Shown here piece after piece: positions 1 through 64,000 of a stretch of 64,000 bases of DNA. The notes beneath the pieces are model-generated. The model searched no databases. It worked only from the letters and a program-made list of their open reading frames with translations, and was not told the origin of the DNA. The translations under genes were made by a program, and so were the position numbers. Every line of letters starts with the position of its first letter. Within the stretch, counting starts at the first letter, position 1. The stretch is from contig CAVUNY010000006.1 of NCBI GenBank assembly GCA_963743005.1, positions 109,976 to 173,975 of the forward strand, in the 5' to 3' direction. The stretch is from an uncultured Chloroflexia bacterium. Lineage in GTDB: Bacteria; Chloroflexota; Anaerolineae; Anaerolineales; Anaerolineaceae.

Positions 1-1187
1 ATGACCTGATTTACGCCATTGTCGTCCACTGCCTGCAGCGCTACGGCGAAAGCGAGGTATTGGGCTGGTATTGGGAGTTGTGGAACGAGCCGGACGGCAT
101 GTATTGGAAAGGGACGATCGATGAGTTCAATAAGCTCTATGATTACACCGCCGCCGCGGTCAAGGCGGCTCATCCCCAGGCCCGCGCTGGCGGACCGGCG
201 ACCACCGGCCCAGGTCGCGGCCGCAACGCCGACCATTTTCTCGATCGCTTCCTGGAACACTGCGTTCATGAGACCAATAACCTGACCGGAAAAACCGGCG
301 CCCCGCTGGATTATGTCAGTTTTCACGTCAAGGGCGGCGGCTACCGGGCCGATCCAAAAAATAAGCCGGTCGATCCCCCTTCTACCCAATGGCTCATGCA
401 GCAGGTTGCGACCGGGTATGAGATCATCTCTCGCTACCCCGGCTTAAACCAGTTGGAATGCGTGCTCTCCGAAGCCGACCCCGATGGTTGGGCTGCGGGC
501 GGCGCCTGGGATAACAAGGCCTTGAATTTCCGCAATACCCAGTACTACGCCAGCTATGTGGCCTGCACGTTTGATAAAGTGATCCGCTTTGGGCAGGAAA
601 AAAAGTGGGATGTTCGCCCGCTGACCTGGGCCTTTCTGTTCGTCGCCGAGCGCTGCTTTGAAGGGACGCGCGCCTTCTCCACCCAGGGCATCGATAAAGC
701 GGTCTTCAATCTCTTTAAAATGTATGCCAAAATGGGCACCCAACAGGTCGAATTGACCAGCAGCGGCGCCCAGGATTCACAGGCCTATCCCGATCGTTGG
801 GGTTACGGCGCGCCCCCGGATGTGTCTGGTTTTGCCACCCTGACCGGGGAGAAAAGCCTGGAGGTGCTGGTTTATAACCACCATGATGATTGGAACCGGA
901 CGGGTGACACCCAGGTTGATATTGATTTGGTAAATCTGCCCTTCCAGGGCAAGAAACTGACGCTCAAGCATTACCGCATCGATGCCGCCCACAGCAATGC
1001 CTATTCCGAATGGGTGCGGCAGGGCCAGCCGATGTACCCGGCGGGCGGCCAATACGCTGCCATTAAAGCGCGCGATGGCCTGGAGATGGTGTCTGCCCCA
1101 CAATCGCTGGTGGTAGATGATAGCCACGCAAAGCTGGTGATCACGCTGCCCGTTCACAGCGTTTCATTACTGGTTGTGGAGGGTTAA
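1..1187 (+). CDS. Clan GH-A glycoside hydrolase, GH39-like. It is 5'-truncated at the window edge; the frame starts at nt 3.
   Basis: The frame-3 translation from nt 3 (DLIYAIVVHCLQRYGESEVLGWYWELWNEPD...) is colinear with the downstream paralog. It carries the WNEPD catalytic-type motif and FHVKGGGY. The family assignment is from motif memory, not a search. Confidence 0.6.
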   Translation, partial: DLIYAIVVHCLQRYGESEVLGWYWELWNEPDGMYWKGTIDEFNKLYDYTAAAVKAAHPQARAGGPATTGPGRGRNADHFLDRFLEHCVHETNNLTGKTGAPLDYVSFHVKGGGYRADPKNKPVDPPSTQWLMQQVATGYEIISRYPGLNQLECVLSEADPDGWAAGGAWDNKALNFRNTQYYASYVACTFDKVIRFGQEKKWDVRPLTWAFLFVAERCFEGTRAFSTQGIDKAVFNLFKMYAKMGTQQVELTSSGAQDSQAYPDRWGYGAPPDVSGFATLTGEKSLEVLVYNHHDDWNRTGDTQVDIDLVNLPFQGKKLTLKHYRIDAAHSNAYSEWVRQGQPMYPAGGQYAAIKARDGLEMVSAPQSLVVDDSHAKLVITLPVHSVSLLVVEG

Positions 1188-1287
1188 GGGCAGAGGCGAT
1201 AGTCTGCAAAATTCAAACAGCATTCAAAATGTTGAGAATACTCGAACTATATTTGTTGTTTGGTGATGAACCATCAAGGAGAAAGCA

Positions 1288-2937
1288 ATGTCAGATCAGA
1301 AAGTTAAAGTAACCGTGGATGCGGGCAATTGGTTGGGGGAACTGCCCCGCATCTGGAATTATATTGGGTACGATGAGCCCAATTATACCTATGTGCCTGA
1401 AGGGAAAGAGCTGTTGGCCAAGTTTGGGGCGATGGCCGAAAAGCCTTATTATGTCCGGGTGCATCATTTATTCTGCACCGGCAACTGCCACGGCTTTTAC
1501 AAATGGGGCTCAACCAATGCTTACCTGGAAGATGAAGCCGGCAGCCCAGTCTATGACTGGACTTTCGTGGATAAGATCTTCGACGCGATCCTCGAGACCA
1601 AAAACAAGCCGTTTGTAGAACTGGGTTTCATGCCGCGCGACCTGATCGATCCCGCCCATTACGATCCGACCCAGGATGATTGGCAGATGTCGGGTTACCG
1701 CCGCCTGGGCTGGAACTGCCCGCCCAAGGATTACCAGAAGTGGCACGACCTGGTTCAGCATACGGTGGCCCACTGCTTCGAGCGCTACGGAGAAGCCGAA
1801 GTGCTCACCTGGTATTGGGAGCTGTGGAACGAACCGGATATCTTTTATTGGCAGGGCACGCTGGAAGAGTTTGAAAAACTGTATGATTACACCGCGGCGG
1901 CGGTCAAGGCGGCCCATCCCCAGGCGCGGGTGGGCGGCCCATCGGTGACCAACCCGGTCTACGGGCATAAATCAGCGGAATACCTGGATAAATTTCTGGC
2001 GCATACTTCCTCGGGCACCAATTATTGCACCGGTCAGACCGGCACCCCCCTGGATTTCATCACTTTCCACGTCAAAGGCGGCGGTTACGCCGCGGACCCG
2101 CGCCACAAGCGTAAGGATCCCCCTTCAGTTAAATTCCTGTTTGGCAGTACCAAAACCGGGTACGAAATTATCTCCAAATACCCCGCTTACAAGGATCTGG
2201 AGTGCGTGCTGTCGGAATGCGATCCGGATGGCTGGGCCGCCGGCGGCGCCTGGGACAATATCAACCTCAATTTCCGCAATACCGAATATTATGCCAGTTA
2301 CGTGGCCTGTTCTTTCGACAAGCTGCTGAAATTTGGCCTGGAAAACCATTGGGATCTCAAGGCGTTGAGCTGGGCTTTTATGTTTGTGGCCGAGCGCTGT
2401 TTTGAGGGCACCCGCTCCTTTTCTACCCAGGGGATCGATAAAGCGGTCTTCAATCTCTTTAAAATGTATGCCAGGCTGGGAGACAAACAGGTCTCACTGG
2501 TCAGCAGCGGCGCAAAAGATACCCTCAACTATGCCGATCAGTTTGGGCGCGGGGTCGGGCCGGATATCGACGGCGTGGCGGCCCTCTCGGGCAATAAAAG
2601 CCTGACCGTGCTGATTTACAATCACCACGATGATTGGGATCTGAACGGCGACAGTCCGGTGGAGTTGGAAGTGGCCAACCTGCCGTTTGAAGCCGGCAGC
2701 TACCGGGTAGAGCACTACCGCGTGGACGCGGACCACAGCAACCCCTATCCGGAATGGATCCGACAGGGCAAGCCGATGTACCCCTCTGCCGGGCAGATGG
2801 CGGCGATCAAATCGCGCGACGGCCTGGAACTGCTCGAACCACCTCACACCGTTCAATTATGGGATGGAAAGCTGAAGCTGGAAACCAGTATGCCGGTTCG
2901 TTCGATCTCGTTGTTCGTGATCACGCCAGCGGCATAA
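1288..2937 (+). CDS. GH39-like glycoside hydrolase (549 aa), a tandem paralog of the upstream gene.
   Basis: RBS AGGAGAAAG sits upstream of the ATG. The protein has LTWYWELWNEPD and ITFHVKGGGY and is roughly 55-60% identical to the upstream partial ORF. Confidence 0.6.
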   Translation: MSDQKVKVTVDAGNWLGELPRIWNYIGYDEPNYTYVPEGKELLAKFGAMAEKPYYVRVHHLFCTGNCHGFYKWGSTNAYLEDEAGSPVYDWTFVDKIFDAILETKNKPFVELGFMPRDLIDPAHYDPTQDDWQMSGYRRLGWNCPPKDYQKWHDLVQHTVAHCFERYGEAEVLTWYWELWNEPDIFYWQGTLEEFEKLYDYTAAAVKAAHPQARVGGPSVTNPVYGHKSAEYLDKFLAHTSSGTNYCTGQTGTPLDFITFHVKGGGYAADPRHKRKDPPSVKFLFGSTKTGYEIISKYPAYKDLECVLSECDPDGWAAGGAWDNINLNFRNTEYYASYVACSFDKLLKFGLENHWDLKALSWAFMFVAERCFEGTRSFSTQGIDKAVFNLFKMYARLGDKQVSLVSSGAKDTLNYADQFGRGVGPDIDGVAALSGNKSLTVLIYNHHDDWDLNGDSPVELEVANLPFEAGSYRVEHYRVDADHSNPYPEWIRQGKPMYPSAGQMAAIKSRDGLELLEPPHTVQLWDGKLKLETSMPVRSISLFVITPAA

Positions 2938-3028
2938 TCGGGCAAATTTTGAGCATTAATATCAGGTTGATTTTCGATGCGATGTAGTTGCATCGAAAAT
3001 CAACTGAAAAAATAAAAGGAGATCCTTT

Positions 3029-3712
3029 ATGAGCAGGCCAATGAAACAAAAGACCCTGGGCATTATTCACGCCATCCATAAGACCATCAAGGCCATGGAG
3101 CCGTTCATTGAAAAATATATCCCCGAGGTAGATGTGATGCACCTGGCGGATGACACCATCCAGCGCGACAATATCGCCGCCGGCGTGGGCGTAATCCCCA
3201 AAGTTAATTATTACAAGTTCGCGCAGTATGCCCACAACCTGGAAGAGGCCGGCGTGGATATGATCCTGTTGGCCTGTTCGACCTTTAATTACGCCGCCGA
3301 ACTGGGCCGCCCGCTGATTAACGTCCCGATTGCCCAGATCGACCGCCCGATGATGGAGAAAGCCGTCAGCCACAGCAAAAAAATCGGCCTTTTGGCCACC
3401 CTCTCGACCACCGTGCCTTCCTCCGAACGCCTGCTGCGCATCATCGCTCAGGAAAACGGCAAAGAGATTGAGGTCAAGACCGTGCTGCGCGAAGAAGCCT
3501 TCGAGGCCTGGAGCCGCGGCGATATTCAAACCCACAACGCAATGGTGCTGGAAGAGATCGAAAAATTATCCAAAGGGGTCGATTCGATCGTTATGGCGCA
3601 GCTATCCATGTCGGCGATGGCCCCTTATTTGAAGGATACCCGGGTTCCGGTTTACAACAGCGGCGACACAGGCTTTGCCCGAGTGAAGGAAATGCTTGAA
3701 AAGATCGATTGA
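3029..3712 (+). CDS. Asp/Glu/hydantoin racemase superfamily protein (arylmalonate decarboxylase/maleate isomerase-like).
   Basis: AAAGGAG RBS. The 227 aa protein shows the typical racemase-family pattern (…LLACSTFNY… …VMAQLSMSA…). Confidence 0.55.
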   Translation: MSRPMKQKTLGIIHAIHKTIKAMEPFIEKYIPEVDVMHLADDTIQRDNIAAGVGVIPKVNYYKFAQYAHNLEEAGVDMILLACSTFNYAAELGRPLINVPIAQIDRPMMEKAVSHSKKIGLLATLSTTVPSSERLLRIIAQENGKEIEVKTVLREEAFEAWSRGDIQTHNAMVLEEIEKLSKGVDSIVMAQLSMSAMAPYLKDTRVPVYNSGDTGFARVKEMLEKID

Positions 3713-3722
3713 CGAGGTTGCG

Positions 3723-4523
3723 ATGCGCTTTGGCATTTGTGGGTCGATGGTTGCCAGCCAGCCGGATGGCACCGGAATAGAGGTCGTTGAGCAGGTACGC
3801 GAGATGGGCTACGATTATATTGAGCTGTCGCTGGCGCATGTCGCGGCCCTGTCGGACGAGGCGTTTGACTCGGTCCGCAAGCGGCTGCAAGCCTCAGGGT
3901 TGGTCTGTGAGGCCTGCAATAATTTCTTCCCGCGCAGCGTGCGGCTGACTGGAGCGGAAGTAAGCTGGCCGGATGTGCGCCAATATACCCGCCTGGCGGT
4001 CGACCGGGCCGCTGAGTTGGGCGTGCAGGTGATCGTTTTTGGCAGTTCGGCTGCTAAAAATGTGCCCGAGGGTTACCCAAAGTACCGCGCCTGGCAGCAG
4101 ATTGTGACCGCCCTGCATATTGCGGCGGATGAAGCCGGCCGGAAAGGCATTGTGATTGCCATCGAGCCCTTGAACCGCCAGGAAAGCAATATTGTCAACA
4201 GCGTGGCGGAAGGCCTGGCGCTGATGCAGCGGGTGAAGCGCGTCGAGGTGCAGGTGTTGGCCGATTACTACCACATGGCCCTCGAAAACGAGGATCTATC
4301 CATTTTAAGCCTGACCGGGCCGGCCTTGCGCCACGTTCATTTTGCCCGTGTCGAAGGGCGCACCTACCCGCATGCGCTGGAACCCGGCTTTCAGGCATTT
4401 TTTGATGCCCTTAAGGCCAATGGTTATACCGGTCGGGTGAGCGTCGAAGGCTTTTCGAACGAATTTCATCGGGATGCAGTGGCCGCGCTGGCAGTAGTCC
4501 GGCGTCTGGCGCAGTCAGAATAG
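3723..4523 (+). CDS. Sugar phosphate isomerase/epimerase (xylose isomerase-like TIM barrel).
   Basis: A GAGG RBS lies 6 nt before the ATG at 3723. The protein has the AP-endonuclease-2/TIM-barrel pattern (…VIVFGS… IEPLN… …HFAR…) and a paralog at 7535. Confidence 0.7.
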   Translation: MRFGICGSMVASQPDGTGIEVVEQVREMGYDYIELSLAHVAALSDEAFDSVRKRLQASGLVCEACNNFFPRSVRLTGAEVSWPDVRQYTRLAVDRAAELGVQVIVFGSSAAKNVPEGYPKYRAWQQIVTALHIAADEAGRKGIVIAIEPLNRQESNIVNSVAEGLALMQRVKRVEVQVLADYYHMALENEDLSILSLTGPALRHVHFARVEGRTYPHALEPGFQAFFDALKANGYTGRVSVEGFSNEFHRDAVAALAVVRRLAQSE

Positions 4524-4532
4524 GAGCAGAGG

Positions 4533-5378
4533 ATGGCAGCAACGCAGGAACAATTGGCTTATTTAATCGATATGGCAGCCCAGATGCGGCTGCAGATCGT
4601 TCGCATGATGGGGCCTAAAAAGGTCCATCACTTTGGCGGTTCGCTTTCCGCGACGGATATCCTGACCGCCCTGTATTTCTATAAAATGAATTACGATCCC
4701 CAGAACCCGACCTGGCCGGACCGGGACCGCTTTGTGATGAGCAAAGGTCACTCGGTTCCGGCCCAATACGCGGCCCTGGCGCTGAAAGGGGTGATACCCC
4801 TGGCCGAGCTGCCCACGTTGAAACGCATGGGCACGCGCCTCCAGGGCCACCCGGCGATGCACCACACCCCGGGGATCGAAGCCTGCACCGGAATGCTGGG
4901 TGAAGGCCTTTCGTTCTCCAACGGGCTGGCGCTGGCTGCCCGCATCCGCGGTCAGGATTACCGGGTGTACTGCCTGATGGGCGATGGCGAGCTGCAGGAA
5001 GGGCAGGTCTGGGAAGCCGCGATGACTACTCCTTCTCGTCAGCTTTCCAGCGTGACGGCTATCCTCGACCGCAACCGCTTGAAAAGCCAGGACAATCCCA
5101 ACACCGCCAAGATAATGGACCCGATGGACCAGCGCTGGCAGTCGTTTGGCTGGGTGACGCGGGAGATCGACGGCCATGATATGGCTCAAATATGTGACGC
5201 GCTGGACTGGGCCACCGAACCCCGCACCCAGCCGGCGATGATCATCGCCAACACCGTCAAGGGTAAGGGGGTGTCTTTCTTTGAGGGTCTGGCGAAATTC
5301 CACAATTCTCAGATTACCGAGGAAGAGTTTCAGCGAGCGCTGGCCGAACTGAACCCGGTTGTGGTTGAGGAAGGATAA
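4533..5378 (+). CDS. Transketolase, N-terminal (thiamine-diphosphate-binding) subunit.
   Basis: GGAG RBS. The protein has GHSVPAQY, a GDGELQEG ThDP-binding motif, and is about 280 aa as expected for the split form. Confidence 0.85.
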   Translation: MAATQEQLAYLIDMAAQMRLQIVRMMGPKKVHHFGGSLSATDILTALYFYKMNYDPQNPTWPDRDRFVMSKGHSVPAQYAALALKGVIPLAELPTLKRMGTRLQGHPAMHHTPGIEACTGMLGEGLSFSNGLALAARIRGQDYRVYCLMGDGELQEGQVWEAAMTTPSRQLSSVTAILDRNRLKSQDNPNTAKIMDPMDQRWQSFGWVTREIDGHDMAQICDALDWATEPRTQPAMIIANTVKGKGVSFFEGLAKFHNSQITEEEFQRALAELNPVVVEEG

Positions 5379-5384
5379 AAGATT

Positions 5385-6320
5385 ATGTCCCCAATGACCG
5401 AAACACGTATGGCTTACGGCGAGGCCCTGGCAGAGTTGGGCGAGCGCAACCTGGATGTGGTCGTGCTGGATGCCGATCTGTATAATTCGACCCGCACCGT
5501 GCTCTTCCGCGACAAATTTCCCAACCGCTTCTTCGATATGGGCATCTCCGAGGCCGATATGGCCAGCACCGCGGCCGGGTTGGCCGCCGCCGGGATGACC
5601 CCTTTCATCAACAGTTTTGCCATCTTTGCCACCAGCATCTGCTACCTGCCGATACGCACCCAGATCGCTTACCCCAACCTGCGGGTGATCGTTGCCGGGT
5701 CGAGCGCCGGCCTGACCCAGGGCCCGGACGGCGCCAGCCACCAGTCCCTGGAAGACATTTCTTTGATGCGCGGCCTGCCCAATATGACCGTGATCGTGCC
5801 GGCGGATGCCCTCGAAACCCGACAGGCGGTGTTTGCCGCCGCCGAATGCGCGGGGCCGGTTTATCTGCGACTGGGTCGCTATCCCGTGCCCGACCTGAAC
5901 GCCCCCGATTACCAGTTTAAAATCGGCAAAGCCGTCACCCTGCGCGAGGGTAACCAGGTGACCCTGTTTGCGACCGGTCATATGGTCGCCAAGGCGGTCG
6001 AAGCCCATGAAATCCTGGCCCAGGCCGGTATTTCGGCGCGGGTAGTCAATGTCTCAACCATCAAGCCCCTGGACGAAGCCGCCGTACTGCAGTCGGCTCG
6101 CGAGACCGGCCTGCTGTTCAGCGTGGAAGAACACAGCATCATCGGCGGCCTGGGCAGCGCCCTGGCCGAATACCTTTCCGGCCAGGCCAATATGCCGCGC
6201 CTGGTGCGCCTGGGCGTGCGCGACGAGTTTGGTGAATCGGCGGTGGCCGAAGAGCTGCTCGTGCGCCACCGCCTGACCGGCCCGTTGATCGCCGAAGATG
6301 TGCAGAAAGCTTTAAAATAG
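5385..6320 (+). CDS. Transketolase, C-terminal (pyrimidine-binding) subunit.
   Basis: It sits immediately downstream of the N-terminal subunit. The protein has FNSFAIF and GPDGASHQSLEDIS motifs. Confidence 0.85.
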   Translation: MSPMTETRMAYGEALAELGERNLDVVVLDADLYNSTRTVLFRDKFPNRFFDMGISEADMASTAAGLAAAGMTPFINSFAIFATSICYLPIRTQIAYPNLRVIVAGSSAGLTQGPDGASHQSLEDISLMRGLPNMTVIVPADALETRQAVFAAAECAGPVYLRLGRYPVPDLNAPDYQFKIGKAVTLREGNQVTLFATGHMVAKAVEAHEILAQAGISARVVNVSTIKPLDEAAVLQSARETGLLFSVEEHSIIGGLGSALAEYLSGQANMPRLVRLGVRDEFGESAVAEELLVRHRLTGPLIAEDVQKALK

Positions 6321-6344
6321 CTGAACGTTTATTTGGAGGATACT

Positions 6345-7244
6345 ATGTCTAAACCCATCATTGGTTTCATCGGCCTGGGGATCATGGGCCGGCAGATGTC
6401 GAAGCACCTGATCAACCTCGGCTACCCCCTGGTTGTGTACGATATTGTCCCGGCCGCGGTCGCGGACATCAAAGCGGCCGGCGCTTCCGTTGCCGGCTCG
6501 CCCAGTGAAGTGGCTGCCCAAAGCCAGGTCATCATCACCATGCTGCCCGATTCGCCCGACGTCGAAGCGGTGGCGCTCGGCCCCAAGGGCCTGATCGAGG
6601 GCGTTGTGGCCGGAACGATCTACGCAGATATGAGTTCCATCGCCCCTGCCACGGCGGTCAAAGTGGCCAAAGCCCTCTCCGAAAAGGGCGTGCGCTGCCT
6701 GGATGCCCCCGTTAGTGGCGGCGAGTCCGGCGCGATCAACGCCGCCCTCTCCATCATGGTCGGCGGCGACGCGGCCGTCTTTGAAGAGATGAAGCCGATC
6801 TTTGAGTGCATGGGCAAAACCATCACCCTGTGCGGTGGAAACGGCGCCGGGCAAACCGTCAAGGCCTGCAACCAGATCCAGGTGGCCCTCAATATCCTGG
6901 GGATGTCCGAGGCGCTGGTGTTGGGCGCCAAGGCAGGCGTCGATCCGGCCATCATCCACAAGGTTTTGAGCGGCGGTTATGCCCAATCGCGGGTGGCCGA
7001 TGTGCGCGGCCCGAAGGTCATCACCGGCGACTTCAAGCCCGGTTTCAAGGGCAGGTTCCATTATAAGGACCTGAATATTATTATGAAGACTGCCGCGGAA
7101 TACGGCGTCTCGCTGCCGGTGACCAGCGTGGTTTATTCGTTGTTCACATCTCTGCTGGCTTCGGGCGGCGGCGAACTGGACCATACTGCGGTGATTACCG
7201 TGTTGGAAAAACTTTCCGGGGTAGAAGCGCGTTCCAAACAGTGA
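6345..7244 (+). CDS. NAD(P)-dependent 3-hydroxyacid dehydrogenase (2-hydroxy-3-oxopropionate/3-hydroxyisobutyrate dehydrogenase family).
   Basis: GGAGG RBS. The protein has the GFIGLGIMG Rossmann motif, and the 6PGD-like C-terminal domain is present. Confidence 0.8.
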   Translation: MSKPIIGFIGLGIMGRQMSKHLINLGYPLVVYDIVPAAVADIKAAGASVAGSPSEVAAQSQVIITMLPDSPDVEAVALGPKGLIEGVVAGTIYADMSSIAPATAVKVAKALSEKGVRCLDAPVSGGESGAINAALSIMVGGDAAVFEEMKPIFECMGKTITLCGGNGAGQTVKACNQIQVALNILGMSEALVLGAKAGVDPAIIHKVLSGGYAQSRVADVRGPKVITGDFKPGFKGRFHYKDLNIIMKTAAEYGVSLPVTSVVYSLFTSLLASGGGELDHTAVITVLEKLSGVEARSKQ

Positions 7245-7252
7245 TTTCCCAG

Positions 7253-7301
7253 GATGGCAGTGGAGCGGCGTAGCCGCCCAACTGCCATCCTATTAAATTA
7301 A
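7253..7301 (+). terminator. Hairpin after the dehydrogenase gene (10 bp stem GGATGGCAGT/ACTGCCATCC) followed by an AT-rich tail.
   Basis: The inverted repeat is read directly; the T-run is weak. Confidence 0.4.
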
Positions 7302-7534
7302 CGGGCATACGCCTGGACCGGATCGATTTTTCCCTGGGCGGCAGCCTCATCCAATACATCGGTATAGCCCTTTCGCTTGAAAAACAGGGCGGCATAGTTG
7401 CGCTGGCGTGGTACGCCATGGAACAGGATCGATTCGGTATTCATTGTTAAGAAACGTTCTGCGATACAATTAAGTCCTATCCCGATCTGGGGATTTTCGG
7501 ATATTTCAAGAAATTGTGTGACGGAGGAACTTTG

Positions 7535-8329
7535 ATGAAATACGGCGTGTGTGGTTTTCTCACGGCCAAAAATGCGGATGGGACCGAGTTTGACCTGATC
7601 CCGGCAGCCAAAGTAGCCGGCTATGACTACCTTGAAATGCCGCTTTCGACCATAGCAGCCCTCAGCGAGGCCGAATTTGGCGAAGTGAAGCAAAAAGTGG
7701 TTGAGAGCAAGTTCCCGGTTGAAGCCTGCAACGTGTTCTTTCCGCGCAGCCTGCGCCTGACCGGCCCGGATGTGGATTGGAAGCAGGTCGAAGACTATGT
7801 AAAGCTAGCCCTGGGACGCGCCGGGCAGCTGGGCGCCAAAGTGGTGGTCTTTGGCAGCGGCGGTTCGCGCCAGGTGCCCGAGGGTTTCCCGATGGAGCAG
7901 GCCTGGCTGCAGCTCGTCCAACTGCTGCGCATGATCGAGCCCATTGCCGCCGAAAACGGGATCGCGGTGGTGATCGAGCCGCTGAACGATAAAGAGACCA
8001 ACATCATCCATACCGGCGCCGAGGGTTTTGCACTGGCAAAGCTCGTCGACCGGCCGCATATCCGCCTGCTGCTTGATCTGTTCCACATGTCACTGATGAA
8101 AGAGGATTTTGGCATCGCGGTTACCGCCAGCGGTTATGTGCGCCACGCCCATTTTGCCAAGCCAGAGGGTCGGGTGTATCCCAGTGAGATAGAAGACGAG
8201 TTCAAGGCCTTTTTTGGCGGGCTCAATCGCGGCGGTTATGACGGGCGGGTGAGCGTCGAAGCTGGTTTTTCGACCTTTGCCGTGGACGCGCCGCGGGCGC
8301 TCAGCGTGATGAAGCAGGCCAACTGGTAA
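7535..8329 (+). CDS. Sugar phosphate isomerase/epimerase, paralog of 3723-4523.
   Basis: GGAGG RBS, then the ATG at 7535. It is roughly 45% identical to the upstream paralog (…VVVFGSGG… IEPLN…). Confidence 0.7.
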   Translation: MKYGVCGFLTAKNADGTEFDLIPAAKVAGYDYLEMPLSTIAALSEAEFGEVKQKVVESKFPVEACNVFFPRSLRLTGPDVDWKQVEDYVKLALGRAGQLGAKVVVFGSGGSRQVPEGFPMEQAWLQLVQLLRMIEPIAAENGIAVVIEPLNDKETNIIHTGAEGFALAKLVDRPHIRLLLDLFHMSLMKEDFGIAVTASGYVRHAHFAKPEGRVYPSEIEDEFKAFFGGLNRGGYDGRVSVEAGFSTFAVDAPRALSVMKQANW

Positions 8330-8335
8330 TAAATA

Positions 8336-8410
8336 ACCACGGAGGCACCGAGGTCACGGAGAAATTCTTTATTGCTATTTTTCTCTCTGTGTTCTCTGTG
8401 TCTCCGTGGT
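8336..8410 (+). repeat. Long imperfect hairpin built from CACRGAG/CTCTGTG heptads. G-U pairs make the fold strand-specific on the + RNA. It is a member of a dispersed intergenic family.
   Basis: The 5' arm ACCACGGAGGCACCGAGGTCACGGAGAAA (8336-8364) pairs with the 3' arm TTTCTCTCTGTGTTCTCTGTGTCTCCGTGGT (8380-8410). The 3' arm's 22-mer is identical to 37979-38000. Confidence 0.6.
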
Positions 8411-8432
8411 ATATTTCTCCTGGAGGTAAGGA

Positions 8433-9834
8433 ATGACCACGATAGCATTCATTGGGGCAGGCAGCACCGTTTTTGCCAAGAACTTGCTCGGCGATATTCT
8501 CAGTTTCCCCGAGCTGGCGGATGCCACCATTCGTTTGATGGATATCGATCCCGTGCGCTTGCATACCACCCAACTGGTAGCCGAGCGCATCGCGCGCGCC
8601 CTGGGCGCGCACCCGACGATTGAAACCACCCTCGACCGGCGCACCGCGCTTAAGGGGGTGAACTACGTCATCACCATGTTCCAGATTGGCGGTTACCGCC
8701 CGGGCACGGTGATCGATTTTGAGATCCCCAAGAAGTATGGGCTGCGCCAGACCATCGCCGATACCCTGGGGATCGGTGGAATCATGCGCGCCCTGCGCAC
8801 CATCCCCGTGCTGCTGGACCTGAGCCGGGAGATGGAAGAGCTCTGCCCGGATGCCACCCTGCTCAACTACGTCAACCCGATGGCCATGAATATGTGGGCG
8901 GTGAACCGCGCCAGCGGAATTAAGAATGTCGGCCTGTGTCATTCGGTGCAGGGCACCGCCATGCAGATGGCGCATGACATACAGATCCCCGGCGAGGAGG
9001 TCAATTATTTGTGCGCCGGGATCAACCACATGGCCTTCTACTTGAAGTTCGAGCGTAAAACGAAAGACGGGGTCGAGGATCTTTACCCGCGCCTGCGCCA
9101 GGTGGTATCCGAAGGACGGGTGCCCGATTGGAACCGGGTGCGCTATGAGATGTTCATGCGCCTGGGTTATTTCGTGACCGAATCCAGCGAGCACTTCGCC
9201 GAATATACCCCCTGGTTTATCAAACGCGACCGGCCCGACCTGATCGAGAAGTTCAATGTGCCGCTGGATGAGTATATCCGCCGCTGCGAAGTACAGCTGG
9301 CCGGGTGGGGAGTCGACCAAAGATGTGGTTGAGAACCCTGATCTGCCCGTGAATACCGACCTCATCCGCCAGAAGCTGCTGGCAGCCGGCGGCACCGAGC
9401 ATGACGTGCTCTGGTTGAGCCGCATGGCGACCAATTTCGACGAGATTACCCAATCGCACGAATACGGTTCGTATATCATCCACAGCCTGGAGACCGGCAT
9501 CCCGCGCGTGGTGTACGGCAACGTGGCCAACCATGGCCTGATTGATAACCTGCCGGCGGGCTGTACGGTGGAAGTGCCTGTCCTGGTGGATAAGAGCGGC
9601 CTCCAGCCGACCCATATCGGCAGCCTGCCCCCGCAGCTTGCGGCGCTGATCCAGACCAATGTCAACGTCCAGTCGCTGACGGTGGAAGCCACCCTAACCG
9701 GCAAGCGGGACTACATCTACCACGCCGCCATGCTCGACCCGCACACCGCTGCTGAGTTGGATCTGGACCAGATCTGGCACATGGTCGACGACCTGATCGA
9801 GGCCCACGGCGACATGCTGCCAAAATTCCATTAA
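8433..9834 (+). pseudogene. GH4 family alpha-glucosidase/alpha-galactosidase (NAD+/Mn2+-dependent), interrupted by a +1 frameshift near 9256-9332.
   Basis: The N-terminal part (8433-9332) has MTTIAFIGAGSTVF and GLCHSVQGT. The C-terminal part continues in the +1 frame (9256-9834) with …GNVANHGLIDNLP…. The two pieces sum to a normal ~465 aa GH4 protein. The shift site includes the GGGTGGGG run at 9303-9310. Confidence 0.75.
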
Positions 9835-9890
9835 TAAATGCCGGCCTGACCTGTAATAATCGAGAACCACCATGATGTCAATATAACCCG

Positions 9891-9935
9891 GATGGTCAGA
9901 GAAACCGCAAACTTTTTCTGACCATCTTTTTCGTC
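9891..9935 (+). terminator. Rho-independent terminator after the GH4 gene.
   Basis: A 10 bp stem (GATGGTCAGA/TCTGACCATC) is followed by TTTTTCGTC. Confidence 0.6.
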
Positions 9936-9966
9936 AAAATCCGGATGTACAGGGCGGTAAAACGCG

Positions 9967-11646
9967 GTGAAGAAATTCTCATCCTATTTTCTTCAAGGGC
10001 TGCTGCCGATTAATCGGGCTCAAATCCCCGCGGATATTATGGGCGGGGTCACATTGGCCGCTCTGGCGATCCCGGAGGTGATGGGCTATACCCGGATCGC
10101 CCACATGCCGGTAGTGACCGGCCTGTATACGATCCTGATCCCGATGATCATTTTCGCGCTGGTTGGTTCCTCACGCCACCTGGTGGTAGGGGCTGATTCG
10201 GCGACCGCGGCTATCATGGCGGGGGGTCTGGCCAATCTGGCGGTGGCTGCTTCTCCCCAATATGTCGCGTTTGCCGGGGTACTGGCATTGATGACAGCCG
10301 CCCTGCTGATCCTGGCGCGGATGATCCGCCTGGGTTTCCTCGCTGATTTCCTCTCCCACACCGTCCTGATCGGCTTCCTGACCGGGGTTGGCATTCAGGT
10401 GGCCGTGAGCGGGCTCTCAGGGATCCTGGGCATCCCCGGAGGCGGGGTTGGGCCCGTCCAGCAGATCATTGCCGATTTTCAACAGCTTGGGCATACGAAC
10501 TTTTTCGCCCTGGGGATCTCGATTATCGTCATCAGCATTATTGTTGGCACGAATAAGATCAACCCGAATATCCCCGGCGCGCTCGTGGCGGTCCTGGGTG
10601 CGATTTTATTCAGCTTCATTTTTAATTTTTCGGGTATGGGCGTGGCCGTGCTGGGAGCCTCCGCAGGCGCGCTGCCCACAATAAGCCTGCCGGAAGTCTC
10701 ACTGAACCTGAACCTGCTGCGCCAGCTGTTGCCGATTTCGCTCTCGATGTTTATCGTCGTTCTGGCGCAGAGCGCAGCCACCGCCCGCGCTTATGCCATC
10801 CGCTATGGCGAGCATCTGAGTGAAAACGCGGACCTGGTCGCTATGGGCCTGGCCAATATCGGGGCCGGCCTTTCCGGGACCTTTGTGGTCAATGGCAGCC
10901 CGACCAAGACCCAAATGGTGGATAGCGCCGGCGGGCGCAGCCAGCTTGCGCAAATCACCACCGCGGGCATCGTCCTCCTGGTGCTGTTGTTCTTGAAAGA
11001 TCTCCTCGCTTACCTGCCAGAAGCGGTGCTGGCGGCGGTGGTTTTTTTGATCGGTATCGAGTTGATTGATATCAAAGGGATGCGCCGGATTTACTCCGAG
11101 CGCCCGTATGAATTCTGGGTCGCTCTGATCACCACTGCGGCTGTCGTATTTATTGGGGTGGTAGAGGGGATCCTGTTAGCGATCCTGTTGTCGCTTCTTA
11201 TCCACACCCGCCATGGGTATAAACCGAAAAACTCCTTGCTGATGACCAACCCGGAGGGTAATCTGCGCGTGGCCTTGGTCAGCAGCCAGGCTCAAGTCGT
11301 GCCGGGTTTGATCGTCTATCGTTTCCACCACAGCCTGTATTATGCCAACGCAGAATTCTTAACCCGGGAAGTGCTGGGGCTGGTTAACGGCGCAGTCCCC
11401 CAATTGGCCTGGTTTTGTCTGGATGCCATCGCCGTCGATGATATCGACTTTACCGCGGCGAATACGCTCAAAGAGCTGTTTAAAGTCCTTAAAGAAAAAA
11501 ACGTGCGCCTGGTATTGGCAGATATCGATAGCCACGTTTCTCTTGAACTGGAGCGCTCGGGACTGATCGACTTGCTGGGGAAGGATGCAATCTTCGAGAC
11601 TGCGGTGGCCGCTATCGACGCTTATCGATTAATATTCGTTGAATAA
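9967..11646 (+). CDS. SulP family inorganic anion (sulfate) transporter with a C-terminal STAS domain.
   Basis: GTG start. The protein has multiple TM segments, a SulP signature region, and a STAS-like C-terminus. Confidence 0.85.
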   Translation: MKKFSSYFLQGLLPINRAQIPADIMGGVTLAALAIPEVMGYTRIAHMPVVTGLYTILIPMIIFALVGSSRHLVVGADSATAAIMAGGLANLAVAASPQYVAFAGVLALMTAALLILARMIRLGFLADFLSHTVLIGFLTGVGIQVAVSGLSGILGIPGGGVGPVQQIIADFQQLGHTNFFALGISIIVISIIVGTNKINPNIPGALVAVLGAILFSFIFNFSGMGVAVLGASAGALPTISLPEVSLNLNLLRQLLPISLSMFIVVLAQSAATARAYAIRYGEHLSENADLVAMGLANIGAGLSGTFVVNGSPTKTQMVDSAGGRSQLAQITTAGIVLLVLLFLKDLLAYLPEAVLAAVVFLIGIELIDIKGMRRIYSERPYEFWVALITTAAVVFIGVVEGILLAILLSLLIHTRHGYKPKNSLLMTNPEGNLRVALVSSQAQVVPGLIVYRFHHSLYYANAEFLTREVLGLVNGAVPQLAWFCLDAIAVDDIDFTAANTLKELFKVLKEKNVRLVLADIDSHVSLELERSGLIDLLGKDAIFETAVAAIDAYRLIFVE

Positions 11647-11654
11647 GGATTCAC

Positions 11655-12698
11655 TTATTGGGTAAGATGCTCAGCCAGCGCCAAAAACTCGGGCGTTTCG
11701 ATCTCTTCGGCCCGCCCGCTGTCAAATAATTCCGCCAGGGTGGGGTCGATCGGCAGCCGTCCCCAAACCGGCACCCCGGCTCGTTCGGCGACTTCGTCCA
11801 CGTGGCTGGGTCCAAAAAGGGAATGCTCCTCGCCGCAGTTCGGGCAGCGGTAGTAGCTCATATTTTCAACCACCCCCAGAATGGGCACCTTGAGTTCCTT
11901 GAGCATGTAGATCGCCTTCTTGACCACCATTGCCGCCAGCTCCTGTGGGGTGGTGACCAGCACCACCCCGTTGAGCGGCAGATTCTGTACCACCGCCAGG
12001 GCCGCATCCGAGGTGCCCGGCGGCAGGTCGACCAGCAGTGTATCCAGCTTGCCCCAGATTGCCTCGCCCCAGAACTGGCGGATAGTAGCCGAAATCATCG
12101 GCCCGCGCCACACTACCGGCAGGTCCTCCTCCGGCAGCAGCAGGTTGGCCGAGACCACCTTGATCCCTTTGGCTGTCACGGCAGGCAGCATGCCCATCTC
12201 GCCGGCCCGCAGCCCACCCGAGGGCAGTTTGAACAGGCGCGGGATGCTTGGCCCGGTGATATCCGCGTCCAGGATGCCCACCTTCTGGCCCTTGCGCAGC
12301 AAGGCTACTGCCAGGGCGGCGGTGACGGATGACTTTCCCACCCCACCCTTGCCGCTCATCACCGCGATCACCTGTTTGATCTTATTTAATGTATTGAGCT
12401 TGGGAAGCTGGGGAGCTTGCGCTTTGCTTAAAGCGACATTGCGCTCAGCATCGGTCATACTGCGGAAGTGGGTATTGACCTCCGCCACGCCCGGCAGGGC
12501 TTTGACCGCGGCGCGCGCGCTGGCTGCCATCGAATCACGCAGCGGGCAGCCGGGTGCGGTGAGCGCGATAGTGAAAGATATAGATCCCTCGGGGGCAATC
12601 GCCAGGTCGTGGATCATGTTGAGTTCGACCAGGTTGCGCCCCAACTCGGGATCGGTGACTTTGCGTAAAGCGTCGATAACTTCGGTCTGGGTGGGCAT
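11655..12698 (-). CDS. apbC: Mrp/NBP35 (ApbC) family Fe-S cluster carrier ATPase with an N-terminal MIP18/DUF59 domain.
   Basis: The protein has the deviant Walker A GKGGVGKS and a CPNCGE motif. Confidence 0.85.
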   Translation of the reverse strand: MPTQTEVIDALRKVTDPELGRNLVELNMIHDLAIAPEGSISFTIALTAPGCPLRDSMAASARAAVKALPGVAEVNTHFRSMTDAERNVALSKAQAPQLPKLNTLNKIKQVIAVMSGKGGVGKSSVTAALAVALLRKGQKVGILDADITGPSIPRLFKLPSGGLRAGEMGMLPAVTAKGIKVVSANLLLPEEDLPVVWRGPMISATIRQFWGEAIWGKLDTLLVDLPPGTSDAALAVVQNLPLNGVVLVTTPQELAAMVVKKAIYMLKELKVPILGVVENMSYYRCPNCGEEHSLFGPSHVDEVAERAGVPVWGRLPIDPTLAELFDSGRAEEIETPEFLALAEHLTQ

Positions 12699-12763
12699 AC
12701 TCTACCTTTATAAGACGGGGATGAACGCTACAATTGTATCATCGAAAACCGCGGGTTAACTCC

Positions 12764-12793
12764 TTGACAATTCCCCCGCCCTGCGGTATAAAT
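12764..12793 (+). promoter_or_regulatory. Near-consensus sigma70 promoter (TTGACA - 17 bp - TATAAAT) driving the tRNA.
   Basis: TTGACA lies at 12764-12769 and TATAAA at 12787-12792 with an exact 17 bp spacer. The tRNA 5' end is 25 nt downstream. Confidence 0.7.
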
Positions 12794-12817
12794 AGAGCGC
12801 TTCCTCGGAAGCGGATT

Positions 12818-12891
12818 GCCCCTGTAGCGCAATTGGACAGAGCGTTTGCTTGCGGAGCAAAAGGTTACAGATTCGAATTCTGTCAGGGGCA
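12818..12891 (+). tRNA. tRNA (74 nt, no encoded CCA). The anticodon loop UUGCGGA gives anticodon GCG, so Arg.
   Basis: A manual cloverleaf fits: acceptor GCCCCTG/CAGGGGC, T-arm ACAGA-TTCGAAT-TCTGT, anticodon stem TTTGC/GCAAA, G37. Confidence 0.75.
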
Positions 12892-12894
12892 CAC

Positions 12895-12925
12895 GAACCG
12901 TCTTGAAAAGGACGGTTCTTTATTT
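12895..12925 (+). terminator. Rho-independent terminator after the tRNA.
   Basis: The stem GAACCGTC/GACGGTTC is followed by TTTATTT. Confidence 0.7.
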
Positions 12926-13141
12926 AAGGTTGCAGATCCCCATGGGGGACGATGTTCGAATTCAGCCCCCTCCGGGGGTACTGCGTAATCAGGGGCACAC
13001 TATAAAATCTCTCTTCTACTCATAAAAATATGAGGAAATAGAAGGGAGTTTTTATTATGATTCATAAATGAGAGTACAGCTTGCTCAACCATTCAGTGGG
13101 GCCGGTTAGATCCCGCTGAATGGTAAACGAAACCGCGAAGT

Positions 13142-13426
13142 TTAATGAACTTCGAGGCGTACGGTCACGATGTCGTCTACCTCAAGATTTTCTGCTTCTC
13201 GGACACTCGCTTTGATGGGCACAATGTAGCAGCCATTTTTGGGAAACAAGGCGGTCTTCCACTCGGTTTTGCCGATGCGGACAGAGGCGGGAATCATTCC
13301 CCAGCCATAAGTCACGAACCCTGATATGGCTTTCAGGTCGCCGCTCTGCTGCGCCGGAACGGTAACGAAGTAGAAGGGGGAGGGACCATGCCAGTACCAT
13401 ATTTTGCCGTTGAACTCGATGTTCAT
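13142..13426 (-). CDS. DUF1905 domain protein.
   Basis: The 94 aa protein has the typical DUF1905 beta-rich sequence (…KTEWKTALFPKNGCYIVPIK…). Confidence 0.5.
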   Translation of the reverse strand: MNIEFNGKIWYWHGPSPFYFVTVPAQQSGDLKAISGFVTYGWGMIPASVRIGKTEWKTALFPKNGCYIVPIKASVREAENLEVDDIVTVRLEVH

Positions 13427-13647
13427 GGTGATAGTATATCAAATGCCTGACGGCTTGCATCATGAATTAATCGCTCCCGGGAACGCGATGTCAACTTTTA
13501 ACTCGGCTGCGTCTGATGCACTGGCACCGGCATATCGAACAATTCCAGAGGCTTGCAGGGCAGGCCGGTTCAGAATGCATTATTTGAATTTCCGATGATG
13601 AATATCACGAATTCTTTATGGGTTTGGGGTAACACTCCGGAGATACT

Positions 13648-14568
13648 TTAATCCGGCTGGATTTCCAAATATTTCTCGACCTCGGCTGCCGTAGGAACAG
13701 CGACGCCCCCCGCGGCGGTCACGGAAAGGCCTCCGCAGATATTTCCCAGGCGCAGGCAGCGCTCCAGGGGTTCGCCGCGCAACAGGCCAAAAAGAAAACC
13801 GGCGTTGAAGCAGTCCCCGGCGCCGGTGGTATCGACAACTTTTTCTACCGGCAGGCCCGGCGAAAGGAGTATCTGACCTTCCTGGCAGGCGAAAGCCCCC
13901 TGTGCGCCGCATTTGACAATGACCAGCGGAACCAGCCGTGAAAGGATGGTTAATGCATCTTCCAGGCTGGCGGCCCCGGTTAGCCGGAGCGCTTCCAACT
14001 GGTTGGGCGCAAAAACATCGACGGCGCCGATTGCCGCTCTCACCCCCGGGTTTTCCAGCGTTTCTTCGGTAAACTGGCAGTCCATGTAAATCTTTATTCC
14101 TGCCTGACGCGCCGTCGTGAAAATATCCTTGTGGATCTCATCCGGAAATAGATTGGGAAGGTACAGCCACTCCGGCCGCTCCCGCAGCAGGATCGGGCAC
14201 AGCGGCGGCAGGCTGATCGGGTCCATAAAGCTGATAAAGGACCGGTCCTGCGGAAAAGACAGGGCAACCGTCACCCGCTGCAGGGGAAAGGGGAGAATTT
14301 CAAAAAGGCCCGGGTCAATGCCTTCCTCCCGGCAGCGCTCCAGAACATAACGGCTGAAAAAATCGCTGCCGAAATCGCACACCCAGCCGGCGCGCACGCC
14401 CAGGCGCTGAAAGGCTAAAGCAGGGTTAAAATTCGCGCCCGGGCGAATTTCCAGGCCATCGCCGTAATATTCCTCGCCCAGGGCCGGCATTTTGGGCAGG
14501 CCGGTGAAAATCAGGTCGCAAAAGTAAAGGCCGTAATGGATAACCTGGTAGCGTTGGCTCAATGCCAT
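13648..14568 (-). CDS. PfkB family carbohydrate kinase (ribokinase-like).
   Basis: A DTTGAGDCF motif sits near the C-terminus. The gene overlaps the upstream GH4 gene by 10 nt. Confidence 0.8.
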   Translation of the reverse strand: MALSQRYQVIHYGLYFCDLIFTGLPKMPALGEEYYGDGLEIRPGANFNPALAFQRLGVRAGWVCDFGSDFFSRYVLERCREEGIDPGLFEILPFPLQRVTVALSFPQDRSFISFMDPISLPPLCPILLRERPEWLYLPNLFPDEIHKDIFTTARQAGIKIYMDCQFTEETLENPGVRAAIGAVDVFAPNQLEALRLTGAASLEDALTILSRLVPLVIVKCGAQGAFACQEGQILLSPGLPVEKVVDTTGAGDCFNAGFLFGLLRGEPLERCLRLGNICGGLSVTAAGGVAVPTAAEVEKYLEIQPD

Positions 14569-15935
14569 TCCCCGATGTACTCTCGATGTGCTGTCAGGTA
14601 TTCGTCCACCAATTTTTGAGCCAGCGAGTAGGATAACACCAGGGGATGGTTCATCAGCGCCATCACTGCCTGCTGGCGGGAGCGGTTTTGAATTGCCTTT
14701 ACCGTCAACCGTTCGTAGAGTTTGACCATGCCCATCAGCTGCAGTTGGTGGGCCGGAATTTCACCGATGGGCAGGGGGTGGATCCCCGACCCGTCCACCC
14801 GGCAGCTCACCTCGACCACATCGTCGTCTGCCATGCCCGAAATCGCGCCCTGATTGGGAACATTGAGCCCCGTGTGGAGCGGCTCGCCTGTTTCCATGGC
14901 CTCCATGATGTTCAAAGCCACGCCGGCGTAGCCTTCTTCTTCCTCTTCCTGCGTCCTGGTCATCTTTTCCGGAATCACTGCGGGTATCACCTGGTTTTGG
15001 GTGACGGTATAGGGCATATAGCTGGCACTGCGCTGTTCATTAAACTTGTAATAGGCAGCCAATGCCTCCAGAGGATGGGTTTCTGGGTCGATCTTCTTTA
15101 TCACCTCAAATATCTGCTGGTTGATCTGGCCTACTTTTTCACCCCGGGTATATTCTTCCAGGTTAATTTGGCGCAGGGCTTCTTCGCGATAGTAAAAATA
15201 AAACAGGTATTCATTTAAAAACATGTCGATTTCGCGGATCAGTTCTGGTTCGAACAAGCGCAGCATGGTCATCTGGCGAAAATCCGGCTCGTTTAGCAGA
15301 GGATGAAGCAGGTCCTTTCCGTCCAGCAGGACCCGCCGGGTCCATGAAAGGTGGTTGAGCCCAAAAACTTCGGCCCGCAGCTGGTTGGGCTTTATATCAA
15401 ACCAGCGCGCTACGGCATGCTGCGCCATATTGGCGCCGTCGCAGATCCCCACCGCCCGCTTGTATCCGGCCTCAAACAATGCCTGGGTGACCAGCCCGGA
15501 AGGATTGGTAAAGTTTAACATCCAGGCGCCCGGGCTGTATTTTTCCAGCAATTCCGCATAATTCAAAATCGCCGGGATACTGCGCAGCGCCATGGCGAAC
15601 CCGCCTGGCCCGGTGGTCTCCTGGCCCAACACGCCGTTTTGTAAGGCAATCTTTTCGTCCAGGACGCGCCCCGCATCTATCCCCACCCGAATGGTGGTGA
15701 TGATATAGCGGGCGCCTTCAAGAGCGGCCTGGTTTTGGGTGGTGGTGGTGACCCGCACCTCACTTTCAGCCTGGCTGACCAGCTTCTTGACCAGTGTACC
15801 GATCATTTGCAGTTTTTCGGGCTGGATATCCATTAAGCATAATTCTTCCAACTTCAAGCGTTCAGCCCGGCGCAGGATCGAGTTAATTAAGAGCGGTGTG
15901 CGAACTCCCCCACCCCCAACGATGGTCAGTTTCAT
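14559..15935 (-). CDS. GH4 family 6-phospho-glucosidase/alpha-glucosidase.
   Basis: The protein has MKLTIVGGGG and …CDGANMAQHAV… of the family-4 fold, and is 458 aa. Confidence 0.8.
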   Translation of the reverse strand: MKLTIVGGGGVRTPLLINSILRRAERLKLEELCLMDIQPEKLQMIGTLVKKLVSQAESEVRVTTTTQNQAALEGARYIITTIRVGIDAGRVLDEKIALQNGVLGQETTGPGGFAMALRSIPAILNYAELLEKYSPGAWMLNFTNPSGLVTQALFEAGYKRAVGICDGANMAQHAVARWFDIKPNQLRAEVFGLNHLSWTRRVLLDGKDLLHPLLNEPDFRQMTMLRLFEPELIREIDMFLNEYLFYFYYREEALRQINLEEYTRGEKVGQINQQIFEVIKKIDPETHPLEALAAYYKFNEQRSASYMPYTVTQNQVIPAVIPEKMTRTQEEEEEGYAGVALNIMEAMETGEPLHTGLNVPNQGAISGMADDDVVEVSCRVDGSGIHPLPIGEIPAHQLQLMGMVKLYERLTVKAIQNRSRQQAVMALMNHPLVLSYSLAQKLVDEYLTAHREYIGEWH

Positions 15936-16087
15936 TTTTTATCCTTTTTTCAAAGATCGACGGGTGTAGATGGTGTTAACCAAAAAATAACACATTATTA
16001 ACCTTTTCGACCAAAGAAATCATGTCCGTAGGTGTAGAATGTTTCATGTTCTTCAAACTAGCGATAATAAGAATTGGATGCTGACTA

Positions 16088-16223
16088 CTGATATATATAA
16101 GTATATATCATAATTAAAGCGAGTTAAGACATTAAAAATTGACCAGAGTAAGCTGAGCCGCTGTGTTTTTTCCGGAAAAGTACTTGACTCTGATTAATTA
16201 CGATATATACTTATATATATCAG
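16088..16223. promoter_or_regulatory. Perfect 22 bp inverted repeat pair (CTGATATATATAAGTATATATC … GATATATACTTATATATATCAG) separated by 92 bp of AT-rich DNA, in the divergent GH4-pfkB / gntR intergenic region.
   Basis: The two copies are 22/22 complementary (16088-16109 and 16202-16223). The second copy ends 8 nt before the GntR start. Confidence 0.6.
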
Positions 16224-16230
16224 CGGTTAA

Positions 16231-16968
16231 TTGACGACAATTTTGATTGATATGTCATCTTATCAACCTCTTCACACTCAATTAAAAGAAGCAATTGTCA
16301 CCGCGATTTATAGTGGGGTTTATTCACCCGGCACCCGGCTGCCGTCGCAAAGAGAACTTTGCGAAAAGCACAATATGAGCCATATGACTGTCCGGCGGGC
16401 AATCAATGAACTGGTGGGGGAAGGGTTCATTACCGCCGTCCCGGGGCGAGGATTATTTGTCAAAGAACCTGTTGCTTATCCACTAGAAAATTTTAAAGGT
16501 TTCAATACCCTGACCCGCGAGGGTGGTCAAACTCCCACCAGCCAGGTACTTGAGGCTCACCTCATCCCGGCGGCCGAGGCGCTGGCTCGTGATCTGGAGA
16601 TCTCGGAAAACAGCGAGGTTGTCCATCTGCACCGCCTGCGGTTTATCGATGGTCGTCCGGTGATGATCCAGCAAAGCTGGCTGCCACATACCCTCTGCCC
16701 GGATATTCTGGCCAACGATTTCGCGGACTCGTCTTTGTTTGAGATTTTGTCGATGAAGTATAACGTCCGGGTAGTAGAAGGCCGGCAAACGATCAGCGCC
16801 AGACTGGCCACACAGGAAGAATGTCGTCTGCTGCGGCTGTCGAAATTTGGCGTGGTGCTCACAGTGGATGCCCTTGAATATTCGCAGACCCACCGACCGG
16901 TCGAGTTTTCTATTTCGGTCTTCAACCCGCAAATCCATCCCCTGCGCCAAACCAACCGGGCGGAATGA
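16231..16968 (+). CDS. GntR family transcriptional regulator (HutC/UTRA subfamily).
   Basis: The N-terminus has a wHTH (PLHTQLKEAIVTAIYSGVYSPGTRLPSQRELCEKHNMSHMTVRRAI) and the C-terminus is UTRA-like. The start may instead be the internal ATG at 16252. Confidence 0.8.
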   Translation: MTTILIDMSSYQPLHTQLKEAIVTAIYSGVYSPGTRLPSQRELCEKHNMSHMTVRRAINELVGEGFITAVPGRGLFVKEPVAYPLENFKGFNTLTREGGQTPTSQVLEAHLIPAAEALARDLEISENSEVVHLHRLRFIDGRPVMIQQSWLPHTLCPDILANDFADSSLFEILSMKYNVRVVEGRQTISARLATQEECRLLRLSKFGVVLTVDALEYSQTHRPVEFSISVFNPQIHPLRQTNRAE

Positions 16969-17144
16969 AATGGATCAAATAAGCTAGGCAACAGGTTGAA
17001 ATCGTCATTACGGGAAGTCAAGAATTTGTACACGGAAGGAGGTGGTCCAGGAAAATGTACTTCTGATATCCAACATGCCTTGTTGGCTACCGATTTTTAA
17101 TCTATTCGTTGATTTCAAGCTCGAACAAGTTTGGAGGAAACAAG

Positions 17145-18355
17145 ATGAAAAGTAGTCGTTTGACCCTGGTTTCACTGATTGTGATATTCGCCCTGGCATT
17201 AGGCGCCTGTGCCCCTGCCGCCCCGGCTGCTGGAACCTCAGCACCTGCCAGTACTTCAGCGCCTGCAGCCACTACGGCGCCGGCTCAGGTCACGACCATT
17301 AACTTCGTGACCGACTCAGACACGAACATCAGCGACTGGATGTCGAATGTCATCGCACCAGCCTTCCACGCCAAGTTCCCGCAGTACGAATTGAAAGTGA
17401 CCATTGTGCGTGGAGTTGGAAATGGCGATGCGGATATTGCAGATCGCGCCCTGGCTGCGCTGCAAACCAACGCGGATCCACAGGTCGATATCCTGGAATT
17501 CGATGCGCTTTCCAAGCCAGATTTGGTCACCGCCGGCCTGTGGTATACGTTGGATACGACCAGCGTGCCGAATTCCAAGAACCTGCTGGCAGGGTTAAAA
17601 CATCAGACTTCAGCATGCCCTACCGCGGCTCTCAGGTGCTTCTGGCTTACGACAGCACGAAGGTTAAAGATACGGATGTGCCGAAAACATTCCCCGACTT
17701 GCTGACCTGGATTAAGGCCAATCCGGGACAGTTTGTCTACTGCCGGCCCGATAAGGGTGGCTCTGGCGGCAACTTTGTCGTGCGCGCAATCTACCAGGCG
17801 ACCGGCAACGACCCCTCTATCTTCAAACCCGGTACCCCGGATCCCGCTCTAACCGCTCAATTTACAAAAGCCTGGACGATGCTGCAGGATATTCACACCT
17901 CCATTTATGATAATGGCGCTTACCCGGCCGGCAATACACAGTCTATGACCCTCCTGCAAAACGGTTCGGTCAGCATGATCACTGCCTGGTCAGACCAGGC
18001 CCTGGTGGCCTTGTCAAAGGGTGTGCTGCCTTCAACAGTCAAGCTGGCCCAGCTCACCGACTTACCTTTCCCCGGCGGTTCCACTCGTCTATCGATCCCC
18101 AAAAACGCCAAAAACTTGCAGGGCGCGCTGGCCTTCCTCAATTTCATGTTGAGCAATGATGGTCAGACTTCCGTCATCAAGGATGTCGGCGGTTTCCCGG
18201 CGGTAGATTGGAGCACCCTCCCGCAGGATCTGCAAACCCAATATACCAGTGTCATCGCGAAGAGCGTTCCCAACTGGCCCGGCGGCCAGTGGGATGCCAT
18301 CATGCAAAAAGGGTGGTATGACAACGTAGCCACCAATATCAAGCAAGGATCATAA
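17145..18355 (+). pseudogene. ABC transporter substrate-binding lipoprotein (family 1, PotD/PotF-like), interrupted by a frameshift near 17590-17640.
   Basis: GGAGG RBS. A lipoprotein signal and Ala/Pro-rich linker are present. The N-terminal frame stops at 17705 and the C-terminal frame is open from 17540 (…DFSMPYRGSQVLLAYDSTKV…). The junction contains the GGGTTAAAACATC run at 17593-17605. Confidence 0.7.
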
Positions 18356-18427
18356 CCGGTTTTACACCAGCAGGGGTGGGCCCTTCCACCCCTGCTGGTG
18401 CATAATAAGGTGAGGTAAGTATAAATT

Positions 18428-19330
18428 ATGGCTTCCAGCGCTGTGACGACAAGTCCTCCTGCATCTGCCAGGCCGGCCCGCCGGAAATGGTCCGGCCCCG
18501 TCGCTTATCTGCTCGTTGCTCCCCCGGTGCTCATCATGGCCTTTCTCATTTTCTGGCCCGCGATCCAGGCATTAATTGAGACGTTGTTCGTTACAGATAG
18601 TGTCACTGGCCACCTGAGTTTTTCGCTCCAAAACTACATTAAGTTTTTCAATGATAGGATCCTGGTGGCGAACCTATGGTTTACCCTTGAGGTTACCTTT
18701 GCAACCGTGGCCTTATTGTTCGCCATCGGATTCCCGCTTTCTCTATACCTGCGCTTTTCCAAAAGCCGGATTGCGGCAGGGGTTCAGATGCTGGCCCTTT
18801 TTCCGCTCTTCGTACCAGGCGTCATTCTGGCATTCGCCTTGATCCGCTTTCTCGGCTCGCACGGCATGCTGGACACGATGTTAAGTATGGTGAGCACAGC
18901 CAGGTACTATACCCCCTATCTGCATCCATCCGGGGTCGTGATCGCTCTGGTGTGGGAAAACATTCCCTTCACCGTACTTGTCCTGACCGCCGGCCTGCGC
19001 CAGGTGGAGGATTCGGTGATCGAAAGCGCGCGAGATGTGGGCGCCAATCAATGGCAGGTATTTTCACAAATTATTCTCCCCCTGACCACCCGGGCCGTGG
19101 TGATCGTTTTTTGTTTGAATGTAATCGGCGTTTTTGGCTCATTCACCATTCCATACCTCTTAGGTCCGGCCCAGCCCATGATGATGGGCGTCTCGATGCA
19201 GCAAACCTTCAATAATTATCAGGACCGCACCGGTGCATTAACCCAGGCAGTGATCACCTTTGCGTTCTGTGCTTCCGTTGGCCTGCTGTATGTACGGACG
19301 GTTACTCGCCCCAAGACGGAGCATGCATAA
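18428..19330 (+). CDS. ABC transporter permease (PotB-like).
   Basis: A polytopic protein with the EAA-loop region. Confidence 0.8.
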   Translation: MASSAVTTSPPASARPARRKWSGPVAYLLVAPPVLIMAFLIFWPAIQALIETLFVTDSVTGHLSFSLQNYIKFFNDRILVANLWFTLEVTFATVALLFAIGFPLSLYLRFSKSRIAAGVQMLALFPLFVPGVILAFALIRFLGSHGMLDTMLSMVSTARYYTPYLHPSGVVIALVWENIPFTVLVLTAGLRQVEDSVIESARDVGANQWQVFSQIILPLTTRAVVIVFCLNVIGVFGSFTIPYLLGPAQPMMMGVSMQQTFNNYQDRTGALTQAVITFAFCASVGLLYVRTVTRPKTEHA

Positions 19331-20181
19331 TGGCACAAATTCAAGCTACTCCCCGCAAAAAATCTCAGGCCTTGAAAACGATCCAGCGTGAAGGCCTCGG
19401 CCTGATCTTGCTGATCGTGCTTTTCGTGGTCATCATTGGTCCCATGCTCGCTGTGGTTCTGTGGGCATTTACCATTCGCTGGCAGTTTCCATCCCTGATC
19501 CCTACCCAATGGGGCTTATCCTATTGGACTGAGACCCTATCTCGGGCGGACATCAAAACAGCCCTTCCACTAAGTATCGGCCTGGCGACCGCCGTCACTT
19601 TTATCTCGGCGGTCATCTGCCTGCCCGCGGCGTATGCCTTTGCCCGTATGAATTTCCCCGGGCGGCTGCCGCTCTTGCTCTCATTTTTGGCAACCAATGC
19701 CTTTCCCCGCTTCGGACTGTATGTCAGCATCGCAGTCGTTTTCTTTCGCTTGAACCTGATCGGCACCGTCCAGGGGGTGGCGCTGATTCAAATCGTCAAT
19801 ACTTTGCTGCTGATGATCTGGATCCCCACCTCGGCTTTCCAGGGGGTAGACCACGCCCTGGAAGAGGCGGCCATGGACGTTGGCGCGTCGCGCATCCGGG
19901 TTTTCATTCAAATCACCCTGCCCCTGGTGCTGCCTGCCCTCAGCGCCGCGATCCTGCTCACCTTTGTGAGCACGTTTTATGAAGCCCAGGGTGCCTTGAT
20001 CATCGGTATTCCTAACGTCACCACCATGCCTGTTTTGATGTATTCGATTATCAACAGTCAGGTGATCGTCCAATACGGTGCAATCATTTCTTTAATCCTC
20101 TGGCTGCCATCTTTACTTCTTTTGATTTTCGCGCAGCGTTTTGTCCGCGGGAACGCCATTTCTGCTGGCTTTGGAGTTTAA
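19330..20181 (+). CDS. ABC transporter permease (PotC-like).
   Basis: A polytopic protein with start/stop overlap on the upstream permease. Confidence 0.8.
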   Translation: MAQIQATPRKKSQALKTIQREGLGLILLIVLFVVIIGPMLAVVLWAFTIRWQFPSLIPTQWGLSYWTETLSRADIKTALPLSIGLATAVTFISAVICLPAAYAFARMNFPGRLPLLLSFLATNAFPRFGLYVSIAVVFFRLNLIGTVQGVALIQIVNTLLLMIWIPTSAFQGVDHALEEAAMDVGASRIRVFIQITLPLVLPALSAAILLTFVSTFYEAQGALIIGIPNVTTMPVLMYSIINSQVIVQYGAIISLILWLPSLLLLIFAQRFVRGNAISAGFGV

Positions 20182-20184
20182 CCA

Positions 20185-21363
20185 ATGTCGACACTCGAAC
20201 TTGTGGGTTTAACCAAGCATTTCACCGGTGTGGATGCCGTCAACGATGTGAACATCAGTGTGGGGGATGGGGAGTTTGTCTGCATCCTTGGCCCTTCCGG
20301 CTGCGGAAAATCCACCACCCTGCGCATGATCGGCGGGTTTGAAGAGGCCACATCTGGCGACGTAAAGATTGACGGCCAGTCGGTCGTAGATATTCCCCCT
20401 AACCATCGCCCGACCGCCATGGTCTTTCAGAAATACACGCTCTGGCCGCATATGCGCGTGTACGACAATGTCGCCTTTGGCCTGCGCCTCCGGCATACCC
20501 CCAAGGCAGAACTCGACCGCGAGGTGCTCAGTTCGCTGGAGATGGTGGGTCTCAAGGGCTATGAACGGCGTTACCCGGCCCAGCTTTCCGGCGGAGAACA
20601 GCAGCGGGTGGCTCTGGCCCGCGCCCTGGTATTAAAGCCCAAAATCCTGCTCCTGGACGAACCTTTCAGCAACCTGGATGCTTTACTGCGGGTCCGCTTG
20701 CGCGAGGAGCTTCACGCCATCCAGCGCCGCATCCAGATCACCGCCATTTTTGTTACCCACGATCAGGAAGAAGCGCTCAGCCTGGCCGACCGGATTGCGG
20801 TCATGAATGCCGGTCATCTTGAACAGCTCGACATTCCTTCTCAAATTTACGCCCACCCGCGCACGCTCTTTGTTGCCGATTTCATTGGGGTCATGAATAT
20901 CTTACCCACGCGCCGCGATGGTAATCTGCTGCGCATCGGTCGTTATTCTCTGCATGCGCCTGCTGTGTTGAATGGCGGCAGTAAATTGAATATTGCCGTC
21001 CGCCCCGAAGATCTGTTGGTCGTACAACCCGATCAGGTCACGGACCCCAGTTTATTGTGGCAGGGGACCATTGACCAATCGATCGACCTGGGGCATTACC
21101 GCAAGGTACTGGTTGTTGTGCCGGGGCTGTTCCCCGATGAGGCTGCGGATGTTTCTCGGCGAGTGAAGATGTACACTCAAAAATCCTCTGAGGATAAAGA
21201 GGGTGACCAGGTCTGGCTCTACCCGGCGCGCTATTTGGTGTACGCGGATAATGCAGAACCTATCGAAGTCTATAATCAACCCTTACGGACATCGAATGAA
21301 CCCCGCGGCGATAACCAGAACCAATCAATTCTCATACCTGGAGAAAAAGACAACCTCGATTGA
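20185..21363 (+). CDS. ABC transporter ATP-binding protein (PotA/MalK-like with a C-terminal TOBE domain).
   Basis: The protein has Walker [10 protein letters not shown], the signature LSGGEQQR, and Walker B LLLDEP. Confidence 0.9.
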
Positions 21364-21391
21364 TTTCTTTTATTGGAAAATTGAATATTAT

Positions 21392-22756
21392 ATGGAAACC
21401 TTTCGCAGCTCATTTGAGAGAACGTTAACCGCCGGCGACTGCAAGCAAAATATTCCTTTCGAGGTTCAGGTGCCACCCGGCACCACCCACTTCCAGGTCC
21501 ATTTCAGTTTCACCCCTCAAATGGTGGACCGGATCCGGAATTTACTGACTCTGACCATTTTTGACCCCTCTGGATGGCGTGGAGAAGGCCATCGGGGCGG
21601 CAACCGCCAGGAAGTGATGATCGCGCAAGACCAGGCCACCCCCGGCTACCGGACCGGCCCGGTCAGTGCGGGGATATGGCAGGTGGTGGTAAATTCCCAC
21701 ATGATCATGCCTGGCCCGGATTGCCAGATGCAGCTGGCGGTTTCGGGGACCGACGCGCCTGCCGGGGGATCGCCGCCCGCCTGGACGCCCGGTCGCACCG
21801 CTGCCCGCGGGCCTGGCTGGTACCGCGGGGATTTGCACGCCCACACCATTCACTCGGATGCAGCCTGGGATGTGCCTGACCTGGTCGCGTTCTCTCGTGC
21901 GCAGCACCTCGATTTTGCCATGCTCAGCGATCACAACACCGTTTCCGGGCTGCCTCAGATGGACGCGGCGCGGGCAGATGACCTTTTAACGATAGGTGGT
22001 ATGGAGCTGACCACTTTTTGGGGGCACGCCCTGGTTCTCGGCCTGCGTGATTGGATCGATTGGCGGGTTTCCCCGGGCGAAAGAATGATGGAAGACATCG
22101 AAAATGAGGCCGTTCAACGCGGTGGGCTGTTTATCATCGCGCATCCCAGGGCGGATGGCGACCCGAAATGTACCGGCTGCGACTGGCTCTACCCGCAAAT
22201 GATGCCTGGTACGGCCCGGGTGGTCGAGGTGTGGAACGAGGATTGGCTTTCGGAAAGCAACAATGAGGATGGATTGAAGCTGGCCTATGCCTGGCTCAAC
22301 CAGGGCTACCGGCTGGCTTTAACCGCCGGTTCCGATAACCACGGAGGCCATGCGATAAGACGCAAGTTTGGGTTCAACGTCGTGTATGCCGACGATTTGA
22401 CCGAGCTGGATATTCTTCAGGCTGTTCGGGCCGGGCATCTCTATCTCAGCGCTGGCCCAACCCTGGTGATGGAAGCCACCGCAGGTGGCGTGCGGGTCAG
22501 GATGGGTGATTGTCTGAAGACCAGTGCTCACCACCCGGTCAAGTTAAATGTCCGCTGGGACACATGCCCTGCCAATGCGCAGCTGGAATGGATCGTGGAT
22601 GGGGAAGCCAGGGATTGTTTTTCTGCTCAGCCCGACGGCACGCATACCTGGGAACTCAAGGACGACAATGCTCACTGGAGCCTGGTCACGTTGCGTGATA
22701 TGCAGGGCAAGATGCTGGCGCTGACCAACCCGATTTATTTGGATGGCCGCGACTAA
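21392..22756 (+). CDS. CehA/McbA-family PHP-domain metallohydrolase with an N-terminal beta-sandwich domain.
   Basis: The protein has GDLHAHTIHSDAAWD … FAMLSDHN … ALTAGSDNHG PHP motifs. The start is uncertain; the frame is open back to 21203, overlapping the ATPase gene. Confidence 0.6.
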   Translation: METFRSSFERTLTAGDCKQNIPFEVQVPPGTTHFQVHFSFTPQMVDRIRNLLTLTIFDPSGWRGEGHRGGNRQEVMIAQDQATPGYRTGPVSAGIWQVVVNSHMIMPGPDCQMQLAVSGTDAPAGGSPPAWTPGRTAARGPGWYRGDLHAHTIHSDAAWDVPDLVAFSRAQHLDFAMLSDHNTVSGLPQMDAARADDLLTIGGMELTTFWGHALVLGLRDWIDWRVSPGERMMEDIENEAVQRGGLFIIAHPRADGDPKCTGCDWLYPQMMPGTARVVEVWNEDWLSESNNEDGLKLAYAWLNQGYRLALTAGSDNHGGHAIRRKFGFNVVYADDLTELDILQAVRAGHLYLSAGPTLVMEATAGGVRVRMGDCLKTSAHHPVKLNVRWDTCPANAQLEWIVDGEARDCFSAQPDGTHTWELKDDNAHWSLVTLRDMQGKMLALTNPIYLDGRD

Positions 22757-22757
22757 A

Positions 22758-23666
22758 TCATAGGCCCAATAACGTACTGAGCGCTCCGGGAGTATTGGAA
22801 GTAAACAAATCCACGCCTGCCTTCAGCAGGCGTGGCGCATTTTTGACCGCTTCTGGTTTGGTTACGTCCATGGTCCAGGCGTCCAGTTTGATCCCGTGAG
22901 CGTGCAGTTCTTCGGCCCAGTTGAACCCATCATCCAGGGATTGGGCGATCAGGTTGTGTTCCAGGTAAAAGACACTGACGTCTGGCACAAGACTCGCCAT
23001 GCTTTCGCAGCGGTCGCGCAGGTATTCCGCTTTGGTCCAGATGGCCCGGCTGGCGAGGATGTGATCGTCGTAGTAACCGTACGCGCCAAGCTGTCTGGGC
23101 AGTTCGTCCGGTTCCTGCGGCGAATTTGCCGGTTTCCAGGCGATATACAGCATGATATCGAAGCCCAGCATCAACCAGGGCGCCATCTTACGCATCTTGC
23201 GCAGCTGCCAATCGGCTCCCGTGCTCACCAACACCCTGTCGCCTAATGGCTCGATCAGGCGCATCAGGCGCTGCAGCGGTTCGTCGTTGGAAAAGGGGAT
23301 TAAATTTTTGAAATCCAGCTGCAGCCGCGAGCGCCCCGGAGTTGATAAAAACAAATTCACTACATCGCTCAGCAGCGGCACGCGCTGCTGGCTGTGGACG
23401 CCGTGATGTTTAATGGTTAATGTCTGCGCTTTTTCCGGCGTGCAGGCGATCACTGGACCCTGCCCGCTGGTTTCCGCCTCCAGTTCGGATTCGTGAACCA
23501 GCAAATAATCGCCGTTGGCCAGGGCATTGATGTCCACTTCGATAAACTCGACGCCGGCCTGCAGGTTGGCCTGGATGGCTTCGAGTGAGTTAGGCAGATA
23601 GGGTTGGTCATCCAACGCTGCCATGTGATGAACAAATGTGGGAGAAGTGATTTTTAGTGGGGGCAC
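22758..23666 (-). CDS. Glycerophosphodiester phosphodiesterase family protein.
   Basis: GDPD motifs are present (…FIEVDINALANGDYLLVHES…). Confidence 0.65.
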   Translation of the reverse strand: MPPLKITSPTFVHHMAALDDQPYLPNSLEAIQANLQAGVEFIEVDINALANGDYLLVHESELEAETSGQGPVIACTPEKAQTLTIKHHGVHSQQRVPLLSDVVNLFLSTPGRSRLQLDFKNLIPFSNDEPLQRLMRLIEPLGDRVLVSTGADWQLRKMRKMAPWLMLGFDIMLYIAWKPANSPQEPDELPRQLGAYGYYDDHILASRAIWTKAEYLRDRCESMASLVPDVSVFYLEHNLIAQSLDDGFNWAEELHAHGIKLDAWTMDVTKPEAVKNAPRLLKAGVDLFTSNTPGALSTLLGL

Positions 23667-23830
23667 AGTGAAATCCTACTTTGGGTGATTGATGTTGATT
23701 ATAGCCGAATCGGGGCCGGCTTTACGTTATAAAATTCCCTGTTCGTGAAGGAGATTGCCGTAAATATTGTAATATTATATTAGTTATTTATACGCATTTA
23801 AATCGAAAATGTACTATAATACTGGTTGAT

Positions 23831-24904
23831 ATGAATAATAGCCATGAAAATGAGAATGTTCAGATAGATTCCGCCCATCTGAACTCCAGCTCCGTAATAC
23901 AGCCCGAAGTGTTGGTTGGGCGTAAGCTGCGCGAACTGCGCGGCCGTAAAGCGCTTTCGCTGCGCGGTCTGGCAACCCTGAGTGGGCTGAATGTCAACAC
24001 CCTCAGCCTGATCGAAAATGGCAGGTCGTCGCCTTCGGTCGGCACCCTGCAGCAGTTGGCCATCGCCCTGGAGGTGCCGATTGGGTCTTTCTTCGAATCC
24101 GAACCGGTGGAGCAACGGGTAGTTTTTACCCCGGCGGACCAGCGCCCTCTGGCGACTTTTGGCAGAATGCAAATGCAGAACCTGGGCCGGGATCTGGCCG
24201 GCAGCGCAGTCCAGCCTTTTGCGGTCACGCTCCAGCCGCGCACAGGCAGCGGCGACCGCTTGATTGTCCACACCGGGCATGAGTTCGTCTACTGCTTAAG
24301 CGGGACCATCCGCTACCAGATTGAACAGGAAGAATATTTATTAAAGGCAGGGGACAGCCTGGTGTTTGAGGCCCACCTGCCGCATTGTTGGGAAAATAAA
24401 GGCGGCGATACCGCTGAAATTTTGCTCATCCTTTACCCATCCGATGAACGTGAAGAACCGGGTGGGCGTCATTTTTCGCTTGAAACCATGAAAAAGGAAA
24501 TCACCATGAAAATAGCAGTCATCACCGATGATGGAAAGACCATCAGCCAGCATTTTGGCCGTGCGCCGTATTATCTGGTTTTCACGATTGAAGAAGGAAA
24601 AATTGTCAGCCGTGAGATGCGCGACAAAATGGGCCACAACCAATTCAGCTCTCAGCCTCATGCGCACGATTCCCATGACGCAGAACACGGGATGGATGCC
24701 GCTTCGCACAACCGGCATGCCAGCATGGCAGAAACCATCGCCGACTGCAAAGCCATTCTTTGCGGCGGAATGGGCATGGGCGCCTATGAAAGCATGCGCC
24801 AGCTCAATATCCAACCTGTGGTGACAGATCTGAGCGACATCGAGGTGGCTGTCCAGGCATTTCTGGATGGGAAGCTGGTGGATCACACTGAGTTACTTCA
24901 TTAG
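23831..24904 (+). CDS. XRE-family HTH + cupin regulator fused in frame to a NifB/NifX-like FeMo-cofactor-binding domain.
   Basis: The HTH (…LSLRGLATLSGLNVNTLSLIENG…) and cupin (…HTGHEFVYCLSGT…) are followed, with no stop, by MKIAVITDDGKTISQHFGRAPYYLVF… (Nitro_FeMo-Co-like). An internal AAGGAAAT RBS and the ATG at 24506 could also express the domain alone. Confidence 0.65.
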   Translation: MNNSHENENVQIDSAHLNSSSVIQPEVLVGRKLRELRGRKALSLRGLATLSGLNVNTLSLIENGRSSPSVGTLQQLAIALEVPIGSFFESEPVEQRVVFTPADQRPLATFGRMQMQNLGRDLAGSAVQPFAVTLQPRTGSGDRLIVHTGHEFVYCLSGTIRYQIEQEEYLLKAGDSLVFEAHLPHCWENKGGDTAEILLILYPSDEREEPGGRHFSLETMKKEITMKIAVITDDGKTISQHFGRAPYYLVFTIEEGKIVSREMRDKMGHNQFSSQPHAHDSHDAEHGMDAASHNRHASMAETIADCKAILCGGMGMGAYESMRQLNIQPVVTDLSDIEVAVQAFLDGKLVDHTELLH

Positions 24905-25019
24905 GGTTTTGTTCGATTACGATAAGGAGGCAGCCTGAAACCATATTAGGGAACTTTCATTGAGGTGATCATCGCAGTGAGTTGTGTTTTATCAAGTATT
25001 TGATAACAAGGAGGTTGGC

Positions 25020-25340
25020 ATGGCGGCTTTTACCCTTACACCCGTTGGAAAAGGGATCATGCGCTGCACACACTCCGGATCTTTTTCGCCCGAAGATGTT
25101 CAGTCTCTGGCAAAGTTTCTTGAAGATTACAAAGGCAAGCTCCTCATCGATCTCACAGGAACCACTGTGGAAGATTGCCTGAGGAATATGAGAAATTTCA
25201 GGCCGATGATGCCCACCGCGGCAGTTTTTGGCGCCCCGATTGGTCAGGAAGTGTTGGAATTGTCAAAAAGTTACTACGAGAAAGAGGTGCGTTATTTTGA
25301 AAGCGAGGATGAGGCCCTGACCTGGCTGCACGAACAATAG
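25020..25340 (+). CDS. Small STAS-like (SpoIIAA/anti-sigma antagonist-like) hypothetical protein.
   Basis: AAGGAGG RBS. An LLIDLTG core is present. The assignment is weak. Confidence 0.35.
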   Translation: MAAFTLTPVGKGIMRCTHSGSFSPEDVQSLAKFLEDYKGKLLIDLTGTTVEDCLRNMRNFRPMMPTAAVFGAPIGQEVLELSKSYYEKEVRYFESEDEALTWLHEQ

Positions 25341-25564
25341 CGGCTGCCCCTCCTGAGAGACTTATTTTCCAATCATCGCGAATATTCTAAGTATTCCCCT
25401 GGAGACCATTTTTACCAGGAGTTCTGGTTAGACTTTGTGTCGTTTTGATCCCTGCCGGTTCAATCTATGGAAAAATTAAGTTTTCGCTTAACCAATAGCT
25501 GTTTGCAAAGCTTGGGAAAATCGCAATGGGCAGGACACTGGAGCGACTTTTCTGAGGAGGTGGC

Positions 25565-26002
25565 ATGAAATTCTTATATGATGATCTGCAAAAAATATTG
25601 GCGCTTCACAATAAATTTCTGTCCGGTGAAACCGGTGGAGAAAAGGCTGACCTTAAAGACGCTGACCTGTACGGCGCCAACCTGGAGGGTGCAAATCTGA
25701 AAGATGTAAACCTGGAAGGAGCCAACCTGAAGCGATCGGTTCTGATGAATGCTAACCTGGAGGGCGCTAACCTGGAACGAGCTAATTTCAAGCATGCCAT
25801 CCTTGTATGTGCGAATCTGCATGGGGCATGCTTGAAGTCTGCCGGGTTGAAAGGTGTCAATCTGGAAGGGGCTGATTTGCGCGGCGCGGATCTTTTGGGC
25901 GCAGACCTGGAGAATGCCGAACTGGTTGGGGTTATGTTTGATGACTTTACAAAATGGCCTGACCAATTCGACTTAAGGGCACTTTATCCAAAAGGCGCAT
26001 GA
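25565..26002 (+). CDS. Pentapeptide repeat protein.
   Basis: Tandem A(D/N)LxG repeats run through residues about 30-130. Confidence 0.85.
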
Positions 26003-26283
26003 ACCAATAGGATCTTTGCCACGCGCTATCCCCGCTGGCCCAATCCATGAAGGCTCTCGGTCTTTCAACTCATTGAACGCCAGGAAAATTAAATCCAGTT
26101 TACAGGTGCTGGTATGTTAGACGGCATGCTAATATTGGATATCAAGCCATACATTACGGAGCTCGATATTTATAGCGTAGAAAAATCAAGCCGGCATTAA
26201 ATGCTGGGGTTAAAATATCGGGTTTCAGGTAAAATAATCTTCTATCGTTCATCAAAAATCCAGGAACTCATTCAGGAGCAGAC

Positions 26284-27099
26284 ATGCAGACCAACTGGCA
26301 GCAAGGGGATGTGAAATTAAGCGACATGACCATGCATTACACCCGCACCGGCGGCGGCAAGCCGGCCGTGGTGCTGGCGCATGGTTTTTCAGATAATGGG
26401 ATGTGCTGGCTTCCGGTGGCGCAGGATCTATCGGCCAGTTATGACGTGGTCCTCCCGGACGCACGCGGGCACGGACTGTCTTCGCGCGTCGAGCCGGGTC
26501 AGGCCGCCAACCGCGCCGAAGATCTTGCGGCTTTCATTACTGCCCTCGGCCTGGACCGGCCGGTGGTGGGTGGGCATTCGATGGGCGGGTCCACCGCTGC
26601 CGTCCTTGGGGCCCACCATCCCGATTTGACGCGGGCTTTGATCCTGGAAGACCCGGCCTGGATCGACCGCCGTCCTGAACAGGCTTCGCCTGCCCGCGAG
26701 GATAATCCCTGGTTAAAGTCGCTGGAGCTGGCTGCCAGCCTGCCGGTGGAAAAAGTGATGGCGAAATGCCGCGCTGACAACCCGCATTGGGCCGATGTCG
26801 AACTCCGCCCCTGGGCCGAGTCCAAGCAGCAGCTCGATTTGAACGTTTTCGGGATGCGCGACAGCCAGATGGAACTGGATTGGAAGGTAATCGCCAGCCA
26901 TATCAGCGTTCCTACCCTTTTAATCACCGGCGATGTGGACAAAGGTTCGATCGTCAGCGCCGAAAACGCGCTGAAGGCCTGTGAAATGAACCCGATGATC
27001 CGCGTGGCGCATATCGCGGGGGTGGGGCACAATATTCGCCGCGAAGATTATCCGGCTTATATGGCGGCGGTGACCGGATTCCTGAAAACAATTCAATAA
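26284..27099 (+). CDS. Alpha/beta hydrolase.
   Basis: The protein has an HGFSD oxyanion region and a GHSMGG nucleophile elbow. Confidence 0.8.
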   Translation: MQTNWQQGDVKLSDMTMHYTRTGGGKPAVVLAHGFSDNGMCWLPVAQDLSASYDVVLPDARGHGLSSRVEPGQAANRAEDLAAFITALGLDRPVVGGHSMGGSTAAVLGAHHPDLTRALILEDPAWIDRRPEQASPAREDNPWLKSLELAASLPVEKVMAKCRADNPHWADVELRPWAESKQQLDLNVFGMRDSQMELDWKVIASHISVPTLLITGDVDKGSIVSAENALKACEMNPMIRVAHIAGVGHNIRREDYPAYMAAVTGFLKTIQ

Positions 27100-27119
27100 G
27101 CGCGCGGTCTATGCCAGGA

Positions 27120-27941
27120 TTAGAACGTCGGTTTAAGCCTCTGGATGGCTTGCTCGGCGTTCTTTTTCATATCCTGTTCTGAGGGCAGGCCTTGATACAT
27201 TGCCAAAAATTTGTTCAATTCAATGCCAGCTTCGCGCTCCTGTCCTTGTTGTAAATAGGACATCCCCAAAAAATAGTGCGGAATGTCCGCGTAAGGCGAG
27301 AGAATGGCCGCTCGCGAGGCGGCCCGGATAGCCTCTTGAGTGTCGTTCATATCTGACTGGGCAACCGCCAGGCGCAGATATGCGCTGTAATGATAGCGGT
27401 CCAACGCGACCGCCTGCTGTGCTTCGCTGAGGGCTTTGGCAAAATCTTCCTGGTTCGAATACACCAGGCTTATCATATAGTGAGCGCCAGCAGAGGCAGG
27501 TTCAAGTTGGATGGCCTGTTGCAATTCTTCCGCGCTCAAATCATATTTTTCCTGATCCAGATGGATGCTGGCGCGTTCGATCAAAATATCCGCTTTTCTG
27601 GCGCCTGCCTTTTCGGCCTCATCACATGTGGCTAACGCCAGGTCATAATTTTCTTGACGAGAAATTGCCTCTGCCAGGGACAGGTAGAAATTGGATGGGC
27701 GCTGCCCATCCTTGATCGCTTCTCTGGCAGCCTTTTCGGCTTCCGCGGGCAGGTTGGCGTCCAACAGCACATGGATGATCTGGCTGTGGTCGATGTCCAT
27801 TTTCTCTGAAATTCCAATAGCTGCTTGGATCTCGGCGATACTCGCGTCTACCTGGCGCGTCTCGATCAGTAAATCGGCCAGAAGCGCATGCGCTCCTGCC
27901 CAATCCGGGAAAAGCTCCACGGTCTCCCGGCTGAATTCCAC
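27120..27941 (-). CDS. TPR repeat protein.
   Basis: GTG start. The protein has several 34-aa TPR-like units. Confidence 0.6.
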   Translation of the reverse strand: MEFSRETVELFPDWAGAHALLADLLIETRQVDASIAEIQAAIGISEKMDIDHSQIIHVLLDANLPAEAEKAAREAIKDGQRPSNFYLSLAEAISRQENYDLALATCDEAEKAGARKADILIERASIHLDQEKYDLSAEELQQAIQLEPASAGAHYMISLVYSNQEDFAKALSEAQQAVALDRYHYSAYLRLAVAQSDMNDTQEAIRAASRAAILSPYADIPHYFLGMSYLQQGQEREAGIELNKFLAMYQGLPSEQDMKKNAEQAIQRLKPTF

Positions 27942-27984
27942 CGCCGTATCAGGCTGCCCGGTATAAATGTAAGCCTTGGTTAAA

Positions 27985-29820
27985 TCAGAAGCGCACCATC
28001 TGATTCTCTTGATCCAGGTTTGCTGCCTTTTTCAGCGAAGTTATCGCCTGGTCCAATTCATTTTTATCATACAGCGCCATCCCCAGGAGCATGTGGGCCT
28101 CCGCGGAGGACGGGTCGCTGACGACTGCCTGCTGGTAGGCGGCAATCTCTTCATCTAATTCCCCCCGGTCTTCATAAATATATCCCAGCCCCACGTAGGC
28201 ATCATATTCACGTTTATCAAATTCCAGCACCTTGCGGAAGTTGCTCTCGGCTTTTTCCAGGTCGCCCAGATCGTATGCCACCCATCCCAAGCCGAGATAG
28301 GCATAGGTATATGCCGGATCCAGCTGGATAGTGGCTTCCAATTCCTGCTCGGCTTTTTCAAGTTGATCGTCAAAATAATAAATTCTGCCCAACTCGTAAT
28401 GCGTGGCAGCTCGGTTGGGGTCCAGTTCGAGCGAGCGGGTGTATTGGGCGATGGCCTGCTGGTTGTCATCCAGTTGGTAATAGGCCCAGCCCATTTCAGC
28501 GTAAGCCAGCGCATAGTGTTGGTCTAACTGAACAGCAATTTTATATTCGGAGAGCGCTTTTTCATAGTCTTCGTTGTTTGTCCATTCGATACCCTGAATG
28601 TAGTGGTCGCGCGCCTCGATAAAATCCACCAGCGATTGCTGCGGGAAAACAAACAGCAGGCCGACCAGGCCGATAAACGCGGCAAACGGCGCCATTTTTC
28701 CAAACCTTAAGGAAGTCGGATTATTCCAATCATTTTGCCTCTGGGAACGGATTTCTTTGAGCAGCTTTTCCCAATGCAGATAAGGCCACGCGGCCACAAC
28801 CAACACCGCGGGAAAGATAAGTGGAAAGGCTGTCAAGAGGAGATGGTGAAAAAAGTTCCAGAACTCTATCCAACGCAGGTTCTGCGGTATTTCTAACAGG
28901 CCACCCCGGGTGAACACGGACCAGAGCATATTCCAAAATGCTGCCCCTGTCGGTAAAATCGGCTGGTCCTGGAGGATATTCAGGAAATTGCCAATCTGGC
29001 GCCCTTCCAGAAAGCTGTAAGCCGCCACGATTCCGCTCAGAAATGCCATTCCGAGGATCAGGATCGGGTTTTGATACGGGTGGCTCTCCAGTACTTTCTC
29101 CTGGATCTGGCGTAAAACAAAGATCACAACCAGGCTGATGACTGCCAACGGCATCCACAGCAGCAGTGGACCGAGGAAGATGATCTGATATCCGGTGGGA
29201 AGGTCAAAGACCTTATCTGCGTAATACGAAACAAAACCTGCCAGCCCGCTCAACAGGATCGCACCGGCAAACAGCCAGGGAGGACTAAAACGATTATATG
29301 AGTTAGATCCGGGCAGCGCATGGTAACGGCCAATCTCCTGCCGGCTCCAGAGGTCATCGACAAACTGCAAGCTACCTTCCAGGCAGCGTAAGGCGCCTGC
29401 ATTCAGGCCGCGTTCTTCATGCGCCTCCGCCAGGCTGCGCAGCAGCTTGACGTTGGATAATTTGCGCATCACCGACCCTTTTGCCAGGCGAAAGAGGGTT
29501 TGGGGAGTGTAGATCAGGCCAAACGGGAAACCGAGCCATCCGAAAGTGCCGCTGATGATCGCTGCCAGTAGCAGATAAAACGTGCGATGCTTCAGACACC
29601 AGCGGCCATGGAATTCCTTCCGGAAAGTTATGAAAATGAAGCTGAACACATATGGGTAGATCACCTGCCTGACCGAATCATCGTGGCAGCCGCATTTCTG
29701 GCAGGTAAGCGCCATGGAAAAGGGGGTATCGGAGGGTACAGTCATGATTCCAGCAGCATCCCTGAAGCTTTGATTGACGATTGATTTCCCGCCCAAACTA
29801 CGCCATCTCCGCCAACCCAT
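27985..29820 (-). CDS. Membrane protein with an N-terminal zinc-ribbon-like motif, polytopic region and C-terminal TPR array.
   Basis: A CQKCGC motif is followed by hydrophobic segments and a C-terminal run of TPR units with W-rich repeats. The start is uncertain (29820 or 29745). Confidence 0.55.
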   Translation of the reverse strand: MGWRRWRSLGGKSIVNQSFRDAAGIMTVPSDTPFSMALTCQKCGCHDDSVRQVIYPYVFSFIFITFRKEFHGRWCLKHRTFYLLLAAIISGTFGWLGFPFGLIYTPQTLFRLAKGSVMRKLSNVKLLRSLAEAHEERGLNAGALRCLEGSLQFVDDLWSRQEIGRYHALPGSNSYNRFSPPWLFAGAILLSGLAGFVSYYADKVFDLPTGYQIIFLGPLLLWMPLAVISLVVIFVLRQIQEKVLESHPYQNPILILGMAFLSGIVAAYSFLEGRQIGNFLNILQDQPILPTGAAFWNMLWSVFTRGGLLEIPQNLRWIEFWNFFHHLLLTAFPLIFPAVLVVAAWPYLHWEKLLKEIRSQRQNDWNNPTSLRFGKMAPFAAFIGLVGLLFVFPQQSLVDFIEARDHYIQGIEWTNNEDYEKALSEYKIAVQLDQHYALAYAEMGWAYYQLDDNQQAIAQYTRSLELDPNRAATHYELGRIYYFDDQLEKAEQELEATIQLDPAYTYAYLGLGWVAYDLGDLEKAESNFRKVLEFDKREYDAYVGLGYIYEDRGELDEEIAAYQQAVVSDPSSAEAHMLLGMALYDKNELDQAITSLKKAANLDQENQMVRF

Positions 29821-29906
29821 CTGAGATGGGCATGCTCCAGCGTACAGGTTTATTTTACATGAAGAATGGTTAAATTTACCCTTACAGCCTCCTTGCTAAA
29901 GGCGTA

Positions 29907-30365
29907 TTATTTTGTCGGCCGTTCCAGCAGCCGGTTGGTCAGGGCCGGGCCGACGATCATTACCAGCGAGGCGATCGAGCGGCCGGTTTGGGTAACCGCG
30001 AATACATCGGCATAACCGACCGAAGCGCAGGTGGCGATGTAATAGAATGCGTCGACATAACTGTTGATTTTGGGGTTGGAAGCCTTTTCTGCGGTATAAA
30101 AAGCCAGCGCCGCTGTGGCCAAAAACTCGAAAGCCGCATCCACCGGGCGGCGTTCAGTCCAATTCAGGACCTGGTTTTCCAGCCCTGCTTTTCGGGTCAG
30201 CAGTCCTTGCACGATATGGCTGACATCTTCGCCAGAAATCCCCAGCCAGGTTTTCAAGGCGTCTGGTTTTTCCGGCACCGGGCGGCTCTGAAGCAGCGCC
30301 GTTAAATCTGCCAGAGCGTTTTCTTGTTCGGCTGTGATTCTCGCTGCCATTGATGTTTTCAGCAT
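29907..30365 (-). CDS. Minimal two-TM K+-channel-like (Ion_trans_2-like) protein with a non-canonical filter SVGYAD.
   Basis: An AAAGAGG RBS precedes the ATG at 30365. TM1, a pore helix YYIATCASVGYADV and TM2 are present. Confidence 0.5.
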   Translation of the reverse strand: MLKTSMAARITAEQENALADLTALLQSRPVPEKPDALKTWLGISGEDVSHIVQGLLTRKAGLENQVLNWTERRPVDAAFEFLATAALAFYTAEKASNPKINSYVDAFYYIATCASVGYADVFAVTQTGRSIASLVMIVGPALTNRLLERPTK

Positions 30366-30420
30366 GGTTTGCCTCTTTCTAATTTTGCCTGCCCGGCGCC
30401 AGCGGCTGGGGAGGGGTGCA

Positions 30421-30981
30421 TCATGTTTGGCCGGTTTTTCGCCGGGCAAGCTCTTCTTCCAGGCCCGCCAGGAGCCGATCGATTTCGCGGTGGGCAGCGG
30501 CCAGGTTTTCGAGCGTTCTGGCGTCTTGCTTGCGCTTGGAAAGGTCGGCGATCTGGCGGTTGGTCTGGTCTGCGCGTTCTTGGATTCGTTCCATCACCTG
30601 CCGGGCATCCGCGGTGATCTGCGTCTGCTCCTGCCAACGCCGCGTAAGGTCTTCGAACTGCTTTGCCTTCTGAAATTTCTCGCGCACCATGCGGCGGGCC
30701 TGCTCGTCCTCGCCGCGCAGCAGCGCATGGTCAATGGCATTTTCAAGGGCAGCCAGTTCCGCGGCCGCCACAGCCCGTTCAGCCTCGCTCACTCTCTGGC
30801 GTTCTTCCAGACGGGCAACTTCCGGCGCCAGCCCATCCAGATAGGTCTGAATGGGCTGCAGGATGGAACCGCCCAGGAGCATCGTCTCACTTTCCTTGAG
30901 GTCATTTTCCCCAAACAGATCGTGCAGCAGGACCCGGGCGGCCCATCTGATTCTTTGCCATGCAAGCTGCCAGGCGTTCAT
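30421..30981 (-). CDS. PspA/IM30-family coiled-coil protein.
   Basis: The start overlaps the flotillin stop (ATGA). The coiled-coil core ALLRGEDEQARRMVREKFQKAKQFEDL resembles E. coli PspA [23 protein letters not shown]. Confidence 0.55.
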   Translation of the reverse strand: MNAWQLAWQRIRWAARVLLHDLFGENDLKESETMLLGGSILQPIQTYLDGLAPEVARLEERQRVSEAERAVAAAELAALENAIDHALLRGEDEQARRMVREKFQKAKQFEDLTRRWQEQTQITADARQVMERIQERADQTNRQIADLSKRKQDARTLENLAAAHREIDRLLAGLEEELARRKTGQT

Positions 30982-33023
30982 GCCGGGGTACTGGCCCGCA
31001 GGTACAGCTCTTCGAATGGCAGATCGTTAATCAGCGGTAAAACGGCCAGCGCTTTTTTAGCTTTTTCAACCAGCGCTTGATCTTGCCCAGAGACCTCATC
31101 CGCTAACGCAGCCAGAACTTCTTTAACGCTCATTTTGGCCAGGTCTTCAATTTCAAAGGTTTTTTCAACCAGTTTCACAAAGGCCGGCACCATCTCGGCC
31201 AGTTCGGCCAGGCCGACAGAATGGCCGTCTCCATTGCCGCCCTGCGCCACAACCGGCGTGGGGTTCGTCATCCGGCCAATCAAGCTGCGGCCCATTTCCT
31301 GGAGCGGCTGGGGTGCGGCTTTGATCACCTCACCCAACCCATCCGAAAATGTCACCAACCGCAGCAGGCTGGCGGCCGCATTCGGATCGCCGATCAGCTT
31401 CAGATCCATCGAGGCCACTGCTTTACCAAAGGCATCGGCGCGGGCAATCTCGATCCGCATTTTGGCATCCAGCTCGAGCCGGACTAATTCCACCCGCTGG
31501 GCCACGCCGTCGAAGGCGGCCAGGGCTTCGGCCCGGGCCTTCTCACTGTCGGCTTCGGCCAGACCTCGTGCCCGGATCGCTTCTGCTTCGCGCATCGCGG
31601 CTTCTGCTTTTGCTTTCATCACATCTGCTTCGGCCAGGCCGGCCGCGGAAGTGCGGGCCTTGGTCCCTTCGGCCCGCAGCTTTTCGGCTTCTACCTCGGC
31701 CTGGGCCTGAGTTCGTAAGGTCTCAGCCTGCTTAATCGCCGCATCGGCCTGGGCATTGGCCGTTTCATTCAACGCTTTGGCTTGCGCCTCGGCCTCGCGC
31801 TGTTTGCGCATCGCGTCTAATTCGATTTTGTTCTGCTGTTCAATGACCACCTTTTTAGCTTCTCGTTCAGCCTGGATCACCTGGATCTGGGCTTCACGCT
31901 GGGCCTGTTGGGTGGCCTCAATCGTTTTAAGCGCCTGGTTAGCCTGTTCGCGCTCGGCCGAAACCAGCAGGCGTTCTTTTTCTGCCGTCTCGCGTTTCTG
32001 CTGCTCCTGCAGCACCATGATCTGGCGCTGCTGTTCGGCCAACTCGATGGTCTGCTGGCGGATCACTTCGGTCCGGGCGACCTCTTGAGCCTTACGCTCG
32101 TTTTGGATGGCTAATTCCTGGTCGCGTTCCAATTCCGAGAGGGCGACGGCCCGCTCTTTGGCAATCCGAGCCAGCTCCTCCTTCTGGTTTTCTTCGAACT
32201 CTTTCTGGGCGGCCATGGCCCTTTCGACCGCCTGGATGGAACGCACTTCGCGCTCCTGGGTAACCGAGGCCAGGGCCAGCTGGCGATCCAACTCCAGGCG
32301 CTGCTTGGAAGCCTCGGTATCCCGTGTCTTGATCTCAATTTCCGCCGTACGTTCGATTTCGTTGCGTTCGCGCAGCGCTTGTTGGATCACCTGGGCGTTA
32401 GCCCGCGCCACCTGTGCGCCGAACACGTCGTCCGTACCGAAGGAGCCCTGGCGGGCGGCTCGCAGGGTAAGGATCGAGACGGATTCGAGCATCAAACCGT
32501 TCTCTTCCAGATCGGTCTTCAGCCGGTTCTGGACCTCCTGAATGAAATGTTCGCGTTCCTGGTGAAGGCTCATCAAAGTAAAGCTGGCAGCCACGTCACG
32601 CAGCGCGCCATCCAGCTTGGCATCCACCAGCTGCTTGACCGCGTTCGCGTCGACCTGCTTGCCGCCGATGGTGCGGGCAGCGTCGACGATCCCTTCCATG
32701 GTCGGATTAACTTTGATGTAGAAAATTGCCTTGATGTCGGCGTACTGCGGGTCGATGGTCAACAGCGCATTCTGCTCAGTACGCTCAATTTCAATCGCCA
32801 TCGTGCCCAGATCGACCCAGGTGATTTCGTGAATACTCTTGAATACCCATGCGCCGCCGTTCATCACCACCTTGGGTGGGTTGTTGGTTTTTCCCGAAAA
32901 TCCGCCCGTGCGGACAAAGGCACGGTTGGCCGGGGTCTTGACGTAAGCGTGGATAATCGAGCGGGCCAATACCAGCAGGATCATAACCACTAATAAAGCA
33001 GCGACAAGAAAAATCCATTCCAT
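30978..33023 (-). CDS. Flotillin family (SPFH/band-7) protein.
   Basis: An N-terminal TM and SPFH domain are followed by a long EA/Q-rich coiled coil. The protein is 681 aa. Confidence 0.85.
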   Translation of the reverse strand: MEWIFLVAALLVVMILLVLARSIIHAYVKTPANRAFVRTGGFSGKTNNPPKVVMNGGAWVFKSIHEITWVDLGTMAIEIERTEQNALLTIDPQYADIKAIFYIKVNPTMEGIVDAARTIGGKQVDANAVKQLVDAKLDGALRDVAASFTLMSLHQEREHFIQEVQNRLKTDLEENGLMLESVSILTLRAARQGSFGTDDVFGAQVARANAQVIQQALRERNEIERTAEIEIKTRDTEASKQRLELDRQLALASVTQEREVRSIQAVERAMAAQKEFEENQKEELARIAKERAVALSELERDQELAIQNERKAQEVARTEVIRQQTIELAEQQRQIMVLQEQQKRETAEKERLLVSAEREQANQALKTIEATQQAQREAQIQVIQAEREAKKVVIEQQNKIELDAMRKQREAEAQAKALNETANAQADAAIKQAETLRTQAQAEVEAEKLRAEGTKARTSAAGLAEADVMKAKAEAAMREAEAIRARGLAEADSEKARAEALAAFDGVAQRVELVRLELDAKMRIEIARADAFGKAVASMDLKLIGDPNAAASLLRLVTFSDGLGEVIKAAPQPLQEMGRSLIGRMTNPTPVVAQGGNGDGHSVGLAELAEMVPAFVKLVEKTFEIEDLAKMSVKEVLAALADEVSGQDQALVEKAKKALAVLPLINDLPFEELYLRASTPA

Positions 33024-33085
33024 TGCATACCTCCAGTTGATAAGATCAGGATACGATTGGGACGTTGGTCCCAGTTAGTTTGAGT

Positions 33086-33853
33086 TCAGCCCGGTTGGCT
33101 GGTGTGAATCACGGTATATAGATGTTTTTCCGGATCGTAATTGATGAGAATTACCTCCTCACCGCGGCGGATGGGCTGCTCTGCCTGGGTAACGGCGAAC
33201 ACGCTGATCAGTGTGCCAGCCGCGTCCCGCAGATGGACCATCCCGTAGCGTTGGTCGACAAACGGGCTGATCACGGTCCCTCGCCGGCCGACCATGGCAT
33301 GGGCTGATGTGACGGTGGTGCTGACCGGGGGAAGGGTCCGGCCAATCGCCCGGGCGATACGTGAACTGACCAGGCTGCCCAATCCCAGGGAGACCGCCAG
33401 CGCGGCTGCCATGATTGGAACCGGGTAGGTGCCGAGAACTCTGACGGCAAATCCATTGAAGATCCAACCGGTCAGCCCCACCGAGCCGAACAGCAGCAGC
33501 AAGGTCACCAGCAGCGGCGCTCGCCCTACACCCAGGTAAGCCAGGATCGAAAAGCCCAATTCTGCGGCGGTTTCACCGGCGGAATGGACGTCACCCGTTT
33601 CTCCCAGGTCTAAATCGTGATCCAGATGACCCTCCAGGTCATGATCCAAATCGCCATCCAGATCGTGATCCAATTCATGGTCAAAGTCGCCATCCAGGTC
33701 GTGATCCAGGTCCCCCTCCGCCTCAGAGTCCGGATCGTGATCGCCGCCCAGGCCAATCCACTGCAGAGCCGCCATCAGCAGGCATACCGCCAGCAGAAAG
33801 GTGAACGGCAGGTTATACCAGGCCAGCATAAAGGTCAGGATTGTAGACAACAT
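33086..33853 (-). CDS. NfeD-family membrane protein (flotillin partner, YuaF/YqiJ-like) with an internal (DHDL)n acidic His-rich repeat.
   Basis: TM segments and a C-terminal OB-fold-like region are present. Residues about 38-88 are DLDHDLDGDFDHELDHDLDGDLDHDLEGHLDHDLDL. Confidence 0.7.
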   Translation of the reverse strand: MLSTILTFMLAWYNLPFTFLLAVCLLMAALQWIGLGGDHDPDSEAEGDLDHDLDGDFDHELDHDLDGDLDHDLEGHLDHDLDLGETGDVHSAGETAAELGFSILAYLGVGRAPLLVTLLLLFGSVGLTGWIFNGFAVRVLGTYPVPIMAAALAVSLGLGSLVSSRIARAIGRTLPPVSTTVTSAHAMVGRRGTVISPFVDQRYGMVHLRDAAGTLISVFAVTQAEQPIRRGEEVILINYDPEKHLYTVIHTSQPG

Positions 33854-34035
33854 GATATAGCAGCCTTCCTTTCACCGCTTCAAGCCTGCCGGACGACCGG
33901 AGCGTGGAACAGAAAATGGATTTCTGGTTGCCAGGAACTCCGTGCAGGCAGAACCGTGCCGCCCGCCGGGGTATTCCTGGGTTTATGGGTTGATTATTCG
34001 CCGGGGTGTGCCCGGTCTAATTTGGATACGAAGAT

Positions 34036-34311
34036 TTATTTACCTGCAGGGGGCGGGAGGCCTCCGCCATGTAAATGGCGGATTTCTTCGGATTCCCTCT
34101 GGTCATCTGTCGTGGTAGAACTGGTCGGGCGGAGCGGTTTCATAGGGGGTTGAGGTTGGGTGTTGAGTTCGGGTTTCCGGAAAGCATCCAGAGTTGCCTG
34201 GCGGGTGAGCGCGTAAACCAGGTATTGGTTTAAGGAAACTCCCTCGTCGCGCGCCAGGATCTCTAATTGCTGGTGAAGTGCTTCCGGAAGCCGTACGGTC
34301 AGCCTGCCCAT
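34036..34311 (-). CDS. Ribbon-helix-helix (CopG/HicB-C-terminal-like) DNA-binding protein, antitoxin-like, with a disordered tail.
   Basis: The N-terminus MGRLTVRLPEALHQQLEILARDEGVSLNQYLVYAL is RHH-like. No partner toxin ORF is present on either side. Confidence 0.55.
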   Translation of the reverse strand: MGRLTVRLPEALHQQLEILARDEGVSLNQYLVYALTRQATLDAFRKPELNTQPQPPMKPLRPTSSTTTDDQRESEEIRHLHGGGLPPPAGK

Positions 34312-34693
34312 CCTCGTCTCCTTGAAAAACAGCTAGCATCGACTTTGAATCATTTAGTCTGTCGAATGTGACGTCAGTATAGCACCGTATATGGTGCAAA
34401 TCATTAAACGGATGACAAGGATTTGTCAATTCGCCTGCGAAGGGCCAACGCATCCCCGCTATCCGCACGACCTAAATCATGAGTGTTTTGAGTGGGCTTT
34501 GTTAAAGTAGAAAAGCTATAGTCTCATGTATCATTATGAAAGGGTGCGTCACGGCGACACATCCTTTCAAATGGGCATATATCCTTGTTCTTCCCAGGTC
34601 CCTGGAGTATAGCTTGTATCTGTCAGGTCCCAAACACCTGCCAGGAGCATAATAATTCCTTGAACACGGTGTGGTGTAATTGCGTACACCCTT

Positions 34694-35203
34694 TTATCTT
34701 CTTTGATAATATCGGCAGCAACCAATGGTTTTAAGTGGATAGACCTGTCTGGTCATGTTCGAAACCAATACATCCATTAGTTGATTGGCAGTTATGAGAT
34801 TTTTTAACAAGGCTAAAAAAATTTCTAACCTTCGGCGATTGCCCACTGATGACAATACTTTTTCGACCATCTGGTTATCGTTCTGGCGAAGCAGATAATC
34901 TGTTTGAACTACAATGGACCGAATAGATTGCATCGTAAATTCGCCTTGCCCTATGGAATAAGTGCCCGCATAGGTAACTGCGCCGCTTTCGCCATTTTCC
35001 TGGGTGTACTTTACCAACTGCGCCAATAGATCGTTAAGCTGATCACGTCCTTCCTGAGCCAATACTCGATTGCTCACTGAAGGAGTCCATGGTTCAACCC
35101 TTGGGAAAATGTTTTTTATTAAGTGCTTCTTGATGCCGCTTAGTTCCTCTTTAATAATTATAGTTTCGGGGACATCTGTCAAGAGGCTCCTGGTCTCTCT
35201 CAT
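34694..35203 (-). CDS. Hypothetical protein (169 aa) in a low-GC islet.
   Basis: It is an ORF with no recognisable motifs; the local GC is clearly below the window average. Confidence 0.4.
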   Translation of the reverse strand: MRETRSLLTDVPETIIIKEELSGIKKHLIKNIFPRVEPWTPSVSNRVLAQEGRDQLNDLLAQLVKYTQENGESGAVTYAGTYSIGQGEFTMQSIRSIVVQTDYLLRQNDNQMVEKVLSSVGNRRRLEIFLALLKNLITANQLMDVLVSNMTRQVYPLKTIGCCRYYQRR

Positions 35204-35302
35204 GAGATTGTTTAAATCGGCTTTAGCCTTATTCTGGCTAACAGATCATTGACCTGTTACATAGATAGGGCCAGGCGCTCACTTCTATTTTAAGTGATTC
35301 GC

Positions 35303-36310
35303 TTACAGTAAGGTCTTTAGAAATGCTACAACTATTATTCCAAGAGATCCGACGGCTATTCCCCATGTGAGCAGGACGCTAGGTACGATTAAAATGATTT
35401 TGTAAAAATTCGACCAGGTTAAAACGGGCTCTTTTTTAAATTCGGCCAAAAACCAGAGGATATAAGGCCAGGCTACCAGAAAAAAACCAAAACTGAAGGA
35501 AATCATTTTTACAAATAAAAGAGTTGCATTGCTGCTTGTCGGCAACACACCGAACAGGATAAAGCCAAAACTAATCAGGCCAATGATCAAAGTCTGCGGG
35601 CGCCAACCCAGTTTTTGAATGGAGAAGAAAGTATCGTTTGAAGAATTATCCGCAAACCATGTCCCTGGAAATTCGTTTACAAATGCGAGTGCCTGTTTTT
35701 TCAGCTTGCCTGGAATATGCAGAGTGATTAGGGGGTAGGGTTCTTCTTCATATCGGATCGTCATCAGGCTGTTTCGTTCACTTACCGTTAAGTTTACCCA
35801 GGCCACTTCGGTTCTTGGAATACGGATACTGTTTCGCGGTTCCCCTTTGTCTGTGCAATCTGCGACGATTAAATCGTTCTTCGTGACAGCATAGAATTTG
35901 TATTTGGTAGAATCCTGATCCAGGCCCAGGACAGCCGTGATAAGGTCTCGGTCTGGACGGATAGCTCTTGCCACCGTTAAAGACACGGCTTGATCTAAAT
36001 GGGCAGCGTTCTTAAAATGCATTGGCAAGGGGCGTGCGAGATTGGCATTGATACTGGTGATCTGGCCTCCTTTTGCCGGATGCTGCCAGACCGCTAAGCC
36101 TGCGCTATAAATCATTTGTCCCAGGTAAAGTATGCAAATCAAATACCAGATGACAAGTGAAGGAATGAGGAAGAAGCCGGTAATCGTCAAAGCCAATCCG
36201 ATCCATACGATTGCGGCTTGCTTGCGTTTCCCAAAAAACCATACAGCCAGCCCCGGAATCATTGAAAAAAAGATGGCAAATGCGGGAGTTTCGAGCCGAT
36301 TTTTGAGCAT
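35303..36310 (-). CDS. Hypothetical polytopic membrane protein (335 aa) in a low-GC islet.
   Basis: It has about 3 TM segments at the N-terminus, a soluble middle domain of about 150 aa, and 3-4 TM segments at the C-terminus. Confidence 0.45.
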   Translation of the reverse strand: MLKNRLETPAFAIFFSMIPGLAVWFFGKRKQAAIVWIGLALTITGFFLIPSLVIWYLICILYLGQMIYSAGLAVWQHPAKGGQITSINANLARPLPMHFKNAAHLDQAVSLTVARAIRPDRDLITAVLGLDQDSTKYKFYAVTKNDLIVADCTDKGEPRNSIRIPRTEVAWVNLTVSERNSLMTIRYEEEPYPLITLHIPGKLKKQALAFVNEFPGTWFADNSSNDTFFSIQKLGWRPQTLIIGLISFGFILFGVLPTSSNATLLFVKMISFSFGFFLVAWPYILWFLAEFKKEPVLTWSNFYKIILIVPSVLLTWGIAVGSLGIIVVAFLKTLL

Positions 36311-36391
36311 TGTTTAAAGGTAGATCGAATCCTGGAGAGTGAATCTGTGGTGGATAGCTACTATTTTATCAGGTCCGATAGAATTGCCCCC

Positions 36392-36883
36392 TTACTTGAT
36401 CTCCACCTCCGCTTCGATCTCTACCGGCAAATTGAACGGCAGCTCGGCCATGCCCACCGCCGAACGGGCATGCGCCCCACGTTCTGCCCCGTAGAGCTCC
36501 AGGATCAGGTCGGAAAATCCGTTGATCACCCCAGGCTGGCGGTTGAAACCCGGCGCGGAATTAACCATGCCGAAGACCCGCAGCCAGGCTGTCACCCGCT
36601 CCAGGTCGCCTAAAGCGTGCTGCAGGCTGCCCAGAATGGAAAGCGCCGTCAGGCGCGCGGATTGGTAGGCTTGCTCGGCGCTGACCTCCGCCCCGACTTT
36701 GCCGAATGGGCCTGCCAGGGAACCATCCGGGTTGCAGGGGCCATGCCCCGAAATATAGGCACGGCTGCCGCGGACCCGCACCGGGGCAAAGGGCAGGCGC
36801 ACCCCGGGCGGCACCTGTATCGCTGCCGGTAGCACCAATCCCAATTTCTGCAGGCGTTCCTCGATGGTGGCTTCGTTTGGCAT
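36392..36883 (-). CDS. RidA/YjgF-family protein.
   Basis: An AAGGAG RBS precedes the ATG at 36883. The protein has a YjgF-like C-terminal PVEIEAEVE motif. Confidence 0.65.
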   Translation of the reverse strand: MPNEATIEERLQKLGLVLPAAIQVPPGVRLPFAPVRVRGSRAYISGHGPCNPDGSLAGPFGKVGAEVSAEQAYQSARLTALSILGSLQHALGDLERVTAWLRVFGMVNSAPGFNRQPGVINGFSDLILELYGAERGAHARSAVGMAELPFNLPVEIEAEVEIK

Positions 36884-37097
36884 GGTCAATCTCCTTGAAT
36901 GATGATCGATAGTGAAATGATCACTGTTTTTCATCCTTTGTGGCCTTCGTGTTCTTTGTGGTAGGATTTTCATCCCCTATGATAAATTGTCGTCAAGAAA
37001 CCTTTCATCTAATTTAGTCATTCAAATTGCATTTCCACTGTGCTTCTGAGTCTCAGTGGTTAAATTAGCCCAGGCAGGCCATGCGCCGGGCTAACCC

Positions 37098-37829
37098 TTA
37101 CACAATCCGTCCCTTTTCCACCTCGCGGATTTCGACGATCACCGGGCAGTGGTCACTGTGCTGCAGCCAGCCCTGCGGGTCGCCGACCTGCACGTTTGCC
37201 AACCGGCGAAGCCAGCGCGAGGGGATATACACATAATCGATATGCCCGTGGCGGTCCCGTTTGCGTCCGTGGAAAAAGGTCCAGCGTTTTTCCTGCCCCT
37301 GGCGTTCGTGGTAAAACTGGTGGTAAGCGCTGATCAACCACAGGTTGTGCAGGTCCAGGGTCAGGGTGCTGTGGTTTCCCAGGCGCGATTTAGGCGTGGT
37401 CAGGGTGCTGCTGTTGAAATCGCCGATCAAGACCGTATCCGCCGCCTGGATGAATTCGCGATATGCACCGACCGCCTGGTACACCTGCCCACTGTAACTG
37501 TGGCGGTCATCTTTATGGTCCATCGCCCACACCGCGATCAGCTGAAAGGTGTAGGGCGACACCACCCGGATCGGAATGCAGTGTCGGATGGACGGGTCGT
37601 ATTCTGCCAGCGGCTCGATGGTCAGATCCGTCCAGGAGAAAACCCCCAGGCCGCGCGTTGGTTTTTCGCCGAACCACAGTATGCTCGTTGGCGGCGGCCC
37701 GCCTTTCCAGGAAATGCGGTCGGGATGCTCACATTCCTGGATCACCGCCAGATCGGGCGCCATGGCGGCGATGGGCAGAAATTTCTTTCGGAAAGCCCCC
37801 TGGCAGTTCCAGGTAACCAGCTTAATCAT
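37098..37829 (-). CDS. Endonuclease/exonuclease/phosphatase (EEP) family protein.
   Basis: The protein has MIKLVTWNCQGA… and …QECEHPD… EEP motifs. The start may be further upstream. Confidence 0.65.
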   Translation of the reverse strand: MIKLVTWNCQGAFRKKFLPIAAMAPDLAVIQECEHPDRISWKGGPPPTSILWFGEKPTRGLGVFSWTDLTIEPLAEYDPSIRHCIPIRVVSPYTFQLIAVWAMDHKDDRHSYSGQVYQAVGAYREFIQAADTVLIGDFNSSTLTTPKSRLGNHSTLTLDLHNLWLISAYHQFYHERQGQEKRWTFFHGRKRDRHGHIDYVYIPSRWLRRLANVQVGDPQGWLQHSDHCPVIVEIREVEKGRIV

Positions 37830-37978
37830 GGTCCTATTATAAGCGGTTGTAGTAAGGGTTGTATTTACCATAAAAATACACCCTTTCAATGTGTCCGATT
37901 GGACTTCATACCTGATCTCGGGTATGATTCATCATAAGCCATGAGCACTTTTATAAGCCACGCATAGTGAATTTCCCA

Positions 37979-38000
37979 GTGTTCTCTGTGTCTCCGTGGT
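37979..38000 (+). repeat. Second copy of the 22-mer GTGTTCTCTGTGTCTCCGTGGT, 23 nt upstream of the nitroreductase start.
   Basis: It is identical to 8389-8410. Confidence 0.7.
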
Positions 38001-38022
38001 TAGATCTATTAAGGAGTTTACA

Positions 38023-38580
38023 GTGGAAGTTATTGATGCCATTTTCTCTCGCCAATCGATTCAAACCCTGCGCCCGGACCCTGTGCCGCGCGAACTGGTC
38101 GAGCGCCTGCTGGCGGCAGCCGTTCAAGCCCCCAATCACTACCGCGTGCGCCCGTGGCGCTTCGTTGTCTTGCAAGGTCCGGCCCGCGAGCGCCTGGGGG
38201 ACGTCTTCGCGGAAATACTGAGTACGGCTCACCCCGACGCGCCCCCGGCTACCCTGGATAAGGAACGGGCCAAGGCGCTGCGCTCGCCGCTGTTGATCGC
38301 CGTGGGGGTGGACACCCCCGCCGATCCGCGGGTGGTCGAGGTGGAAAATATTTGCGCCGCCGCCGCCGCCGCCGAAAACCTGCTGCTCGCCGCGAATGCC
38401 CTCGGCCTGGCGGCCAAGTGGCGCACCGGCGACGCGGCCTACAACCCACGGGTCAAGGCCTTCTTAGGTTTCCAACCCGACCAGCATTTGGTTGCTTTTC
38501 TTTATATTGGCTTCCCCGAAGGCGAAACTGCGCCGGTCGAACGACTCACCTTTGAGGATCGCACGGTCTGGATGGAATAA
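38023..38580 (+). CDS. Nitroreductase family protein.
   Basis: An AAGGAG RBS precedes the GTG at 38023. The protein has …RPWRFVVLQG… and a GAAAAAENLLLAANALGL nitroreductase signature. Confidence 0.8.
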   Translation: MEVIDAIFSRQSIQTLRPDPVPRELVERLLAAAVQAPNHYRVRPWRFVVLQGPARERLGDVFAEILSTAHPDAPPATLDKERAKALRSPLLIAVGVDTPADPRVVEVENICAAAAAAENLLLAANALGLAAKWRTGDAAYNPRVKAFLGFQPDQHLVAFLYIGFPEGETAPVERLTFEDRTVWME

Positions 38581-38596
38581 ACAACCCGGGAGAAAA

Positions 38597-40444
38597 ATGG
38601 ATATTCTGCAGGCAAACCAGGAAATACAGCGCTTAAAGGGCATTTTCGCTGCCGGGCAGGTTACCGCGGATGCTTTCACCCAGGCAGTCGACCAGCTGCA
38701 GATTGTGGATGCCGCCGGCAGTTTCTGGCACGTTGACGGCGCCACCCTCAGGTGGTACCGTTTCGAAGGCCAGACCTGGGTCGAGCGCACCCCACCTGCC
38801 CCGCCCTTCTCACCGGCGCCGGGTGTTAACCCGGCCGATACGCAGCCCGTCCCGGCGCAGCGCCCTGCCGGACGTTCTGCGCTGCCGCTGTGGATCGGCC
38901 TGGGGACGATCTGGCTGGTGGTGATCGCGGCATTGGTGATCTTTGGCTTGAATGCGTTAGCTCCTGCATCCAACCCCTCGCCCACCCCGATCGCTGCTGC
39001 CTCCACCACCCTGCCAATAGTAGAGACCACCGCTGCTCCCAGCCTGACTGCGGCAGCGCCTACCCAGAAACCGACCCTCCTGGCGGCCACACCCACCCAG
39101 GCAGCGACAGCAGCGCCCTCGGTGACACTCACCCCGGCAGCCCTATCTGCGGCGGATATTTTATTCCCGAAGGGTCCCTGGCTGCTTTCAAAAGATAATG
39201 ACAACGTATATTGGATCCTGCCCGAGGGCTCGATCACTTTAAACGCGGACAAAGTTGTCAGCCCGTTCGCGGTCGAGGCTATGATTTCCCCGACCGGCGG
39301 GAATGTGGCTTTCATTACATCGCCATCCACGGACGGTATGCATCAGCTGAGTCTCAATATCTACAGCCTTTCAAAAAGGAATGTGGTCGCCAAGATCGCG
39401 CTCACTGCCCTTAAAACAGAGTTGGGTCCCTATGCGGGGCCTGGGGACCCTGCCTTCGAGGCGCTGCGTTCGATCACCGAATTCACCAGCCTGGCCTGGT
39501 CTCCGGATGGGCGCCAGCTGGCTTTCATTGGCGTCATGGACGGCCCCTCGTCCGACCTCTACCTGTACACCCTGGAAACCGGCAAGGTTACCCGCCTGAC
39601 GGACGAGCCCAGCCAGGCTTTTGAACCCAGCTGGTCGCCGGATGGCAAATACATCGTCCAATTTGGAGCCACAGCCTTCGGCACCGGGGCCGGTTTTTCG
39701 ATGTCAGGCGTGTGGGCCACCCGCCCGGATAGCGGCGCCTCGATCGAGCTGTATACCCCGCACAGCAGCGAAGAAATTGGTCTGGGCTGGGCCGGTGCGA
39801 ACACATTCCTGGTGTACAGCTTCAGTCCGGCCTGCGACAACTTCAACCTGCGTGCTGTCGATATTGAGCCCCTGAAGGTGCGCACTATTTTCAGCGGCTG
39901 TTTTAATGCCATTGATTTCGCCCCATCTTCGGTCAGCGTAGTGCTGGGCATCGCCCAGGATATAGCGGATAACTGCGTCTGCGGCGATAAAGTCGACAGC
40001 GGGTTGTACCTGGTCAAACTGGATGGTAGCTACCAGCGACTGGACCCGGCAAACTTCTTCCAGGCATCCTGGATTAAGAGTGCCAGCGTGGCCTGGGGCA
40101 TGTCGGATAAAGGTGTAGTGGCAGCCTTTAACCAGGCCGGCGAAGCCATTGCCCTGCCTACCGGTGTGCCTGTGGGCTTTCCGCTCGCGGCGCCTGGGGG
40201 AAAAGTTTGGGCCTGGGCCGTCGATACCATTGGCACCATACCCGGCTTGTGGGTCGGCCCGCCAGGCGGCGCAGCCCCCATGGTATCCAAACTGCCTGTG
40301 TCGTCGGCGGTGTGGAACGAGAGCGGCACGGCGCTGGTCTTTTTGAGCGGGGATACCCTGTACGCTGCCGCGGCCCCGCAGTACTCGCCGGCACCGCTGC
40401 TCAAGGTGTCATCTCCCGGTCGCCTGGCCTGGGCGACCCCTTAG
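38597..40444 (+). CDS. Membrane-anchored protein with a PT/A-rich linker and a TolB-like (PD40) beta-propeller domain.
   Basis: A GGGAG RBS precedes the ATG at 38597. One TM segment is present (LPLWIGLGTIWLVVIAALVIFGL). PD40 repeats include LAWSPDGRQLAF and EPSWSPDGKYIV. Confidence 0.6.
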   Translation: MDILQANQEIQRLKGIFAAGQVTADAFTQAVDQLQIVDAAGSFWHVDGATLRWYRFEGQTWVERTPPAPPFSPAPGVNPADTQPVPAQRPAGRSALPLWIGLGTIWLVVIAALVIFGLNALAPASNPSPTPIAAASTTLPIVETTAAPSLTAAAPTQKPTLLAATPTQAATAAPSVTLTPAALSAADILFPKGPWLLSKDNDNVYWILPEGSITLNADKVVSPFAVEAMISPTGGNVAFITSPSTDGMHQLSLNIYSLSKRNVVAKIALTALKTELGPYAGPGDPAFEALRSITEFTSLAWSPDGRQLAFIGVMDGPSSDLYLYTLETGKVTRLTDEPSQAFEPSWSPDGKYIVQFGATAFGTGAGFSMSGVWATRPDSGASIELYTPHSSEEIGLGWAGANTFLVYSFSPACDNFNLRAVDIEPLKVRTIFSGCFNAIDFAPSSVSVVLGIAQDIADNCVCGDKVDSGLYLVKLDGSYQRLDPANFFQASWIKSASVAWGMSDKGVVAAFNQAGEAIALPTGVPVGFPLAAPGGKVWAWAVDTIGTIPGLWVGPPGGAAPMVSKLPVSSAVWNESGTALVFLSGDTLYAAAAPQYSPAPLLKVSSPGRLAWATP

Positions 40445-40476
40445 CGCTTACTTTTATCGATTGGACAGGAAAAATA

Positions 40477-40833
40477 ATGGATGTCGTTAACCTTGCCCAT
40501 AAATTGACACTCTTTAACGACTGCTGGCGCCCGCGCATCGTCGGCGAGCTCAACGGCCAGCAGGTCAAGCTGGTCAAGCTGCAGGGGGAGTTCGTCTGGC
40601 ACCACCACGATGCCGAGGATGAATTATTTCTGGTGATCAAGGGCCGGCTGCTGATCCGCCTGCCGGACCGTGAGCTGTGGGTAGGTGAAGGCGAGTTCGC
40701 CATCATCCCCCGCGGCGTCGAACACTGCCCGGTCGCGCAGGAAGAGGTGCACGTCTTGCTGCTGGAGCCGGCCTCTACCCTGAATACCGGCAACCTACGC
40801 AACGACCGCACCCAGGATGCGGATTGGATCTAG
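40477..40833 (+). CDS. Cupin domain protein.
   Basis: AGGA RBS. The protein has a …WHHHDAEDELFLVIKG…IPRGVEHCP cupin motif. Confidence 0.7.
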   Translation: MDVVNLAHKLTLFNDCWRPRIVGELNGQQVKLVKLQGEFVWHHHDAEDELFLVIKGRLLIRLPDRELWVGEGEFAIIPRGVEHCPVAQEEVHVLLLEPASTLNTGNLRNDRTQDADWI

Positions 40834-40840
40834 TATTGTA

Positions 40841-40880
40841 AACGAGAGACAGGCCGGCATCTGCCGGCCTGTCTCTCGTT
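40841..40880. terminator. Bidirectional terminator between convergent genes: a perfect 18 bp-stem hairpin (AACGAGAGACAGGCCGGCA/TGCCGGCCTGTCTCTCGTT).
   Basis: The palindrome is read directly and is flanked by AT-rich sequence on both sides. Confidence 0.7.
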
Positions 40881-40973
40881 AAATATTTTAGTAAAGTCGC
40901 ACAATCAACTTTTGTCTGACACCTCTGATAAACCTGCATGGTTGGACTGACTAGCTGAACTGCTGACCCGCTC

Positions 40974-41330
40974 TTACTTCGCCATGCCCTTCTTCACCGG
41001 CAGCCCGTTTTTCATCCAGCGCGTCATGCCGCCTTTCATATTGCTGACCCGATAGCCTTCCTTCTCCAACCGGCGGGCCGCGGAGCTGCTGCGGTTCCCG
41101 GTAGCGCACACGCAAACCACATCCCGGTCGCGGGGGATGCGCTTGAGCTTTTCAGACAGCTCGTTCAGCGGGATCAGCTGGGCGCCGCTGATGTGATATT
41201 CTTTATATTCTTGCGCGGTGCGCACGTCCAGCAGGATCGGGCGCGGGTGCTGAGAAATTAACTCCTTAACCTGGTCCGGTTCTAACTGGGTGATGGTCGA
41301 TTTTTGAAACAGCCTGGTAATAAAATCCAT
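40974..41330 (-). CDS. Rhodanese-like single-domain sulfurtransferase.
   Basis: The active-site region VVCVCATGNRS has the rhodanese CxxGxR loop. Confidence 0.75.
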   Translation of the reverse strand: MDFITRLFQKSTITQLEPDQVKELISQHPRPILLDVRTAQEYKEYHISGAQLIPLNELSEKLKRIPRDRDVVCVCATGNRSSSAARRLEKEGYRVSNMKGGMTRWMKNGLPVKKGMAK

Positions 41331-41411
41331 TTTCTTTTTCCTGAAACGTTTGATAGTAGAGTAGAGAGTTTGCGCCCGATCAATAACCGCCTGCGCAAAA
41401 CCAAGGGAGTA

Positions 41412-41969
41412 TTATATCGCGCATTGGTCCGTAAATCCAGCCGGCGGAATACCCAGCGCCTGCACCAGCCGCGCCCAATAATTGACCTGGGCGGCTGTGC
41501 TGGCCAGGATGACTATCTCGCGTTCCGTGAAATTCTGCTTGAGCTCGTCAATAAATTCCCTGGGGAATTGTAACGGTGTCTGCGAGATCAGCCTGGCATA
41601 CTGGCTGGCCAGTTTTTCTCGCTTCGAAAACGAATCGATCGCCGCGACCTCTTTGCGACCCTGCAGGCCGGATAATTCCTCCGGCGTGATCCCGGTCTCT
41701 TCATACCGGTAGCTGTTCATATCGATGCAAAACGGGCAGGCAGCCGCGAATGAGGCCTGGATGCGCACAATTTTGAGCATGCGTTCATCCAAATTGCCAT
41801 CGTGATGCGCCACAAGCGATTCCAGCACGCCCGATCCGACGGCTGCTTTCGGATACCAGGCCAGGATTTTGCCCGGCAGCATGTCTTTGCCCGTGATCCT
41901 TTTGGAAATCCAGATCCCTATTCTCAAGTAGAACGGAATATTTTTCGGCGGTTCGATAAACGCTTCCAT
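41412..41969 (-). CDS. Carboxymuconolactone decarboxylase (AhpD-like) family protein.
   Basis: A CMD-family core is present (…AAACPFCIDMNSY…). Confidence 0.6.
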   Translation of the reverse strand: MEAFIEPPKNIPFYLRIGIWISKRITGKDMLPGKILAWYPKAAVGSGVLESLVAHHDGNLDERMLKIVRIQASFAAACPFCIDMNSYRYEETGITPEELSGLQGRKEVAAIDSFSKREKLASQYARLISQTPLQFPREFIDELKQNFTEREIVILASTAAQVNYWARLVQALGIPPAGFTDQCAI

Positions 41970-42203
41970 CTTATCAGTCTCCTCCCCGATTTAGCGATTT
42001 GTATGTATTTGCCTCCGCCTCAGTCCTGGCTGCCTTACGCAAGCACTCAAGGCGAAAATAATGAGAATTGGGAATTTTGACCGCATTTATGCGGTCAAAA
42101 TTCCCATACTATTCTATTTTCCCCCTTCCCACCGGGAACGGGGCAGGGGGATGGGCAATTTAATGTGGTCATTTTATAGGAGCGCACGGTCCAGCTGGTG
42201 ACA

Positions 42204-43262
42204 TTAGCTTTCTTCCAGCTCCACCGAAGCCAGGATAAATGGCCCCACCCCTTTGTAATCGTTGGTGATGATTTTCTCGTGGGTGTAGTATTCGTACGAA
42301 CCATCCCGGTAGGGCACGCCCCCCAGACCCGCCGCGCCGCACACCTTTTCCAGGTTGACCAGCCCGTCTTCACCCACCCGCACGAAATGTTCCAGCATCC
42401 CCTGGTAACCGCGCCGGGCCGCGGCCCGCATTTCTGGCGGCAGGTAGCCCAGCCGGGCAGCTTTCGCCAGGCTGTAGACGAACATCCCCGAGCCGGAAGC
42501 TTCCAGGTAGTTCGTCTCCCGCCCGCCCTGGTCCAGCACCTGGAACCACAACCCGCTGACGGGGTCCTGCACCTTGAGCACGGCCACAGCCAGACGCTGC
42601 AGGATTTCCAGCACCACCGCCCGTCCGGGGTGGCCGGCGGGCAGGATTTCGAGGATTTCCACGATCGCCATCGCATACCAACCCAGGGCTCGCCCCCAGA
42701 AATGCGGCGAGCACCCGGTCTGCGGGTCGGCCCAGGGCATCTGCTTGCTCTCGTCCCAGGCGTGATATAGCAGCCCGGTGCGCGGGTCGCGGGCGTGCTG
42801 CTCCATCACCACGATCTCATGCACGACGTCGTCAAAAGCGGCCGGCTCAGCGAAGGCGCGCGCATATTCCGCGTAGAACGGCCCGGCCATATACACGCCG
42901 TCCAGCCACATCTGGTTGGGGTAGATTTGCTTGTGCCAGAAACCACCCGCCCGGGTGCGCGGCTGCGACCTGAGCTGTGAACGCAGCAGGTCCATCGCCT
43001 TCTTAAACCTTTCTTCTCCGGTGGTGCGGTACAGTAGGAACAACAGCCGCCCGGCGTAGATCTGGTCGAGGTTATATTCGCCGACCTGATAGGTCAGAAT
43101 ATCCCCCGCCGGGGTGATCAGCGGGTCCAGGTCGTTCCAGATGTAGTCATAGTAGCGCGCTTCGCCGGTCTTCAGCCACACCTGCTCGACCGCCTTGTGC
43201 ACCAGCCCATACTCATAATGCCAGCGGTAAGGCACTGCCCGCTTCATCACCGAATCGGCCAT
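42204..43262 (-). CDS. GH88/GH105 unsaturated glucuronyl/rhamnogalacturonyl hydrolase family protein.
   Basis: The (alpha/alpha)6 hydrolase shows WDESKQMPWADPQTGCSPHFWGRALGW and YRDGSYEYYTHE motifs. The start is taken at the ATG at 43262 (MADSVMKR…). Confidence 0.65.
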   Translation of the reverse strand: MADSVMKRAVPYRWHYEYGLVHKAVEQVWLKTGEARYYDYIWNDLDPLITPAGDILTYQVGEYNLDQIYAGRLLFLLYRTTGEERFKKAMDLLRSQLRSQPRTRAGGFWHKQIYPNQMWLDGVYMAGPFYAEYARAFAEPAAFDDVVHEIVVMEQHARDPRTGLLYHAWDESKQMPWADPQTGCSPHFWGRALGWYAMAIVEILEILPAGHPGRAVVLEILQRLAVAVLKVQDPVSGLWFQVLDQGGRETNYLEASGSGMFVYSLAKAARLGYLPPEMRAAARRGYQGMLEHFVRVGEDGLVNLEKVCGAAGLGGVPYRDGSYEYYTHEKIITNDYKGVGPFILASVELEES

Positions 43263-43475
43263 GCGCACCGACCATGCCTGGCTGGATTCTGTTCCTGGGT
43301 GGGATGTGTTTTCCAATGCTGTTCTCCTGTGAATCGGGATGGGACGCCCACTCAAAAAGGGGATCACCCTAATGGGGTTTGGAAATTCGCTGCAGTCCGA
43401 TTCCATTTTATGCCAGTTTTCGGGAATGGATTCATGAATCGGATACTGCATTGTTAATCAATAGCTATAAAATGC

Positions 43476-44144
43476 TTATGCCAGCAGCAGCCGCGCCAGG
43501 CTGCCGGCCAGCCAGGCTGAATACTGCTCCCGGGGCCAGCCGCGTTCGACCGTCAGCAGGTGGAACACCTCCGCCGATGACAGCGCCCAGACCGTCTCGC
43601 CGGCCTGTTGGCGGTCGAGTCCGGCCCGCAGGCTGTGAGTGCGTTCCAGCTGCTCGATCAAAAACATCATTCCCTGCAGCCGTTCCGCCAGCAGGCGTTC
43701 CAGCAGGGCGGCGATCTCCGGCTCGCTTTTGGCGGCGGTGCGCAGCAGGCTGAAGATTGGGCTCATGCGCGCCATGACCCCAACTACGTCCCCGGCAAAG
43801 TGGTCCAGCAAACGCCGTGGGTCGTTTTCATCCTGCGCCGCCCGGATGCCCGGGCGCTGCAGCAGGGGCACAGGTTCGTCATCTCCCACCACCGAAAAAT
43901 CCACCACGGCAGACAGGATCGCCACCTTGTTGCCAAAAGTGGCATAGATTGTCTCCACCGCCACGCCGGCCTGCTGGGCGATGGCTTCGATCGCCGTGCC
44001 GCTGTAGCCGCGCTCGTGGAACAGCCTGCCGGCAGCCTCGACGATCAGGCGGCGCGTCTGGCGGGCCTGCGCCAGGCGGCGGGTGGAGTTGTAGGTGCGT
44101 TTAGGTTTGGGTGAATCGCTCATAGCCTGTTGACTCTTGTTCAA
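43476..44144 (-). CDS. TetR/AcrR family transcriptional regulator.
   Basis: The N-terminal HTH is RLIVEAAGRLFHERGYSGTAIEAIAQQAGVAVETIY. Confidence 0.85.
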   Translation of the reverse strand: MNKSQQAMSDSPKPKRTYNSTRRLAQARQTRRLIVEAAGRLFHERGYSGTAIEAIAQQAGVAVETIYATFGNKVAILSAVVDFSVVGDDEPVPLLQRPGIRAAQDENDPRRLLDHFAGDVVGVMARMSPIFSLLRTAAKSEPEIAALLERLLAERLQGMMFLIEQLERTHSLRAGLDRQQAGETVWALSSAEVFHLLTVERGWPREQYSAWLAGSLARLLLA

Positions 44145-44273
44145 TTTAGATGTATTATATCAATATTGAATACAGTGATACTATATTAAATATAAGGTTC
44201 CTGTTAAATCATAACCGATATTTGATACCAGGGTCGCTGTTTATTGGTCATATTATTCGTAAAGGAGCTCAAA

Positions 44274-44693
44274 ATGTCCGTCAAAGAGAATATGGAAATG
44301 TTCCGCACCGTGGTGGAAGAAGGTTTCAACAAGGGCAACCTGGGCGCGCTGGATGCCCTGTTTGCCCCCGATTACCAGGAGCATCAGTTTGGCCTGCGCC
44401 CCACCCTGGATGGGATGAAGCAAGACATCCAGTTCCTGCGCACCGCTTTTCCTGATTTTCACCTGGAGATCGCAGACATGGTCGCCAACGAGGATGAAGT
44501 CTGGGCGCGCATGACCGGCACCGGCACCCACCGCGGCCCTTTTATGGGCCCGCCCACCGGAAAATCGTTCAAAATCACCGTGTTCGACGTGCTGCGCATT
44601 AAAAACGAGAAAATCAGCGACCATTGGGGCGTGCCGGACCGTTTCGCGGTCATGGCCCAACTGGGCCTGATCCCCCAGCCGCAAACGACCTGA
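44274..44693 (+). CDS. SnoaL-like ester cyclase (NTF2-like fold), divergent from the TetR gene.
   Basis: The protein has …NMEMFRTVVEEGFNKGNLGALDALFAPDY… typical of SnoaL_2. Confidence 0.65.
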   Translation: MSVKENMEMFRTVVEEGFNKGNLGALDALFAPDYQEHQFGLRPTLDGMKQDIQFLRTAFPDFHLEIADMVANEDEVWARMTGTGTHRGPFMGPPTGKSFKITVFDVLRIKNEKISDHWGVPDRFAVMAQLGLIPQPQTT

Positions 44694-44800
44694 CCTTTCC
44701 TCATCCCCAACCCCTTCCCCTCTCCGACCCGTATAGGGGAAGGGGCCTGGAGCAGGGGTGAGGTTTGTATTATGGCAATGTCGAAACAATCTCGCCTTTT

Positions 44801-45547
44801 TTAATCAACCATCCAAATTTGGTACAACCCCAAACGCCCGCCGGCGCCGTCGGATTCGTATTCCGACTCGAGCGCAAAGCCGCAGCTTTCGGCCAGCCCG
44901 GCCAACTCTTCCCGGCTGAAAAGGTGTACGTAGCGCAGCCCGACCTGCTCCGCCTGGCCCGGCAGTGCATAGCGCCAGTCCAGCAGAGTATCGCCCGGCT
45001 CGACCTGCGCCGCGCTCAACCCTACCCGTTCCCAGGGCAGGATGCGCGCGGCCAATTTCGGGCTGTGCTGGAACTGCCATACCGAAAGCGCCAGGCGACC
45101 CTCCGCCGCCAGCAGGCGGCGCGCCTGCCGCAGCACGCCCGCGCGCAGCTCGTCCCCGGGCAGGTGATGCAGCACGGCGAAGCACGAGATCACCCCCCAG
45201 GCGCCCGGCGCCAAATCCTCGGCCCAACCCTCCGCCGCCAGGTCGGCCTGGCGGTAGGCGGCGCTGAAACCCGGGGAGTGGGGCGGGTCCTGCCCGGCCT
45301 CTGCCAGCAGTTCCGCCGATGCATCCAGCCCCAGGTAATGCCCGCTGTAGCCGCTTTTCACCAGGTAACGCGCCAGCTCGCCCGACCCGCAGCCCAGGTC
45401 CAGCCAATTCCCCGCCTGGGGCAGCCCCGCCGCGGCGTGCTGCATGCCCAGCGGCACCCGGAGCCGGGTGGCGGCAAATGCCCGGCCGAAATCCTGGTAA
45501 AAGCGCCGGTTGAGTTCGAGCAGGAGTTGGGTGGTGTGGGGGTGCAT
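44801..45547 (-). CDS. Class I SAM-dependent methyltransferase.
   Basis: Motif I is LDLGCGSGELARYL. The likely start is the ATG at 45547; the GTG at 45574 is also open. Confidence 0.75.
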   Translation of the reverse strand: MHPHTTQLLLELNRRFYQDFGRAFAATRLRVPLGMQHAAAGLPQAGNWLDLGCGSGELARYLVKSGYSGHYLGLDASAELLAEAGQDPPHSPGFSAAYRQADLAAEGWAEDLAPGAWGVISCFAVLHHLPGDELRAGVLRQARRLLAAEGRLALSVWQFQHSPKLAARILPWERVGLSAAQVEPGDTLLDWRYALPGQAEQVGLRYVHLFSREELAGLAESCGFALESEYESDGAGGRLGLYQIWMVD

Positions 45548-45571
45548 GGGGGGCCTGGTTTTGTCATTTAT

Positions 45572-45598
45572 CACAGAGACGCAGAGACTCAGAGAAAA
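45572..45598 (-). repeat. CACAGAG-heptad element (on the minus strand TTTTCTCTGAGTCTCTGCGTCTCTGTG) directly upstream of the methyltransferase gene.
   Basis: Same family as 8336-8410, 37979-38000 and 61789-61862. Confidence 0.55.
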
Positions 45599-45645
45599 TC
45601 GGTTTGAGATCTGATGCGTACGAACAACTTATTGTACAGCATGCT

Positions 45646-47566
45646 GCGGGGTTTCAATGATTTATGAGATTTATGCTGTTATAAATGACTCCCCTGCAAA
45701 AAGGAGTAGACAAAAGAGGTAAAAGTTTAATATAATAGGTCAAGCCATTCTACACCATATCCATCCAGGTCGTGAAACATGTTCCGAAAAAACACCCGCC
45801 ATTTACAGCCGGTATTGATCAGCAACGTTCAAGATTTACCTGAAAAACACCGCAAGCGTTTGGAAAACTCATGGGCGGGGGTTTTCTACCGGGAGACCTT
45901 CAGCCGCCTGGATGAGCGGCCCTTTGAGGTGCTGTATGCGGATTGTCCCTCTCGGCCGAATGTACCGGTGAATGTGCTGGTCGGGCTGGAAAGTCTGAAG
46001 GCCGATTTCGGCTGGAGCGATGAAGAGATGTATGATGCCTTTACCTATGACATGCAAGTACGCTACGCGCTGGGGTATCAGCAGTTAGGTGAGGGGGACT
46101 TTGATCTGCGCAGCCTGTATTACTTTCGCGAGCGGGTCAGCCGATATAGGCAGGAGAAGGGGATCAATCTAATCGAGAAAGCTTTTGAGCAAGTGACCGA
46201 CGAGCAGATTCAGGCCTACCAGCTCAAGACGGGCAAACAGCGCACGGACAGCACTCAAATCGCCAGCAACATTCGCGAAATGAGCCGGCTGCAGTTGTTG
46301 GTGGAGGTGATCCAGCGCGTACACCGCATGTTGAAGGAAGAAGACCAGAAAGGCTATGCGGAAGCCTTTGCGCCGTTTATCCTGGGGCATTCCGGGCAAT
46401 ATATCTATCATCTCAAGGGGCAGGACACGAGCGAGCATCTCCAGAAGATCGGGGAATTGATGCAGCGCATCCTGGGCGAACTGCAAAACGCATATAGCCA
46501 AGAGCCGGTCTACCAGATGCTGGAACGGGTGTTTGGCGAGCATTATCGGGTGGATGAGCAGGTCGTGAAAACCAAAGTGGACAAAGAATTGAGCGCCAGC
46601 AGCCTGCAATCGCCCGACGATCTGGAAGCGACCTACCGGGAGAAAGGTCACAAGGCCTACAAGGGTTACGTGGCCAATCTGACCGAGACGTGTGACCCGG
46701 AAAATAAGCTGCAATTGATCACCAAAACCGCGGTGGCGCCCAATAGTGTCGATGATGCCAAACTGATGGAAGAGGATGTAGCTAACTTGAAAGAGCGCAC
46801 CGACCTGAAAACGCTCTATACAGATGGCGGCTACGGCAGTCCCGACGCGGACCAGACCCTGCGGGATCACAAAGTGGAACAAATCCAAACCGCGATCCGC
46901 GGTCGGGTGCCAAGCAGCGAAAAACTCAACCTGGCGGATTTTGAAATCCAGCAGGCCGAGAGTGGCAAGCCCACCCAGATCACCTGCCCGCAGGGACAGA
47001 AGGTAGCGGTTCACCCCAGCAGCCAGAAAAAAGGGTATGTGGCTCATTTTGACCTGCCTATCTGCCAGACCTGTCCGTTCTTCCAGACGAGTTGTCCGGC
47101 CCAACCTGGAAAACGCGACCCGAGGTTACGCCTGAACTTTAGTGAAGCTCAGGCAAATGTGTCGCAGCGCAGACGACGCAGTCTGGCTTGTCTGCAAGAA
47201 GGACGAAACTTACGGGCGGCCGTTGAAGCAACAGTGCGGGAAGTCAAACACCCCTTCCCGGCCAGCAAGTTGCCCGTGAGAGGCCGATTTCGGATAGCCT
47301 GTATAGTCGCCGGTTCAGCCCTGGTCACCAATGCGCACCGCATCCAACGCTACCTGGTCGCCAAAATAAAGTTGGAAAATGAGCAAAAGAAGGCCCAAAC
47401 AGAGCAGGAATGCGCCCAAGATGGGCATGCGGTTGTGTTTTTTGCTTCGCTGAAAGCGGTTTTTGAGGCCGGACTAGCCCTTTTGGGATGGCGGAAGCGA
47501 AGTTTCAGTTTTTAATGTTCGAGTTCTTGCAGTGGAGTCATAAATGAATGAAGATTTATAAATCAT
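45646..47566 (+). mobile_element. Insertion sequence (about 1.9 kb) with imperfect roughly 40 bp terminal inverted repeats and a single DDE transposase gene. Size and N-terminal domain suggest IS1182/IS5-like.
   Basis: IRL 45646-45687 pairs with IRR 47528-47566: the outer 10 bp AATGATTTAT/ATAAATCATT are perfect, and the inner block …ATGACTCCCCTGC / GCAGTGGAGTCAT is conserved. Confidence 0.65.
45779..47515 (+). CDS. DDE transposase (578 aa) with an InsH-N/DUF772-like N-terminus.
   Basis: The N-terminus …LPEKHRKRLENSWAGVFYRE… is typical of IS1182/IS5-group transposases, with a C-terminal Cys cluster. Family assignment is from memory only. Confidence 0.65.
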   Translation: MFRKNTRHLQPVLISNVQDLPEKHRKRLENSWAGVFYRETFSRLDERPFEVLYADCPSRPNVPVNVLVGLESLKADFGWSDEEMYDAFTYDMQVRYALGYQQLGEGDFDLRSLYYFRERVSRYRQEKGINLIEKAFEQVTDEQIQAYQLKTGKQRTDSTQIASNIREMSRLQLLVEVIQRVHRMLKEEDQKGYAEAFAPFILGHSGQYIYHLKGQDTSEHLQKIGELMQRILGELQNAYSQEPVYQMLERVFGEHYRVDEQVVKTKVDKELSASSLQSPDDLEATYREKGHKAYKGYVANLTETCDPENKLQLITKTAVAPNSVDDAKLMEEDVANLKERTDLKTLYTDGGYGSPDADQTLRDHKVEQIQTAIRGRVPSSEKLNLADFEIQQAESGKPTQITCPQGQKVAVHPSSQKKGYVAHFDLPICQTCPFFQTSCPAQPGKRDPRLRLNFSEAQANVSQRRRRSLACLQEGRNLRAAVEATVREVKHPFPASKLPVRGRFRIACIVAGSALVTNAHRIQRYLVAKIKLENEQKKAQTEQECAQDGHAVVFFASLKAVFEAGLALLGWRKRSFSF

Positions 47567-47729
47567 TCGCATAGATAAATGGGACTGCCTGCCCCTATCC
47601 TGCCTGGCGCAGAATGCTGTAAAATAAATTCACTCCAGCGGTCTCACCAATGTGGTCTGGCGATCGACACCGCCTGAAAATTTTTTCCAGATGAGCGCGG
47701 TCTCGAACCGATCCACAAAGAGGTATGCA

Positions 47730-48566
47730 ATGGAATTAAAAGAGATCTATTACGATGCCGGGGGCATACGTTTGCACGGTTTGGAAGGCCCGGCAGCCGG
47801 CCCGGCTCTGGTGCTGCTGCACGGAGCCCTTTCCAACGGCCACGGCTGGTCCAGCGTGCTCCCGCAGCTGGCAGAACGCTGGCATGTCTACAGCTTTGAT
47901 CTGCGCGGGCACGGCCTGTCCGGACGGCCTGCCGACCTGGAAGGCTACAATCTGCTCTATCATGTCGCCGACACCGTCGCACTGCTGCGGGATGTGGTGC
48001 GCGAGCCGGCCGTGCTGATGGGCCATTCCTACGGTGCGGTCATCGCGGCGCTGGCAGGGATGCCGGCCGCGCCATGGCTGCGCGGGTTGGTGCTGGAAGA
48101 CCCGCCCATGATGCTGCGCCGCGACAACCAGGAAAGCAAAAGCTACCTCGATTTTTTCAAGATGGTGTATGCGCTGCGCCAGACTGCACAGACCGTCGAC
48201 GAAATCATGGCGGTGCTGGCCGAACGGGACCCGGCTGTCCCAAAGGAATCCCTGCGGCCCTTCGCCCAGAGCCTGGCCTGGGTGGATCCCAATTACATCA
48301 CCGCCATCACCTGGGGCAACGAGCGCGAGACGGCGCGCGGCGTGGATTTTGACGCCCACCTGCGCGGGATTGCCTGCCCGGTGCTGCTCATGCAGGCCGA
48401 CCTGGCGTTAAACGCTGCCCTGGTGCCGCAAGACGTGGAATTTTTCATGGCGCAGGCGCGCAATACCCGCCTGGTCACCTTCCCCGGCTCGGGCCACGGG
48501 ATCCATAATGACCAGCCGGCCGAGTTTTTACGGGTGTTTGACGAATTTACCGATGGATTGTCATAA
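47730..48566 (+). CDS. Alpha/beta hydrolase.
   Basis: The protein has an HGALSNGHGW oxyanion region and a GHSYGA nucleophile elbow. Confidence 0.75.
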   Translation: MELKEIYYDAGGIRLHGLEGPAAGPALVLLHGALSNGHGWSSVLPQLAERWHVYSFDLRGHGLSGRPADLEGYNLLYHVADTVALLRDVVREPAVLMGHSYGAVIAALAGMPAAPWLRGLVLEDPPMMLRRDNQESKSYLDFFKMVYALRQTAQTVDEIMAVLAERDPAVPKESLRPFAQSLAWVDPNYITAITWGNERETARGVDFDAHLRGIACPVLLMQADLALNAALVPQDVEFFMAQARNTRLVTFPGSGHGIHNDQPAEFLRVFDEFTDGLS

Positions 48567-48848
48567 AGCCAGACTACCTGGTCAGCTTTAATTTCATTAT
48601 TGGCTTTAACCGGAACCTAAAGCAAAAGCACTGGCCTTCACGATAGGCCGCGGCGGCAAACTGTCCGGTGGATAATGAAATTCTCCCCAGAAGATGATAG
48701 GTCACACCACATCCCTGGATGCACCCGGCGCCGGGGCCAATCGCATAACTCAGTTTATACGACGCTAATCGAATCTTTATATACAGAAAAGTCGCGGATT
48801 TTATAAAATTACCCCCTTAAAACTGCATCGCGTAATAATAAAACATTT

Positions 48849-50297
48849 TCACATTGGCAAAGAACCGACAGCCAATTTAATATTTTCGACAACTGCACCA
48901 ACATCTGAGGTCATAGGAACCGCAGTAAGAACAATTTCTATATTGCGCCCATTCGCAGGCAATGAGGCGTGCTGATAAAGCCTTCCGCGACGCTTAAGCG
49001 ATTCCCAAGTCTGGTTCTGACAGGGGTAAATGAGACAAGCAACAACCCGTTGAGATGAATTCAAAGACGAATATGCTAAAACTTGCAGCAAATCCTGTCG
49101 GTGCTGTTCTTGGATTTCCTTCTCGATTTGTCCCCAATTGGTTGAATTAAATTCTTCCCAATGGCGTTTATATTTGGCGTCAAAAATAATGGTTACATCA
49201 TCACGCTCTAAAATTACATCGGGTAAAAGATATTTTTGCGTTCCAATAAAGGGGTTGTCCCAATGGATCGGAGTAAGAGTTTCTCTCTTTCTGCCCGTTC
49301 GTAAAACACCCCCTGTGTCTCTGGCTAAACGGGTAACCAATGTTTCAACCCATGCTTCAAAAAATGTATCCATCGGAAGAACCCAAGGCAACCCTTGCAA
49401 ATCTGCCAATCCTGCTAATCCACGGTCTTCTACTGTCCATTCAACTGCTTGAATCCCTTCACGAAAAGCTTCAATTCTCATTGAGCCAGTTAACCAAGCC
49501 TGAAGCATCTCGGAAGACGGCCTTTGCGGAGGGACAGCGGCCACATGCCTGATCAAAGATTGGCAAAAATCTATTAAAGAAAGTACAGCTCCGGTTAAAT
49601 TGCGCTGACTTTCCAGTCCAGCTAATAGTTTCCGCAAAGTAAAATGTACGGCGGCTCTTAGCGTGCGATCATCCCGCAAATCGGGATATTGACATGATAT
49701 TTGCAGAAATTGAGCATTCGGGATTTTCCTTGTTGCGTAATCAGACCAATCCACTGTACCCTTTGGCGCTGGTTGAATGGTTTGAATTAACTCAAACCGC
49801 CGTTCTAATTGATCCAGTAATGTGCGAACACGGATCAGGACAATGGATGAAAGAACCCAGGGGGGAACTTTTCTTTCGGTACCGGGGATTAAGGGTAATT
49901 TCAAAAGAGTGGGCGTAATCCGCCAGCCCATTTGCGCCAACATACTTCCTATTCCTGCCCATTCAAAGCGTGGTTTTATCACCATACCATATTCTGGTCT
50001 ACCGCTGGTAGGTGCAAGTAATGGAAATGCCCCGGCCTTAATTCCAGTTTTTAGCACTAACCAAATATTTTGGCCATCGTAATCCTGTGAAGCCTGAACA
50101 TCAAAGTTGTTTAGAATTCCCCTATTTTGGTCAATAAATTGATTCGCAAGTCTGGCTGCCATAGCTTGCGGATCACGTGGCAAATCACCGCGGATAAAAC
50201 GCGTTGCATTTAACCTTTGCTCACCCGAATCGACGCATTCAAAGATTAGTGGGTTGGTCTTTATTAGAATTGGAGAGGTTAAAGACTTTTTAGCCAT
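48849..50297 (-). CDS. mcrC: McrC-like nuclease subunit of a type IV (modification-dependent) restriction system.
   Basis: A C-terminal PD-(D/E)xK is present (PDVILERDDVTIIFDAKYK). It is paired and overlapping with the McrB-like gene in a low-GC region. Confidence 0.7.
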   Translation of the reverse strand: MAKKSLTSPILIKTNPLIFECVDSGEQRLNATRFIRGDLPRDPQAMAARLANQFIDQNRGILNNFDVQASQDYDGQNIWLVLKTGIKAGAFPLLAPTSGRPEYGMVIKPRFEWAGIGSMLAQMGWRITPTLLKLPLIPGTERKVPPWVLSSIVLIRVRTLLDQLERRFELIQTIQPAPKGTVDWSDYATRKIPNAQFLQISCQYPDLRDDRTLRAAVHFTLRKLLAGLESQRNLTGAVLSLIDFCQSLIRHVAAVPPQRPSSEMLQAWLTGSMRIEAFREGIQAVEWTVEDRGLAGLADLQGLPWVLPMDTFFEAWVETLVTRLARDTGGVLRTGRKRETLTPIHWDNPFIGTQKYLLPDVILERDDVTIIFDAKYKRHWEEFNSTNWGQIEKEIQEQHRQDLLQVLAYSSLNSSQRVVACLIYPCQNQTWESLKRRGRLYQHASLPANGRNIEIVLTAVPMTSDVGAVVENIKLAVGSLPM

Positions 50298-51745
50298 TGC
50301 ATATAAGCGAGGATATGTTCTGAAAATCCCGACACATACCCCTGGGCCAAATATTCTTCCAGAAGAGGATACAAGGTTGTTTGCAAAACCTGGATTGCAC
50401 GGTCTTGGTCTTTTTCGAGAAAATACGCATGACCCGGCATTAAATTGAGGGCATCATCACTGGCGTATTCAATAAATATCGACAAAAGTTCTTGAAATGC
50501 TTGCTGCATTAAAGAACACGCGAGTCTTTGAACTACCTCTGTTTGGGGCCATAGTTTTATAAAAGCAAACCGTCTTCGAATCGCAACATCCAAGATGGCA
50601 ATGCTGCGGTCTGAACTATTCATGGTTCCCAGAATGTGGAGATTGGTAGGAAGCCAAAGTTCACTACCAATCGGATCGTTAAAATCATGAGCGAGGCTCA
50701 CTTGCCGCTTTCCGTTATCTTGCGCTTCAAAAAGAAAGATGGCTTCGCCAAGTACCTTTGCTAGATCTGCTCGATTGATTTCATCAATATGTAAGAGATA
50801 GTCTTTTTGAGGTTCCTTCAACGCTTCAACGACTGCTTCAAGCAAATAACCGCGTTTCGGCTTAAAACTAAAACCCAAACCACTGCTGGATTCGGTGGGC
50901 GATAATCCACCAACAAAATTTTCATAGGTTGTGTTCGGGTGAAATTGGATCGATTTGCCATTCCCCTGATATCGTTTGGCCAACAGGTCAAGCGCCAGCA
51001 TGGTTTTACCAGTCCCAGGGGGACCCTCCAAAACCACATATCGGCGGTTCTTTAAGATCGTTTCGATTTCAATTCTTGAAGTACCTGGCAAGAGTGATTC
51101 AAAATATTTACTCCGAATCTGTTCGGCTTCTTTCTCAAAACGAGATAATGGCATAAATCCACGTTCAGAAAACATGAGATCCAGGAAAGCGGGAACCGCT
51201 TTGAGAGTCGCATCTGGATGATCCACTGGAGGGCAAAAAATACCATATAGAACCTTACCGTACCGGGAAAATACTGACTGATAAGGAGCAAAGTTGCGTT
51301 TTACGTGTTCTGGCATGTCAAGATCAACTCGGGCAGGGTCCTGTTTTGCCCAGGCTACCAGTTTCCCTTTACCATATTCTTTGTTTAGCCAATTACAGAT
51401 CGCTGCAGTTTTTCGTGCATGACCTGGACGGCTCAAAATATTTTCGTCAGGGCTCAATCCTTGTGTCCCAATGACCATTGCAACCAGACAGGGTGCTCCC
51501 TCAACAGGAAAAATAACAAAGCTCATTCCACCATACGCACCTGAGTCGGGATTGGCTGGGTGAATATAAGCCGCAAAACTGACTCCATCTCCTGTGGACA
51601 TTTTCGGAGCCCTGAGTTTAACAAACTCTTTTGCTCGACTGGGATAACGTCCATCCTGAGTTCCAAACAATTCTTCGAAAGCTTGCTGGTTACTTCCTGT
51701 CCAATCCAAAGGGGAAGATTGAATAATTTCAATTAGTTTCTTCAT
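50279..51745 (-). CDS. mcrB: McrB-family AAA+ GTPase subunit with an unassigned roughly 190 aa N-terminal domain.
   Basis: Walker A LEGPPGTGKT, Walker B LLHIDEINRAD, and the McrB-signature MNSSDRSIAILDVAIRRRF are present. The N-terminal domain was not recognised. Confidence 0.8.
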   Translation of the reverse strand: MKKLIEIIQSSPLDWTGSNQQAFEELFGTQDGRYPSRAKEFVKLRAPKMSTGDGVSFAAYIHPANPDSGAYGGMSFVIFPVEGAPCLVAMVIGTQGLSPDENILSRPGHARKTAAICNWLNKEYGKGKLVAWAKQDPARVDLDMPEHVKRNFAPYQSVFSRYGKVLYGIFCPPVDHPDATLKAVPAFLDLMFSERGFMPLSRFEKEAEQIRSKYFESLLPGTSRIEIETILKNRRYVVLEGPPGTGKTMLALDLLAKRYQGNGKSIQFHPNTTYENFVGGLSPTESSSGLGFSFKPKRGYLLEAVVEALKEPQKDYLLHIDEINRADLAKVLGEAIFLFEAQDNGKRQVSLAHDFNDPIGSELWLPTNLHILGTMNSSDRSIAILDVAIRRRFAFIKLWPQTEVVQRLACSLMQQAFQELLSIFIEYASDDALNLMPGHAYFLEKDQDRAIQVLQTTLYPLLEEYLAQGYVSGFSEHILAYMQWLKSL

Positions 51746-51975
51746 TGACCTTTTCCTTTAGTTGGTTTTCTTTTGGCATCAAGAGTTTTAGGGTTTTCGT
51801 TACACCCACGTCCGATTAACTATACCCTGAATATAGAGATACATTGTAAGGCGACGAGTGCGAAGCGATTGTTCGGAATAACCCCTCATCATTCCTCAAT
51901 TATCACCTGTGGGGGACACCCTGTATTATAGTAAAGCCTTCGCGGGCTCATTCACGCTCAGCAGGAGGTACGGGT

Positions 51976-52446
51976 ATGGCGACTCTGCATTTGATGGTGG
52001 GACTGCCCTGTTCGGGGAAAACAACCCTGGCGCGCAGGCTTGAGATCGAGCGCGCGGCGCTGCGCCTGACGCCGGATGAATGGCAGCTGCGCCTCTTCGG
52101 CCAGGACGCGGAGGCGCCGGAACATGACACCCGGCACAGCATGATCGAAGCCATGCTGTGGGATATCGCCGCCCGGGCGCTGGTTTTGGGCACGAACGTG
52201 ATCCTGGATTACGGCTTCTGGGCGCGCGAAGAGCGCGAAGACTTCCGCTCGCGGGCGCGGGAACTGGGCGCGAGCAGCGAAATCCATTTTCTGGATACGC
52301 CGGAAGATGAGCTGCTGCTGCGGCTCGCGGCGCGCAATGCACAGCCGGAGCCGGGAGCTTTTCATATCCCCGCGGAGAGCATGCTGCCCTGGATCGCGTT
52401 TTTCCAGCGGCCGGGGCCGGATGAACTGGGGCGCAGAGAGGTTTGA
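51976..52446 (+). CDS. P-loop NTPase (AAA_33/zeta-toxin-like predicted kinase).
   Basis: The P-loop is GLPCSGKTTLARRL; the protein is 156 aa. Confidence 0.6.
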   Translation: MATLHLMVGLPCSGKTTLARRLEIERAALRLTPDEWQLRLFGQDAEAPEHDTRHSMIEAMLWDIAARALVLGTNVILDYGFWAREEREDFRSRARELGASSEIHFLDTPEDELLLRLAARNAQPEPGAFHIPAESMLPWIAFFQRPGPDELGRREV

Positions 52447-52500
52447 ACCGGTCTGGCGGCGATGATATAAATGGTGCGCGGAGCTCACCCTACCAGACTG

Positions 52501-52571
52501 CTGGCGGTCGTGGATTCGAACCACGCTTAAGAGGTCCAAGGCCTCTTGTCCTGCCGCTAGACCAACCGCCA
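52501..52571 (-). tRNA. tRNA-Gln (anticodon UUG), U1:A72. The anticodon loop reads CCUUGGA, so position 33 is C.
   Basis: Manual fold: acceptor UGGCGGU/ACCGCCA, T-arm CGUGG-UUCGAAU-CCACG, anticodon stem AGAGG/CCUCU. Confidence 0.7.
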
Positions 52572-52589
52572 ATATGGAACAATTTCGAG

Positions 52590-52660
52590 CTGGCGGTCGT
52601 GGATTCGAACCACGATTACAAAGTCCAGAGCTTCGTGTCCTGCCGTTAGACCAACCGCCA
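52590..52660 (-). tRNA. tRNA-Gln (anticodon CUG), U1:A72; anticodon loop CUCUGGA.
   Basis: It has the same body as the neighbouring tRNA-Gln, differing in the anticodon stem-loop and variable region. Confidence 0.75.
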
Positions 52661-52895
52661 ATAAAAAAACGGGATGCCTGATGGGCATCCCGGATGAGGT
52701 GTGTGAAAAAGAGCCTTTTGCGCTCTAACTTCCAGACAGCTCAACCTGCCCACAACCGGTGCCGGTTTGGGTGCGCTGAGACTGCTGCTGGAAGAAGGTA
52801 TTCATGATCAATATTTTAGGCCATTATTGGTTTTTGTCAATCCCATTTCTGACAAAATACCACACCCGATGAGCATGGTAATTTATTCCCCGGGG

Positions 52896-52919
52896 AAAAA
52901 AAGGTGCGCGGTGCGCACC
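52896..52919 (-). terminator. Rho-independent terminator of the AhpD-like gene: hairpin GGUGCGC-cg-GUGCGCACC followed by U7 on the minus strand.
   Basis: It reads as a minus-strand hairpin followed by a TTTTTTT run. Confidence 0.65.
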
Positions 52920-52953
52920 CAAAATTACCAGGTCTTAAAGGCCGCGCGGCCGT

Positions 52954-53538
52954 TCAGCCTGTTTTCTGCCAGTCCTTCAGGTAGGCCCACAGCTCTAGTT
53001 CCTGCTGCTGGAGCTCCAGGTCGGGGGGAACGCCCAACGAGTCGAAGAAGCGGCTGATGAAGTTGCGGGCGACGGCTGTCAGCGCCACGTCCGTGATCTG
53101 TTGGGGGCTCAGCCCATCCTGGCGCAGCTGGTCGAGATCCGCCGGGGCAACCCCGCCAGGTTCGCCGCTGATCTTGCTGGCATAGTCCATCATGTGCACT
53201 TCCACGGAGCTGAGGCCGGCCTGGTGGTAATCCGCGAGGATGGCGATGATTTGTTGGGCGGTAAAGCCATTTTTACGGAGCACCGCTCCGTGAGCCAGCA
53301 TTCAGTACACGCAGCCGATCGCCCGGGATGCGGCCAGGGTCACCAATTCGAAGTCGCGCAGGCGCTGGTGTGAGCGGATCGTCTTGAGCATCTGGCGGAA
53401 AGGACCCGCCAGCTCGGGCCGGTAGCTCCAAACACGGCTGATATTGCTGATGTAGCCGACTTTTTCCAGATCCTGGTCGTACAGTTCGCACAGTACTCCC
53501 TCTGCATTTTCGTCAGAAACCGGTGGAACGTACCACAT
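52954..53538 (-). CDS. Candidate selenoprotein: AhpD/carboxymuconolactone-decarboxylase-family peroxidase-like protein with an in-frame UGA (Sec) at 53302-53304, replacing the second Cys of the CxxCxxxH motif.
   Basis: Two adjacent same-frame ORFs (78 aa and 115 aa) are separated only by TGA. The junction reads …AIGCVY-[TGA]-MLAHG…, which is C-V-Y-U-M-L-A-H against the AhpD catalytic C-x-x-C-x-x-x-H. The ATG immediately follows the TGA, and a SECIS-like hairpin starts 11 nt downstream. Confidence 0.6.
53275..53291 (-). promoter_or_regulatory. SECIS-like stem-loop (mRNA ACGGAG-CGGUG-CUCCGU) 11 nt 3' of the in-frame UGA.
   Basis: The hairpin is read on the minus strand and has a GG-containing apical loop. 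Its position relative to the UGA matches the E. coli fdhF SECIS. Confidence 0.5.
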
Positions 53539-53664
53539 AACCGACCTCCCGCACGAAATTATTTTGTAATATGATCAATTTTATCATCATCTCGGTCGGC
53601 AGTCCAATCCGCGATGGTGAAAACGGAGTGCGTTGGGAAACGTCTCTTGCTGCCAGCGGATATA

Positions 53665-54131
53665 ATTGGGTGATGGAAACCATCATCGTGCAGCCCTTCT
53701 GCCCCGCCGACCAGGCTGAGGTCAAAAGCCTGATCCTGGCCGGGCTGGTCGATCATTGGGGGGTGCTCGACCCGACCAAAAACCCGGACCTGGTGGATAT
53801 CGCCGCCGCCTATGCCGGGGCGACTTTCCTGGTAGCCCGCCTGGCGGGGCGCATTGTCGCCACGGGCACGCTGGTGCCGCGCGGGGAGGGCGCGGCGGAG
53901 ATCGTGCGCATGTCGGTGGCCCGCGACCTGCGCCGCCGCGGCCTGGGGGGCAGCATCCTCACCCGTCTGATGGACCAGGCTCGCCGCGATGGCCTGCGCC
54001 AGGTGGTGCTCGAGACCACCGACACCTGGCAGGAGGTGATCGCCTTCTACCTGGATTTCGGTTTTCATATCACCCATTATGCCAACGGGGACGTGTACTT
54101 TGCCCTGGATTTAATCAGTGGGTCAAAATAA
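53665..54131 (+). CDS. GNAT family N-acetyltransferase.
   Basis: The acetyl-CoA-binding motif is VARDLRRRGLGGSIL. Confidence 0.75.
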
Positions 54132-54168
54132 AGTAGGCCCACTGATTAAATCCAAACCCCACCCCCAG

Positions 54169-54207
54169 CCCCTCCCCAAATTCTTGGGGAGGGGAGATTT
54201 ATTTATC
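54169..54207 (+). terminator. Rho-independent terminator (CCCCTCCCCAA-attc-TTGGGGAGGGG followed by AGATTTATTTAT). It is the second of three consecutive hairpins after the GNAT gene.
   Basis: An 11 bp GC-rich stem is followed by a T-rich tail. Confidence 0.65.
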
Positions 54208-54408
54208 ATAGGTTTTGGGCCGGTTTCACTGGCCCAAAACCTACGTGGCAAGGTATTTTCGCCCCATGAGGGCGCGGGCCGGTTGACACGCGGACAGAGG
54301 ACCACCGACCGGCTGAAATACTGATCGCTGACCGGCAAATTCCTTCTATTTTTGATCTATTAACTCTATATTAAGACATCTCACCCGCCATTATGTTATA
54401 CTTTTCTC

Positions 54409-56037
54409 ATGCAGACTGAGAAATGGCTCACTTCGATGGTGGATACCCCTGAAAAATTGGGGATTGCGCGGCAAATCCTGGACGAGATCCGCAGCGGGGT
54501 GGATGTTTTTGTGGCCACGCGCCATTACCCCCTGGAAGGCGGCGGGTTTGTGCCCAAACATACCCTGGTGGCGGTGTATCACCGCCTGGTGGAGAGCGGC
54601 GATTGGGCCAGCGACCCGGCGATGCTCTCCCGCATCCGCATGAAGCCGGTGCGTTCGCTCTCCGGCGTGACCACGGTCACGGTGTTAACCAAGCCCTATC
54701 CCTGCCCGGGTCGCTGCATTTTCTGTCCCGACGATACGCGCATGCCAAAGAGCTACCTGCCGGATGAACCCGGCGCCATGCGCGGCGTGCAGAACGGTTT
54801 TGACCCGTTCCTGCAGGTCTCCACGCGCCTCACCTCTTATGAAGCCGTGGGCCATCCCACCGAAAAAATCGAGCTGCTCATCCTGGGCGGTACCTGGTCG
54901 GCTTACCGCCGCGACTACCAGGAGGAATTCGTCAAACGCTGTTTTGACGCCCTCAACGGGCGGACGGCGGCCAACCTGCGCGAAGCGCAGCTGTGGAACG
55001 AGGACACTCCCCACCGCAACGTGGGCCTGGCAATCGAGACCCGCCCGGATGAAATTACCCCGGCCGAGCTGGCCTGGCTGCGCCGCCTGGGGGTGACCAA
55101 GGTGCAAATGGGGGCGCAGAGCCTCGATCCACGCATTCTGGCGCTGAACCAGCGCGGGCATACCGTGCTGGAGACCCAGGAAGCCTGCGCCCTGCTGCGC
55201 GCCGCCGGTTTTAAAACCGTGCTGCACTGGATGCCCAACCTGCTGGGCGCCACGCTCGACTCGGACCGTGAGGATTTTACCCGGCTGTGGAAGGAATATT
55301 CGACCGGGCTGGGGCTGTGCCCGGACGAGATTAAAATCTACCCCACCCAGCTGCTGAAAGACACCGAATTGTATGAATGGTGGCGGCGCGGCGAATATAC
55401 GCCCTATACCACTGAAGAATTAACCAACCTGATCGCGGATATCAAACCGGGGATCCCCGAATACTGCCGGGTCAACCGCGTGATCCGCGACATTCCCTCC
55501 CCGCACGTTGTGGAAGGCAACCGCCGCACCAGCCTGCGCATGGATGTGCTCGCCGAGCTTGACCGCCGCGGCCAGCACTGCCGCTGCATCCGCTGCCGCG
55601 AGATCCGCCAGCGCAAGGTCAACCCGCGCTCGCTAGAACTGCGCGACCTGGTGTACCACGCCGCAGCCGCGGAGGAGCATTTCCTGTCTTACGTGAACAA
55701 TGAAGACCGCCTGGCCGGCTACCTGCGCCTTTCCCTGCCGGAACACCCGGTGGGAACAGAGGGTTCGCTGCTGCCGCTGCCGATGTTTGCCGACCTGGAA
55801 GGGGCGGCCCTGGTGCGCGAAGTGCATGTATACGGGCAGTCGCTGCCGGTAGGCGCGGAAGAGGCCGGAGCCGCGCAGCATTCCGGGCTGGGCAAGCAGC
55901 TGCTCGAAAGAGCGGCCCAGACCGCCAGGAATGCCGGCTTTCGCAAGCTGGCGGTGATTGCCGCGGTGGGCACGCGCCAATATTATGGAAAGCGGGGTTT
56001 CAAACAGGGCGAGCTGTATATGGTGAAGGCTATCTGA
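54409..56037 (+). CDS. elp3: Elp3-family radical SAM / GNAT protein (tRNA wobble uridine carboxymethyl modification; archaeal/eukaryotic Elongator-3 homolog).
   Basis: A radical-SAM CPGRCIFC is present. ELLILGGTWSAY matches Elp3 EFIVMGGTFMAL, and the C-terminal GNAT …VIAAVGTRQYYGKRGF matches Elp3 VISGVGTRNYYRKIGY. Confidence 0.8.
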   Translation: MQTEKWLTSMVDTPEKLGIARQILDEIRSGVDVFVATRHYPLEGGGFVPKHTLVAVYHRLVESGDWASDPAMLSRIRMKPVRSLSGVTTVTVLTKPYPCPGRCIFCPDDTRMPKSYLPDEPGAMRGVQNGFDPFLQVSTRLTSYEAVGHPTEKIELLILGGTWSAYRRDYQEEFVKRCFDALNGRTAANLREAQLWNEDTPHRNVGLAIETRPDEITPAELAWLRRLGVTKVQMGAQSLDPRILALNQRGHTVLETQEACALLRAAGFKTVLHWMPNLLGATLDSDREDFTRLWKEYSTGLGLCPDEIKIYPTQLLKDTELYEWWRRGEYTPYTTEELTNLIADIKPGIPEYCRVNRVIRDIPSPHVVEGNRRTSLRMDVLAELDRRGQHCRCIRCREIRQRKVNPRSLELRDLVYHAAAAEEHFLSYVNNEDRLAGYLRLSLPEHPVGTEGSLLPLPMFADLEGAALVREVHVYGQSLPVGAEEAGAAQHSGLGKQLLERAAQTARNAGFRKLAVIAAVGTRQYYGKRGFKQGELYMVKAI

Positions 56038-56054
56038 TTGCGATAAAAACTCTT

Positions 56055-56372
56055 CTATTCTAAATAGAACACCTCTTTGAGCTCGACGCTGACCGGGCTG
56101 TTATCGGGGTTGGCGGGCATCACCTCTTTCATGTACGCCCACCAGCGCTGGCAGACCGGCGTCTGGGCCACGGCGTCCCAGCGCGCCTGGTCTTCGATCT
56201 CGACATAGGCAAACAGGGTGTTGGTCTCGGCGTCCAGGAAGATTGAGTAGTGGTGCGCGCCGTGCGATTTGAGCACCTCTTCCAATTCTGTCCAGATCGG
56301 GTTATGGCGCCGCTGGTATTCGGCGTGCATCTCAGGGTTGACATACATCTTAAAAGCTTTGCGGATCATCAT
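56055..56372 (-). CDS. rhaM: L-rhamnose mutarotase (RhaM/YiiL family).
   Basis: The 105 aa protein has [40 protein letters not shown], which is typical. Confidence 0.8.
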
Positions 56373-56434
56373 TATGCTCCTGGTTTAAATATTTTTTAGG
56401 ATCGCCGCGCAGCGACAGCCATTCCAGCAATTGG

Positions 56435-58822
56435 TTAGATCCCTAATTCTACCCGCACCTCCCGCACCCAGTCCGCGGGGAAGGGCACAATGTTGCCCGC
56501 CAGCGGCTGTCCATCCACCCGCAGTCCAATCGCAGCGGCTGTGTTACTCACGGTGATGTGGTAGGTTACCCCGCGGAAAACGCGCCGGGCGGTATATCCA
56601 GGCCAGGCCCGCGGCAGGACCGGGGCGATCTGCAGGCCGCTGAAGGTTGGGCGGATGCCGAGCAGGTATTGGGTGCCCGCCAGATAGGTCCAGGCGGCGG
56701 TGCCGGTCAGCCAGGTGTTGCGCCCCATGCCGTACTGCGGATGTTCCGGGCCGCAGATATTCTGGCAATAGACGTAAGGTTCGGCCAGGTAGGTGTCCGC
56801 GTCGCTGCGCGTCAGGGGCAGCACCTGGCGGTAGTACTGGTAGGCGCGGTCTCCCCAACCCAATTGGGCGGCGGCGGCGATGGCCCAGGCATTGGCGTGG
56901 CAGAAGATGCTGCCGTTTTCCTTGGCCCCAGGCGGGTAGGTTGTCGTGCCGCGGATGCGCTCGTCGAAGGCGCGGTAAGCCGGGGCCAGCAGGCACACCC
57001 CATAAGGGGTGTTCAGGCGCTGGTCGACGCTGTCCATAGCCTGTTCCTGGCGCTCGCGCGGGCCGGCCTCGCCCAGCACGGCCCAGGTCTGCGAATTTAG
57101 GTTGATCTGGTGAAAAGCCTCGGAGCTGACCCCTACCGGCAGGCCCTGGTCGTCGTACGCGCGCGCGTACCACTCCCCGTCCCAGCAGGCGGCGTTAATC
57201 CGCTCTGCCATTTCGGCGTGCAGGTCCAAAAGGCGCCGGCGCTGGTCTTCTTTGCCCAGGGCGGCGCACACCTCCGCCAGGTCGAGGGCCGCCCGGCAGA
57301 ACTGCTGCCCGCACCACACCAATTCGGCCTTCCCGCTGCCGTGGTCCAGGTTCATGGTATCGTCCCAGTCGGAGAACCCCAGGCGCGGCAGGCCGTGCGG
57401 CCCGCGGTGGTCGAGGGTGAACTGCACCGCCTGGAGGATGTGCCCCCATACGCTTTCGTCGTCGGCGCTGCCGTCCCAGTAAGCCACCCGCTGGTCGAGG
57501 TAGGCGAAGTCGCCCGTTTCGCGCAGGTAAGCCGCGCTGGCGATCACCAGCCACAGATGGTCGTCACAGAACCACTGCGGCCAGGTCGGGAATTCCCCGG
57601 CCAACCCTGGCCCGCCCTCGCCAGTCAGGGGGAAGACCTGGTGCCAGGTATGCCCGTCCAAAAACTGCAGGCGCCACAACGCTTCCAGGGTGTGGCGCGC
57701 CAGCAGCGGCTCGGACTGGACGGTGGCCAGGGTGTCCTGGGCCGAATCGCGCGTGCCCATCCCGCGCCCCAGGCCGCTTTCGTAGGCGGAGACAAAGCGC
57801 GACCAGTAGAGCGTGGTGCGGCACTGCAGCGGGTTCCAGAAGTTGAGCATGGCGTTCATTTCGGCGTCTGGAGTCTGCACCGAGAACGAGTTCAGGTAAG
57901 CCGCCCAATCGGCTTTCAGCGCCTGGAAGGCGGCCTGCACTTCGCCGGGCTGGCGGAAGCGTGAAATTTCGGCCCGGATTGCGTCCAAATCTTCGCCGGT
58001 CCCCAGGATATAAATCAAGACGGTTTCCTCGCCCGGGGCCAGTTCCAGGTCGTGGCACAGTGCGGCGATGTTGTTGCCGCGCGGGGCCAGGCTGCCCTGC
58101 GGCTGCCCGCTTTCGACTACCTGCGGGTTCGACAGGTCGCGGGCGCGCCCGATGAAGACCTCGCGGTCGGTATCGAACCCGGTCGGAGGCTGGCTGGCGC
58201 CAAAGAAGATGATTTCGGGGCGGAACTGGGTCGAGGTGTACACCACACCGTCTTCCACCCGGGAATGGACGATGTGCGCCGCCCAATCCAGGTTGGTCAT
58301 GTCCGTCAGGGCGTCAAAGTAGCTGAACTCGGCGTAGCTGAAGGAGCGCAGGCGGCGGGGCCGGCTGCCCAGGTTCTTGACGGTCAGCTGCCAGACCTCG
58401 CAAGATGCTCCCGGCGGGACAAAATACAACAGCTCGGCGGCGATCGCCTGGTAACGGCTGCGGATGCGCGTATAGGCGGCCCCATGCCGGCATTCATACC
58501 CTTCCAGCTCACGGGCCGGGATAGGCTGCCAGGTCGGGCTCCAATATTCGCCGGTTTCCTGGTCGCGCAGATAGACGTAGCGCCCCGGCTGGTCGGCCGG
58601 GATGCCGTTGTAGCGGTAGCGCGTCACCCGCCGGTTTTTGGGGTCGCGGTCGAAGGAATAACCGCCGGCGGTGTTGGAAATAATCCCACCGTAGCGCCCT
58701 TCGCCCAGATAATTGATCCAGGGGGAAGGGGTGTCGGGGCGGGTGATGACGTATTCGCGCGCGGCCGTATCGAAATAGCCGTAACGATTGGGAGAGAGTT
58801 GGGCGTCTGGTTCGGGAATCAT
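56435..58822 (-). CDS. GH94-like glycoside phosphorylase (cellobiose/cellodextrin/chitobiose phosphorylase family).
   Basis: The N-terminus YGYFDTAAREYVITRPDTPSPWINYLG…ISNTAGGYSF…TRYRYNGIP is recalled as characteristic of cellobiose phosphorylases. The protein is 795 aa. Confidence 0.7.
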   Translation of the reverse strand: MIPEPDAQLSPNRYGYFDTAAREYVITRPDTPSPWINYLGEGRYGGIISNTAGGYSFDRDPKNRRVTRYRYNGIPADQPGRYVYLRDQETGEYWSPTWQPIPARELEGYECRHGAAYTRIRSRYQAIAAELLYFVPPGASCEVWQLTVKNLGSRPRRLRSFSYAEFSYFDALTDMTNLDWAAHIVHSRVEDGVVYTSTQFRPEIIFFGASQPPTGFDTDREVFIGRARDLSNPQVVESGQPQGSLAPRGNNIAALCHDLELAPGEETVLIYILGTGEDLDAIRAEISRFRQPGEVQAAFQALKADWAAYLNSFSVQTPDAEMNAMLNFWNPLQCRTTLYWSRFVSAYESGLGRGMGTRDSAQDTLATVQSEPLLARHTLEALWRLQFLDGHTWHQVFPLTGEGGPGLAGEFPTWPQWFCDDHLWLVIASAAYLRETGDFAYLDQRVAYWDGSADDESVWGHILQAVQFTLDHRGPHGLPRLGFSDWDDTMNLDHGSGKAELVWCGQQFCRAALDLAEVCAALGKEDQRRRLLDLHAEMAERINAACWDGEWYARAYDDQGLPVGVSSEAFHQINLNSQTWAVLGEAGPRERQEQAMDSVDQRLNTPYGVCLLAPAYRAFDERIRGTTTYPPGAKENGSIFCHANAWAIAAAAQLGWGDRAYQYYRQVLPLTRSDADTYLAEPYVYCQNICGPEHPQYGMGRNTWLTGTAAWTYLAGTQYLLGIRPTFSGLQIAPVLPRAWPGYTARRVFRGVTYHITVSNTAAAIGLRVDGQPLAGNIVPFPADWVREVRVELGI

Positions 58823-58999
58823 AGGTTTTCCTCGTGTACCTATGATTATCGCATATTTAGCGAGCGCGGCGCCCCTCAGGCATAGAAAGGAATTTGTTCA
58901 CCTGTTTTTCGGATAGATTCTTAGTTTTATTGAGCTGGCAGATCGGATAAAATGATAGAAAGGGAATGAATTCCTGAAATATAAAAAAGGGGATGAGGG

Positions 59000-60450
59000 A
59001 TGATATCGAAACCGCCATCGGTTGGGGGACGGGTTTTGCTGGCAGTTTTGCTCACCGTTGGTTTTTACAGTCTGGCTTTAGGGGTGGCGGGGCTGCTGCT
59101 GTTCATCGTCTATGCTGAATTTGCGCTTATTCACCGGGTCAATTTTCAAATCACCCTGGTTTGCCTGGTTGGGGCAGGTACCATCTTATGGGCGATCCTG
59201 CCCCGTCTTGGGCATTTCGTAGATCCAGGACCTCGCCTGGATGCCGAGAAACAGCCCAACTTGTTTGCTGAGATCCAACTGATTGCCCGCGCAACCGGGC
59301 AGAAGATGCCAGCCCAGGTCTACCTGATCGGGGATGTGAATGCATTTGTGGCGGAGGTCGGCGGGTAATGGGGATTGGTCTGCCGCTGCTGTCTGCCCTG
59401 ACGATCTCACAACTGCGGGCAGTGATGGCGCATGAATTTGGCCATTATTTTACCGGCGACACCCGCCTGGGTCCAATGATCTACCAGATCCGTACGACCA
59501 TCATCCGTACCATCCAGCATTTGGGCGGGCGGTCATGGCTGCAGGCGCCTTTTGTATGGTACGGCCAACTTTTTCTGCGCATTACCCATGCCGTGTCACG
59601 GCGGCAGGAATTTTCGGCTGACGAGCTGTCAGCCAGGCTGGTCGGAGCCAGGGCAGCGATCGAGGGTCTGCGTGCCATTCACGGGGTTGTGGCAGCCTTC
59701 CCGGCTTATATTCAGAACGAAGTGTTCCCGATCTTTTTAGCGGGATATTACCCACCGTTGAGCGAGGGGTTTTCTCAATTTATTGGGGTAGAACGGATCG
59801 CTGACAGCATGGAAGGTTTAGTGGAAGACATCCTCGAGAGCGAAAAACCTGATCCTTATCGCACGCACCCTGCTCTGAAACAGCGTATATCTGCGCTCGA
59901 AGCCTTGCCTGCGGCAGCGGTGGTTAGCAACGACCGCCCGGCCTTCAATCTTTTGACCAGCGATGTGGGCCTTGAAAGGCAGTTGATGAATTTCATGTTC
60001 GACGGCGAAAAAATCCGCGATTTGAAACCGGTTGCCTGGCAGGAGGTGGGGGCGGTTGTTTACATTCCGGCCTGGCGGATTGTGGCGAAACAATTCCAGG
60101 CAAGTTTGGCTGGTCTCACGCCTGGCAATCTGCCTGAGTTTGGGTTATCTCCCGACAGGTTGATCGAACAAATCAAGCAATCGTCTCCCAGGCCACCGAC
60201 TGCGGAGGAACTGTCCAACCACGTTCAATACGTGGTGGGGGCGGCATTGGGGGTTGCGCTGATCGACAGCGGTTGGGAATTATCAGCCGGGGTGGGCGAG
60301 GATTTCCATCTGAAGTGCGAGGATGTGGATGTACAGCCTTTCGCATTGGTGAAAAAACTGCGAACAGATGCCGCCGCAGGGGATAGCTGGCGTTTGATCT
60401 GCATGCAAACCGGGATCGCCAACCTGGATTTAGCCGCGGCGTTCGCCTGA
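59000..60450 (+). pseudogene. M48-family (HtpX-like) zinc metallopeptidase, split by a frame break at 59366-59370.
   Basis: The N-terminal TM piece ends …VNAFVAEVGG* and the next frame continues MGIGLPLLSALTISQLRAVMAHEFGHY. This is one M48 architecture across TAATG within a G-run. Confidence 0.7.
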
Positions 60451-60555
60451 AAAATGCAATCCATGCTGCCCGGCGTGGCCGGCTCACCCCAAGTGGCTGG
60501 CGGCCTTCCTCAAGGTGCTGGGCACCAAAATCGAGGTCTGAGGCCGGTAACGAAT

Positions 60556-61767
60556 TTAGAAAGTCCGGCTGCCGCCCATGCTCTGGCTTTTCAGATAATC
60601 CCGGTTGCGGCGGATTAAATCCAGGCGCTGTTGGACGCAGGCCGCGGAGCGCAGCGGGTCTTCGGGGGTATGCAGGCAGTAATCCACCAGCTTTTCCACG
60701 CTGCTGGTGGCGACGTGGCAGCGCGTGTCCGATGAGGCGTAGTAGATGAAAACTCGCCCGTCTTCTTTGGCGACCACCCCGTTGCAGAACACCACGTCCG
60801 AAACATCGCCGGTGCGTTCCTCTCCCTGCGGCGCCAACAGGTAGCCCGCCGGGCGGTGGGTCACCTGCCAGGGCTCACTCAGGTCACTCAAGAAGAGGTA
60901 GAGCACGTAGCGCAGCCCGGCAGCGTTGGCCCGCACCCCGTGGGCGATGTGCAGCCAGCCGGCCTCGGTTTTAATCGGGGCCGGACCCTGCCCATTTTTC
61001 CCTTCTTTAATCGTATGGTAGACGCGCGGCTCGAAGACAAGCTCGTCCTCGATCACCGCCGGGTTCATGCTTGGTGAAAGCCCCCAGCCGATCCCGCCGC
61101 CGGTGGCTTCGAGGAAGTTATCCATGGGGCGGGTGTAAAAGCCGTATTGGCCGGCGATGAATTCAGGGTGCAGCACCACGTTGCGCTGTTGGGGCGAAGG
61201 CGTTTTTAAGTCTGGCAGTCGTTCCCAGGTTTTCAGGTCGTGGGTGCGGGCCAGGCCGCCCTGCGCGTCGGCGGCGCTGGTGTCTCCCGGCGGCGCCGAG
61301 CGATCCCTGCGCTCGGTGCAGAACAGGCCATAAATCCAACCGTCCTCATGCTTGACCAGGCGCATGTCGTAGACGTTGATATCCGGATCTTCGGTCTCGG
61401 GCATGACCAGCGGCTCGGGCCAAAACTGGAAGCCGTCCACCCCGCTTTCGCTCTCGGCCACGGCGAAAAAGGATTTGCGGTCGTAACCCTCGGTGCGCGC
61501 CACCAGCAGGATTTTGCCGTCCATTTCAATCGCGCCCGGGTTAAACGCGGCGTTGATCCCCAGGCGTTCGATCAGGAAGGGGTTGGTGTGCGGGTTGAAA
61601 TCGTAGCGCCAGCTCAAAGGCACGTGGGCCGCAGTCAGCACCGGGTCGCGCCAGCGCTCGAACAGGCCGTTATCCCAGCTCTCGTCGATTTCGTTCTTGC
61701 GTTTGATTAACAAGCGGTGCTCGCGCACCAGTTTTGCCAGACGGTTTTGAAACATCACTTCGTCCAT
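60556..61767 (-). CDS. GH130 glycoside phosphorylase (4-O-beta-D-mannosyl-D-glucose / beta-mannoside phosphorylase family).
   Basis: The N-terminus MFQNRLAKLVREHRLLIKRKNE…WDNG…FNPG matches the GH130 MGP family. Confidence 0.75.
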   Translation of the reverse strand: MDEVMFQNRLAKLVREHRLLIKRKNEIDESWDNGLFERWRDPVLTAAHVPLSWRYDFNPHTNPFLIERLGINAAFNPGAIEMDGKILLVARTEGYDRKSFFAVAESESGVDGFQFWPEPLVMPETEDPDINVYDMRLVKHEDGWIYGLFCTERRDRSAPPGDTSAADAQGGLARTHDLKTWERLPDLKTPSPQQRNVVLHPEFIAGQYGFYTRPMDNFLEATGGGIGWGLSPSMNPAVIEDELVFEPRVYHTIKEGKNGQGPAPIKTEAGWLHIAHGVRANAAGLRYVLYLFLSDLSEPWQVTHRPAGYLLAPQGEERTGDVSDVVFCNGVVAKEDGRVFIYYASSDTRCHVATSSVEKLVDYCLHTPEDPLRSAACVQQRLDLIRRNRDYLKSQSMGGSRTF

Positions 61768-61788
61768 AAGGATTCCCTTTTTATTCTA

Positions 61789-61862
61789 ACCACGGAGTGC
61801 TTTGAATTATCGTTCACCTGAAAGGAGGAAAATCCTACCACAGAGTCACAGAGGCGCAGAGG
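61789..61862 (-). repeat. Two elements of the CACAGAG/CTCCGTGGT family in the GH130 5' region (61837-61862 and 61789-61798).
   Basis: The sense-strand read is CCTCTGCGCCTCTGTGACTCTGTGGT … CACTCCGTGGTTAGAATAAAAAGGGAATCCTT-ATG. Compare TCTCCGTGGTTAGATCT… upstream of the nitroreductase. Confidence 0.55.
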
Positions 61863-62022
61863 TTTCGTCGTTATTTTAGATCCAAAATGGATCCCATTCT
61901 TTTAAACAAAACCAGGAAGAGCAGGTGGAGGGGCGAGGCCAGGGCAGAACTGCCGGATGTAAATTCCTCTTTTTGCCTCGCCCTTACCATTCTGAAAGGG
62001 GTAGGGGATGCGATGAGGTCCT

Positions 62023-63279
62023 CTACCGATACTTGTTTACGGCCTCATACACCGCCAGCAGGTTCTCCACCGGAGTGCGGGCCTGGATATTGTGGATCGA
62101 GTTGAACACGAACCCGCCGCCCTCGCCAAAGATTGCCATGCGTTCGCGCACGTCCGCTCGCACCTGGTCGGGGGTGCCAAAGGGCAATATTTTCTGCGTA
62201 TCCACCCCGCCGCCCCAGAAAACAAGGTCGGCGCCAAATTGAGTTTTTAAACCACCGGCTTCCATCCCGGTGGCCGAGGTCTGCACCGGGTTGAGGATGT
62301 CGAAGCCGGCTTCGATAAAATGCGGGAGGAGCGCATTGACCGACCCACAGGAATGAATAAAGCTTTTCCAGGGGGTGTGCTGGTGGATCCAGTCGTTGAC
62401 CACTTTATGGAAGGGCATGTACAGCGTGCGGTAAGACCGGGGGGAGATGAACGGCCCGGCCTGGGTGCCGAAGTCCGTGCCGGTGACGAAGATCGCGCAC
62501 ACCCGGTCGCCGACCACCGCGTAGATTTTTTCCAGGTTCGCCAGGCCGATCGCGCACTGCCGTTCGAAGACCTCATGGATATAGTCCTGGCGCGACACGG
62601 TGCTGATATACCATTCGGTCACGTCGCGGATGCCCTTGGGATGTTTCAGCCAAGGGGCCGGCACCAGAGCAATGTCTCCGAAGCCTGTGCCGCCAAAATT
62701 TGCCAGGATGGCCTTATCGGTAGTGGTATACAGGCGCTCAGCTTCTGCCGCCAGATAGGCCAGGTCGTCCGCGGAAATGGGGCCGAACTCTTCGAGGTTA
62801 TCGACCGGGTCGAGGTGGTCGTCGTCGATCGGCGGCTGGCGGATCAGGGTGTCGAAATAGTAGCCATCTTCGGGCATCTTGCCGCTGGGCGGGGCAGCGT
62901 GGTCGCCGTCCGGATACATGAAGACGCTGCCGTCCGCTTCCGGTTGGGTATTGAAACCCTCCGGCACCAGCACCGGCGTCCCGTTGAAGTCCCACGGTTT
63001 CCAACCCTGGTTGCGGAAACCGAACAGGGTCTCGCGTTTTCCCAGGGGAAGCACGTCCACGCCCAGGGTATCTATCAGGTCCGGGGCGATCTCACCCAGC
63101 ATCTGGTACGGCTCAACCACCTTGACCGGTGTGCCCGGCGGGTCGAGCTTTAATGCCTGGCGCAGCAGGTAAACGGAGGCGACATGCATCCCTGTAACCG
63201 CGCTGGCCCCCAGGTCCAGCGGGATGTGGTCTGGCGCACGATGGTTGAGGGCGGCGATCACCCTTTGGCGAGAGTTCAT
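62023..63279 (-). CDS. Uroporphyrinogen decarboxylase (URO-D) family protein (MtaA/CmuA-like methyltransferase fold).
   Basis: The protein has …NHRAPDHIPLDLG… and …FIHSCGSVNALLPHFIEAGFDILNPVQ…, typical of URO-D-like proteins. Confidence 0.7.
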   Translation of the reverse strand: MNSRQRVIAALNHRAPDHIPLDLGASAVTGMHVASVYLLRQALKLDPPGTPVKVVEPYQMLGEIAPDLIDTLGVDVLPLGKRETLFGFRNQGWKPWDFNGTPVLVPEGFNTQPEADGSVFMYPDGDHAAPPSGKMPEDGYYFDTLIRQPPIDDDHLDPVDNLEEFGPISADDLAYLAAEAERLYTTTDKAILANFGGTGFGDIALVPAPWLKHPKGIRDVTEWYISTVSRQDYIHEVFERQCAIGLANLEKIYAVVGDRVCAIFVTGTDFGTQAGPFISPRSYRTLYMPFHKVVNDWIHQHTPWKSFIHSCGSVNALLPHFIEAGFDILNPVQTSATGMEAGGLKTQFGADLVFWGGGVDTQKILPFGTPDQVRADVRERMAIFGEGGGFVFNSIHNIQARTPVENLLAVYEAVNKYR

Positions 63280-63344
63280 ACTTCCACCTCTCAGATTGAC
63301 TTTTTGCGGAAATGGTTTAATCTACCTTTATTATAGGGCGTTTT

Positions 63345-63815
63345 CTACATTCGGATCACGACAACCTGCCCGCCGTTTGCCCGCAGCAGCTCGTCCGAGG
63401 CGATACGCACCAGGGATGTTTCGCTGCCGCCGCCGGTGTACACCAGGCGGCGTTCGAAAATGCGCGGGTCGATCAAAAAAGTCGCCGGGAAGCCAAAGGA
63501 CGGCGTGCCCCCGCACGGGAATCCAGTCAGCGCCAGAAATTCGTCCGGTTTTGCCAGGCGCGGGGTGGGTGTGCCGAGCAGCTTGCCCACTTTGACCGCG
63601 CTGGCCCGGTCCTCGCCTTTGACGATGGCTACCACCAGGTCGCCGGCATTGGTCATGAGGCAGATGTTCTTGACGAAGTCATCGGGAGCCGCCCCGACCA
63701 CCGCGGCAGCCTCAGCCACAGAATGGCAGGATTGTTCGAAGGAGAGATGCTCGCATTGAATGCCGCGGGCGGCGATGGCTGCCCGGATTTTGGCTTCGTA
63801 GGGGTCGTCGCGCAT
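63345..63815 (-). CDS. YbaK/ProX-type aminoacyl-tRNA deacylase domain protein.
   Basis: The protein has …SVAEAAAVVG… and …TGFPCGGTPSFGF… motifs. Confidence 0.7.
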   Translation of the reverse strand: MRDDPYEAKIRAAIAARGIQCEHLSFEQSCHSVAEAAAVVGAAPDDFVKNICLMTNAGDLVVAIVKGEDRASAVKVGKLLGTPTPRLAKPDEFLALTGFPCGGTPSFGFPATFLIDPRIFERRLVYTGGGSETSLVRIASDELLRANGGQVVVIRM

Positions 63816-63818
63816 CGT

Positions 63819-64000
63819 TCACCTCGCCATCCAGCCGCCGTCCACCACCAGGACATGACCGTTGATATAGCTGGCAGCCGGCGAGGCCAGGAAAACCGCC
63901 GCCCCGGCCAGGTCTTCAGGCAGTCCCCACCGTCCGGCGGGGATGCGCTCGTTGATCGACCGGCTGCGCTGGGGGTCGGCTTTCAGGGCGGTGTTCATCT
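63819..64000 (-). CDS. SDR family oxidoreductase, C-terminal fragment (the gene continues beyond the window).
   Basis: The minus-frame translation …[38 protein letters not shown] is the canonical SDR C-terminus. Confidence 0.7.

What the first reader, a model, noticed from the sequence alone, without database searches (positions are those of the whole stretch)
8336..8410. Dispersed CACAGAG-heptad / CTCCGTGGT sequence family placed just upstream of four genes in sense orientation
The identical 22-mer GTGTTCTCTGTGTCTCCGTGGT occurs at 8389-8410 (22 nt before the GH4 start) and 37979-38000 (23 nt before the nitroreductase start). Related copies sit before the methyltransferase (45572-45598, minus strand) and GH130 (61789-61862, minus strand), always on the sense strand of the downstream gene. 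At 8336-8410 the element forms a roughly 30 bp imperfect hairpin whose mismatches are all G-U pairs on the + RNA only, so it looks like a strand-specific RNA structure. It could be a REP-like element, a shared 5'-UTR regulatory RNA, or a transcription-factor site. I do not recognise it as a known motif.
Basis: seen in the sequence. Interest (0 to 1): 0.6.

Follow-up and report, generated by a model that had tools for sequence, protein, structure and literature searches.

The report
Foldback repeats tied to GxxExxY nuclease
The motif is a copy of a hairpin-forming DNA repeat, built from about three 8-base units per arm, that sits between genes in many bacterial phyla and some archaea and whose full-length versions carry a small uncharacterised nuclease gene; it is not a shared gene-control signal.

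Summary
The sequences are real and far beyond chance.

The window holds at least six copies, not four. Two missed copies (36932-36975 and 37036-37063) lie antisense to their neighbouring genes.

- **Family:** 8336-8410 is an ORF-less hairpin of a very large repeat family. Each arm has 2-4 tandem units of 8-9 nt (CRCNRAG) and ends in TTCACC.../...GGTGAA. It occurs in over 120 viral contigs and over 120 genomes of many phyla, including cultured Bacteroides and a Methanoperedens contig.
- **Placement:** 87% of 549 arms are intergenic and sit tight against stop and start codons.
- **Orientation:** Solo arms occur in both orientations. Across 119 hairpins there is no sense-strand RNA bias. Partner arms show no covariation.
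- **Linked gene:** Every arm pair 370-530 nt apart encloses a GxxExxY (PF13366) PD-(D/E)XK nuclease gene. Conversely, 69 of 80 GxxExxY genes fetched by protein alone carry such arms.
- **Mobility:** Close Anaerolineales relatives have empty sites at copies A and B, so these copies are insertions.

Most likely they are non-autonomous or decayed copies of a nuclease-associated selfish foldback element. I found no match in Rfam and no description in the searched literature.

The parts
8336..8364 (.). Copy A, left arm: ACCACGGAGG CACCGAGG TCACGGAGA, three tandem units in the CRCNRAG orientation. It begins 6 nt after the TAA stop at 8327-8329.
   Evidence: (nhmmer E=3e-7).
8365..8379 (.). Copy A, A/T-rich loop of the hairpin. 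It contains no ORF.
8380..8410 (.). Copy A, right arm: TTTCTCTCTGTG TTCTCTGTG TCTCCGTGGT. It ends 22 nt before the GH4 ATG at 8433, just upstream of the GGAGG ribosome-binding site. The whole copy is absent in relatives L327-L330, where the spacer is TAA-GGAGATCGA-ATG.
36932..36975 (+). It is a solo arm of variant units (CTTTGTG G CCTTCGTG TT CTTTGTGGT) followed by the tail AGGATTTTCATCC. It lies between two minus-strand genes, so it is antisense to both.
37036..37063 (+). Degenerate solo arm CACTGTG CTTCTGAG TCTCAGTGGTTAA. Its outer end faces the stop of the minus-strand gene 37098-37871, so it is antisense. A better-preserved ortholog is at L332 8999-9032.
37929..38010 (+). Copy B, an insertion of about 75-80 nt between the promoter-like site (TGGACT-17-TATGAT, 37900-37928) and the AAGGAG ribosome-binding site of the nitroreductase gene (start GTG 38023). 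The right arm at 37975-38003 is well preserved. The left arm at 37936-37971 (AAGCCATGAGCAC..AAGCCACGCATAGTGAA) looks decayed; that reading is an inference. The copy is present in L334, L332 and L331 and absent in L333.
45570..45598 (-). Copy C, a solo arm of mixed units. On the minus strand it reads TTTTCTCTGAG TCTCTGCG TCTCTGTGAT and ends 22 nt before the methyltransferase ATG (45547). A decayed ortholog is in L333. In L331 the same position holds a D-type copy instead.
61788..61865 (-). Copy D, composite. It has a three-unit arm (CCTCTGCG CCTCTGTG ACTCTGTGGT), the tail AGGATTTTCCTCCTTTCAGGTGAACGATAATTCAAAGCA, and a second terminal unit CTCCGTGGTTAG, upstream of the GH130 ATG (61767). The arm and tail recur at 36932-36975. 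The arm and tail also recur, over a longer stretch, upstream of the methyltransferase gene in relative L331.

Best explanation
The window's CACAGAG/CTCTGTG motifs are copies of a widespread interspersed foldback (palindromic) DNA repeat.

**Anatomy.** Each arm is an array of usually three tandem units with an 8 or 9 nt period. The unit is C[A/G]C-N-[A/G]AG on one strand. The outer terminus is conserved: TT(C/A)ACC... on the left and ...GGT(G/T)AA on the right. Two arms in inverted orientation enclose a centre of variable length and sequence.

**Full-length members.** These are about 0.45-0.55 kb and carry one gene in the centre. It encodes a GxxExxY protein of about 130 aa (Pfam PF13366 PDDEXK_3, TIGR04256). 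This is a minimal Cas4/RecB-like PD-(D/E)XK nuclease with invariant E...D...ExK residues.

**Window copies.**
- A (8336-8410) is an intact ORF-less hairpin.
- B is a hairpin with a decayed left arm.
- C, D, 36932-36975 and 37036-37063 are solo or composite arms.

**Shown.**
- Membership of the repeat family.
- Intergenic placement tight against gene ends.
- Both orientations occur.
- Insertion polymorphism against close relatives.
- Two-way association with GxxExxY genes.

**Inferred.**
- The unit arrays are recognition sites for the nuclease, because the constraint acts on unit sequence and not on pairing.
- The nuclease drives spread or homogenisation of the copies.
- ORF-less and solo copies are non-autonomous or decayed derivatives that survive only where they do not break genes. 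Such places are the gap between a stop codon and the next ribosome-binding site, or between a promoter and a ribosome-binding site.
- Any effect on the neighbouring genes is a by-product.
For: **Family and distribution**
- The pattern hits over 120 IMG/VR contigs and over 120 genome contigs of many phyla.
- 31 strict inverted pairs have variable centres.
- There are 549 arms in 1.96 Mb. Most have 3 units, and the period is 8 nt (575 cases) or 9 nt (418 cases).
- It is present in cultured isolates. In Bacteroides finegoldii an annotated GxxExxY gene is flanked by TTCACCACAGAGG... and ...CTCTGTGGTGAA. Variants occur in Gemmatirosa, Bernardetia and Sphingomonas.
- It is present on an archaeal contig that also carries the methanogenesis marker 2 protein.

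**Placement**
- 87% of arms lie outside called genes, although 85% of the DNA is coding.
- Hairpins lie a median 18 nt from stop codons and 35 nt from start codons.

**Sequence, not structure**
- There is no sense/antisense folding bias.
- Partner arms are no more complementary to each other than to the arms of other elements: 80.3% against 79.9%.

**Nuclease link**
- All 5 arm pairs lying 370-530 nt apart enclose a GxxExxY gene. All 6 GxxExxY ORFs in the motif-selected loci abut arms.
- Among GxxExxY genes fetched by protein alone, 69 of 80 carry at least 3 units in their flanks. The same test gives 2-7% in window controls.
- More distant GxxExxY genes are flanked by inverted arrays of other short units.
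- The AlphaFold model has pLDDT 92.6 and its best structural match is Cas4 SSO0001.
- G35, E40, D80, E90 and K92 are invariant.

**Mobility**
- Copies A and B are filled in the window and empty in relatives with 85-88% identical neighbouring proteins.
- Site C holds a different subtype in L331.
- A 924-nt block with a GxxExxY gene is present in L328 and absent in L327.
- Chloroflexi CFX6 has a GxxExxY gene with CACGGAG-type arms like those of the window.
Against: - No GxxExxY gene lies in the 64 kb window. The source genome could not be examined.
- No target-site duplication is visible at the filled/empty comparisons. A hydrolytic PD-(D/E)XK nuclease alone is not known to carry out strand transfer. 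The mobility mechanism is therefore unknown.
- I did not find identical copies of one element at several sites of one genome. Protein P0357 was found on many contigs, but all 10 places shown were the same locus.
- Unit subtype tracks nuclease similarity only weakly: 59.5% against 58.5% identity. Specific co-evolution between nuclease and repeat is not shown within this subfamily.
- The sampling is biased. The 240 loci were chosen by motif. The 80 protein loci are the best matches to a query taken from a CACAGAG-type element.
- Gene positions come from my own heuristic gene caller.
Confidence: 0.7

Rival explanations
1. The hairpin repeats are the habitat rather than the derivative. The GxxExxY gene would be a homing-endonuclease-like gene that invades the loops of pre-existing hairpin repeats, using the conserved arms as recognition site and as short homology. 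The hairpins themselves would spread, or arise, by some other route.
For: - The gene always sits in the centre, between the two arms.
- ORF-less hairpins and solo arms far outnumber gene-carrying copies: 168 hairpins and 197 solo arms against 5-6.
- No target-site duplication is seen.
- A simple nuclease fits homing better than transposition.
Against: - No other enzyme recurs next to the arms.
- Distant GxxExxY genes carry different unit arrays of the same build. Repeat and gene therefore travel together.
- Hairpins do appear at new sites, so something must move them.
Confidence: 0.18
2. The hairpins are host-serving structural elements, and the nuclease genes are passengers. Possible roles are mRNA stabilisers, RNase III processing sites, transcription attenuators or terminators between genes. 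Such roles have been proposed for REPs and for cyanobacterial STRR hairpins.
For: - Very stable hairpins sit in co-directional gene arrays, directly after stop codons and before ribosome-binding sites.
- Similar roles have been proposed for STRR hairpins (PMC2670836) and for REPs (PMC3733652).
Against: - No T-tract terminator signature is found at copy A.
- There is no strand bias in RNA stability and no compensatory changes between arms.
- Close relatives run the same operon with a 9-nt spacer and no hairpin.
- Solo and decayed arms are common.
Confidence: 0.08
3. The element would be a shared sense-strand 5'-UTR regulatory RNA, or a transcription-factor operator, that co-regulates the four downstream genes.
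For: - Four copies end 22-26 nt before start codons in sense orientation.
- Copy B lies inside the predicted 5'-UTR.
- A relative has another sense solo arm 26 nt before a start codon.
Against: - Two more copies in the window are antisense.
- Family-wide, 50 solo arms are antisense and 34 are sense.
- The hairpins are symmetric, so they present the same arm to either flank.
- No covariation or strand bias is seen.
- Copies are absent upstream of the orthologous genes in close relatives.
- The same arms occur across phyla, in phage-like contigs and in an archaeal contig, next to unrelated genes.
- No Rfam family matches.
Confidence: 0.04

Closest known systems
REP / REPIN elements with RAYT transposases
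   Same: - Short, intergenic, hairpin-forming interspersed repeats, often in inverted pairs and tandem arrays.
- A small nuclease-type gene is flanked by the repeats in inverted orientation.
- ORF-less copies are far more numerous.
- They lie between co-directional genes and after stop codons (PMC3733652).
   Different: - REPs are 20-40 bp units that are each an imperfect palindrome with an unpaired GTAG or CGTC tag. Here each arm is a direct array of 8-9 nt units with no tag.
- The associated protein is a PD-(D/E)XK nuclease, not an HUH Y1 (IS200-like) transposase.
- Nearly the same arm sequence occurs across many phyla, whereas many of the described REP families are confined to one or a few species (PMC3733652).
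STRR (short tandemly repeated repetitive) sequences of filamentous cyanobacteria
   Same: Intergenic hairpins built from short tandem repeats, for example between hupS and hupL. Their function is unknown (PMC2670836).
   Different: - The STRR unit is 7 bp. The unit sequences are different (from my own knowledge).
- STRRs are described only in filamentous cyanobacteria (PMC2670836).
- No associated gene has been described. I did not test whether STRRs flank GxxExxY genes.
23S rRNA intervening sequences carrying an S23p ORF (for example Coxiella, Leptospira)
   Same: A very small selfish element of about 0.4-0.7 kb. It consists of a long stem formed by terminal inverted repeats that encloses one small ORF (PMC4990558).
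   Different: - The ORF family is different (a four-helix bundle, not PF13366).
- IVS elements sit inside rRNA helices.
- None of the 20 GxxExxY loci I scanned lies in rRNA.
MITEs and eukaryotic foldback transposons
   Same: Non-autonomous copies with terminal inverted repeats that outnumber autonomous ones. Foldback elements have arms made of short tandem repeats (from my own knowledge).
   Different: - No DDE transposase partner is seen.
- No target-site duplication is seen.
Cas4 / RecB-family nucleases
   Same: The GxxExxY model's best structural match is Cas4 SSO0001 (E=3e-4). The next matches are lambda-exonuclease and RecB-type domains. There is weak HMM similarity to Cas4.
   Different: - The protein has about 130 aa.
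- The four-cysteine signature of an Fe-S cluster is not conserved.
- It is not encoded in CRISPR loci here.
- It is flanked by its own repeats.

Membership tests
GxxExxY-associated unit-array foldback repeats (family defined here) | The arm is at least 2 tandem units C[AG]CN[AG]AG (or the complement) with an 8-9 nt period. | tested here: met
   The window has 7 such arrays against 0.37 expected, and 6 of them are intergenic. nhmmer hits lie at 8331-8367, 8382-8414, 37979-38006 and 61831-61865.
GxxExxY-associated unit-array foldback repeats (family defined here) | Conserved outer terminus: ...ACC on the left and GGT... on the right, flanked by TT(C/A) and (G/T)AA. | tested here: met
   The window shows AACCACGG / CCGTGGTAT (copy A), GTGGTTAG (copies B and D) and GTGGTAGG (36960 and copy D). 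Copy C has GTGAT instead.
GxxExxY-associated unit-array foldback repeats (family defined here) | Intergenic position with the outer end against a gene boundary, and presence/absence differences among close relatives. | tested here: met
   All six window copies are intergenic. Empty sites exist for copy A (L327-L330) and copy B (L333).
GxxExxY-associated unit-array foldback repeats (family defined here) | A GxxExxY (PF13366) gene in the same genome, flanked by arms of the same type. | not testable with these tools
   There is none in the 64 kb window, and the source genome is not available. Relatives do have such genes: L328 and L329 (PDDEXK_3, other unit type), Anaerolineales L185, and Chloroflexi CFX6 L339 with CACGGAG arms.
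REP / REPIN-RAYT | A 20-40 bp imperfect palindrome with an unpaired GTAG or CGTC tag at one end (PMC3733652). | tested here: not met
   Arms are direct arrays of 8-9 nt units. The termini are TTCACC and GGTGAA, with no GTAG or CGTC tag.
REP / REPIN-RAYT | The associated gene is a RAYT (HUH Y1 transposase). | tested here: not met
   The only recurrent enclosed gene is PF13366/TIGR04256 GxxExxY.
Integron attC sites | R'' (RYYYAAC) and R' (GTTRRRY) core sites at the two ends. | tested here: not met
   The ends of copy A read AAATAACC and GTGGTATAT. The family consensus GGTGAA contains no GTT. A few copies, such as L079 (GCCTAAC...GTTAGGC), fit by chance.
Intrinsic (Rho-independent) terminator | A G+C-rich stem followed by a T-run. 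| tested here: not met
   No terminator-like site lies in 8200-8500 or 37800-38100. The consensus after the stem is (G/T)AA.
Any Rfam 15 RNA family | A match at the family's gathering score. | tested here: not met
   The window, eight repeat-rich loci and 20 GxxExxY loci give no match at any repeat. At the E-value threshold only generic miRNA-hairpin models match, far below their gathering scores.
MITE derived from a DDE insertion sequence | Terminal inverted repeats, a target-site duplication, and a related full-length IS with a transposase. | tested here: inconclusive
   Inverted termini are present. No duplication is seen at three filled/empty comparisons, but the flanks have diverged. No DDE transposase recurs between arms. 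The transposase at 45779-47515 has no matching arm on its far side.

The most novel reading that the evidence does not exclude
GxxExxY genes together with their unit-array arms would form a previously unrecognised class of autonomous mobile or homing element. At about 0.45-0.55 kb it would be among the smallest known. It would be driven by a minimal Cas4-like PD-(D/E)XK nuclease that reads arrays of 8-9 nt units. It would have spread by horizontal transfer through most bacterial phyla, some archaea and their viruses. This would give a function to a protein family of more than 20,000 clusters at 50% identity.
Probability: 0.35. Interest if true: 0.85.

Novelty: new variant of a known kind. Interest (0 to 1): 0.68.

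Why it matters
- **A function lead for a very large orphan protein family.** GxxExxY/PF13366 has 20,763 clusters at 50% identity. It is listed as 'function unknown, multiple transfers' in the PD-(D/E)XK survey (PMC3424549).
- **An unusually conserved short repeat.** Nearly the same 25-30 nt arm occurs from Bacteroides to Chloroflexota to Methanoperedens.
- **A warning for annotation.** The arms sit exactly where ribosome-binding sites, leaders and terminators are expected. They read open in most frames. They seem to break short-read assemblies. They can therefore be mistaken for regulatory motifs and can distort gene starts.
- **A possible tool.** If the nuclease proves to be sequence-specific for the units, it could be a compact DNA-recognition module.

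Tried and rejected
- **Rfam.** Scans at the gathering and E-value thresholds found nothing relevant.
- **Literature.** Full-text search for six arm sequences found nothing relevant. Searches for GxxExxY, PDDEXK_3, PF13366 and TIGR04256 gave only passing mentions. A foldback/nuclease keyword search gave nothing.
- **Exact look-up of a window protein** in the contig index: not on record. The source genome was not among the fetched loci.
- **attC reading.** It was suggested by L079, but the family consensus rejects it.
- **Transposase at 45779-47515 as partner of copy C.** Rejected, because there is no second arm.
- **Long-range arm pairs (1.5-4 kb)** enclose unrelated genes such as MurD and HerA. 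They are probably separate elements.
- **Unit subtype against nuclease phylogeny.** Only a 1% difference in identity.
- **P0357, found on 26 contigs.** The 10 places shown were the same locus in different samples, not different sites.
- **First AlphaFold run** with a shallow alignment failed (pLDDT 44). The second run, with diverse representatives, worked.
- **Other searches.** No solved structure was found by sequence. PADLOC and PHROGS gave only weak Cas4 similarity. Cultured phages have no GxxExxY gene.
- **Untested idea.** TGYG repeated every 8-9 nt resembles the elemental RNA-polymerase pause consensus. I did not test this. The lack of orientation bias argues against it.
Full report
**1. 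Checking the observation**

The 22-mer GTGTTCTCTGTGTCTCCGTGGT occurs exactly at 8389-8410 and 37979-38000. No match appears in 100 shuffles, even with three mismatches allowed. CTCCGTGGT occurs five times against 0.28 expected. The neighbouring genes are as described: GH4, nitroreductase, methyltransferase and GH130.

8336-8410 is a strong hairpin. As RNA the + strand folds at -45.3 kcal/mol and the - strand at -36.7 kcal/mol. Both have z-scores near -6.8.

The details differ from the description:
- The stem has 25 bp.
- There are three G-U pairs on the + strand and one on the - strand.
- Two transversion mismatches pair on neither strand.

The list of copies was also incomplete. I scanned with a generalised unit (CT[CT]NG[CT]G repeated every 8-9 nt). 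This finds seven arrays against 0.37 expected. One is a missed arm at 36936-36960. A further degenerate arm lies at 37036-37063. Both are on the + strand between two minus-strand genes, so both are antisense. The claim 'always sense' therefore fails inside the window.

**2. Anatomy**

Each arm is a direct array of short units. In copy A the left arm is ACCACGGAGG CACCGAGG TCACGGAGA. The right arm is TCTCTGTG TTCTCTGTG TCTCCGTGGT. Because the element is palindromic, it reads ACCAC...GTGGT on both strands.

**3. The family is very large and crosses phyla**

Thirty-one of the hits are inverted pairs 60-215 nt long, with centres that vary in length and sequence.

A three-unit pattern hit more than 120 contigs of GTDB species genomes. 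By record title these are:
- Acidobacteriota, Planctomycetota, Chloroflexota and Desulfobacterota
- Verrucomicrobiota, Armatimonadota, Gemmatimonadota and Bacteroidota
- Cyanobacteria, several classes of Pseudomonadota, Nitrospirota and Omnitrophota
- Spirochaetes and Bacillota
- three archaeal bins

Several hits lie on megabase-size or closed chromosomes. All 80 rows shown (of 120 fetched) were MAGs, so I checked isolates. A Bacteroides finegoldii replicon has an annotated GxxExxY gene between radA and an FAD-dependent protein gene. It is flanked by TTCACCACAGAGGACGCAGAGGACACGGAGG and CTCTGTGACCTCTGTGTCCTCTGTGGTGAA. Gemmatirosa, Bernardetia and Sphingomonas isolates carry variants. The Methanoperedens-labelled contig carries the methanogenesis marker 2 protein 1.5 kb from its hairpin.

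**4. Census in 240 loci plus the window (1.96 Mb)**

I built an nhmmer profile of the arm. It finds 549 arms at E<=0.05.
- 420 arms have three units.
- The period is 8 nt in 575 cases and 9 nt in 418.
- The median hairpin is 106 nt long.
- The consensus is tTTT-CTCTGTG-(N)Y-CTCTGTG-Y-CTCYGTGGT-(G/T)AA.

I wrote a codon-usage gene caller, which reproduces the window's genes sensibly.
- 87% of arms lie outside genes, although 85% of the DNA is coding.
- 168 arm pairs form hairpins. Their gene contexts mirror the background: 124 co-directional, 13 divergent and 11 convergent.
- Hairpins lie a median 18 nt from the adjacent stop codon and 35 nt from the adjacent start codon.
- In phage-like contigs the hairpins fill the gaps between consecutive structural genes.

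**5.

- *Orientation.* Among solo arms in co-directional contexts, 34 are sense and 50 are antisense. What is constant is that the outer (GGT) end faces the nearest gene boundary. This is expected if solo arms are what remains of a hairpin that once filled the spacer.
- *Strand-specific RNA.* Of 119 non-redundant hairpins between co-directional genes, 60 fold better in sense and 57 in antisense (Wilcoxon p=0.78). G-U counts are 389 in sense and 366 in antisense.
- *Covariation.* The two arms of one element are 80.3% complementary. Arms of different elements are 79.9% complementary (p=0.30).

The constraint is therefore on the sequence of the units, not on pairing. That points to protein recognition sites in inverted orientation rather than a structured RNA. 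No Rfam family matches.

**6. The associated gene**

Among arm pairs with longer centres, every pair 370-530 nt apart (5 of 5) encloses a protein of about 130 aa. Pfam assigns it to PF13366 (PDDEXK_3) and NCBIfam to TIGR04256, 'GxxExxY protein'. The five loci come from Bacteroidota, Acidobacteriota, Verrucomicrobiota, Chloroflexota and one other source. All six GxxExxY ORFs in the motif-selected loci abut arms. No other small gene recurs next to arms.

I then ran the reverse test. I fetched 80 GxxExxY genes from metagenomes by protein similarity alone.
- 23 have a CACAGAG-type arm on each side by the profile. About 14 more have an arm on one side.
- Almost all the rest carry arms of the same build with variant units: CGCAGAG, CGCCGAG, CACGAAG or CGCGGAG. 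The termini are still TTCACC.../...GGTGAA.
- In all, 69 of 80 have at least three units in the flanks. The same test gives 2.3% for random window intervals, 6.8% for window genes and 23% for genes in the motif-selected loci.

More distant family members are flanked by inverted arrays of quite different short units. L241 has CTTTGTG. L242 has CGCAGAT. L244 and L245 have a 12-nt A/T-rich unit. The window's relative L328 has CAGGATA, with five tandem hairpins.

**7. The protein**

- The family has 20,763 clusters at 50% identity with E<=1e-3. It includes fused two-domain forms, which suggests a dimer.
- G35, E40, D80, E90 and K92 are invariant across 83 diverse members. E40, D80 and E90-x-K92 are the classical PD-(D/E)XK catalytic set.
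- The AlphaFold model is confident (pLDDT 92.6).
- Its best solved match is Cas4 SSO0001 (E=3e-4). Lambda-exonuclease and RecB-type nucleases follow, and an archaeal Holliday-junction resolvase (Hjc) is a weaker match (E=0.07).
- PADLOC gives only weak Cas4 similarity and PHROGS nothing. No solved relative is found by sequence.
- The PD-(D/E)XK survey lists PDDEXK_3 as function unknown, found in prokaryotes and viruses, with 'multiple transfers, mixed clades' (PMC3424549).

**8. Evidence that the window copies are insertions**

Source names on homologous proteins place the window in Anaerolineales, phylum Chloroflexota.

*Site A.* Relatives whose neighbouring protein is 86-88% identical (L327-L330) have ...CTGGTAA-GGAGATCGA-ATG. 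That is a 9-nt spacer between the sugar-phosphate isomerase/epimerase-family gene (Pfam AP_endonuc_2) and GH4. The window and L326 (95% identical) carry a hairpin of about 94 nt there, and the two copies have diverged.

*Site B.*
- In L333 a promoter-like TGGACT-17/18-TATGAT is followed almost directly by AAGGAG and the start codon.
- The window, L334, L332 and L331 have about 75 extra nucleotides there, ending in the arm.
- Copy B therefore lies in the 5'-UTR only because that is where it inserted. Its left arm appears decayed.

*Site C.* L333 has a decayed ortholog. L331 has a D-type copy at the same place, sharing the tail GGTAGGATTTTC...CAGGTGAACGAT with window copy D.

*Other differences between relatives.*
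- L330 has a solo arm before the racemase gene that the window lacks.
- L332 has a well-preserved arm where the window keeps only the degenerate arm at 37036-37063.
- L328 and L327 share identical neighbouring proteins. They differ by a 924-nt block with five hairpins and a GxxExxY gene, which replaces 8 nt.
- No target-site duplication is visible in any of these comparisons.

**9. Mechanism**

Shown: this is a selfish-looking, horizontally spread repeat. Its full-length form carries a nuclease gene. Its copies come and go in intergenic spacers.

Inferred: the unit arrays are binding sites for the dimeric nuclease. Cleavage at or near the conserved GGTGAA termini, followed by host repair or copying, spreads or homogenises the copies. 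ORF-less hairpins and solo arms are non-autonomous or decayed products.

Three further points:
- How a hydrolytic nuclease would achieve insertion at new sites is unknown.
- A serious rival is that the gene homes into pre-existing hairpins.
- A host role for individual copies in mRNA processing or stability cannot be excluded. Nothing in the sequence data requires it.

**10. Comparison with known systems**

- *REP/REPIN-RAYT* is the closest analogue in logic. The defining GTAG/CGTC-tagged palindrome and the HUH transposase are both absent (PMC3733652).
- *Cyanobacterial STRR hairpins* share the 'hairpin of tandem short repeats' build. They are 7-mers and have no known gene (PMC2670836).
- *23S rRNA intervening sequences* share the 'stem plus one small ORF' design (PMC4990558).
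- *attC sites, intrinsic terminators and DDE-type MITEs* fail on their defining features.

I found no description of the arm sequences or of the GxxExxY-repeat link in Rfam 15 or in the searchable literature. That library omits most subscription journals, so prior description cannot be excluded.

**11. Verdict**

- The REP-like reading is right in spirit. The regulatory-RNA and operator readings are not supported.
- The window copies are ordinary members of a family that is itself remarkable and apparently undescribed.

My scores are interest 0.68 and confidence 0.7 in the overall explanation. Confidence is about 0.9 for family membership and the nuclease association. It is about 0.4-0.5 for mobilisation by the nuclease.

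Noticed in passing
window 8433-9834: The GH4 gene is split into two overlapping ORFs (8433-9332 and 9256/9325-9834). The orthologs in relatives L326-L330 are intact at 466 aa. This is either a frameshifted pseudogene or an assembly error, and it lies directly downstream of hairpin copy A.
   Followed up: partly
window 45779-47515: A DDE transposase gene (DDE_Tnp_1 / DDE_Tnp_1_6, 578 aa) sits next to copy C. Relatives L333 and L331 have other genes at this position, so it looks like a lineage-specific IS insertion. No unit-array arm lies on its far side.
   Followed up: partly
L328 14030-14955 (relative of the window), compared with L327: A 924-nt block is present in L328 and L329 and absent in L327 and the window. 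It holds five tandem hairpins of about 100 nt built from CAGGATA-type units, plus a PDDEXK_3 gene. It replaces 8 nt between the sulfate transporter gene and the ParA-like gene and rewrites the last codons of the transporter.
   Followed up: partly
L200 6000-6952 (Planctomycetaceae MAG): Four tandem copies of a hairpin element of about 233 nt. The centre of each contains a second, nested inverted array of CGCAGAG-type units.
   Followed up: no
P0361-P0376 and L329 8396-9184: Many GxxExxY family members are fused two-domain proteins of about 260-295 aa. This hints that the single-domain proteins act as dimers.
   Followed up: no
L340-L348 (Logan contigs carrying P0357): Many short-read contigs stop about 35 nt after the GxxExxY gene, at the flanking repeat. 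The arms seem to break assemblies.
   Followed up: no
window 16088-16223: An A/T-rich inverted repeat with 41-nt arms (88% complementary, 54 nt apart) in an intergenic region. It is unrelated to the unit-array family.
   Followed up: no
window 3-1187 and 1288-2937: Two adjacent paralogous genes about 70-76% identical at the DNA level, offset by 1744 nt. The second corresponds to the GH39 gene of the relatives, which show only one copy in the called genes.
   Followed up: no
window 33615-33742 and 25676-25822: Coding-region tandem repeats with 12-nt and 15-nt periods. The second looks like a pentapeptide-repeat gene. Both are unrelated to the finding.
   Followed up: no
L136 4587-4633: An Acido-Lenti-1 RNA (Rfam RF01687, 52.6 bits) lies about 300 nt from a hairpin copy in a Terriglobia MAG. 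It is probably unrelated.
   Followed up: no
window 8389-8410 compared with 37979-38000, and orthologs in L326 and L334: The two window arms share an identical 22-mer, yet each differs at several positions from its own ortholog in close relatives. This would fit homogenisation between copies within a genome. With so few variable positions, chance is not excluded.
   Followed up: partly

Follow-up and report, generated by a model that had tools for sequence, protein, structure and literature searches.

A conserved NfeD-flotillin operon with its own putative pore gene and a PspA-like gene in Chloroflexota

Results

The interval 29907-33853 of the window (the whole stretch of 64,000 nucleotides analysed here, from an uncultured Chloroflexia bacterium) presents a conserved operon of four genes, in the order NfeD, flotillin, PspA-like protein and pore protein. 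This operon might encode a membrane-organising complex with its own pore. More precisely, a cation pore would lie inside or under a flotillin/NfeD assembly, coupled here to PspA-type protection, a reading to which we give an even chance. The linkage of PspA, flotillin and NfeD is already published. Relative to it, the new element at the level of gene content appears to be the dedicated pore gene.

Operon layout

The four ORFs are consecutive, lie on the minus strand and span the whole interval. The long ORFs, the significant family matches and the conserved synteny make chance a most implausible source of this set, and they bear out the four minus-strand genes described in an earlier note on this DNA. 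The same note considered the genes to be translationally coupled. This holds for one junction, where the four letters ATGA (30978-30981) contain both the stop of flotillin and the start of the PspA-like gene; no other junction of the operon overlaps. NfeD and flotillin are separated by a spacer of 62 nt, with GGAGG ahead of the flotillin ATG. The pore ORF was first listed as 29907-30449, with a TTG start. We corrected this start to ATG 30365 (152 aa), because it is identical to the start of the database protein P0001 and agrees with the starts of the homologues. It is most likely the true start, and TTG 30449 is less likely. This ATG lies 55 nt past the PspA-like stop and has AGAGG 6 nt upstream. 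No promoter or terminator signal stands out in the operon region. Judged only by their spacing, the four genes would form a single transcript.

Two TPR-containing ORFs are present downstream (27120-27941 and 27985-29820), where the earlier note had placed them. However, they are not conserved alongside the four genes and fall outside the unit. Just upstream of the operon there are a HicB-like antitoxin ORF and a low-GC stretch.

The NfeD and flotillin genes

The first gene (33086-33853, minus strand) encodes a protein of 255 aa, a short NfeD of the YqiJ/YuaF type. Its N-terminal multi-TM region matches PF21001 YqiJ_N with 42.6 bits (E=7.7e-11, Pfam cut-off 23). The protein consists of an N-terminal TM helix, an acidic and His-rich loop, two further TM helices and a probable C-terminal beta domain of the NfeD type (OB-like). 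For the family profile (A4), the best PDB match is the soluble domain of B. subtilis YuaF (2k14), a weak match (E=0.0019) to the C-terminal domain. Within the gene, Tandem Repeats Finder detects a 12-nt tandem repeat of 6.7 copies (33633-33712, minus strand), which codes for a (D-H-D-L)n loop. In all relatives the loop is rich in Asp/His, with lengths from ~10 to >100 aa.

The second gene (30978-33023, minus strand) encodes a flotillin-type SPFH protein of 681 aa. It matches PF01145 Band_7 with 42.0 bits (E=1.3e-10, Pfam cut-off 23.6). An N-terminal hydrophobic anchor is followed by the SPFH domain, then by a long coiled coil rich in Glu/Ala, and last by a C-terminal region; the hydrophobic N-terminus and a long E/A/Q/R-rich segment are visible in the translation. 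Compared with the PDB, the family profile (A7) matches human flotillin-1 (1e-12) and flotillin-2 (6e-7) only. The profile comparison assigns the protein to the flotillin subfamily, and not to stomatin, HflK/C or prohibitin. PF15975 'Flot' is absent from the window flotillin and was detected in the homologue from L049 (Polyangiaceae). We also considered an orthologue of B. subtilis FloT. The score was 50.7 bits against an equivalog cut-off of 700 (NCBIfam NF058507), so the window flotillin is not a FloT orthologue.

The PspA-like gene

The third gene (30421-30981, minus strand) encodes a protein of 186 aa, compared with ~220 aa in canonical PspA. The family profile and the AF2 model suggest a divergent short member of the PspA/IM30/Vipp1 family (ESCRT-III). 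For the sequence, this assignment stands at the level of the family profile: the window protein alone gives 21.3 bits against PF04012 PspA_IM30, below the Pfam cut-off of 33.9. The profile that includes it matches Vipp1/PspA with E=1e-17 over residues 1-188, from helix a0 onward. Likewise, 27 of the 32 family members match PF04012. P0123, a 50%-identical homologue, carries PF04012 as well. The model (pLDDT 84) presents helices at 3-22, 41-88 and 92-185, which correspond to an N-terminal amphipathic helix a0 followed by the a1-a2/3 hairpin. In Foldseek, the top 13 PDB matches are Vipp1/PspA, and the model superposes on the E. coli PspA hairpin (4whe) with 1.2 A over 101 columns.

The proteins of the window clade end before the C-terminal 'REDRLAAREE' / EQIARREDRLAAREE segment that most relatives keep. 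The C-terminal helices (a5 and beyond, involved in polymer contacts) are absent from the window protein. The loss of this segment makes the polymerising ability of the window copy uncertain. The PspA assignment of the earlier note is thus upheld by the family profile and the fold, but not by the Pfam score of the window protein alone. Its NfeD, flotillin and channel assignments all agree with matches above the Pfam cut-offs.

The pore protein and its filter

The fourth gene (29907-30365, minus strand) encodes a minimal 2-TM P-loop pore protein of 152 aa, which matches PF07885 Ion_trans_2 with 33.3 bits (Pfam cut-off 22.5). An N-terminal cytoplasmic helical domain of ~72 aa precedes TM1 (74-93). 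The pore helix (103-116) leads to the filter SVGYAD (115-120), and the last element is a short TM2 (126-147), whose Gly-Pro hinge is invariant. This succession of TM1, pore helix, filter loop and TM2 is the architecture of the tetrameric P-loop cation channels. The AF2 model (pLDDT 83.4) superposes on KcsA with 2.5 A rmsd over 73 columns, and the family profile aligns to the pore of KcsA and KvLm. G139 aligns to the KcsA position that we take to be the hinge Gly99. The modelled inner helix stops at residue 147, close to the end of the protein (152). Since this helix ends ~8 residues past the Gly-Pro hinge, it is probably too short for a KcsA-like crossing, and a bundle-crossing gate is probably absent. 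The Pfam search found no ligand-binding or voltage-sensing domain in the protein. Public annotation names the homologues 'potassium channel family protein'.

By direct reading of the sequence, the filter codons S115-V-G-Y-A-D120 lie at 30006-30023 (minus strand). The protein does not carry the K+ signature T/S-V-G-Y/F-G-D with both glycines, as Ala replaces the second one. This SVGYAD in place of TVGYGD, already remarked on in the earlier note, is no one-off: it is found in 118 of 120 close homologues, and the remaining two carry SVGYAN. The same note read from this filter a lack of canonical K+ selectivity and a leak or release channel; both readings are conjectural.

The pore belongs to a wider family of several phyla, with ~150 aa and the motif S-V-G-Y-x-[D/N]. 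Among its representatives, the position of the second Gly is occupied by A (71), S (40), D (13), G (11), T (9), H (8) or C (5), the canonical Gly corresponding to 11 of 158. Across the family, V-G-Y and the Gly-Pro hinge show little or no variation; the same is true across phyla for the pore-helix aromatic pair and the Asp/Asn after the filter. In KcsA, the second filter Gly adopts a left-handed backbone conformation. A filter with Ala or another residue in its place is non-canonical and could fail to conduct.

Conservation of the gene neighbourhood

The order NfeD, flotillin, PspA-like and pore recurs in ~35-40 Chloroflexota genomes. In 53 genome loci, the pore gene is present in 49, flotillin in 40, the PspA-like gene in 39-41 and NfeD, upstream of flotillin, in 34, with order and strand unchanged. 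The four genes are conserved together in relatives. Neither of the two outcomes by which the earlier note would have been refuted, profile searches without support and genes that do not stay together, was observed. Outside Chloroflexota, flotillin lies directly before the pore in L048 (Armatimonadetes), L049, L054 and L059.

The wider family also comprises 80 metagenome loci, 58 of them assessable, and NfeD is kept upstream of flotillin in most. Flotillin lies directly upstream of the pore, on the same strand and without PspA, in 51 of the 58. Four others show a divergent NfeD-flotillin pair and three show none. The median flotillin-pore distance is a 14-nt overlap, as measured from the first possible start codon. 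No further conserved neighbours beyond NfeD-flotillin were found in these loci. Since the pore follows NfeD-flotillin directly, without PspA, in those 51 loci, we consider NfeD-flotillin-pore to be the core unit. Some members of the pore family are located away from flotillin (L032, L044, L047, L050, L056/57, L121 and L134).

The PspA-like gene and the N-terminal domain of the pore occur together. In all 37 assessable genome loci with a PspA-like gene, the pore bears the 'LTxEQxxAL...WLG' domain, and this domain occurs without the gene in L027 and L032 only. Both gene and domain are absent from the distant genome loci and from all 80 metagenome loci. In 12 loci, a canonical PspA (PF04012 5e-19) comes right after the pore gene. 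The comparison of loci points to a PspA-like gene that is a lineage-specific insertion between flotillin and pore, arriving with the N-terminal domain. The Chloroflexota pore itself appears to have lost the C-terminal helix of the family and gained the N-terminal cytoplasmic domain.

Discussion

Comparison with known systems

The operons yqiJ-yqiK of E. coli and yuaF-floT of B. subtilis likewise present a YqiJ/YuaF-type NfeD directly upstream of a flotillin-type SPFH gene. Their flotillins also have the N-terminal anchor, the SPFH domain and the EA-rich coiled coil. In contrast, the NfeD loop of the window is expanded to a long Asp/His repeat. To our knowledge, neither operon has a pore gene or a PspA gene.

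PspA genes with band-7/flotillin and YqiJ/YuaF operons have been described (Ravi et al. 2024, PMC11237479; Popp et al. 2022, PMC9239133), and in B. subtilis an SPFH protein links PspA to the membrane (Scholz et al. 2021, PMC8581546). As in the window, these neighbourhoods and pspA-ydjGHI combine a PspA-family gene with genes for an SPFH/flotillin protein and for a TM protein of the NfeD type, which implies a common tie of ESCRT-III-like membrane protection to microdomain scaffolds. However, the partners of PspA in the published operons are a CesT/Tir chaperone, an AAA+ ATPase or YdjG/H, and no 2-TM pore gene is listed. The term 'ion channel' is absent from both comparative papers (PMC11237479, PMC9239133), and we found no description of a dedicated flotillin-linked pore family in the literature. 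The window differs also in its short divergent PspA paralogue, wedged between flotillin and pore.

The pore shares with KcsA and the minimal K+ channels of the viral Kcv type the 2-TM module, the pore helix, the aromatic cuff, the S/T-V-G-Y core, the Asp after the filter and the hinge Gly. Its very short inner helix recalls that of the Kcv-type channels; the fold-level matches to viral minimal channels are weak. Compared with KcsA, the protein has Ala for the second filter Gly (a position that varies in the family), a pore helix shorter by one residue, Ala at the E71 position and Gly-Pro as the hinge. Unlike KcsA and Kcv, the family adds a helix at the N-terminus (Chloroflexota) or the C-terminus (other phyla), and its gene is tightly linked to flotillin.

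Oligomers of the SPFH family that regulate or enclose a channel are known: stomatin with ASIC, AQP1 and UT-B, MEC-2 with MEC-4, and FliL with MotAB (PMC12407830, PMC12344292, PMC8794807). On membranes, flotillin assembles into a cage (PMC11260169); AQP1 and UT-B lie within domes of stomatin (PMC12407830), and FliL rings the stator channels (PMC8794807). None of these pairs has an operon-encoded dedicated minimal P-loop pore; here, the SPFH protein is of the flotillin type, and its complex with the pore is a putative one.

Proposed role and alternatives

In the role that we propose, flotillin (the SPFH scaffold) and its YqiJ/YuaF-type NfeD partner would constitute the scaffold, and the 152-aa protein would act as a tetrameric-type P-loop pore module. 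We take flotillin/NfeD as the working partner of the pore because, in several phyla, the pore genes of the wider family come right after NfeD-flotillin. The likeliest place of the pore is a membrane patch organised or covered by the flotillin assembly. Its likeliest function, under the control of this assembly, is the conduction of K+ or, with relaxed selectivity, of monovalent cations. The PspA-like protein may dock on the N-terminal domain of the pore and so tie PspA-type membrane protection to the flotillin-pore unit. From gene order, conserved residues and models we infer the physical complex, the conduction, its selectivity and a role in stress. A bolder form of this proposal seems possible, with the chances rather against it. 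It considers the S-V-G-Y-x-[D/N] proteins as an unrecognised family of dedicated flotillin clients, minimal pore tetramers inside or under NfeD-flotillin cages, and the cages would gate their ion flux. In Chloroflexota, the new N-terminal domain would recruit a truncated ESCRT-III (PspA-like) subunit to this site too.

The protein could instead be a non-conducting anchor or adaptor derived from a channel, which tethers or nucleates flotillin and, in Chloroflexota, the PspA-like protein, by analogy with PspB/C, LiaI or YdjG/H. The many residues accepted in place of the second filter Gly and the very short inner helix would fit such a role. Likewise, the co-occurrence of the N-terminal domain with the PspA-like gene is expected of a docking site, and PspA homologues generally require membrane anchors (PMC8581546, PMC9239133). 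Nevertheless, a mere anchor would not need the S-V-G-Y core, the aromatic pair, the Asp/Asn and the Gly-Pro hinge that are kept across phyla, and the predicted fold is that of an intact pore module. We consider this alternative unlikely.

The public annotation, the fold and most signature residues are those of K+ channels. The gene might then belong to an ordinary K+ homeostasis channel, merely adjoining the flotillin operon without functional coupling and tolerating the change from Gly to Ala. This is improbable, given the adjacency to NfeD-flotillin in genomes of Chloroflexota, Armatimonadetes and Myxococcota and in 55 of the 58 assessable metagenome loci, with frequent overlaps. Moreover, the protein has no ligand-binding or voltage-sensing domain, and GYG is rare in the family (11/158). 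Small pore-forming effectors are common in defence systems, and the HicB-like ORF and low-GC stretch just upstream would suit a conflict module (anti-phage abortive infection or toxin-like). In such a module, a triggered pore would depolarise the membrane, and flotillin and PspA would restrain it. We hold this to be very improbable. The PADLOC models gave no meaningful match for any of the four proteins; the single hit, of the PspA-like one to the LmuB coiled coil, is weak (12.4 bits). In addition, the order is fixed and vertically conserved, the identity of the module declines gradually across the phylum, and the flanking genes vary between genomes without recurrent defence neighbours.

Meaning of the operon

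The action of SPFH cages (flotillin, stomatin, HflK/C) on the membrane proteins that they enclose has been approached so far through large eukaryotic complexes or HflK/C-FtsH. A bacterial operon of three or four genes, with flotillin, NfeD and a 150-aa pore, would be a small system, suited to co-expression, in which this action could be studied by structural methods and electrophysiology. For the K+ channel filter, the pore family amounts to a natural experiment: S-V-G-Y is fixed, and the second Gly gives way to Ala, Ser, Asp, His, Thr or Cys. The Chloroflexota module would also give a PspA/ESCRT-III paralogue a defined membrane partner, and few such partners are known for PspA homologues. If these pores are indeed flotillin clients, theirs would be the first prokaryotic SPFH-channel holo-complex encoded by an operon, and in Chloroflexota microdomain scaffolding, ion flux and membrane repair would be joined in one machine.

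Gene organization of the unit

The ORF list bears out the earlier note in placing four consecutive genes on the minus strand, which fill positions 29907-33853 of the window. They encode an NfeD protein of 255 amino acids (33853-33086), a flotillin of 681 (33023-30978), a PspA-like protein of 186 (30981-30421) and a pore protein of 152 (ATG 30365 to 29907). The note had also described these genes as translationally coupled. This stands for one junction, the ATGA at 30978-30981, where the flotillin stop overlaps the PspA-like start. It is the sole overlapping junction of the unit, and the claim does not extend to the others. The NfeD and flotillin genes are separated by a 62-nt spacer, with GGAGG ahead of the flotillin ATG.

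The pore gene was listed with a TTG start at 30449, which we corrected. Its start is most probably ATG 30365, located 55 nt past the PspA-like stop. We prefer this codon because AGAGG lies 6 nt upstream, the resulting 152-aa product is 100% identical to the database protein P0001, and its N-terminus agrees with those of the homologues.

A promoter and terminator consensus scan of the window gave no clear or convincing operon boundaries. Therefore, the term operon rests on spacing, strand and conservation. Scans for tRNA genes and Rfam families gave no match close to the four genes.

The surroundings of the unit present several other features. An ORF resembling a HicB/ribbon-helix-helix antitoxin (34036-34311, minus strand; PF05534, E=2.2e-9) precedes the NfeD gene by about 180 nt. 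Two stretches have a low G+C content compared with about 0.55-0.60 elsewhere, and they may be acquired islands. One (34001-36000, 0.454) holds two ORFs without a Pfam match (34694-35203 and 35303-36310); the other (50001-52000, 0.443) adjoins two tRNA-Gln genes (52500-52660). According to the ORF list, the plus-strand ORF at 25565-26002 translates to a run of pentapeptide-like repeats. Downstream of the unit, on the minus strand, are the two TPR-repeat proteins that the note had pointed out (27120-27941 and 27985-29820). The larger one (611 aa) has C-terminal TPRs and an N-terminal half that, from its translation, is hydrophobic and probably membrane-spanning. Both are present but lie outside the conserved unit. 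No TPR homologue is conserved beside the module in 53 loci of relatives, and we rejected these genes as members.

NfeD, flotillin and PspA-like proteins

Profile searches support the four assignments. NfeD, flotillin and the pore exceed their Pfam cut-offs, while the PspA-like protein falls below when taken alone and is recognized through a profile of 32 members.

The NfeD protein matches PF21001 YqiJ_N (42.6 bits; cut-off 23). With a profile of 32 orthologues, the best PDB match is the soluble domain of Bacillus subtilis YuaF (2k14), a weak one (E=0.0019) that covers the C-terminal beta-rich part. The second-best is the His-rich loop of ZnT7. Between TM1 and TM2, NfeD has an Asp/His-rich loop coded by a 12-nt tandem repeat of 6.7 copies (33633-33712, minus strand, inside the gene), which encodes (D-H-D-L)n. 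All the NfeD relatives linked to flotillin and the pore have an acidic/His-rich loop, from about 10 to more than 100 aa in length. Its composition is like that of metal-binding loops.

The flotillin matches PF01145 Band_7 (42 bits; cut-off 23.6). Its family profile matches only human flotillin-1 (1e-12) and flotillin-2 (6e-7) in the PDB. The profile was required, as a single-sequence phmmer search of the PDB gave no match. Identity as a FloT orthologue was ruled out (50.7 bits; cut-off 700).

The PspA-like protein alone reaches 21.3 bits (Pfam cut-off 33.9), and a word-based homologue search yields only seven relatives. With an HMM built from locus-encoded relatives, the gene is detected in 41 loci. 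The 32-member profile aligns to Vipp1/PspA with E=1e-17, from Vipp1 residue 1 (helix a0) to 188, and 27/32 members match PF04012. In the AF2 model (pLDDT 84), a linker connects helix a0 to a long hairpin. Its 13 best PDB fold matches are all Vipp1/PspA, and superposition on the hairpin of E. coli PspA gives 1.2 A for 101 columns. The C-terminal segment REDRLAAREE is absent in the clade of the window protein and kept by other members.

The pore protein and its filter

The pore protein matches PF07885 Ion_trans_2 (33.3 bits; cut-off 22.5), and its family profile aligns to the KvLm and KcsA pores. The AF2 model (pLDDT 83.4) presents N-terminal helices at 12-26, 36-41 and 45-72, followed by TM1 (74-93), a pore helix (103-116) and TM2 (126-147). 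Superposition on KcsA gives about 2.5 A for 73 columns. In a viral fold library, the matches to minimal viral K+ channels were weak and at fold level only. Public databases give these proteins generic names: "two pore domain potassium channel family protein", "ion channel" or "hypothetical protein".

The note had read SVGYAD in place of TVGYGD, and the homologues bear this out. Among the 120 best, the filter (S115-V-G-Y-A-D120) is SVGYAD in 118 and SVGYAN in 2. The alanine is thus conserved in all of them, which argues that it is under selection and is not a sequence error.

Compared with KcsA (KcsA numbering), T75 is replaced by serine and both G79 and E71 by alanine. The Trp-Trp cuff becomes Tyr-Tyr, and the pore helix is shorter by one residue. 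The glycine of the hinge (G99) is retained, followed by an invariant proline. The modelled inner helix ends 8 residues past this hinge, and the protein 5 residues further. With an inner helix so short, a KcsA-like bundle crossing seems unlikely.

Conservation in Chloroflexota

Scanning one genome for each GTDB species with a pattern gave 53 loci, almost all in Chloroflexota metagenome-assembled genomes (Anaerolineae, Thermoflexales, Ardenticatenaceae). We discarded one of them, L053, as its Kch channel is of the ordinary TIGYGD/TrkA type. Used as queries, the window proteins and the PspA-like HMM show that relatives keep the four genes together, in the same order and on the same strand. Unsupervised clustering of the ORFs from the 53 loci recovers the pore in 49, flotillin in 40, the PspA-like gene in 39 and NfeD in 34, and these are the only recurrent real genes. 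Other recurrent clusters are opposite-strand or overlapping-frame ORFs over the four genes, which we read as shadow ORFs.

A canonical full-length PspA (about 228 aa; PF04012, 5e-19) directly follows the pore gene in 12 loci: L002 (10459-11145), L003 (10506-11186), L007, L010, L015, L016, L018, L020, L025, L030, L043 and L051. In these Chloroflexota loci, a PspA paralogue thus lies on either side of the pore. The window lacks this fifth gene.

The wider pore family

With the pore profile, HMMER was run in full against 1.84 billion representatives; 1131 proteins passed a threshold of E<=1e-3, and 187 passed E<=1e-10. Representatives of this wider family have about 150 aa and share the core "NPKV..DAl.yiST.lSVGY.d.fa.T..GK....vmt.GPal". 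Most carry a C-terminal "LDxILxEL" helix and lack the Chloroflexota N-terminal domain. The filter V, G and Y show little or no variation, and the same is true of the Gly-Pro hinge. The second-glycine position varies (A 71, S 40, D 13, G 11, T 9, H 8, C 5, V 1). A variable residue here with a fixed S-V-G-Y and Gly-Pro hinge (database proteins P0147-P0293) suggests that the outer filter site is tuned differently from subfamily to subfamily.

A metagenome scan with the wider alignment gave 80 loci, 58 of them with sufficient upstream sequence. Flotillin is directly upstream of the pore on the same strand in 51/58, with a median overlap of 14 nt when the earliest possible start codon is used. NfeD is ahead of flotillin wherever the contig extends so far. 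Of the remaining assessable loci, 4 have a divergent upstream NfeD-flotillin and 3 have neither. The divergent, opposite-strand arrangement is seen in L096, L122, L132, L135 and L136, the last being too short to show flotillin. Here the linkage is retained and co-transcription is not. The PspA-like gene is found in 0/80 metagenome loci, and no other neighbour is conserved there.

NfeD-flotillin-pore also occurs in genome-derived loci, namely L048 (Armatimonadetes), L049 (Polyangiaceae), L054 and L059. Stand-alone family members are L032, L044, L047, L050 and L056/57. Pores of the Chloroflexota clade carry, instead of the C-terminal helix, an N-terminal "LTxEQxxAL...WLG" domain. This domain is present in 37/37 assessable genome loci carrying the PspA-like gene, and L027 and L032 have it without that gene. 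Outside the clade, no locus has either the domain or the PspA-like gene.

Since the metagenome and multi-phylum loci lack the PspA-like gene, the triad NfeD-flotillin-pore is the evolutionary core, into which the Chloroflexota clade inserted a PspA paralogue, after flotillin and before the pore. The emphasis of the earlier account therefore shifts: flotillin and pore are the conserved pair, and PspA is a lineage-specific addition. Its observation is confirmed and its annotation supported; what we corrected are the pore start, the junction coupling and the role of the TPR proteins.

Discussion

The components of this unit are known. NfeD-flotillin pairs and PspA-flotillin links have been described, and PspA-flotillin-YqiJ/YuaF neighbourhoods are already catalogued (PMC11237479, PMC9239133). 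These two comparative PspA papers mention no ion channel in PspA-flotillin operons; the one channel that they do mention, a ligand-gated K+ channel from a polyamine operon, is unrelated. Searches of full texts outside subscription journals returned no paper on an SVGYAD or GYA filter motif (only the unrelated string "GYAD"), nor on a flotillin-potassium channel operon or KcsA G79A, although such a negative does not prove novelty. The tight tie of a distinctive pore family to flotillin operons was not found in searchable papers, and neither was the Chloroflexota four-gene form.

Several readings of the unit were weighed. The main rival is that a channel-derived protein, no longer conducting, serves as an anchor, which we consider rather unlikely. 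A plain K+ channel uncoupled from flotillin is quite improbable, and fits poorly with the flotillin adjacency seen across several phyla. A defence module is very improbable. The gene context gives it no support, and we set it aside because PADLOC returned no meaningful match for the four proteins or for the genes around them.

Our preferred reading, to which we give about an even chance, is a cation pore under flotillin/NfeD control. SPFH proteins form large ring or cage assemblies on membranes, flotillin among them (PMC11260169). Stomatin domes enclose AQP1 and UT-B (PMC12407830), FliL rings stator channels (PMC8794807), and in B. subtilis an SPFH protein ties PspA to the membrane (PMC8581546). 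The flotillin/NfeD assembly would have the pore tetramer as its dedicated partner or client and would control a cation conductance. Given the short inner helices, the filter or a partner would have to provide the gating. In Chloroflexota, the PspA-like protein may dock on the N-terminal cytoplasmic domain of the pore. This docking would couple PspA-type membrane protection to the flotillin/NfeD-pore unit.

What the first reader, a model, noticed from the sequence alone, without database searches (positions are those of the whole stretch)
52954..53538. Candidate selenoprotein: AhpD/CMD-family gene with UGA replacing the second catalytic Cys, plus a SECIS-like hairpin
The ORF track splits this gene into a 78 aa and a 115 aa ORF in the same frame, separated only by TGA at 53302-53304. 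Read through, the junction is AIGCVY-U-MLAHG. That places the stop exactly on the second Cys of the AhpD catalytic CxxCxxxH motif, giving C-V-Y-U-M-L-A-H. A hairpin ACGGAG-CGGUG-CUCCGU begins 11 nt after the UGA, the same offset as bacterial SECIS elements such as E. coli fdhF. The gene has its own terminator at 52896-52919. AhpD-like proteins are a known but rare bacterial selenoprotein family, and automated pipelines routinely miss them. It would also imply selenocysteine-insertion machinery in this genome.
Basis: partly seen in the sequence, partly recalled or inferred. Interest (0 to 1): 0.85.

Follow-up and report, generated by a model that had tools for sequence, protein, structure and literature searches.

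The report
AhpD-like selenoprotein gene split by UGA
The two short ORFs are one 194-codon AhpD-like redox enzyme gene whose in-frame UGA almost certainly encodes selenocysteine at the catalytic cysteine position; the gene is real and missed by gene callers, but it belongs to a selenoprotein family known since 2005.

Summary
Window 52954-53538 (-) is one 194-codon CMD/AhpD-like gene interrupted only by TGA at 53302-53304.

- In more than 70 full-length homologs this codon aligns with the second Cys of an invariant E-x11-C-x-Y-C-x3-H motif.
- The same TGA is present in 24 independent assemblies that are 40-97% identical to each other. All have an ATG 77-79 codons upstream.
- dN/dS is 0.1-0.2 on both sides of the TGA.
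- 30 of the 120 best database homologs are gene-caller truncations that start at the codon after this TGA.
- Ten nt after the UGA lies a 7-bp hairpin with a GGU triloop. It meets all four published bacterial SECIS criteria and sits within 1 nt of the E. coli fdhF spacing.
- The hairpin is kept in every Sec form (92% of pair cells, one compensatory C-G to U-A change, one re-registered stem). It decays in Cys forms (69%).
- TGA is an ordinary stop elsewhere in the window, including for this gene.

Not shown: selA, selB, selC and selD. They are absent from the 64 kb, and the rest of the genome is out of reach.

The family (AhpD-like, TIGR01926/COG2128, CxxU) is an established selenoprotein family. 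This is a correct call and a new member of a known kind, of modest interest.

The parts
52954..53538 (-). Complete read-through coding sequence of the AhpD-like (CMD family) selenoprotein: 194 codons plus its own TGA stop at 52956-52954.
   Evidence: Translation. Pfam CMD PF02627, E 5e-14. TIGR01926 peroxid_rel 81.6 bits over profile positions 2-176 of 178. Full-length homologs are 57-74% identical. PDB 6k40 E 1.6e-14 over residues 6-177.
53302..53304 (-). In-frame UGA, codon 79: the predicted selenocysteine, replacing the second Cys of C76-V-Y-U79-M-L-A-H83.
   Evidence: Aligns with an invariant Cys in the homologs. The same TGA is present in 24 loci.
53275..53291 (-). SECIS-like hairpin inside the coding sequence (codons 83-88, H-G-A-V-L-R): 7-bp stem ACGGAGC/GCUCCGU with a GGU triloop, 10 nt after the UGA.
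   Evidence: dG -10.7 kcal/mol. RNAalifold consensus. In 16 distinct Sec-form sequences 92% of cells are paired, against 69% in 20 Cys forms. Codons +4 to +8 were invariant at synonymous sites in the first 13 distinct Sec forms, apart from one CUC to CUU change that keeps a G.U pair; the sequences added later brought pair-preserving or re-registered variants. All bSECIS criteria are met.
53292..53301 (-). 10-nt spacer between the UGA and the hairpin (codons M80-L81-A82 and the first base of H83); free to vary at synonymous sites.
   Evidence: E. coli fdhF has an 11-nt spacer.
53311..53313 (-). Cys76 codon (TGC), the predicted resolving partner of Sec79 (CxxU motif).
   Evidence: Invariant in Sec and Cys forms of this clade. 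Lost (SxxC) only in distant actinobacterial homologs.
53347..53349 (-). Glu64 codon. Together with Tyr78 and His83 (53290-53292) it forms the proton-relay set described for AhpD-like enzymes.
   Evidence: E64, Y78 and H83 are invariant in 32 homologs. The spacing is identical to PA0269 (E36-C48-Y50-C51-H55) and to M. tuberculosis AhpD (E118-C130-H132-C133-H137) (PMC3141380).
53536..53550 (-). Start codon ATG (53538-53536) preceded by the Shine-Dalgarno sequence GGGAGG (53550-53545).
   Evidence: Read directly from the sequence. All Sec-form homologs with complete 5' sequence have an ATG 77-79 codons upstream of the TGA.
53558..53606 (-). Two overlapping sigma-70-like promoter matches in the intergenic region shared with the divergent GNAT gene (weak evidence).
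   Evidence: Consensus scan, 9 of 12 matches each.
52892..52920 (-). Intrinsic terminator: stem-loop GGGTGCGCACCGCGCACCT followed by a T-run, 34 nt after the stop codon. The gene is monocistronic.
   Evidence: Terminator scan.

Best explanation
Window 52954-53538 (-) is a single monocistronic gene for a 194-residue AhpD-like 'peroxidase-related' enzyme of the carboxymuconolactone-decarboxylase (CMD) superfamily. Codon 79 is UGA and is decoded as selenocysteine.

Decoding. The UGA is recoded co-translationally because the mRNA forms a short SECIS hairpin 10 nt downstream (7-bp stem, GGU triloop). By analogy with E. coli fdhF, this hairpin recruits SelB carrying Sec-tRNA(Sec) to the ribosome. 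The identical codon at the end of the gene has no such hairpin and terminates translation.

Function. The product has the active-site string E64...C76-V-Y78-U79-M-L-A-H83. Sec79 occupies the position of the Cys that is kept even in homologs that have lost the other Cys.

- Shown here: gene integrity, the Sec/Cys correspondence, conservation of the UGA and of the hairpin, and the AhpD-like fold.
- Inferred: Sec79 is the nucleophile. Its selenolate would attack a peroxide or an oxidised partner protein. The resulting selenenic acid or mixed selenenylsulfide would be resolved by Cys76 into an intramolecular Se-S bond, which an unidentified thiol reductant then reduces. The overall role would be a peroxide or redox-stress defence enzyme.
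For: 1. One gene. Both halves match one domain and one family profile end to end. All complete Sec forms have an ATG 77-79 codons upstream, in frame. dN/dS is 0.12-0.21 upstream and 0.09-0.23 downstream of the TGA, while dS reaches about 1 or more.

2. Sec/Cys pair. The TGA aligns with an invariant Cys. Sec and Cys forms are interspersed in a neighbour-joining tree.

3. Recurrence. There are 24 TGA-bearing loci, 40-97% identical, from JGI, ENA, Logan and NCBI assemblies, including five GTDB species-representative MAGs labelled Chloroflexia or Anaerolineales. 30 of the 120 best protein hits begin exactly at M80.

4. SECIS.
- It meets all four bSECIS model constraints: loop of 3-9 nt, stem of 4-16 bp, G in the first two loop positions followed by G or U, 16-37 nt from UGA to the loop, and MFE of -7.5 kcal/mol or lower (PMC13188914).
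- The loop GGU lies at +21..23, against +22..24 in E. coli fdhF.
- In Sec forms 92% of pair cells are standard pairs, reached by only 2 of 500 shuffles. Changes include a C-G to U-A double change (L054), G.U-compatible changes (L015, L054, L055) and a re-registered 7-bp stem where the peptide changes to HGEVLT (L051). In Cys forms 69% of cells pair, which is no better than shuffles.

5. TGA is a normal stop here. It ends 16 of 49 long ORFs in the window and this gene itself.

6. Fold and active site. An AlphaFold model of the 73%-identical Cys homolog P0001 has pLDDT 93 and TM 0.82 to DR1765 (6k40). A DR1765 deletion mutant is H2O2-sensitive, and complementation depends on the CxxC motif (PMC8945050). 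The relay residues are invariant. Distant homologs are SxxC or TxxC and keep only the Cys at the Sec position.

7. Precedent. AhpD-like CxxU selenoproteins (COG2128/TIGR01926) are an established family (PMC1088965, PMC2398784, PMC13188914). Sec use, tRNA-Sec and Sec-type enzymes are reported in Chloroflexi/Chloroflexota (PMC5389517, PMC13582414, PMC13326102).
Against: - No selA, selB, selD or tRNA-Sec lies in the window or in the related loci held, so the decoding machinery of this organism is unverified.
- No selenium incorporation data exist.
- The hairpin is short and almost invariant, so covariation support rests on a few sequences.
- 8 of 20 distinct Cys forms also keep the inner five pairs. 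Part of the hairpin is therefore a by-product of the conserved H-G-A-V-L-R peptide and codon usage.
- One Sec form (L052/L053) has only a 5-bp stem, dG -7.3 kcal/mol.
- The TIGR01926 score (81.6) is 0.2 bit below the curated cutoff.
- The substrate, the reductant and the assignment of Sec79 as nucleophile are inferred.
Confidence: 0.87

Rival explanations
1. The UGA is recoded through the same SECIS-type hairpin, but cysteine rather than selenocysteine is inserted. The carrier would be a tRNA-Sec-like tRNA-Cys (selC*/tRNAReC) delivered by SelB or a SelB paralog.
For: Such tRNAs are reported to decode UGA as Cys when a SECIS lies downstream. Authors of recent selenoproteome work state that bioinformatics cannot distinguish the two outcomes (PMC13582414; PMC5389517). 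Every sequence feature found here is equally compatible with this reading.
Against: In the papers read, tRNAReC is reported in Deltaproteobacteria/Desulfobacterota, Armatimonadota, JAPLJL01 and possibly Nitrospirae, not in Chloroflexota. No such tRNA lies in the window or the loci. Keeping a costly UGA plus SECIS for the same residue that TGC encodes has no obvious benefit, whereas many sister lineages simply use TGC.
Confidence: 0.04
2. The TGA is a true stop. The locus is a pseudogene or a sequencing or assembly error of a TGC/TGT codon.
For: Gene callers treat it as a stop and split the gene. TGA differs from TGC and TGT by one base.
Against: The same TGA is found in 24 assemblies from different projects and technologies. 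Purifying selection acts on both halves, with dN/dS of 0.1-0.2 at dS up to about 1 or more. There are no other stops or frameshifts. The start codon, Shine-Dalgarno sequence and terminator are intact.
Confidence: 0.02
3. The locus is a split gene. Translation ends at the TGA and restarts at the overlapping ATG (TGAATG), giving a 78-aa and a 115-aa polypeptide that assemble into an AhpD-like protein without the second active-site residue.
For: An ATG immediately follows the TGA in the window and in most Sec forms. Gene callers predict exactly these two products.
Against: In three divergent Sec forms (L014, L015, L016) the next codon is CTG, not a usual start. There is no Shine-Dalgarno sequence before the internal ATG. 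M80 is the conserved Met/Leu of the CxxC-[ML]-LAH motif in the Cys forms as well. The split would delete the one residue that is kept in all homologs. It also does not explain the Sec-form-specific conservation of the hairpin.
Confidence: 0.02
4. SECIS-independent read-through occurs: a near-cognate tRNA inserts Trp, Cys or Arg at UGA, or the lineage has a reassigned UGA codon.
For: Low-level UGA read-through occurs in bacteria (general knowledge).
Against: TGA ends 16 of 49 long ORFs in the window, including this gene, so it is not reassigned. Trp or Arg at an invariant catalytic Cys position would inactivate the enzyme. It does not explain the conserved hairpin at the fdhF-like distance.
Confidence: 0.02

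Closest known systems
AhpD-like selenoprotein family (COG2128 / TIGR01926 'peroxidase-related enzyme', CxxU motif), first described in the Sargasso Sea and GOS selenoproteomes
   Same: - The best family model is the same, TIGR01926, matched end to end.
- The CMD domain is the same.
- The Sec position is the same: the second residue of CxxC, giving CxxU.
- Cys-containing homologs are widespread.
- The bSECIS lies directly downstream of the UGA.
   Different: - The score is 0.2 bit under the curated cutoff. The clade straddles it, at 76.6-95.8 bits.
- This clade comes from terrestrial MAGs (peat, fen, soil) labelled Chloroflexia or Anaerolineales, not from marine plankton.
- Whether these exact sequences are already in BSepDB could not be checked.
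E. coli fdhF SECIS (formate dehydrogenase H, Sec140)
   Same: Both have a 17-nt stem-loop placed 10-11 nt after the UGA, inside the coding sequence, with GGU exposed at the tip. The GGU lies at +21..23 here and at +22..24 in fdhF.
   Different: - The stem here is perfect, 7 bp with a triloop. In the fold computed here the fdhF upper stem has one unpaired U.
- No conserved lower stem is seen.
- The sequences are unrelated.
- SelB binding has not been tested.
DR1765, the AhpD-like protein of Deinococcus radiodurans (PDB 6k40), and the structural-genomics relatives 2oyo, 2prr, 3c1l and 2pfx
   Same: - They are the closest solved structures by sequence (E 1.6e-14) and by fold (TM 0.82, rmsd 2.2 A, for the model of the 73%-identical Cys homolog).
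- The motif C-V-Y-C-x-x-x-H-G-A is the same.
- DR1765 contributes to H2O2 tolerance in a CxxC-dependent way (PMC8945050).
   Different: They share about 27% identity and contain Cys, not Sec. Their substrate and reductant are also unknown.
Mycobacterium tuberculosis AhpD (TIGR00777), the lipoamide-dependent reductant of AhpC
   Same: The CMD fold core and the relay spacing E-x11-C-x-[HY]-C-x3-H are shared (PMC3141380).
   Different: - TIGR00777 scores 24.4 bits against a cutoff of 192.
- Foldseek TM is only about 0.5.
- The position of His132 is occupied by Tyr.
- There is no ahpC neighbour: the neighbours are a GNAT gene, tRNA-Gln genes and an AAA_33 kinase gene.
- It is therefore not an AhpC-coupled AhpD in the strict sense.
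selC*/tRNAReC system (UGA decoded as Cys with a SECIS)
   Same: It would use the same cis elements, an in-frame UGA plus a downstream SECIS.
   Different: It needs a dedicated tRNA that is not reported for this phylum in the papers read. Nothing here points to it.

Membership tests
Bacterial selenoprotein gene (Sec-UGA plus bSECIS) | The in-frame UGA aligns with Cys in homologs (Sec/Cys pair). | tested here: met
   All full-length homologs carry Cys at the aligned position.
Bacterial selenoprotein gene (Sec-UGA plus bSECIS) | Sequence on both sides of the UGA is coding, in one frame, and under purifying selection. | tested here: met
   dN/dS is 0.09-0.23 on both sides. An ATG lies 77-79 codons upstream in all complete Sec forms. 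One domain and one profile span the UGA.
Bacterial selenoprotein gene (Sec-UGA plus bSECIS) | The UGA is conserved in orthologs from independent genomes. | tested here: met
   24 loci that are 40-97% identical, from JGI, ENA, Logan and NCBI.
Bacterial selenoprotein gene (Sec-UGA plus bSECIS) | bSECIS model: apical loop of 3-9 nt, upper stem of 4-16 bp, G in the first two loop positions, 16-37 nt between UGA and loop, MFE of -7.5 kcal/mol or lower. | tested here: met
   The criteria come from PMC13188914. Here the loop is GGU (or C-GGU-G), the stem is 7 bp, 16-17 nt separate the UGA from the loop, and dG is -10.7 kcal/mol. The bSECISearch program itself was not available.
Bacterial selenoprotein gene (Sec-UGA plus bSECIS) | The hairpin is maintained by selection specifically where the UGA is present. 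| tested here: met
   Sec forms have 92% of cells paired (2 of 500 shuffles reach this), with 2 pairs changed on both sides. Cys forms have 68.6% paired (487 of 500 shuffles reach this). Fisher p = 4e-4 on distinct sequences, not corrected for phylogeny.
Bacterial selenoprotein gene (Sec-UGA plus bSECIS) | selA, selB, selC (tRNA-Sec) and selD are present in the same genome. | not testable with these tools
   None lies in the 64-kb window or in the related loci.
Bacterial selenoprotein gene (Sec-UGA plus bSECIS) | Selenium is actually incorporated at the UGA. | not testable with these tools
   This needs 75Se labelling or mass spectrometry.
AhpD-like 'peroxidase-related enzyme' subfamily (NCBIfam TIGR01926) | Score at or above the curated cutoff of 81.8 bits. 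| tested here: inconclusive
   81.6 bits with U replaced by C, over profile positions 2-176 of 178. Close homologs score 76.6-95.8 bits, so the clade straddles the cutoff.
AhpD-like 'peroxidase-related enzyme' subfamily (NCBIfam TIGR01926) | CMD/AhpD core domain carrying the CxxC(U)xxxH motif and the upstream Glu. | tested here: met
   PF02627 52.4 bits against a cutoff of 23; TIGR00778 37.9 bits against 27.8. E64, C76, Y78, C/U79 and H83 are invariant.
AhpD-like 'peroxidase-related enzyme' subfamily (NCBIfam TIGR01926) | All-helical AhpD-like fold. | tested here: met
   The model of the 73%-identical Cys homolog P0001 has pLDDT 93.4 and 11 helices. TM to 6k40, 2oyo, 2prr and 3c1l is 0.77-0.82. 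The window's own read-through sequence could not be submitted.
AhpD-like 'peroxidase-related enzyme' subfamily (NCBIfam TIGR01926) | Peroxidase or thiol-reductase activity. | not testable with these tools
   The only support is by analogy with DR1765 (PMC8945050).
Canonical AhpD (TIGR00777; partner of AhpC) | Family score at or above the cutoff, and an ahpC partner gene. | tested here: not met
   24.4 bits against a cutoff of 191.95. The neighbours are a GNAT gene, a radical-SAM gene, tRNA-Gln genes and an AAA_33 gene, and no peroxiredoxin gene.
Other AhpD-related selenoprotein models (NF041238 AhpD_rel_CFYUT; NF053654 GroundWater_YciW) | Family score at or above the cutoff. | tested here: not met
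   27.1 bits against 175, and 18.6 bits against 310.

The most novel reading that the evidence does not exclude
The active-site helix of this AhpD-like clade may be 'SECIS-ready'. The conserved peptide H-G-A-V-L-R, in its commonest codons, already spells a correctly placed SECIS hairpin: 8 of 20 distinct Cys forms keep its inner five pairs. If so, a single TGC to TGA change would be enough to make a selenoprotein. That would explain why Sec and Cys forms are interspersed in the tree, and why AhpD-like proteins are among the families most often found as selenoproteins. The alternative, and equally open, direction is that Sec is ancestral in the clade and the hairpins in the Cys forms are decaying fossils.
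Probability: 0.25. Interest if true: 0.5.

Novelty: new member of a known kind. Interest (0 to 1): 0.3.

Why it matters
- Annotation. One real 194-residue redox enzyme is currently called as two hypothetical ORFs of 78 and 115 aa, here and in dozens of public assemblies. 30 of the 120 best database hits are such truncations.
- Biology of the organism. The gene implies that this organism, whose closest relatives are MAGs labelled Chloroflexia or Anaerolineales from peat, fen and soil, carries a working selenocysteine system and needs selenium.
- Material for study. It provides a compact, well-conserved SECIS (17 nt) with natural variants, and a set of closely interleaved Sec/Cys orthologs that could be used to study how Sec and Cys interconvert.
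- Limits. It does not change what is known about selenoproteins: the family, the motif and the mechanism are established.

Tried and rejected
- Sec machinery. tblastn with E. coli SelA, SelB and SelD against the window and loci L001-L018 gave only two weak GTPase-domain hits in L004 and L015. ARAGORN (window and L001-L050) and Rfam (window and eight long Sec-form loci) found no tRNA-Sec.
- The window's own 115-aa ORF is not on record in the contig index, so the source record was not identified.
- Rfam at permissive E-values over 52850-53650 gave only noise and no SECIS-family match. No general bacterial SECIS family appears to exist in Rfam (my own knowledge).
- The long-range alternative fold of the 56-nt segment (GCGGUG pairing with UACCGC) was rejected. 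Its 3' arm is not conserved in L013, L014, L016 or L024.
- A lower stem that includes the UGA is not recovered by RNAalifold.
- A screen for other selenoprotein genes in the window found nothing credible besides this gene. It used same-frame ORF pairs across TGA and a lineage-specific UGA-plus-hairpin pattern. A hit in L014 at 12493 is an off-frame ORF opposite a real gene.
- BSepDB supplementary tables are not held, so prior listing of these exact genes could not be checked.
Full report
**Observation**

On the minus strand an ATG at 53538-53536, preceded by GGGAGG 6 nt upstream, opens a frame that runs to a TGA stop at 52956-52954. The only interruption is TGA at 53304-53302. Mechanical ORF listing therefore gives a 78-aa ORF (53302-53538) and a 115-aa ORF (52954-53301) in the same frame. 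The junction reads A-I-G-C-V-Y-*-M-L-A-H-G.

ViennaRNA closes one more C-G pair, giving a 7-bp stem ACGGAGC/GCUCCGU with a GGU triloop and dG -10.7 kcal/mol. A stem-loop plus T-run terminator is at 52920-52892. Every sequence statement in the finding is correct.

**What the protein is**

With Cys put in place of the stop, the 194-residue product was scored against the family libraries.
- Pfam CMD (PF02627): E 5e-14.
- NCBIfam TIGR01926 'peroxidase-related enzyme': matched almost end to end (profile 2-176 of 178) at 81.6 bits. The curated cutoff is 81.8.
- Close Cys-containing homologs score 76.6-95.8 bits, so the clade sits on the edge of that model.
- Canonical AhpD (TIGR00777: 24.4 bits against 192) and two other AhpD-related selenoprotein models (NF041238, NF053654) are clearly not met.

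The closest solved structure by sequence is 6k40, the AhpD-like protein DR1765 of Deinococcus radiodurans (E 1.6e-14). The CVYC...HGA strings align. An AlphaFold model of the 73%-identical Cys homolog P0001 is confident (pLDDT 93.4, all helical). It superposes on 6k40, 2oyo, 2prr and 3c1l with TM about 0.8.

In 32 full-length homologs down to 42% identity, E64, C76, Y78, C79 and H83 are invariant. The spacing E-x11-C-x-Y-C-x3-H equals the proton-relay set described for P. aeruginosa PA0269 (E36, C48, Y50, C51, H55). It also corresponds to M. tuberculosis AhpD (E118, C130, H132, C133, H137) (PMC3141380).

**The TGA sits on the second Cys**

All 74 full-length top hits have C-x-x-C-[ML]-[LMQ]-[AS]-H, with the second Cys at the position of the TGA. 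30 of the 120 best hits are proteins of 114-155 aa (mostly 114-117) that all begin M-L-A-H-G. This is the same truncation that the ORF track made here, produced by gene callers in many other assemblies.

**The TGA is conserved, and the gene is under selection on both sides**

DNA was recovered for 52 homologous loci from three sources: GTDB species genomes, JGI metagenomes and the contig index.
- 24 loci carry TGA at this codon and 28 carry TGC or TGT.
- The TGA forms are 40-97% identical to each other at protein level. In a neighbour-joining tree they are interspersed with Cys forms.
- They come from different projects and sequencing technologies. They include five species-representative MAGs, four labelled uncultured Chloroflexia and one labelled only 'bacterium', and an NCBI Anaerolineaceae MAG.
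- All complete TGA forms have an ATG 77-79 codons upstream, in frame.
- Nei-Gojobori estimates between the window and eight TGA forms give dN/dS of 0.12-0.21 for the 78 upstream codons and 0.09-0.23 downstream, with dS up to about 1 or more.

An error, a pseudogene, or a gene that really starts at M80 would not produce this pattern.

**UGA is not reassigned**

TGA ends 16 of 49 long ORFs in the window, and it ends this gene itself. The same codon must therefore be read in two ways within one mRNA, which calls for a local signal.

**The hairpin as that signal**

The published bacterial SECIS model asks for four things (PMC13188914):
- an apical loop of 3-9 nt on an upper stem of 4-16 bp;
- a G in one of the first two loop positions, usually followed by G or U;
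- 16-37 nt between the UGA and the loop;
- MFE of -7.5 kcal/mol or lower.

The element here has a GGU loop (or C-GGU-G), a 7-bp stem, 16-17 nt of spacing and dG -10.7 kcal/mol. I extracted E. coli fdhF for a direct comparison. There, UGA at codon 140 is followed by 11 nt and a 17-nt stem-loop with GGU at +22..24. In the window the figures are 10 nt, 17 nt and +21..23.

By itself the hairpin is not statistically striking. In a 56-nt context the z-score is -0.87 and another fold is preferred. That alternative fold, and a possible lower stem, are not conserved. The comparative pattern carries the weight.
- Codon level. In the first 13 distinct Sec-form sequences the codons for H-G-A-V-L (+4 to +8) were invariant at their synonymous sites (CAC GGA GCG GUG CUC), apart from one CUC to CUU change that keeps a G.U pair. 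The flanking codons vary freely. In the 22 distinct Cys forms those same codons vary (CAC/CAU 16:6; GGA/GGC/GGG 13:6:3; CUC/CUU/CUG 11:3:8) and the amino acids change too.
- Added sequences. Further Sec forms brought informative variants.
  - L054 changes pair 15-29 from C-G to U-A on both sides, and A-U to G.U at pair 18-26.
  - L055 and L015 carry G.U-compatible changes.
  - L051, whose peptide is H-G-E-V-L-T, has a different sequence that still makes a 7-bp stem, UGGUGAG-GUU-CUCACCA, shifted by one nucleotide.
  - L052/L053 keep only five pairs (dG -7.3 kcal/mol).
- Formal count. In Sec forms 92% of cells are paired, two pairs are changed on both sides, and 2 of 500 shuffles reach this. In Cys forms 68.6% of cells are paired and 487 of 500 shuffles reach it.

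A caveat applies. 8 of 20 distinct Cys forms still have the inner five pairs. Part of the hairpin therefore follows from the conserved peptide and codon usage, or is a remnant of a former SECIS. A recent study of Sec-type hydrogenases noted the same thing in Cys-type relatives (PMC13582414).

**What could not be shown**

No selA, selB or selD lies in the window or in loci L001-L018 (tblastn with the E. coli proteins). No tRNA-Sec was found by ARAGORN in the window and L001-L050, or by Rfam in the window and eight long Sec-form loci. The rest of the genome is out of reach, and the window's own ORF is not in the contig index.

The literature reports tRNA-Sec in Chloroflexi, some with an unusual 8/4 structure (PMC5389517). 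It also reports Sec-type enzymes and large selenoproteomes in Chloroflexota (PMC13582414, PMC13326102). The trait therefore exists in the phylum, but that is not a test of this genome. A screen of the window for other selenoprotein genes found none.

**Mechanism**

Shown:
- one gene;
- a Sec/Cys pair at the invariant second residue of the CxxC motif;
- a conserved SECIS-type hairpin;
- an AhpD-like fold with an intact relay set.

Inferred:
- SelB with Sec-tRNA(Sec) binds the hairpin and decodes UGA79.
- Sec79 is the attacking residue. Distant homologs of SxxC or TxxC type keep only this position.
- Cys76 resolves the oxidised selenium into a Se-S bond, which an unknown thiol system reduces.
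- The cellular role is peroxide or redox defence. This rests on analogy with DR1765, whose loss sensitises D. radiodurans to H2O2 in a CxxC-dependent manner (PMC8945050).
- A Ni-superoxide dismutase gene lies 40 nt upstream of one Sec-form ortholog (L058), which fits that theme.

There is no conserved partner gene. In the window the gene is monocistronic. It lies between a divergent GNAT gene and two tRNA-Gln genes.

**Rivals**

- Cys insertion at UGA by a tRNA-Sec-like tRNA-Cys (tRNAReC) with the same SECIS cannot be excluded from sequence. It is unreported for this phylum in the papers read and has no support here.
- Pseudogene or sequencing error, a split gene with restart at the overlapping ATG, and SECIS-independent read-through are each contradicted. 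The relevant evidence is the recurrence of the TGA, the selection on both halves, the CTG that follows the TGA in three lineages, the normal use of TGA as a stop, and the Sec-specific conservation of the hairpin.

**Comparison with what is known, and novelty**

AhpD-like proteins with a CxxU motif (COG2128) were among the new selenoprotein families of the Sargasso Sea study, with 27 sequences (PMC1088965). They were the fourth most abundant family in GOS, with 299 sequences against 902 Cys homologs (PMC2398784). A 2026 review lists 'AhpD-like protein, TIGR01926, CxxU' (PMC13188914).

The gene here is therefore a new member of a known kind. The value lies in annotation, in the inference of Sec use in this lineage, and in a compact SECIS with natural variants.

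The least ordinary reading that the data allow is that the active-site helix is 'SECIS-ready', so that Sec and Cys forms interconvert by single mutations. Alternatively, the hairpins in the Cys forms are fossils of a Sec ancestor. Deciding between these needs a proper phylogeny.

Noticed in passing
window 48849-51745 (-): A low-GC island (GC 0.42-0.46 against 0.52-0.66 around it; GC3 0.37-0.38) encodes a McrBC-family protein and an AAA_5 (McrB-like) ATPase, which looks like an acquired restriction system. It lies just beyond the AAA_33 kinase gene (51976-52446) that flanks the two tRNA-Gln genes (52500-52660). It is absent from the syntenic place in the 97%-identical contig L001.
   Followed up: partly
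window 45779-47515 (+): A 578-aa DDE transposase (DDE_Tnp_1 / DDE_Tnp_1_6) lies about 1.3 kb from the McrBC island, with an alpha/beta-hydrolase gene between them.
   Followed up: no
window 34103-36310 (-): Three consecutive ORFs (121, 169 and 335 aa) have low GC3 (0.44-0.48) and no Pfam match, possibly another foreign segment.
   Followed up: no
L002, L004, L037, L046 (Cys-form homologs), codons +4 to +9 after the TGC/TGT: Some Cys-containing orthologs keep an intact SECIS-like hairpin (ACGGAGC-GGU-GCUCCG and near variants) at the same place. These are either fossil SECIS elements after a Sec-to-Cys change or a latent SECIS encoded by the conserved HGAVLR peptide.
   Followed up: partly
L058 220-1309: A Ni-superoxide dismutase gene (PF09055) lies 40 nt upstream of a Sec-form AhpD-like gene on the same strand, which hints at an oxidative-stress operon in that organism.
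   Followed up: no
L017 (Leifsonia sp. C5G2), L018, L048, L049: Distant homologs, actinobacterial in L017 and L018, have SxxC or TxxC instead of CxxC. Only the residue at the Sec position is kept, which suggests it is the essential catalytic one.
   Followed up: partly
L002 10001-10576 (CAVWCJ010000002.1): The N-terminal part of this Cys-form ortholog is interrupted. Only 56 codons are open upstream of the CxxC, and the database protein P0077 is 137 aa. This may be a frameshift, a pseudogene or a long-read assembly error.
   Followed up: no
L014 12127-12213 (+): ARAGORN calls an 87-nt 'tRNA-Thr(CGU)' that lies inside a 287-aa ORF on the opposite strand. Rfam does not report it, so it is probably a false positive.
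   Followed up: partly
Model m05d394e4f5cc (homolog P0001): The thiol-dependent debrominase Bmp8 (6ohi/6ohj) is among the structural relatives (TM 0.75, 18% identity). This is a reminder that CMD-fold CxxC enzymes are not all peroxidases.
   Followed up: no
L001 4378-6579: The 97%-identical relative contig carries a MerR/resolvase gene followed by a Cas12f1-like TNB-domain (PF07282, TnpB-type) gene, resembling an IS607-type element (my reading). This is about 3 kb from the AhpD-like gene. The window has no counterpart at that place.
   Followed up: no
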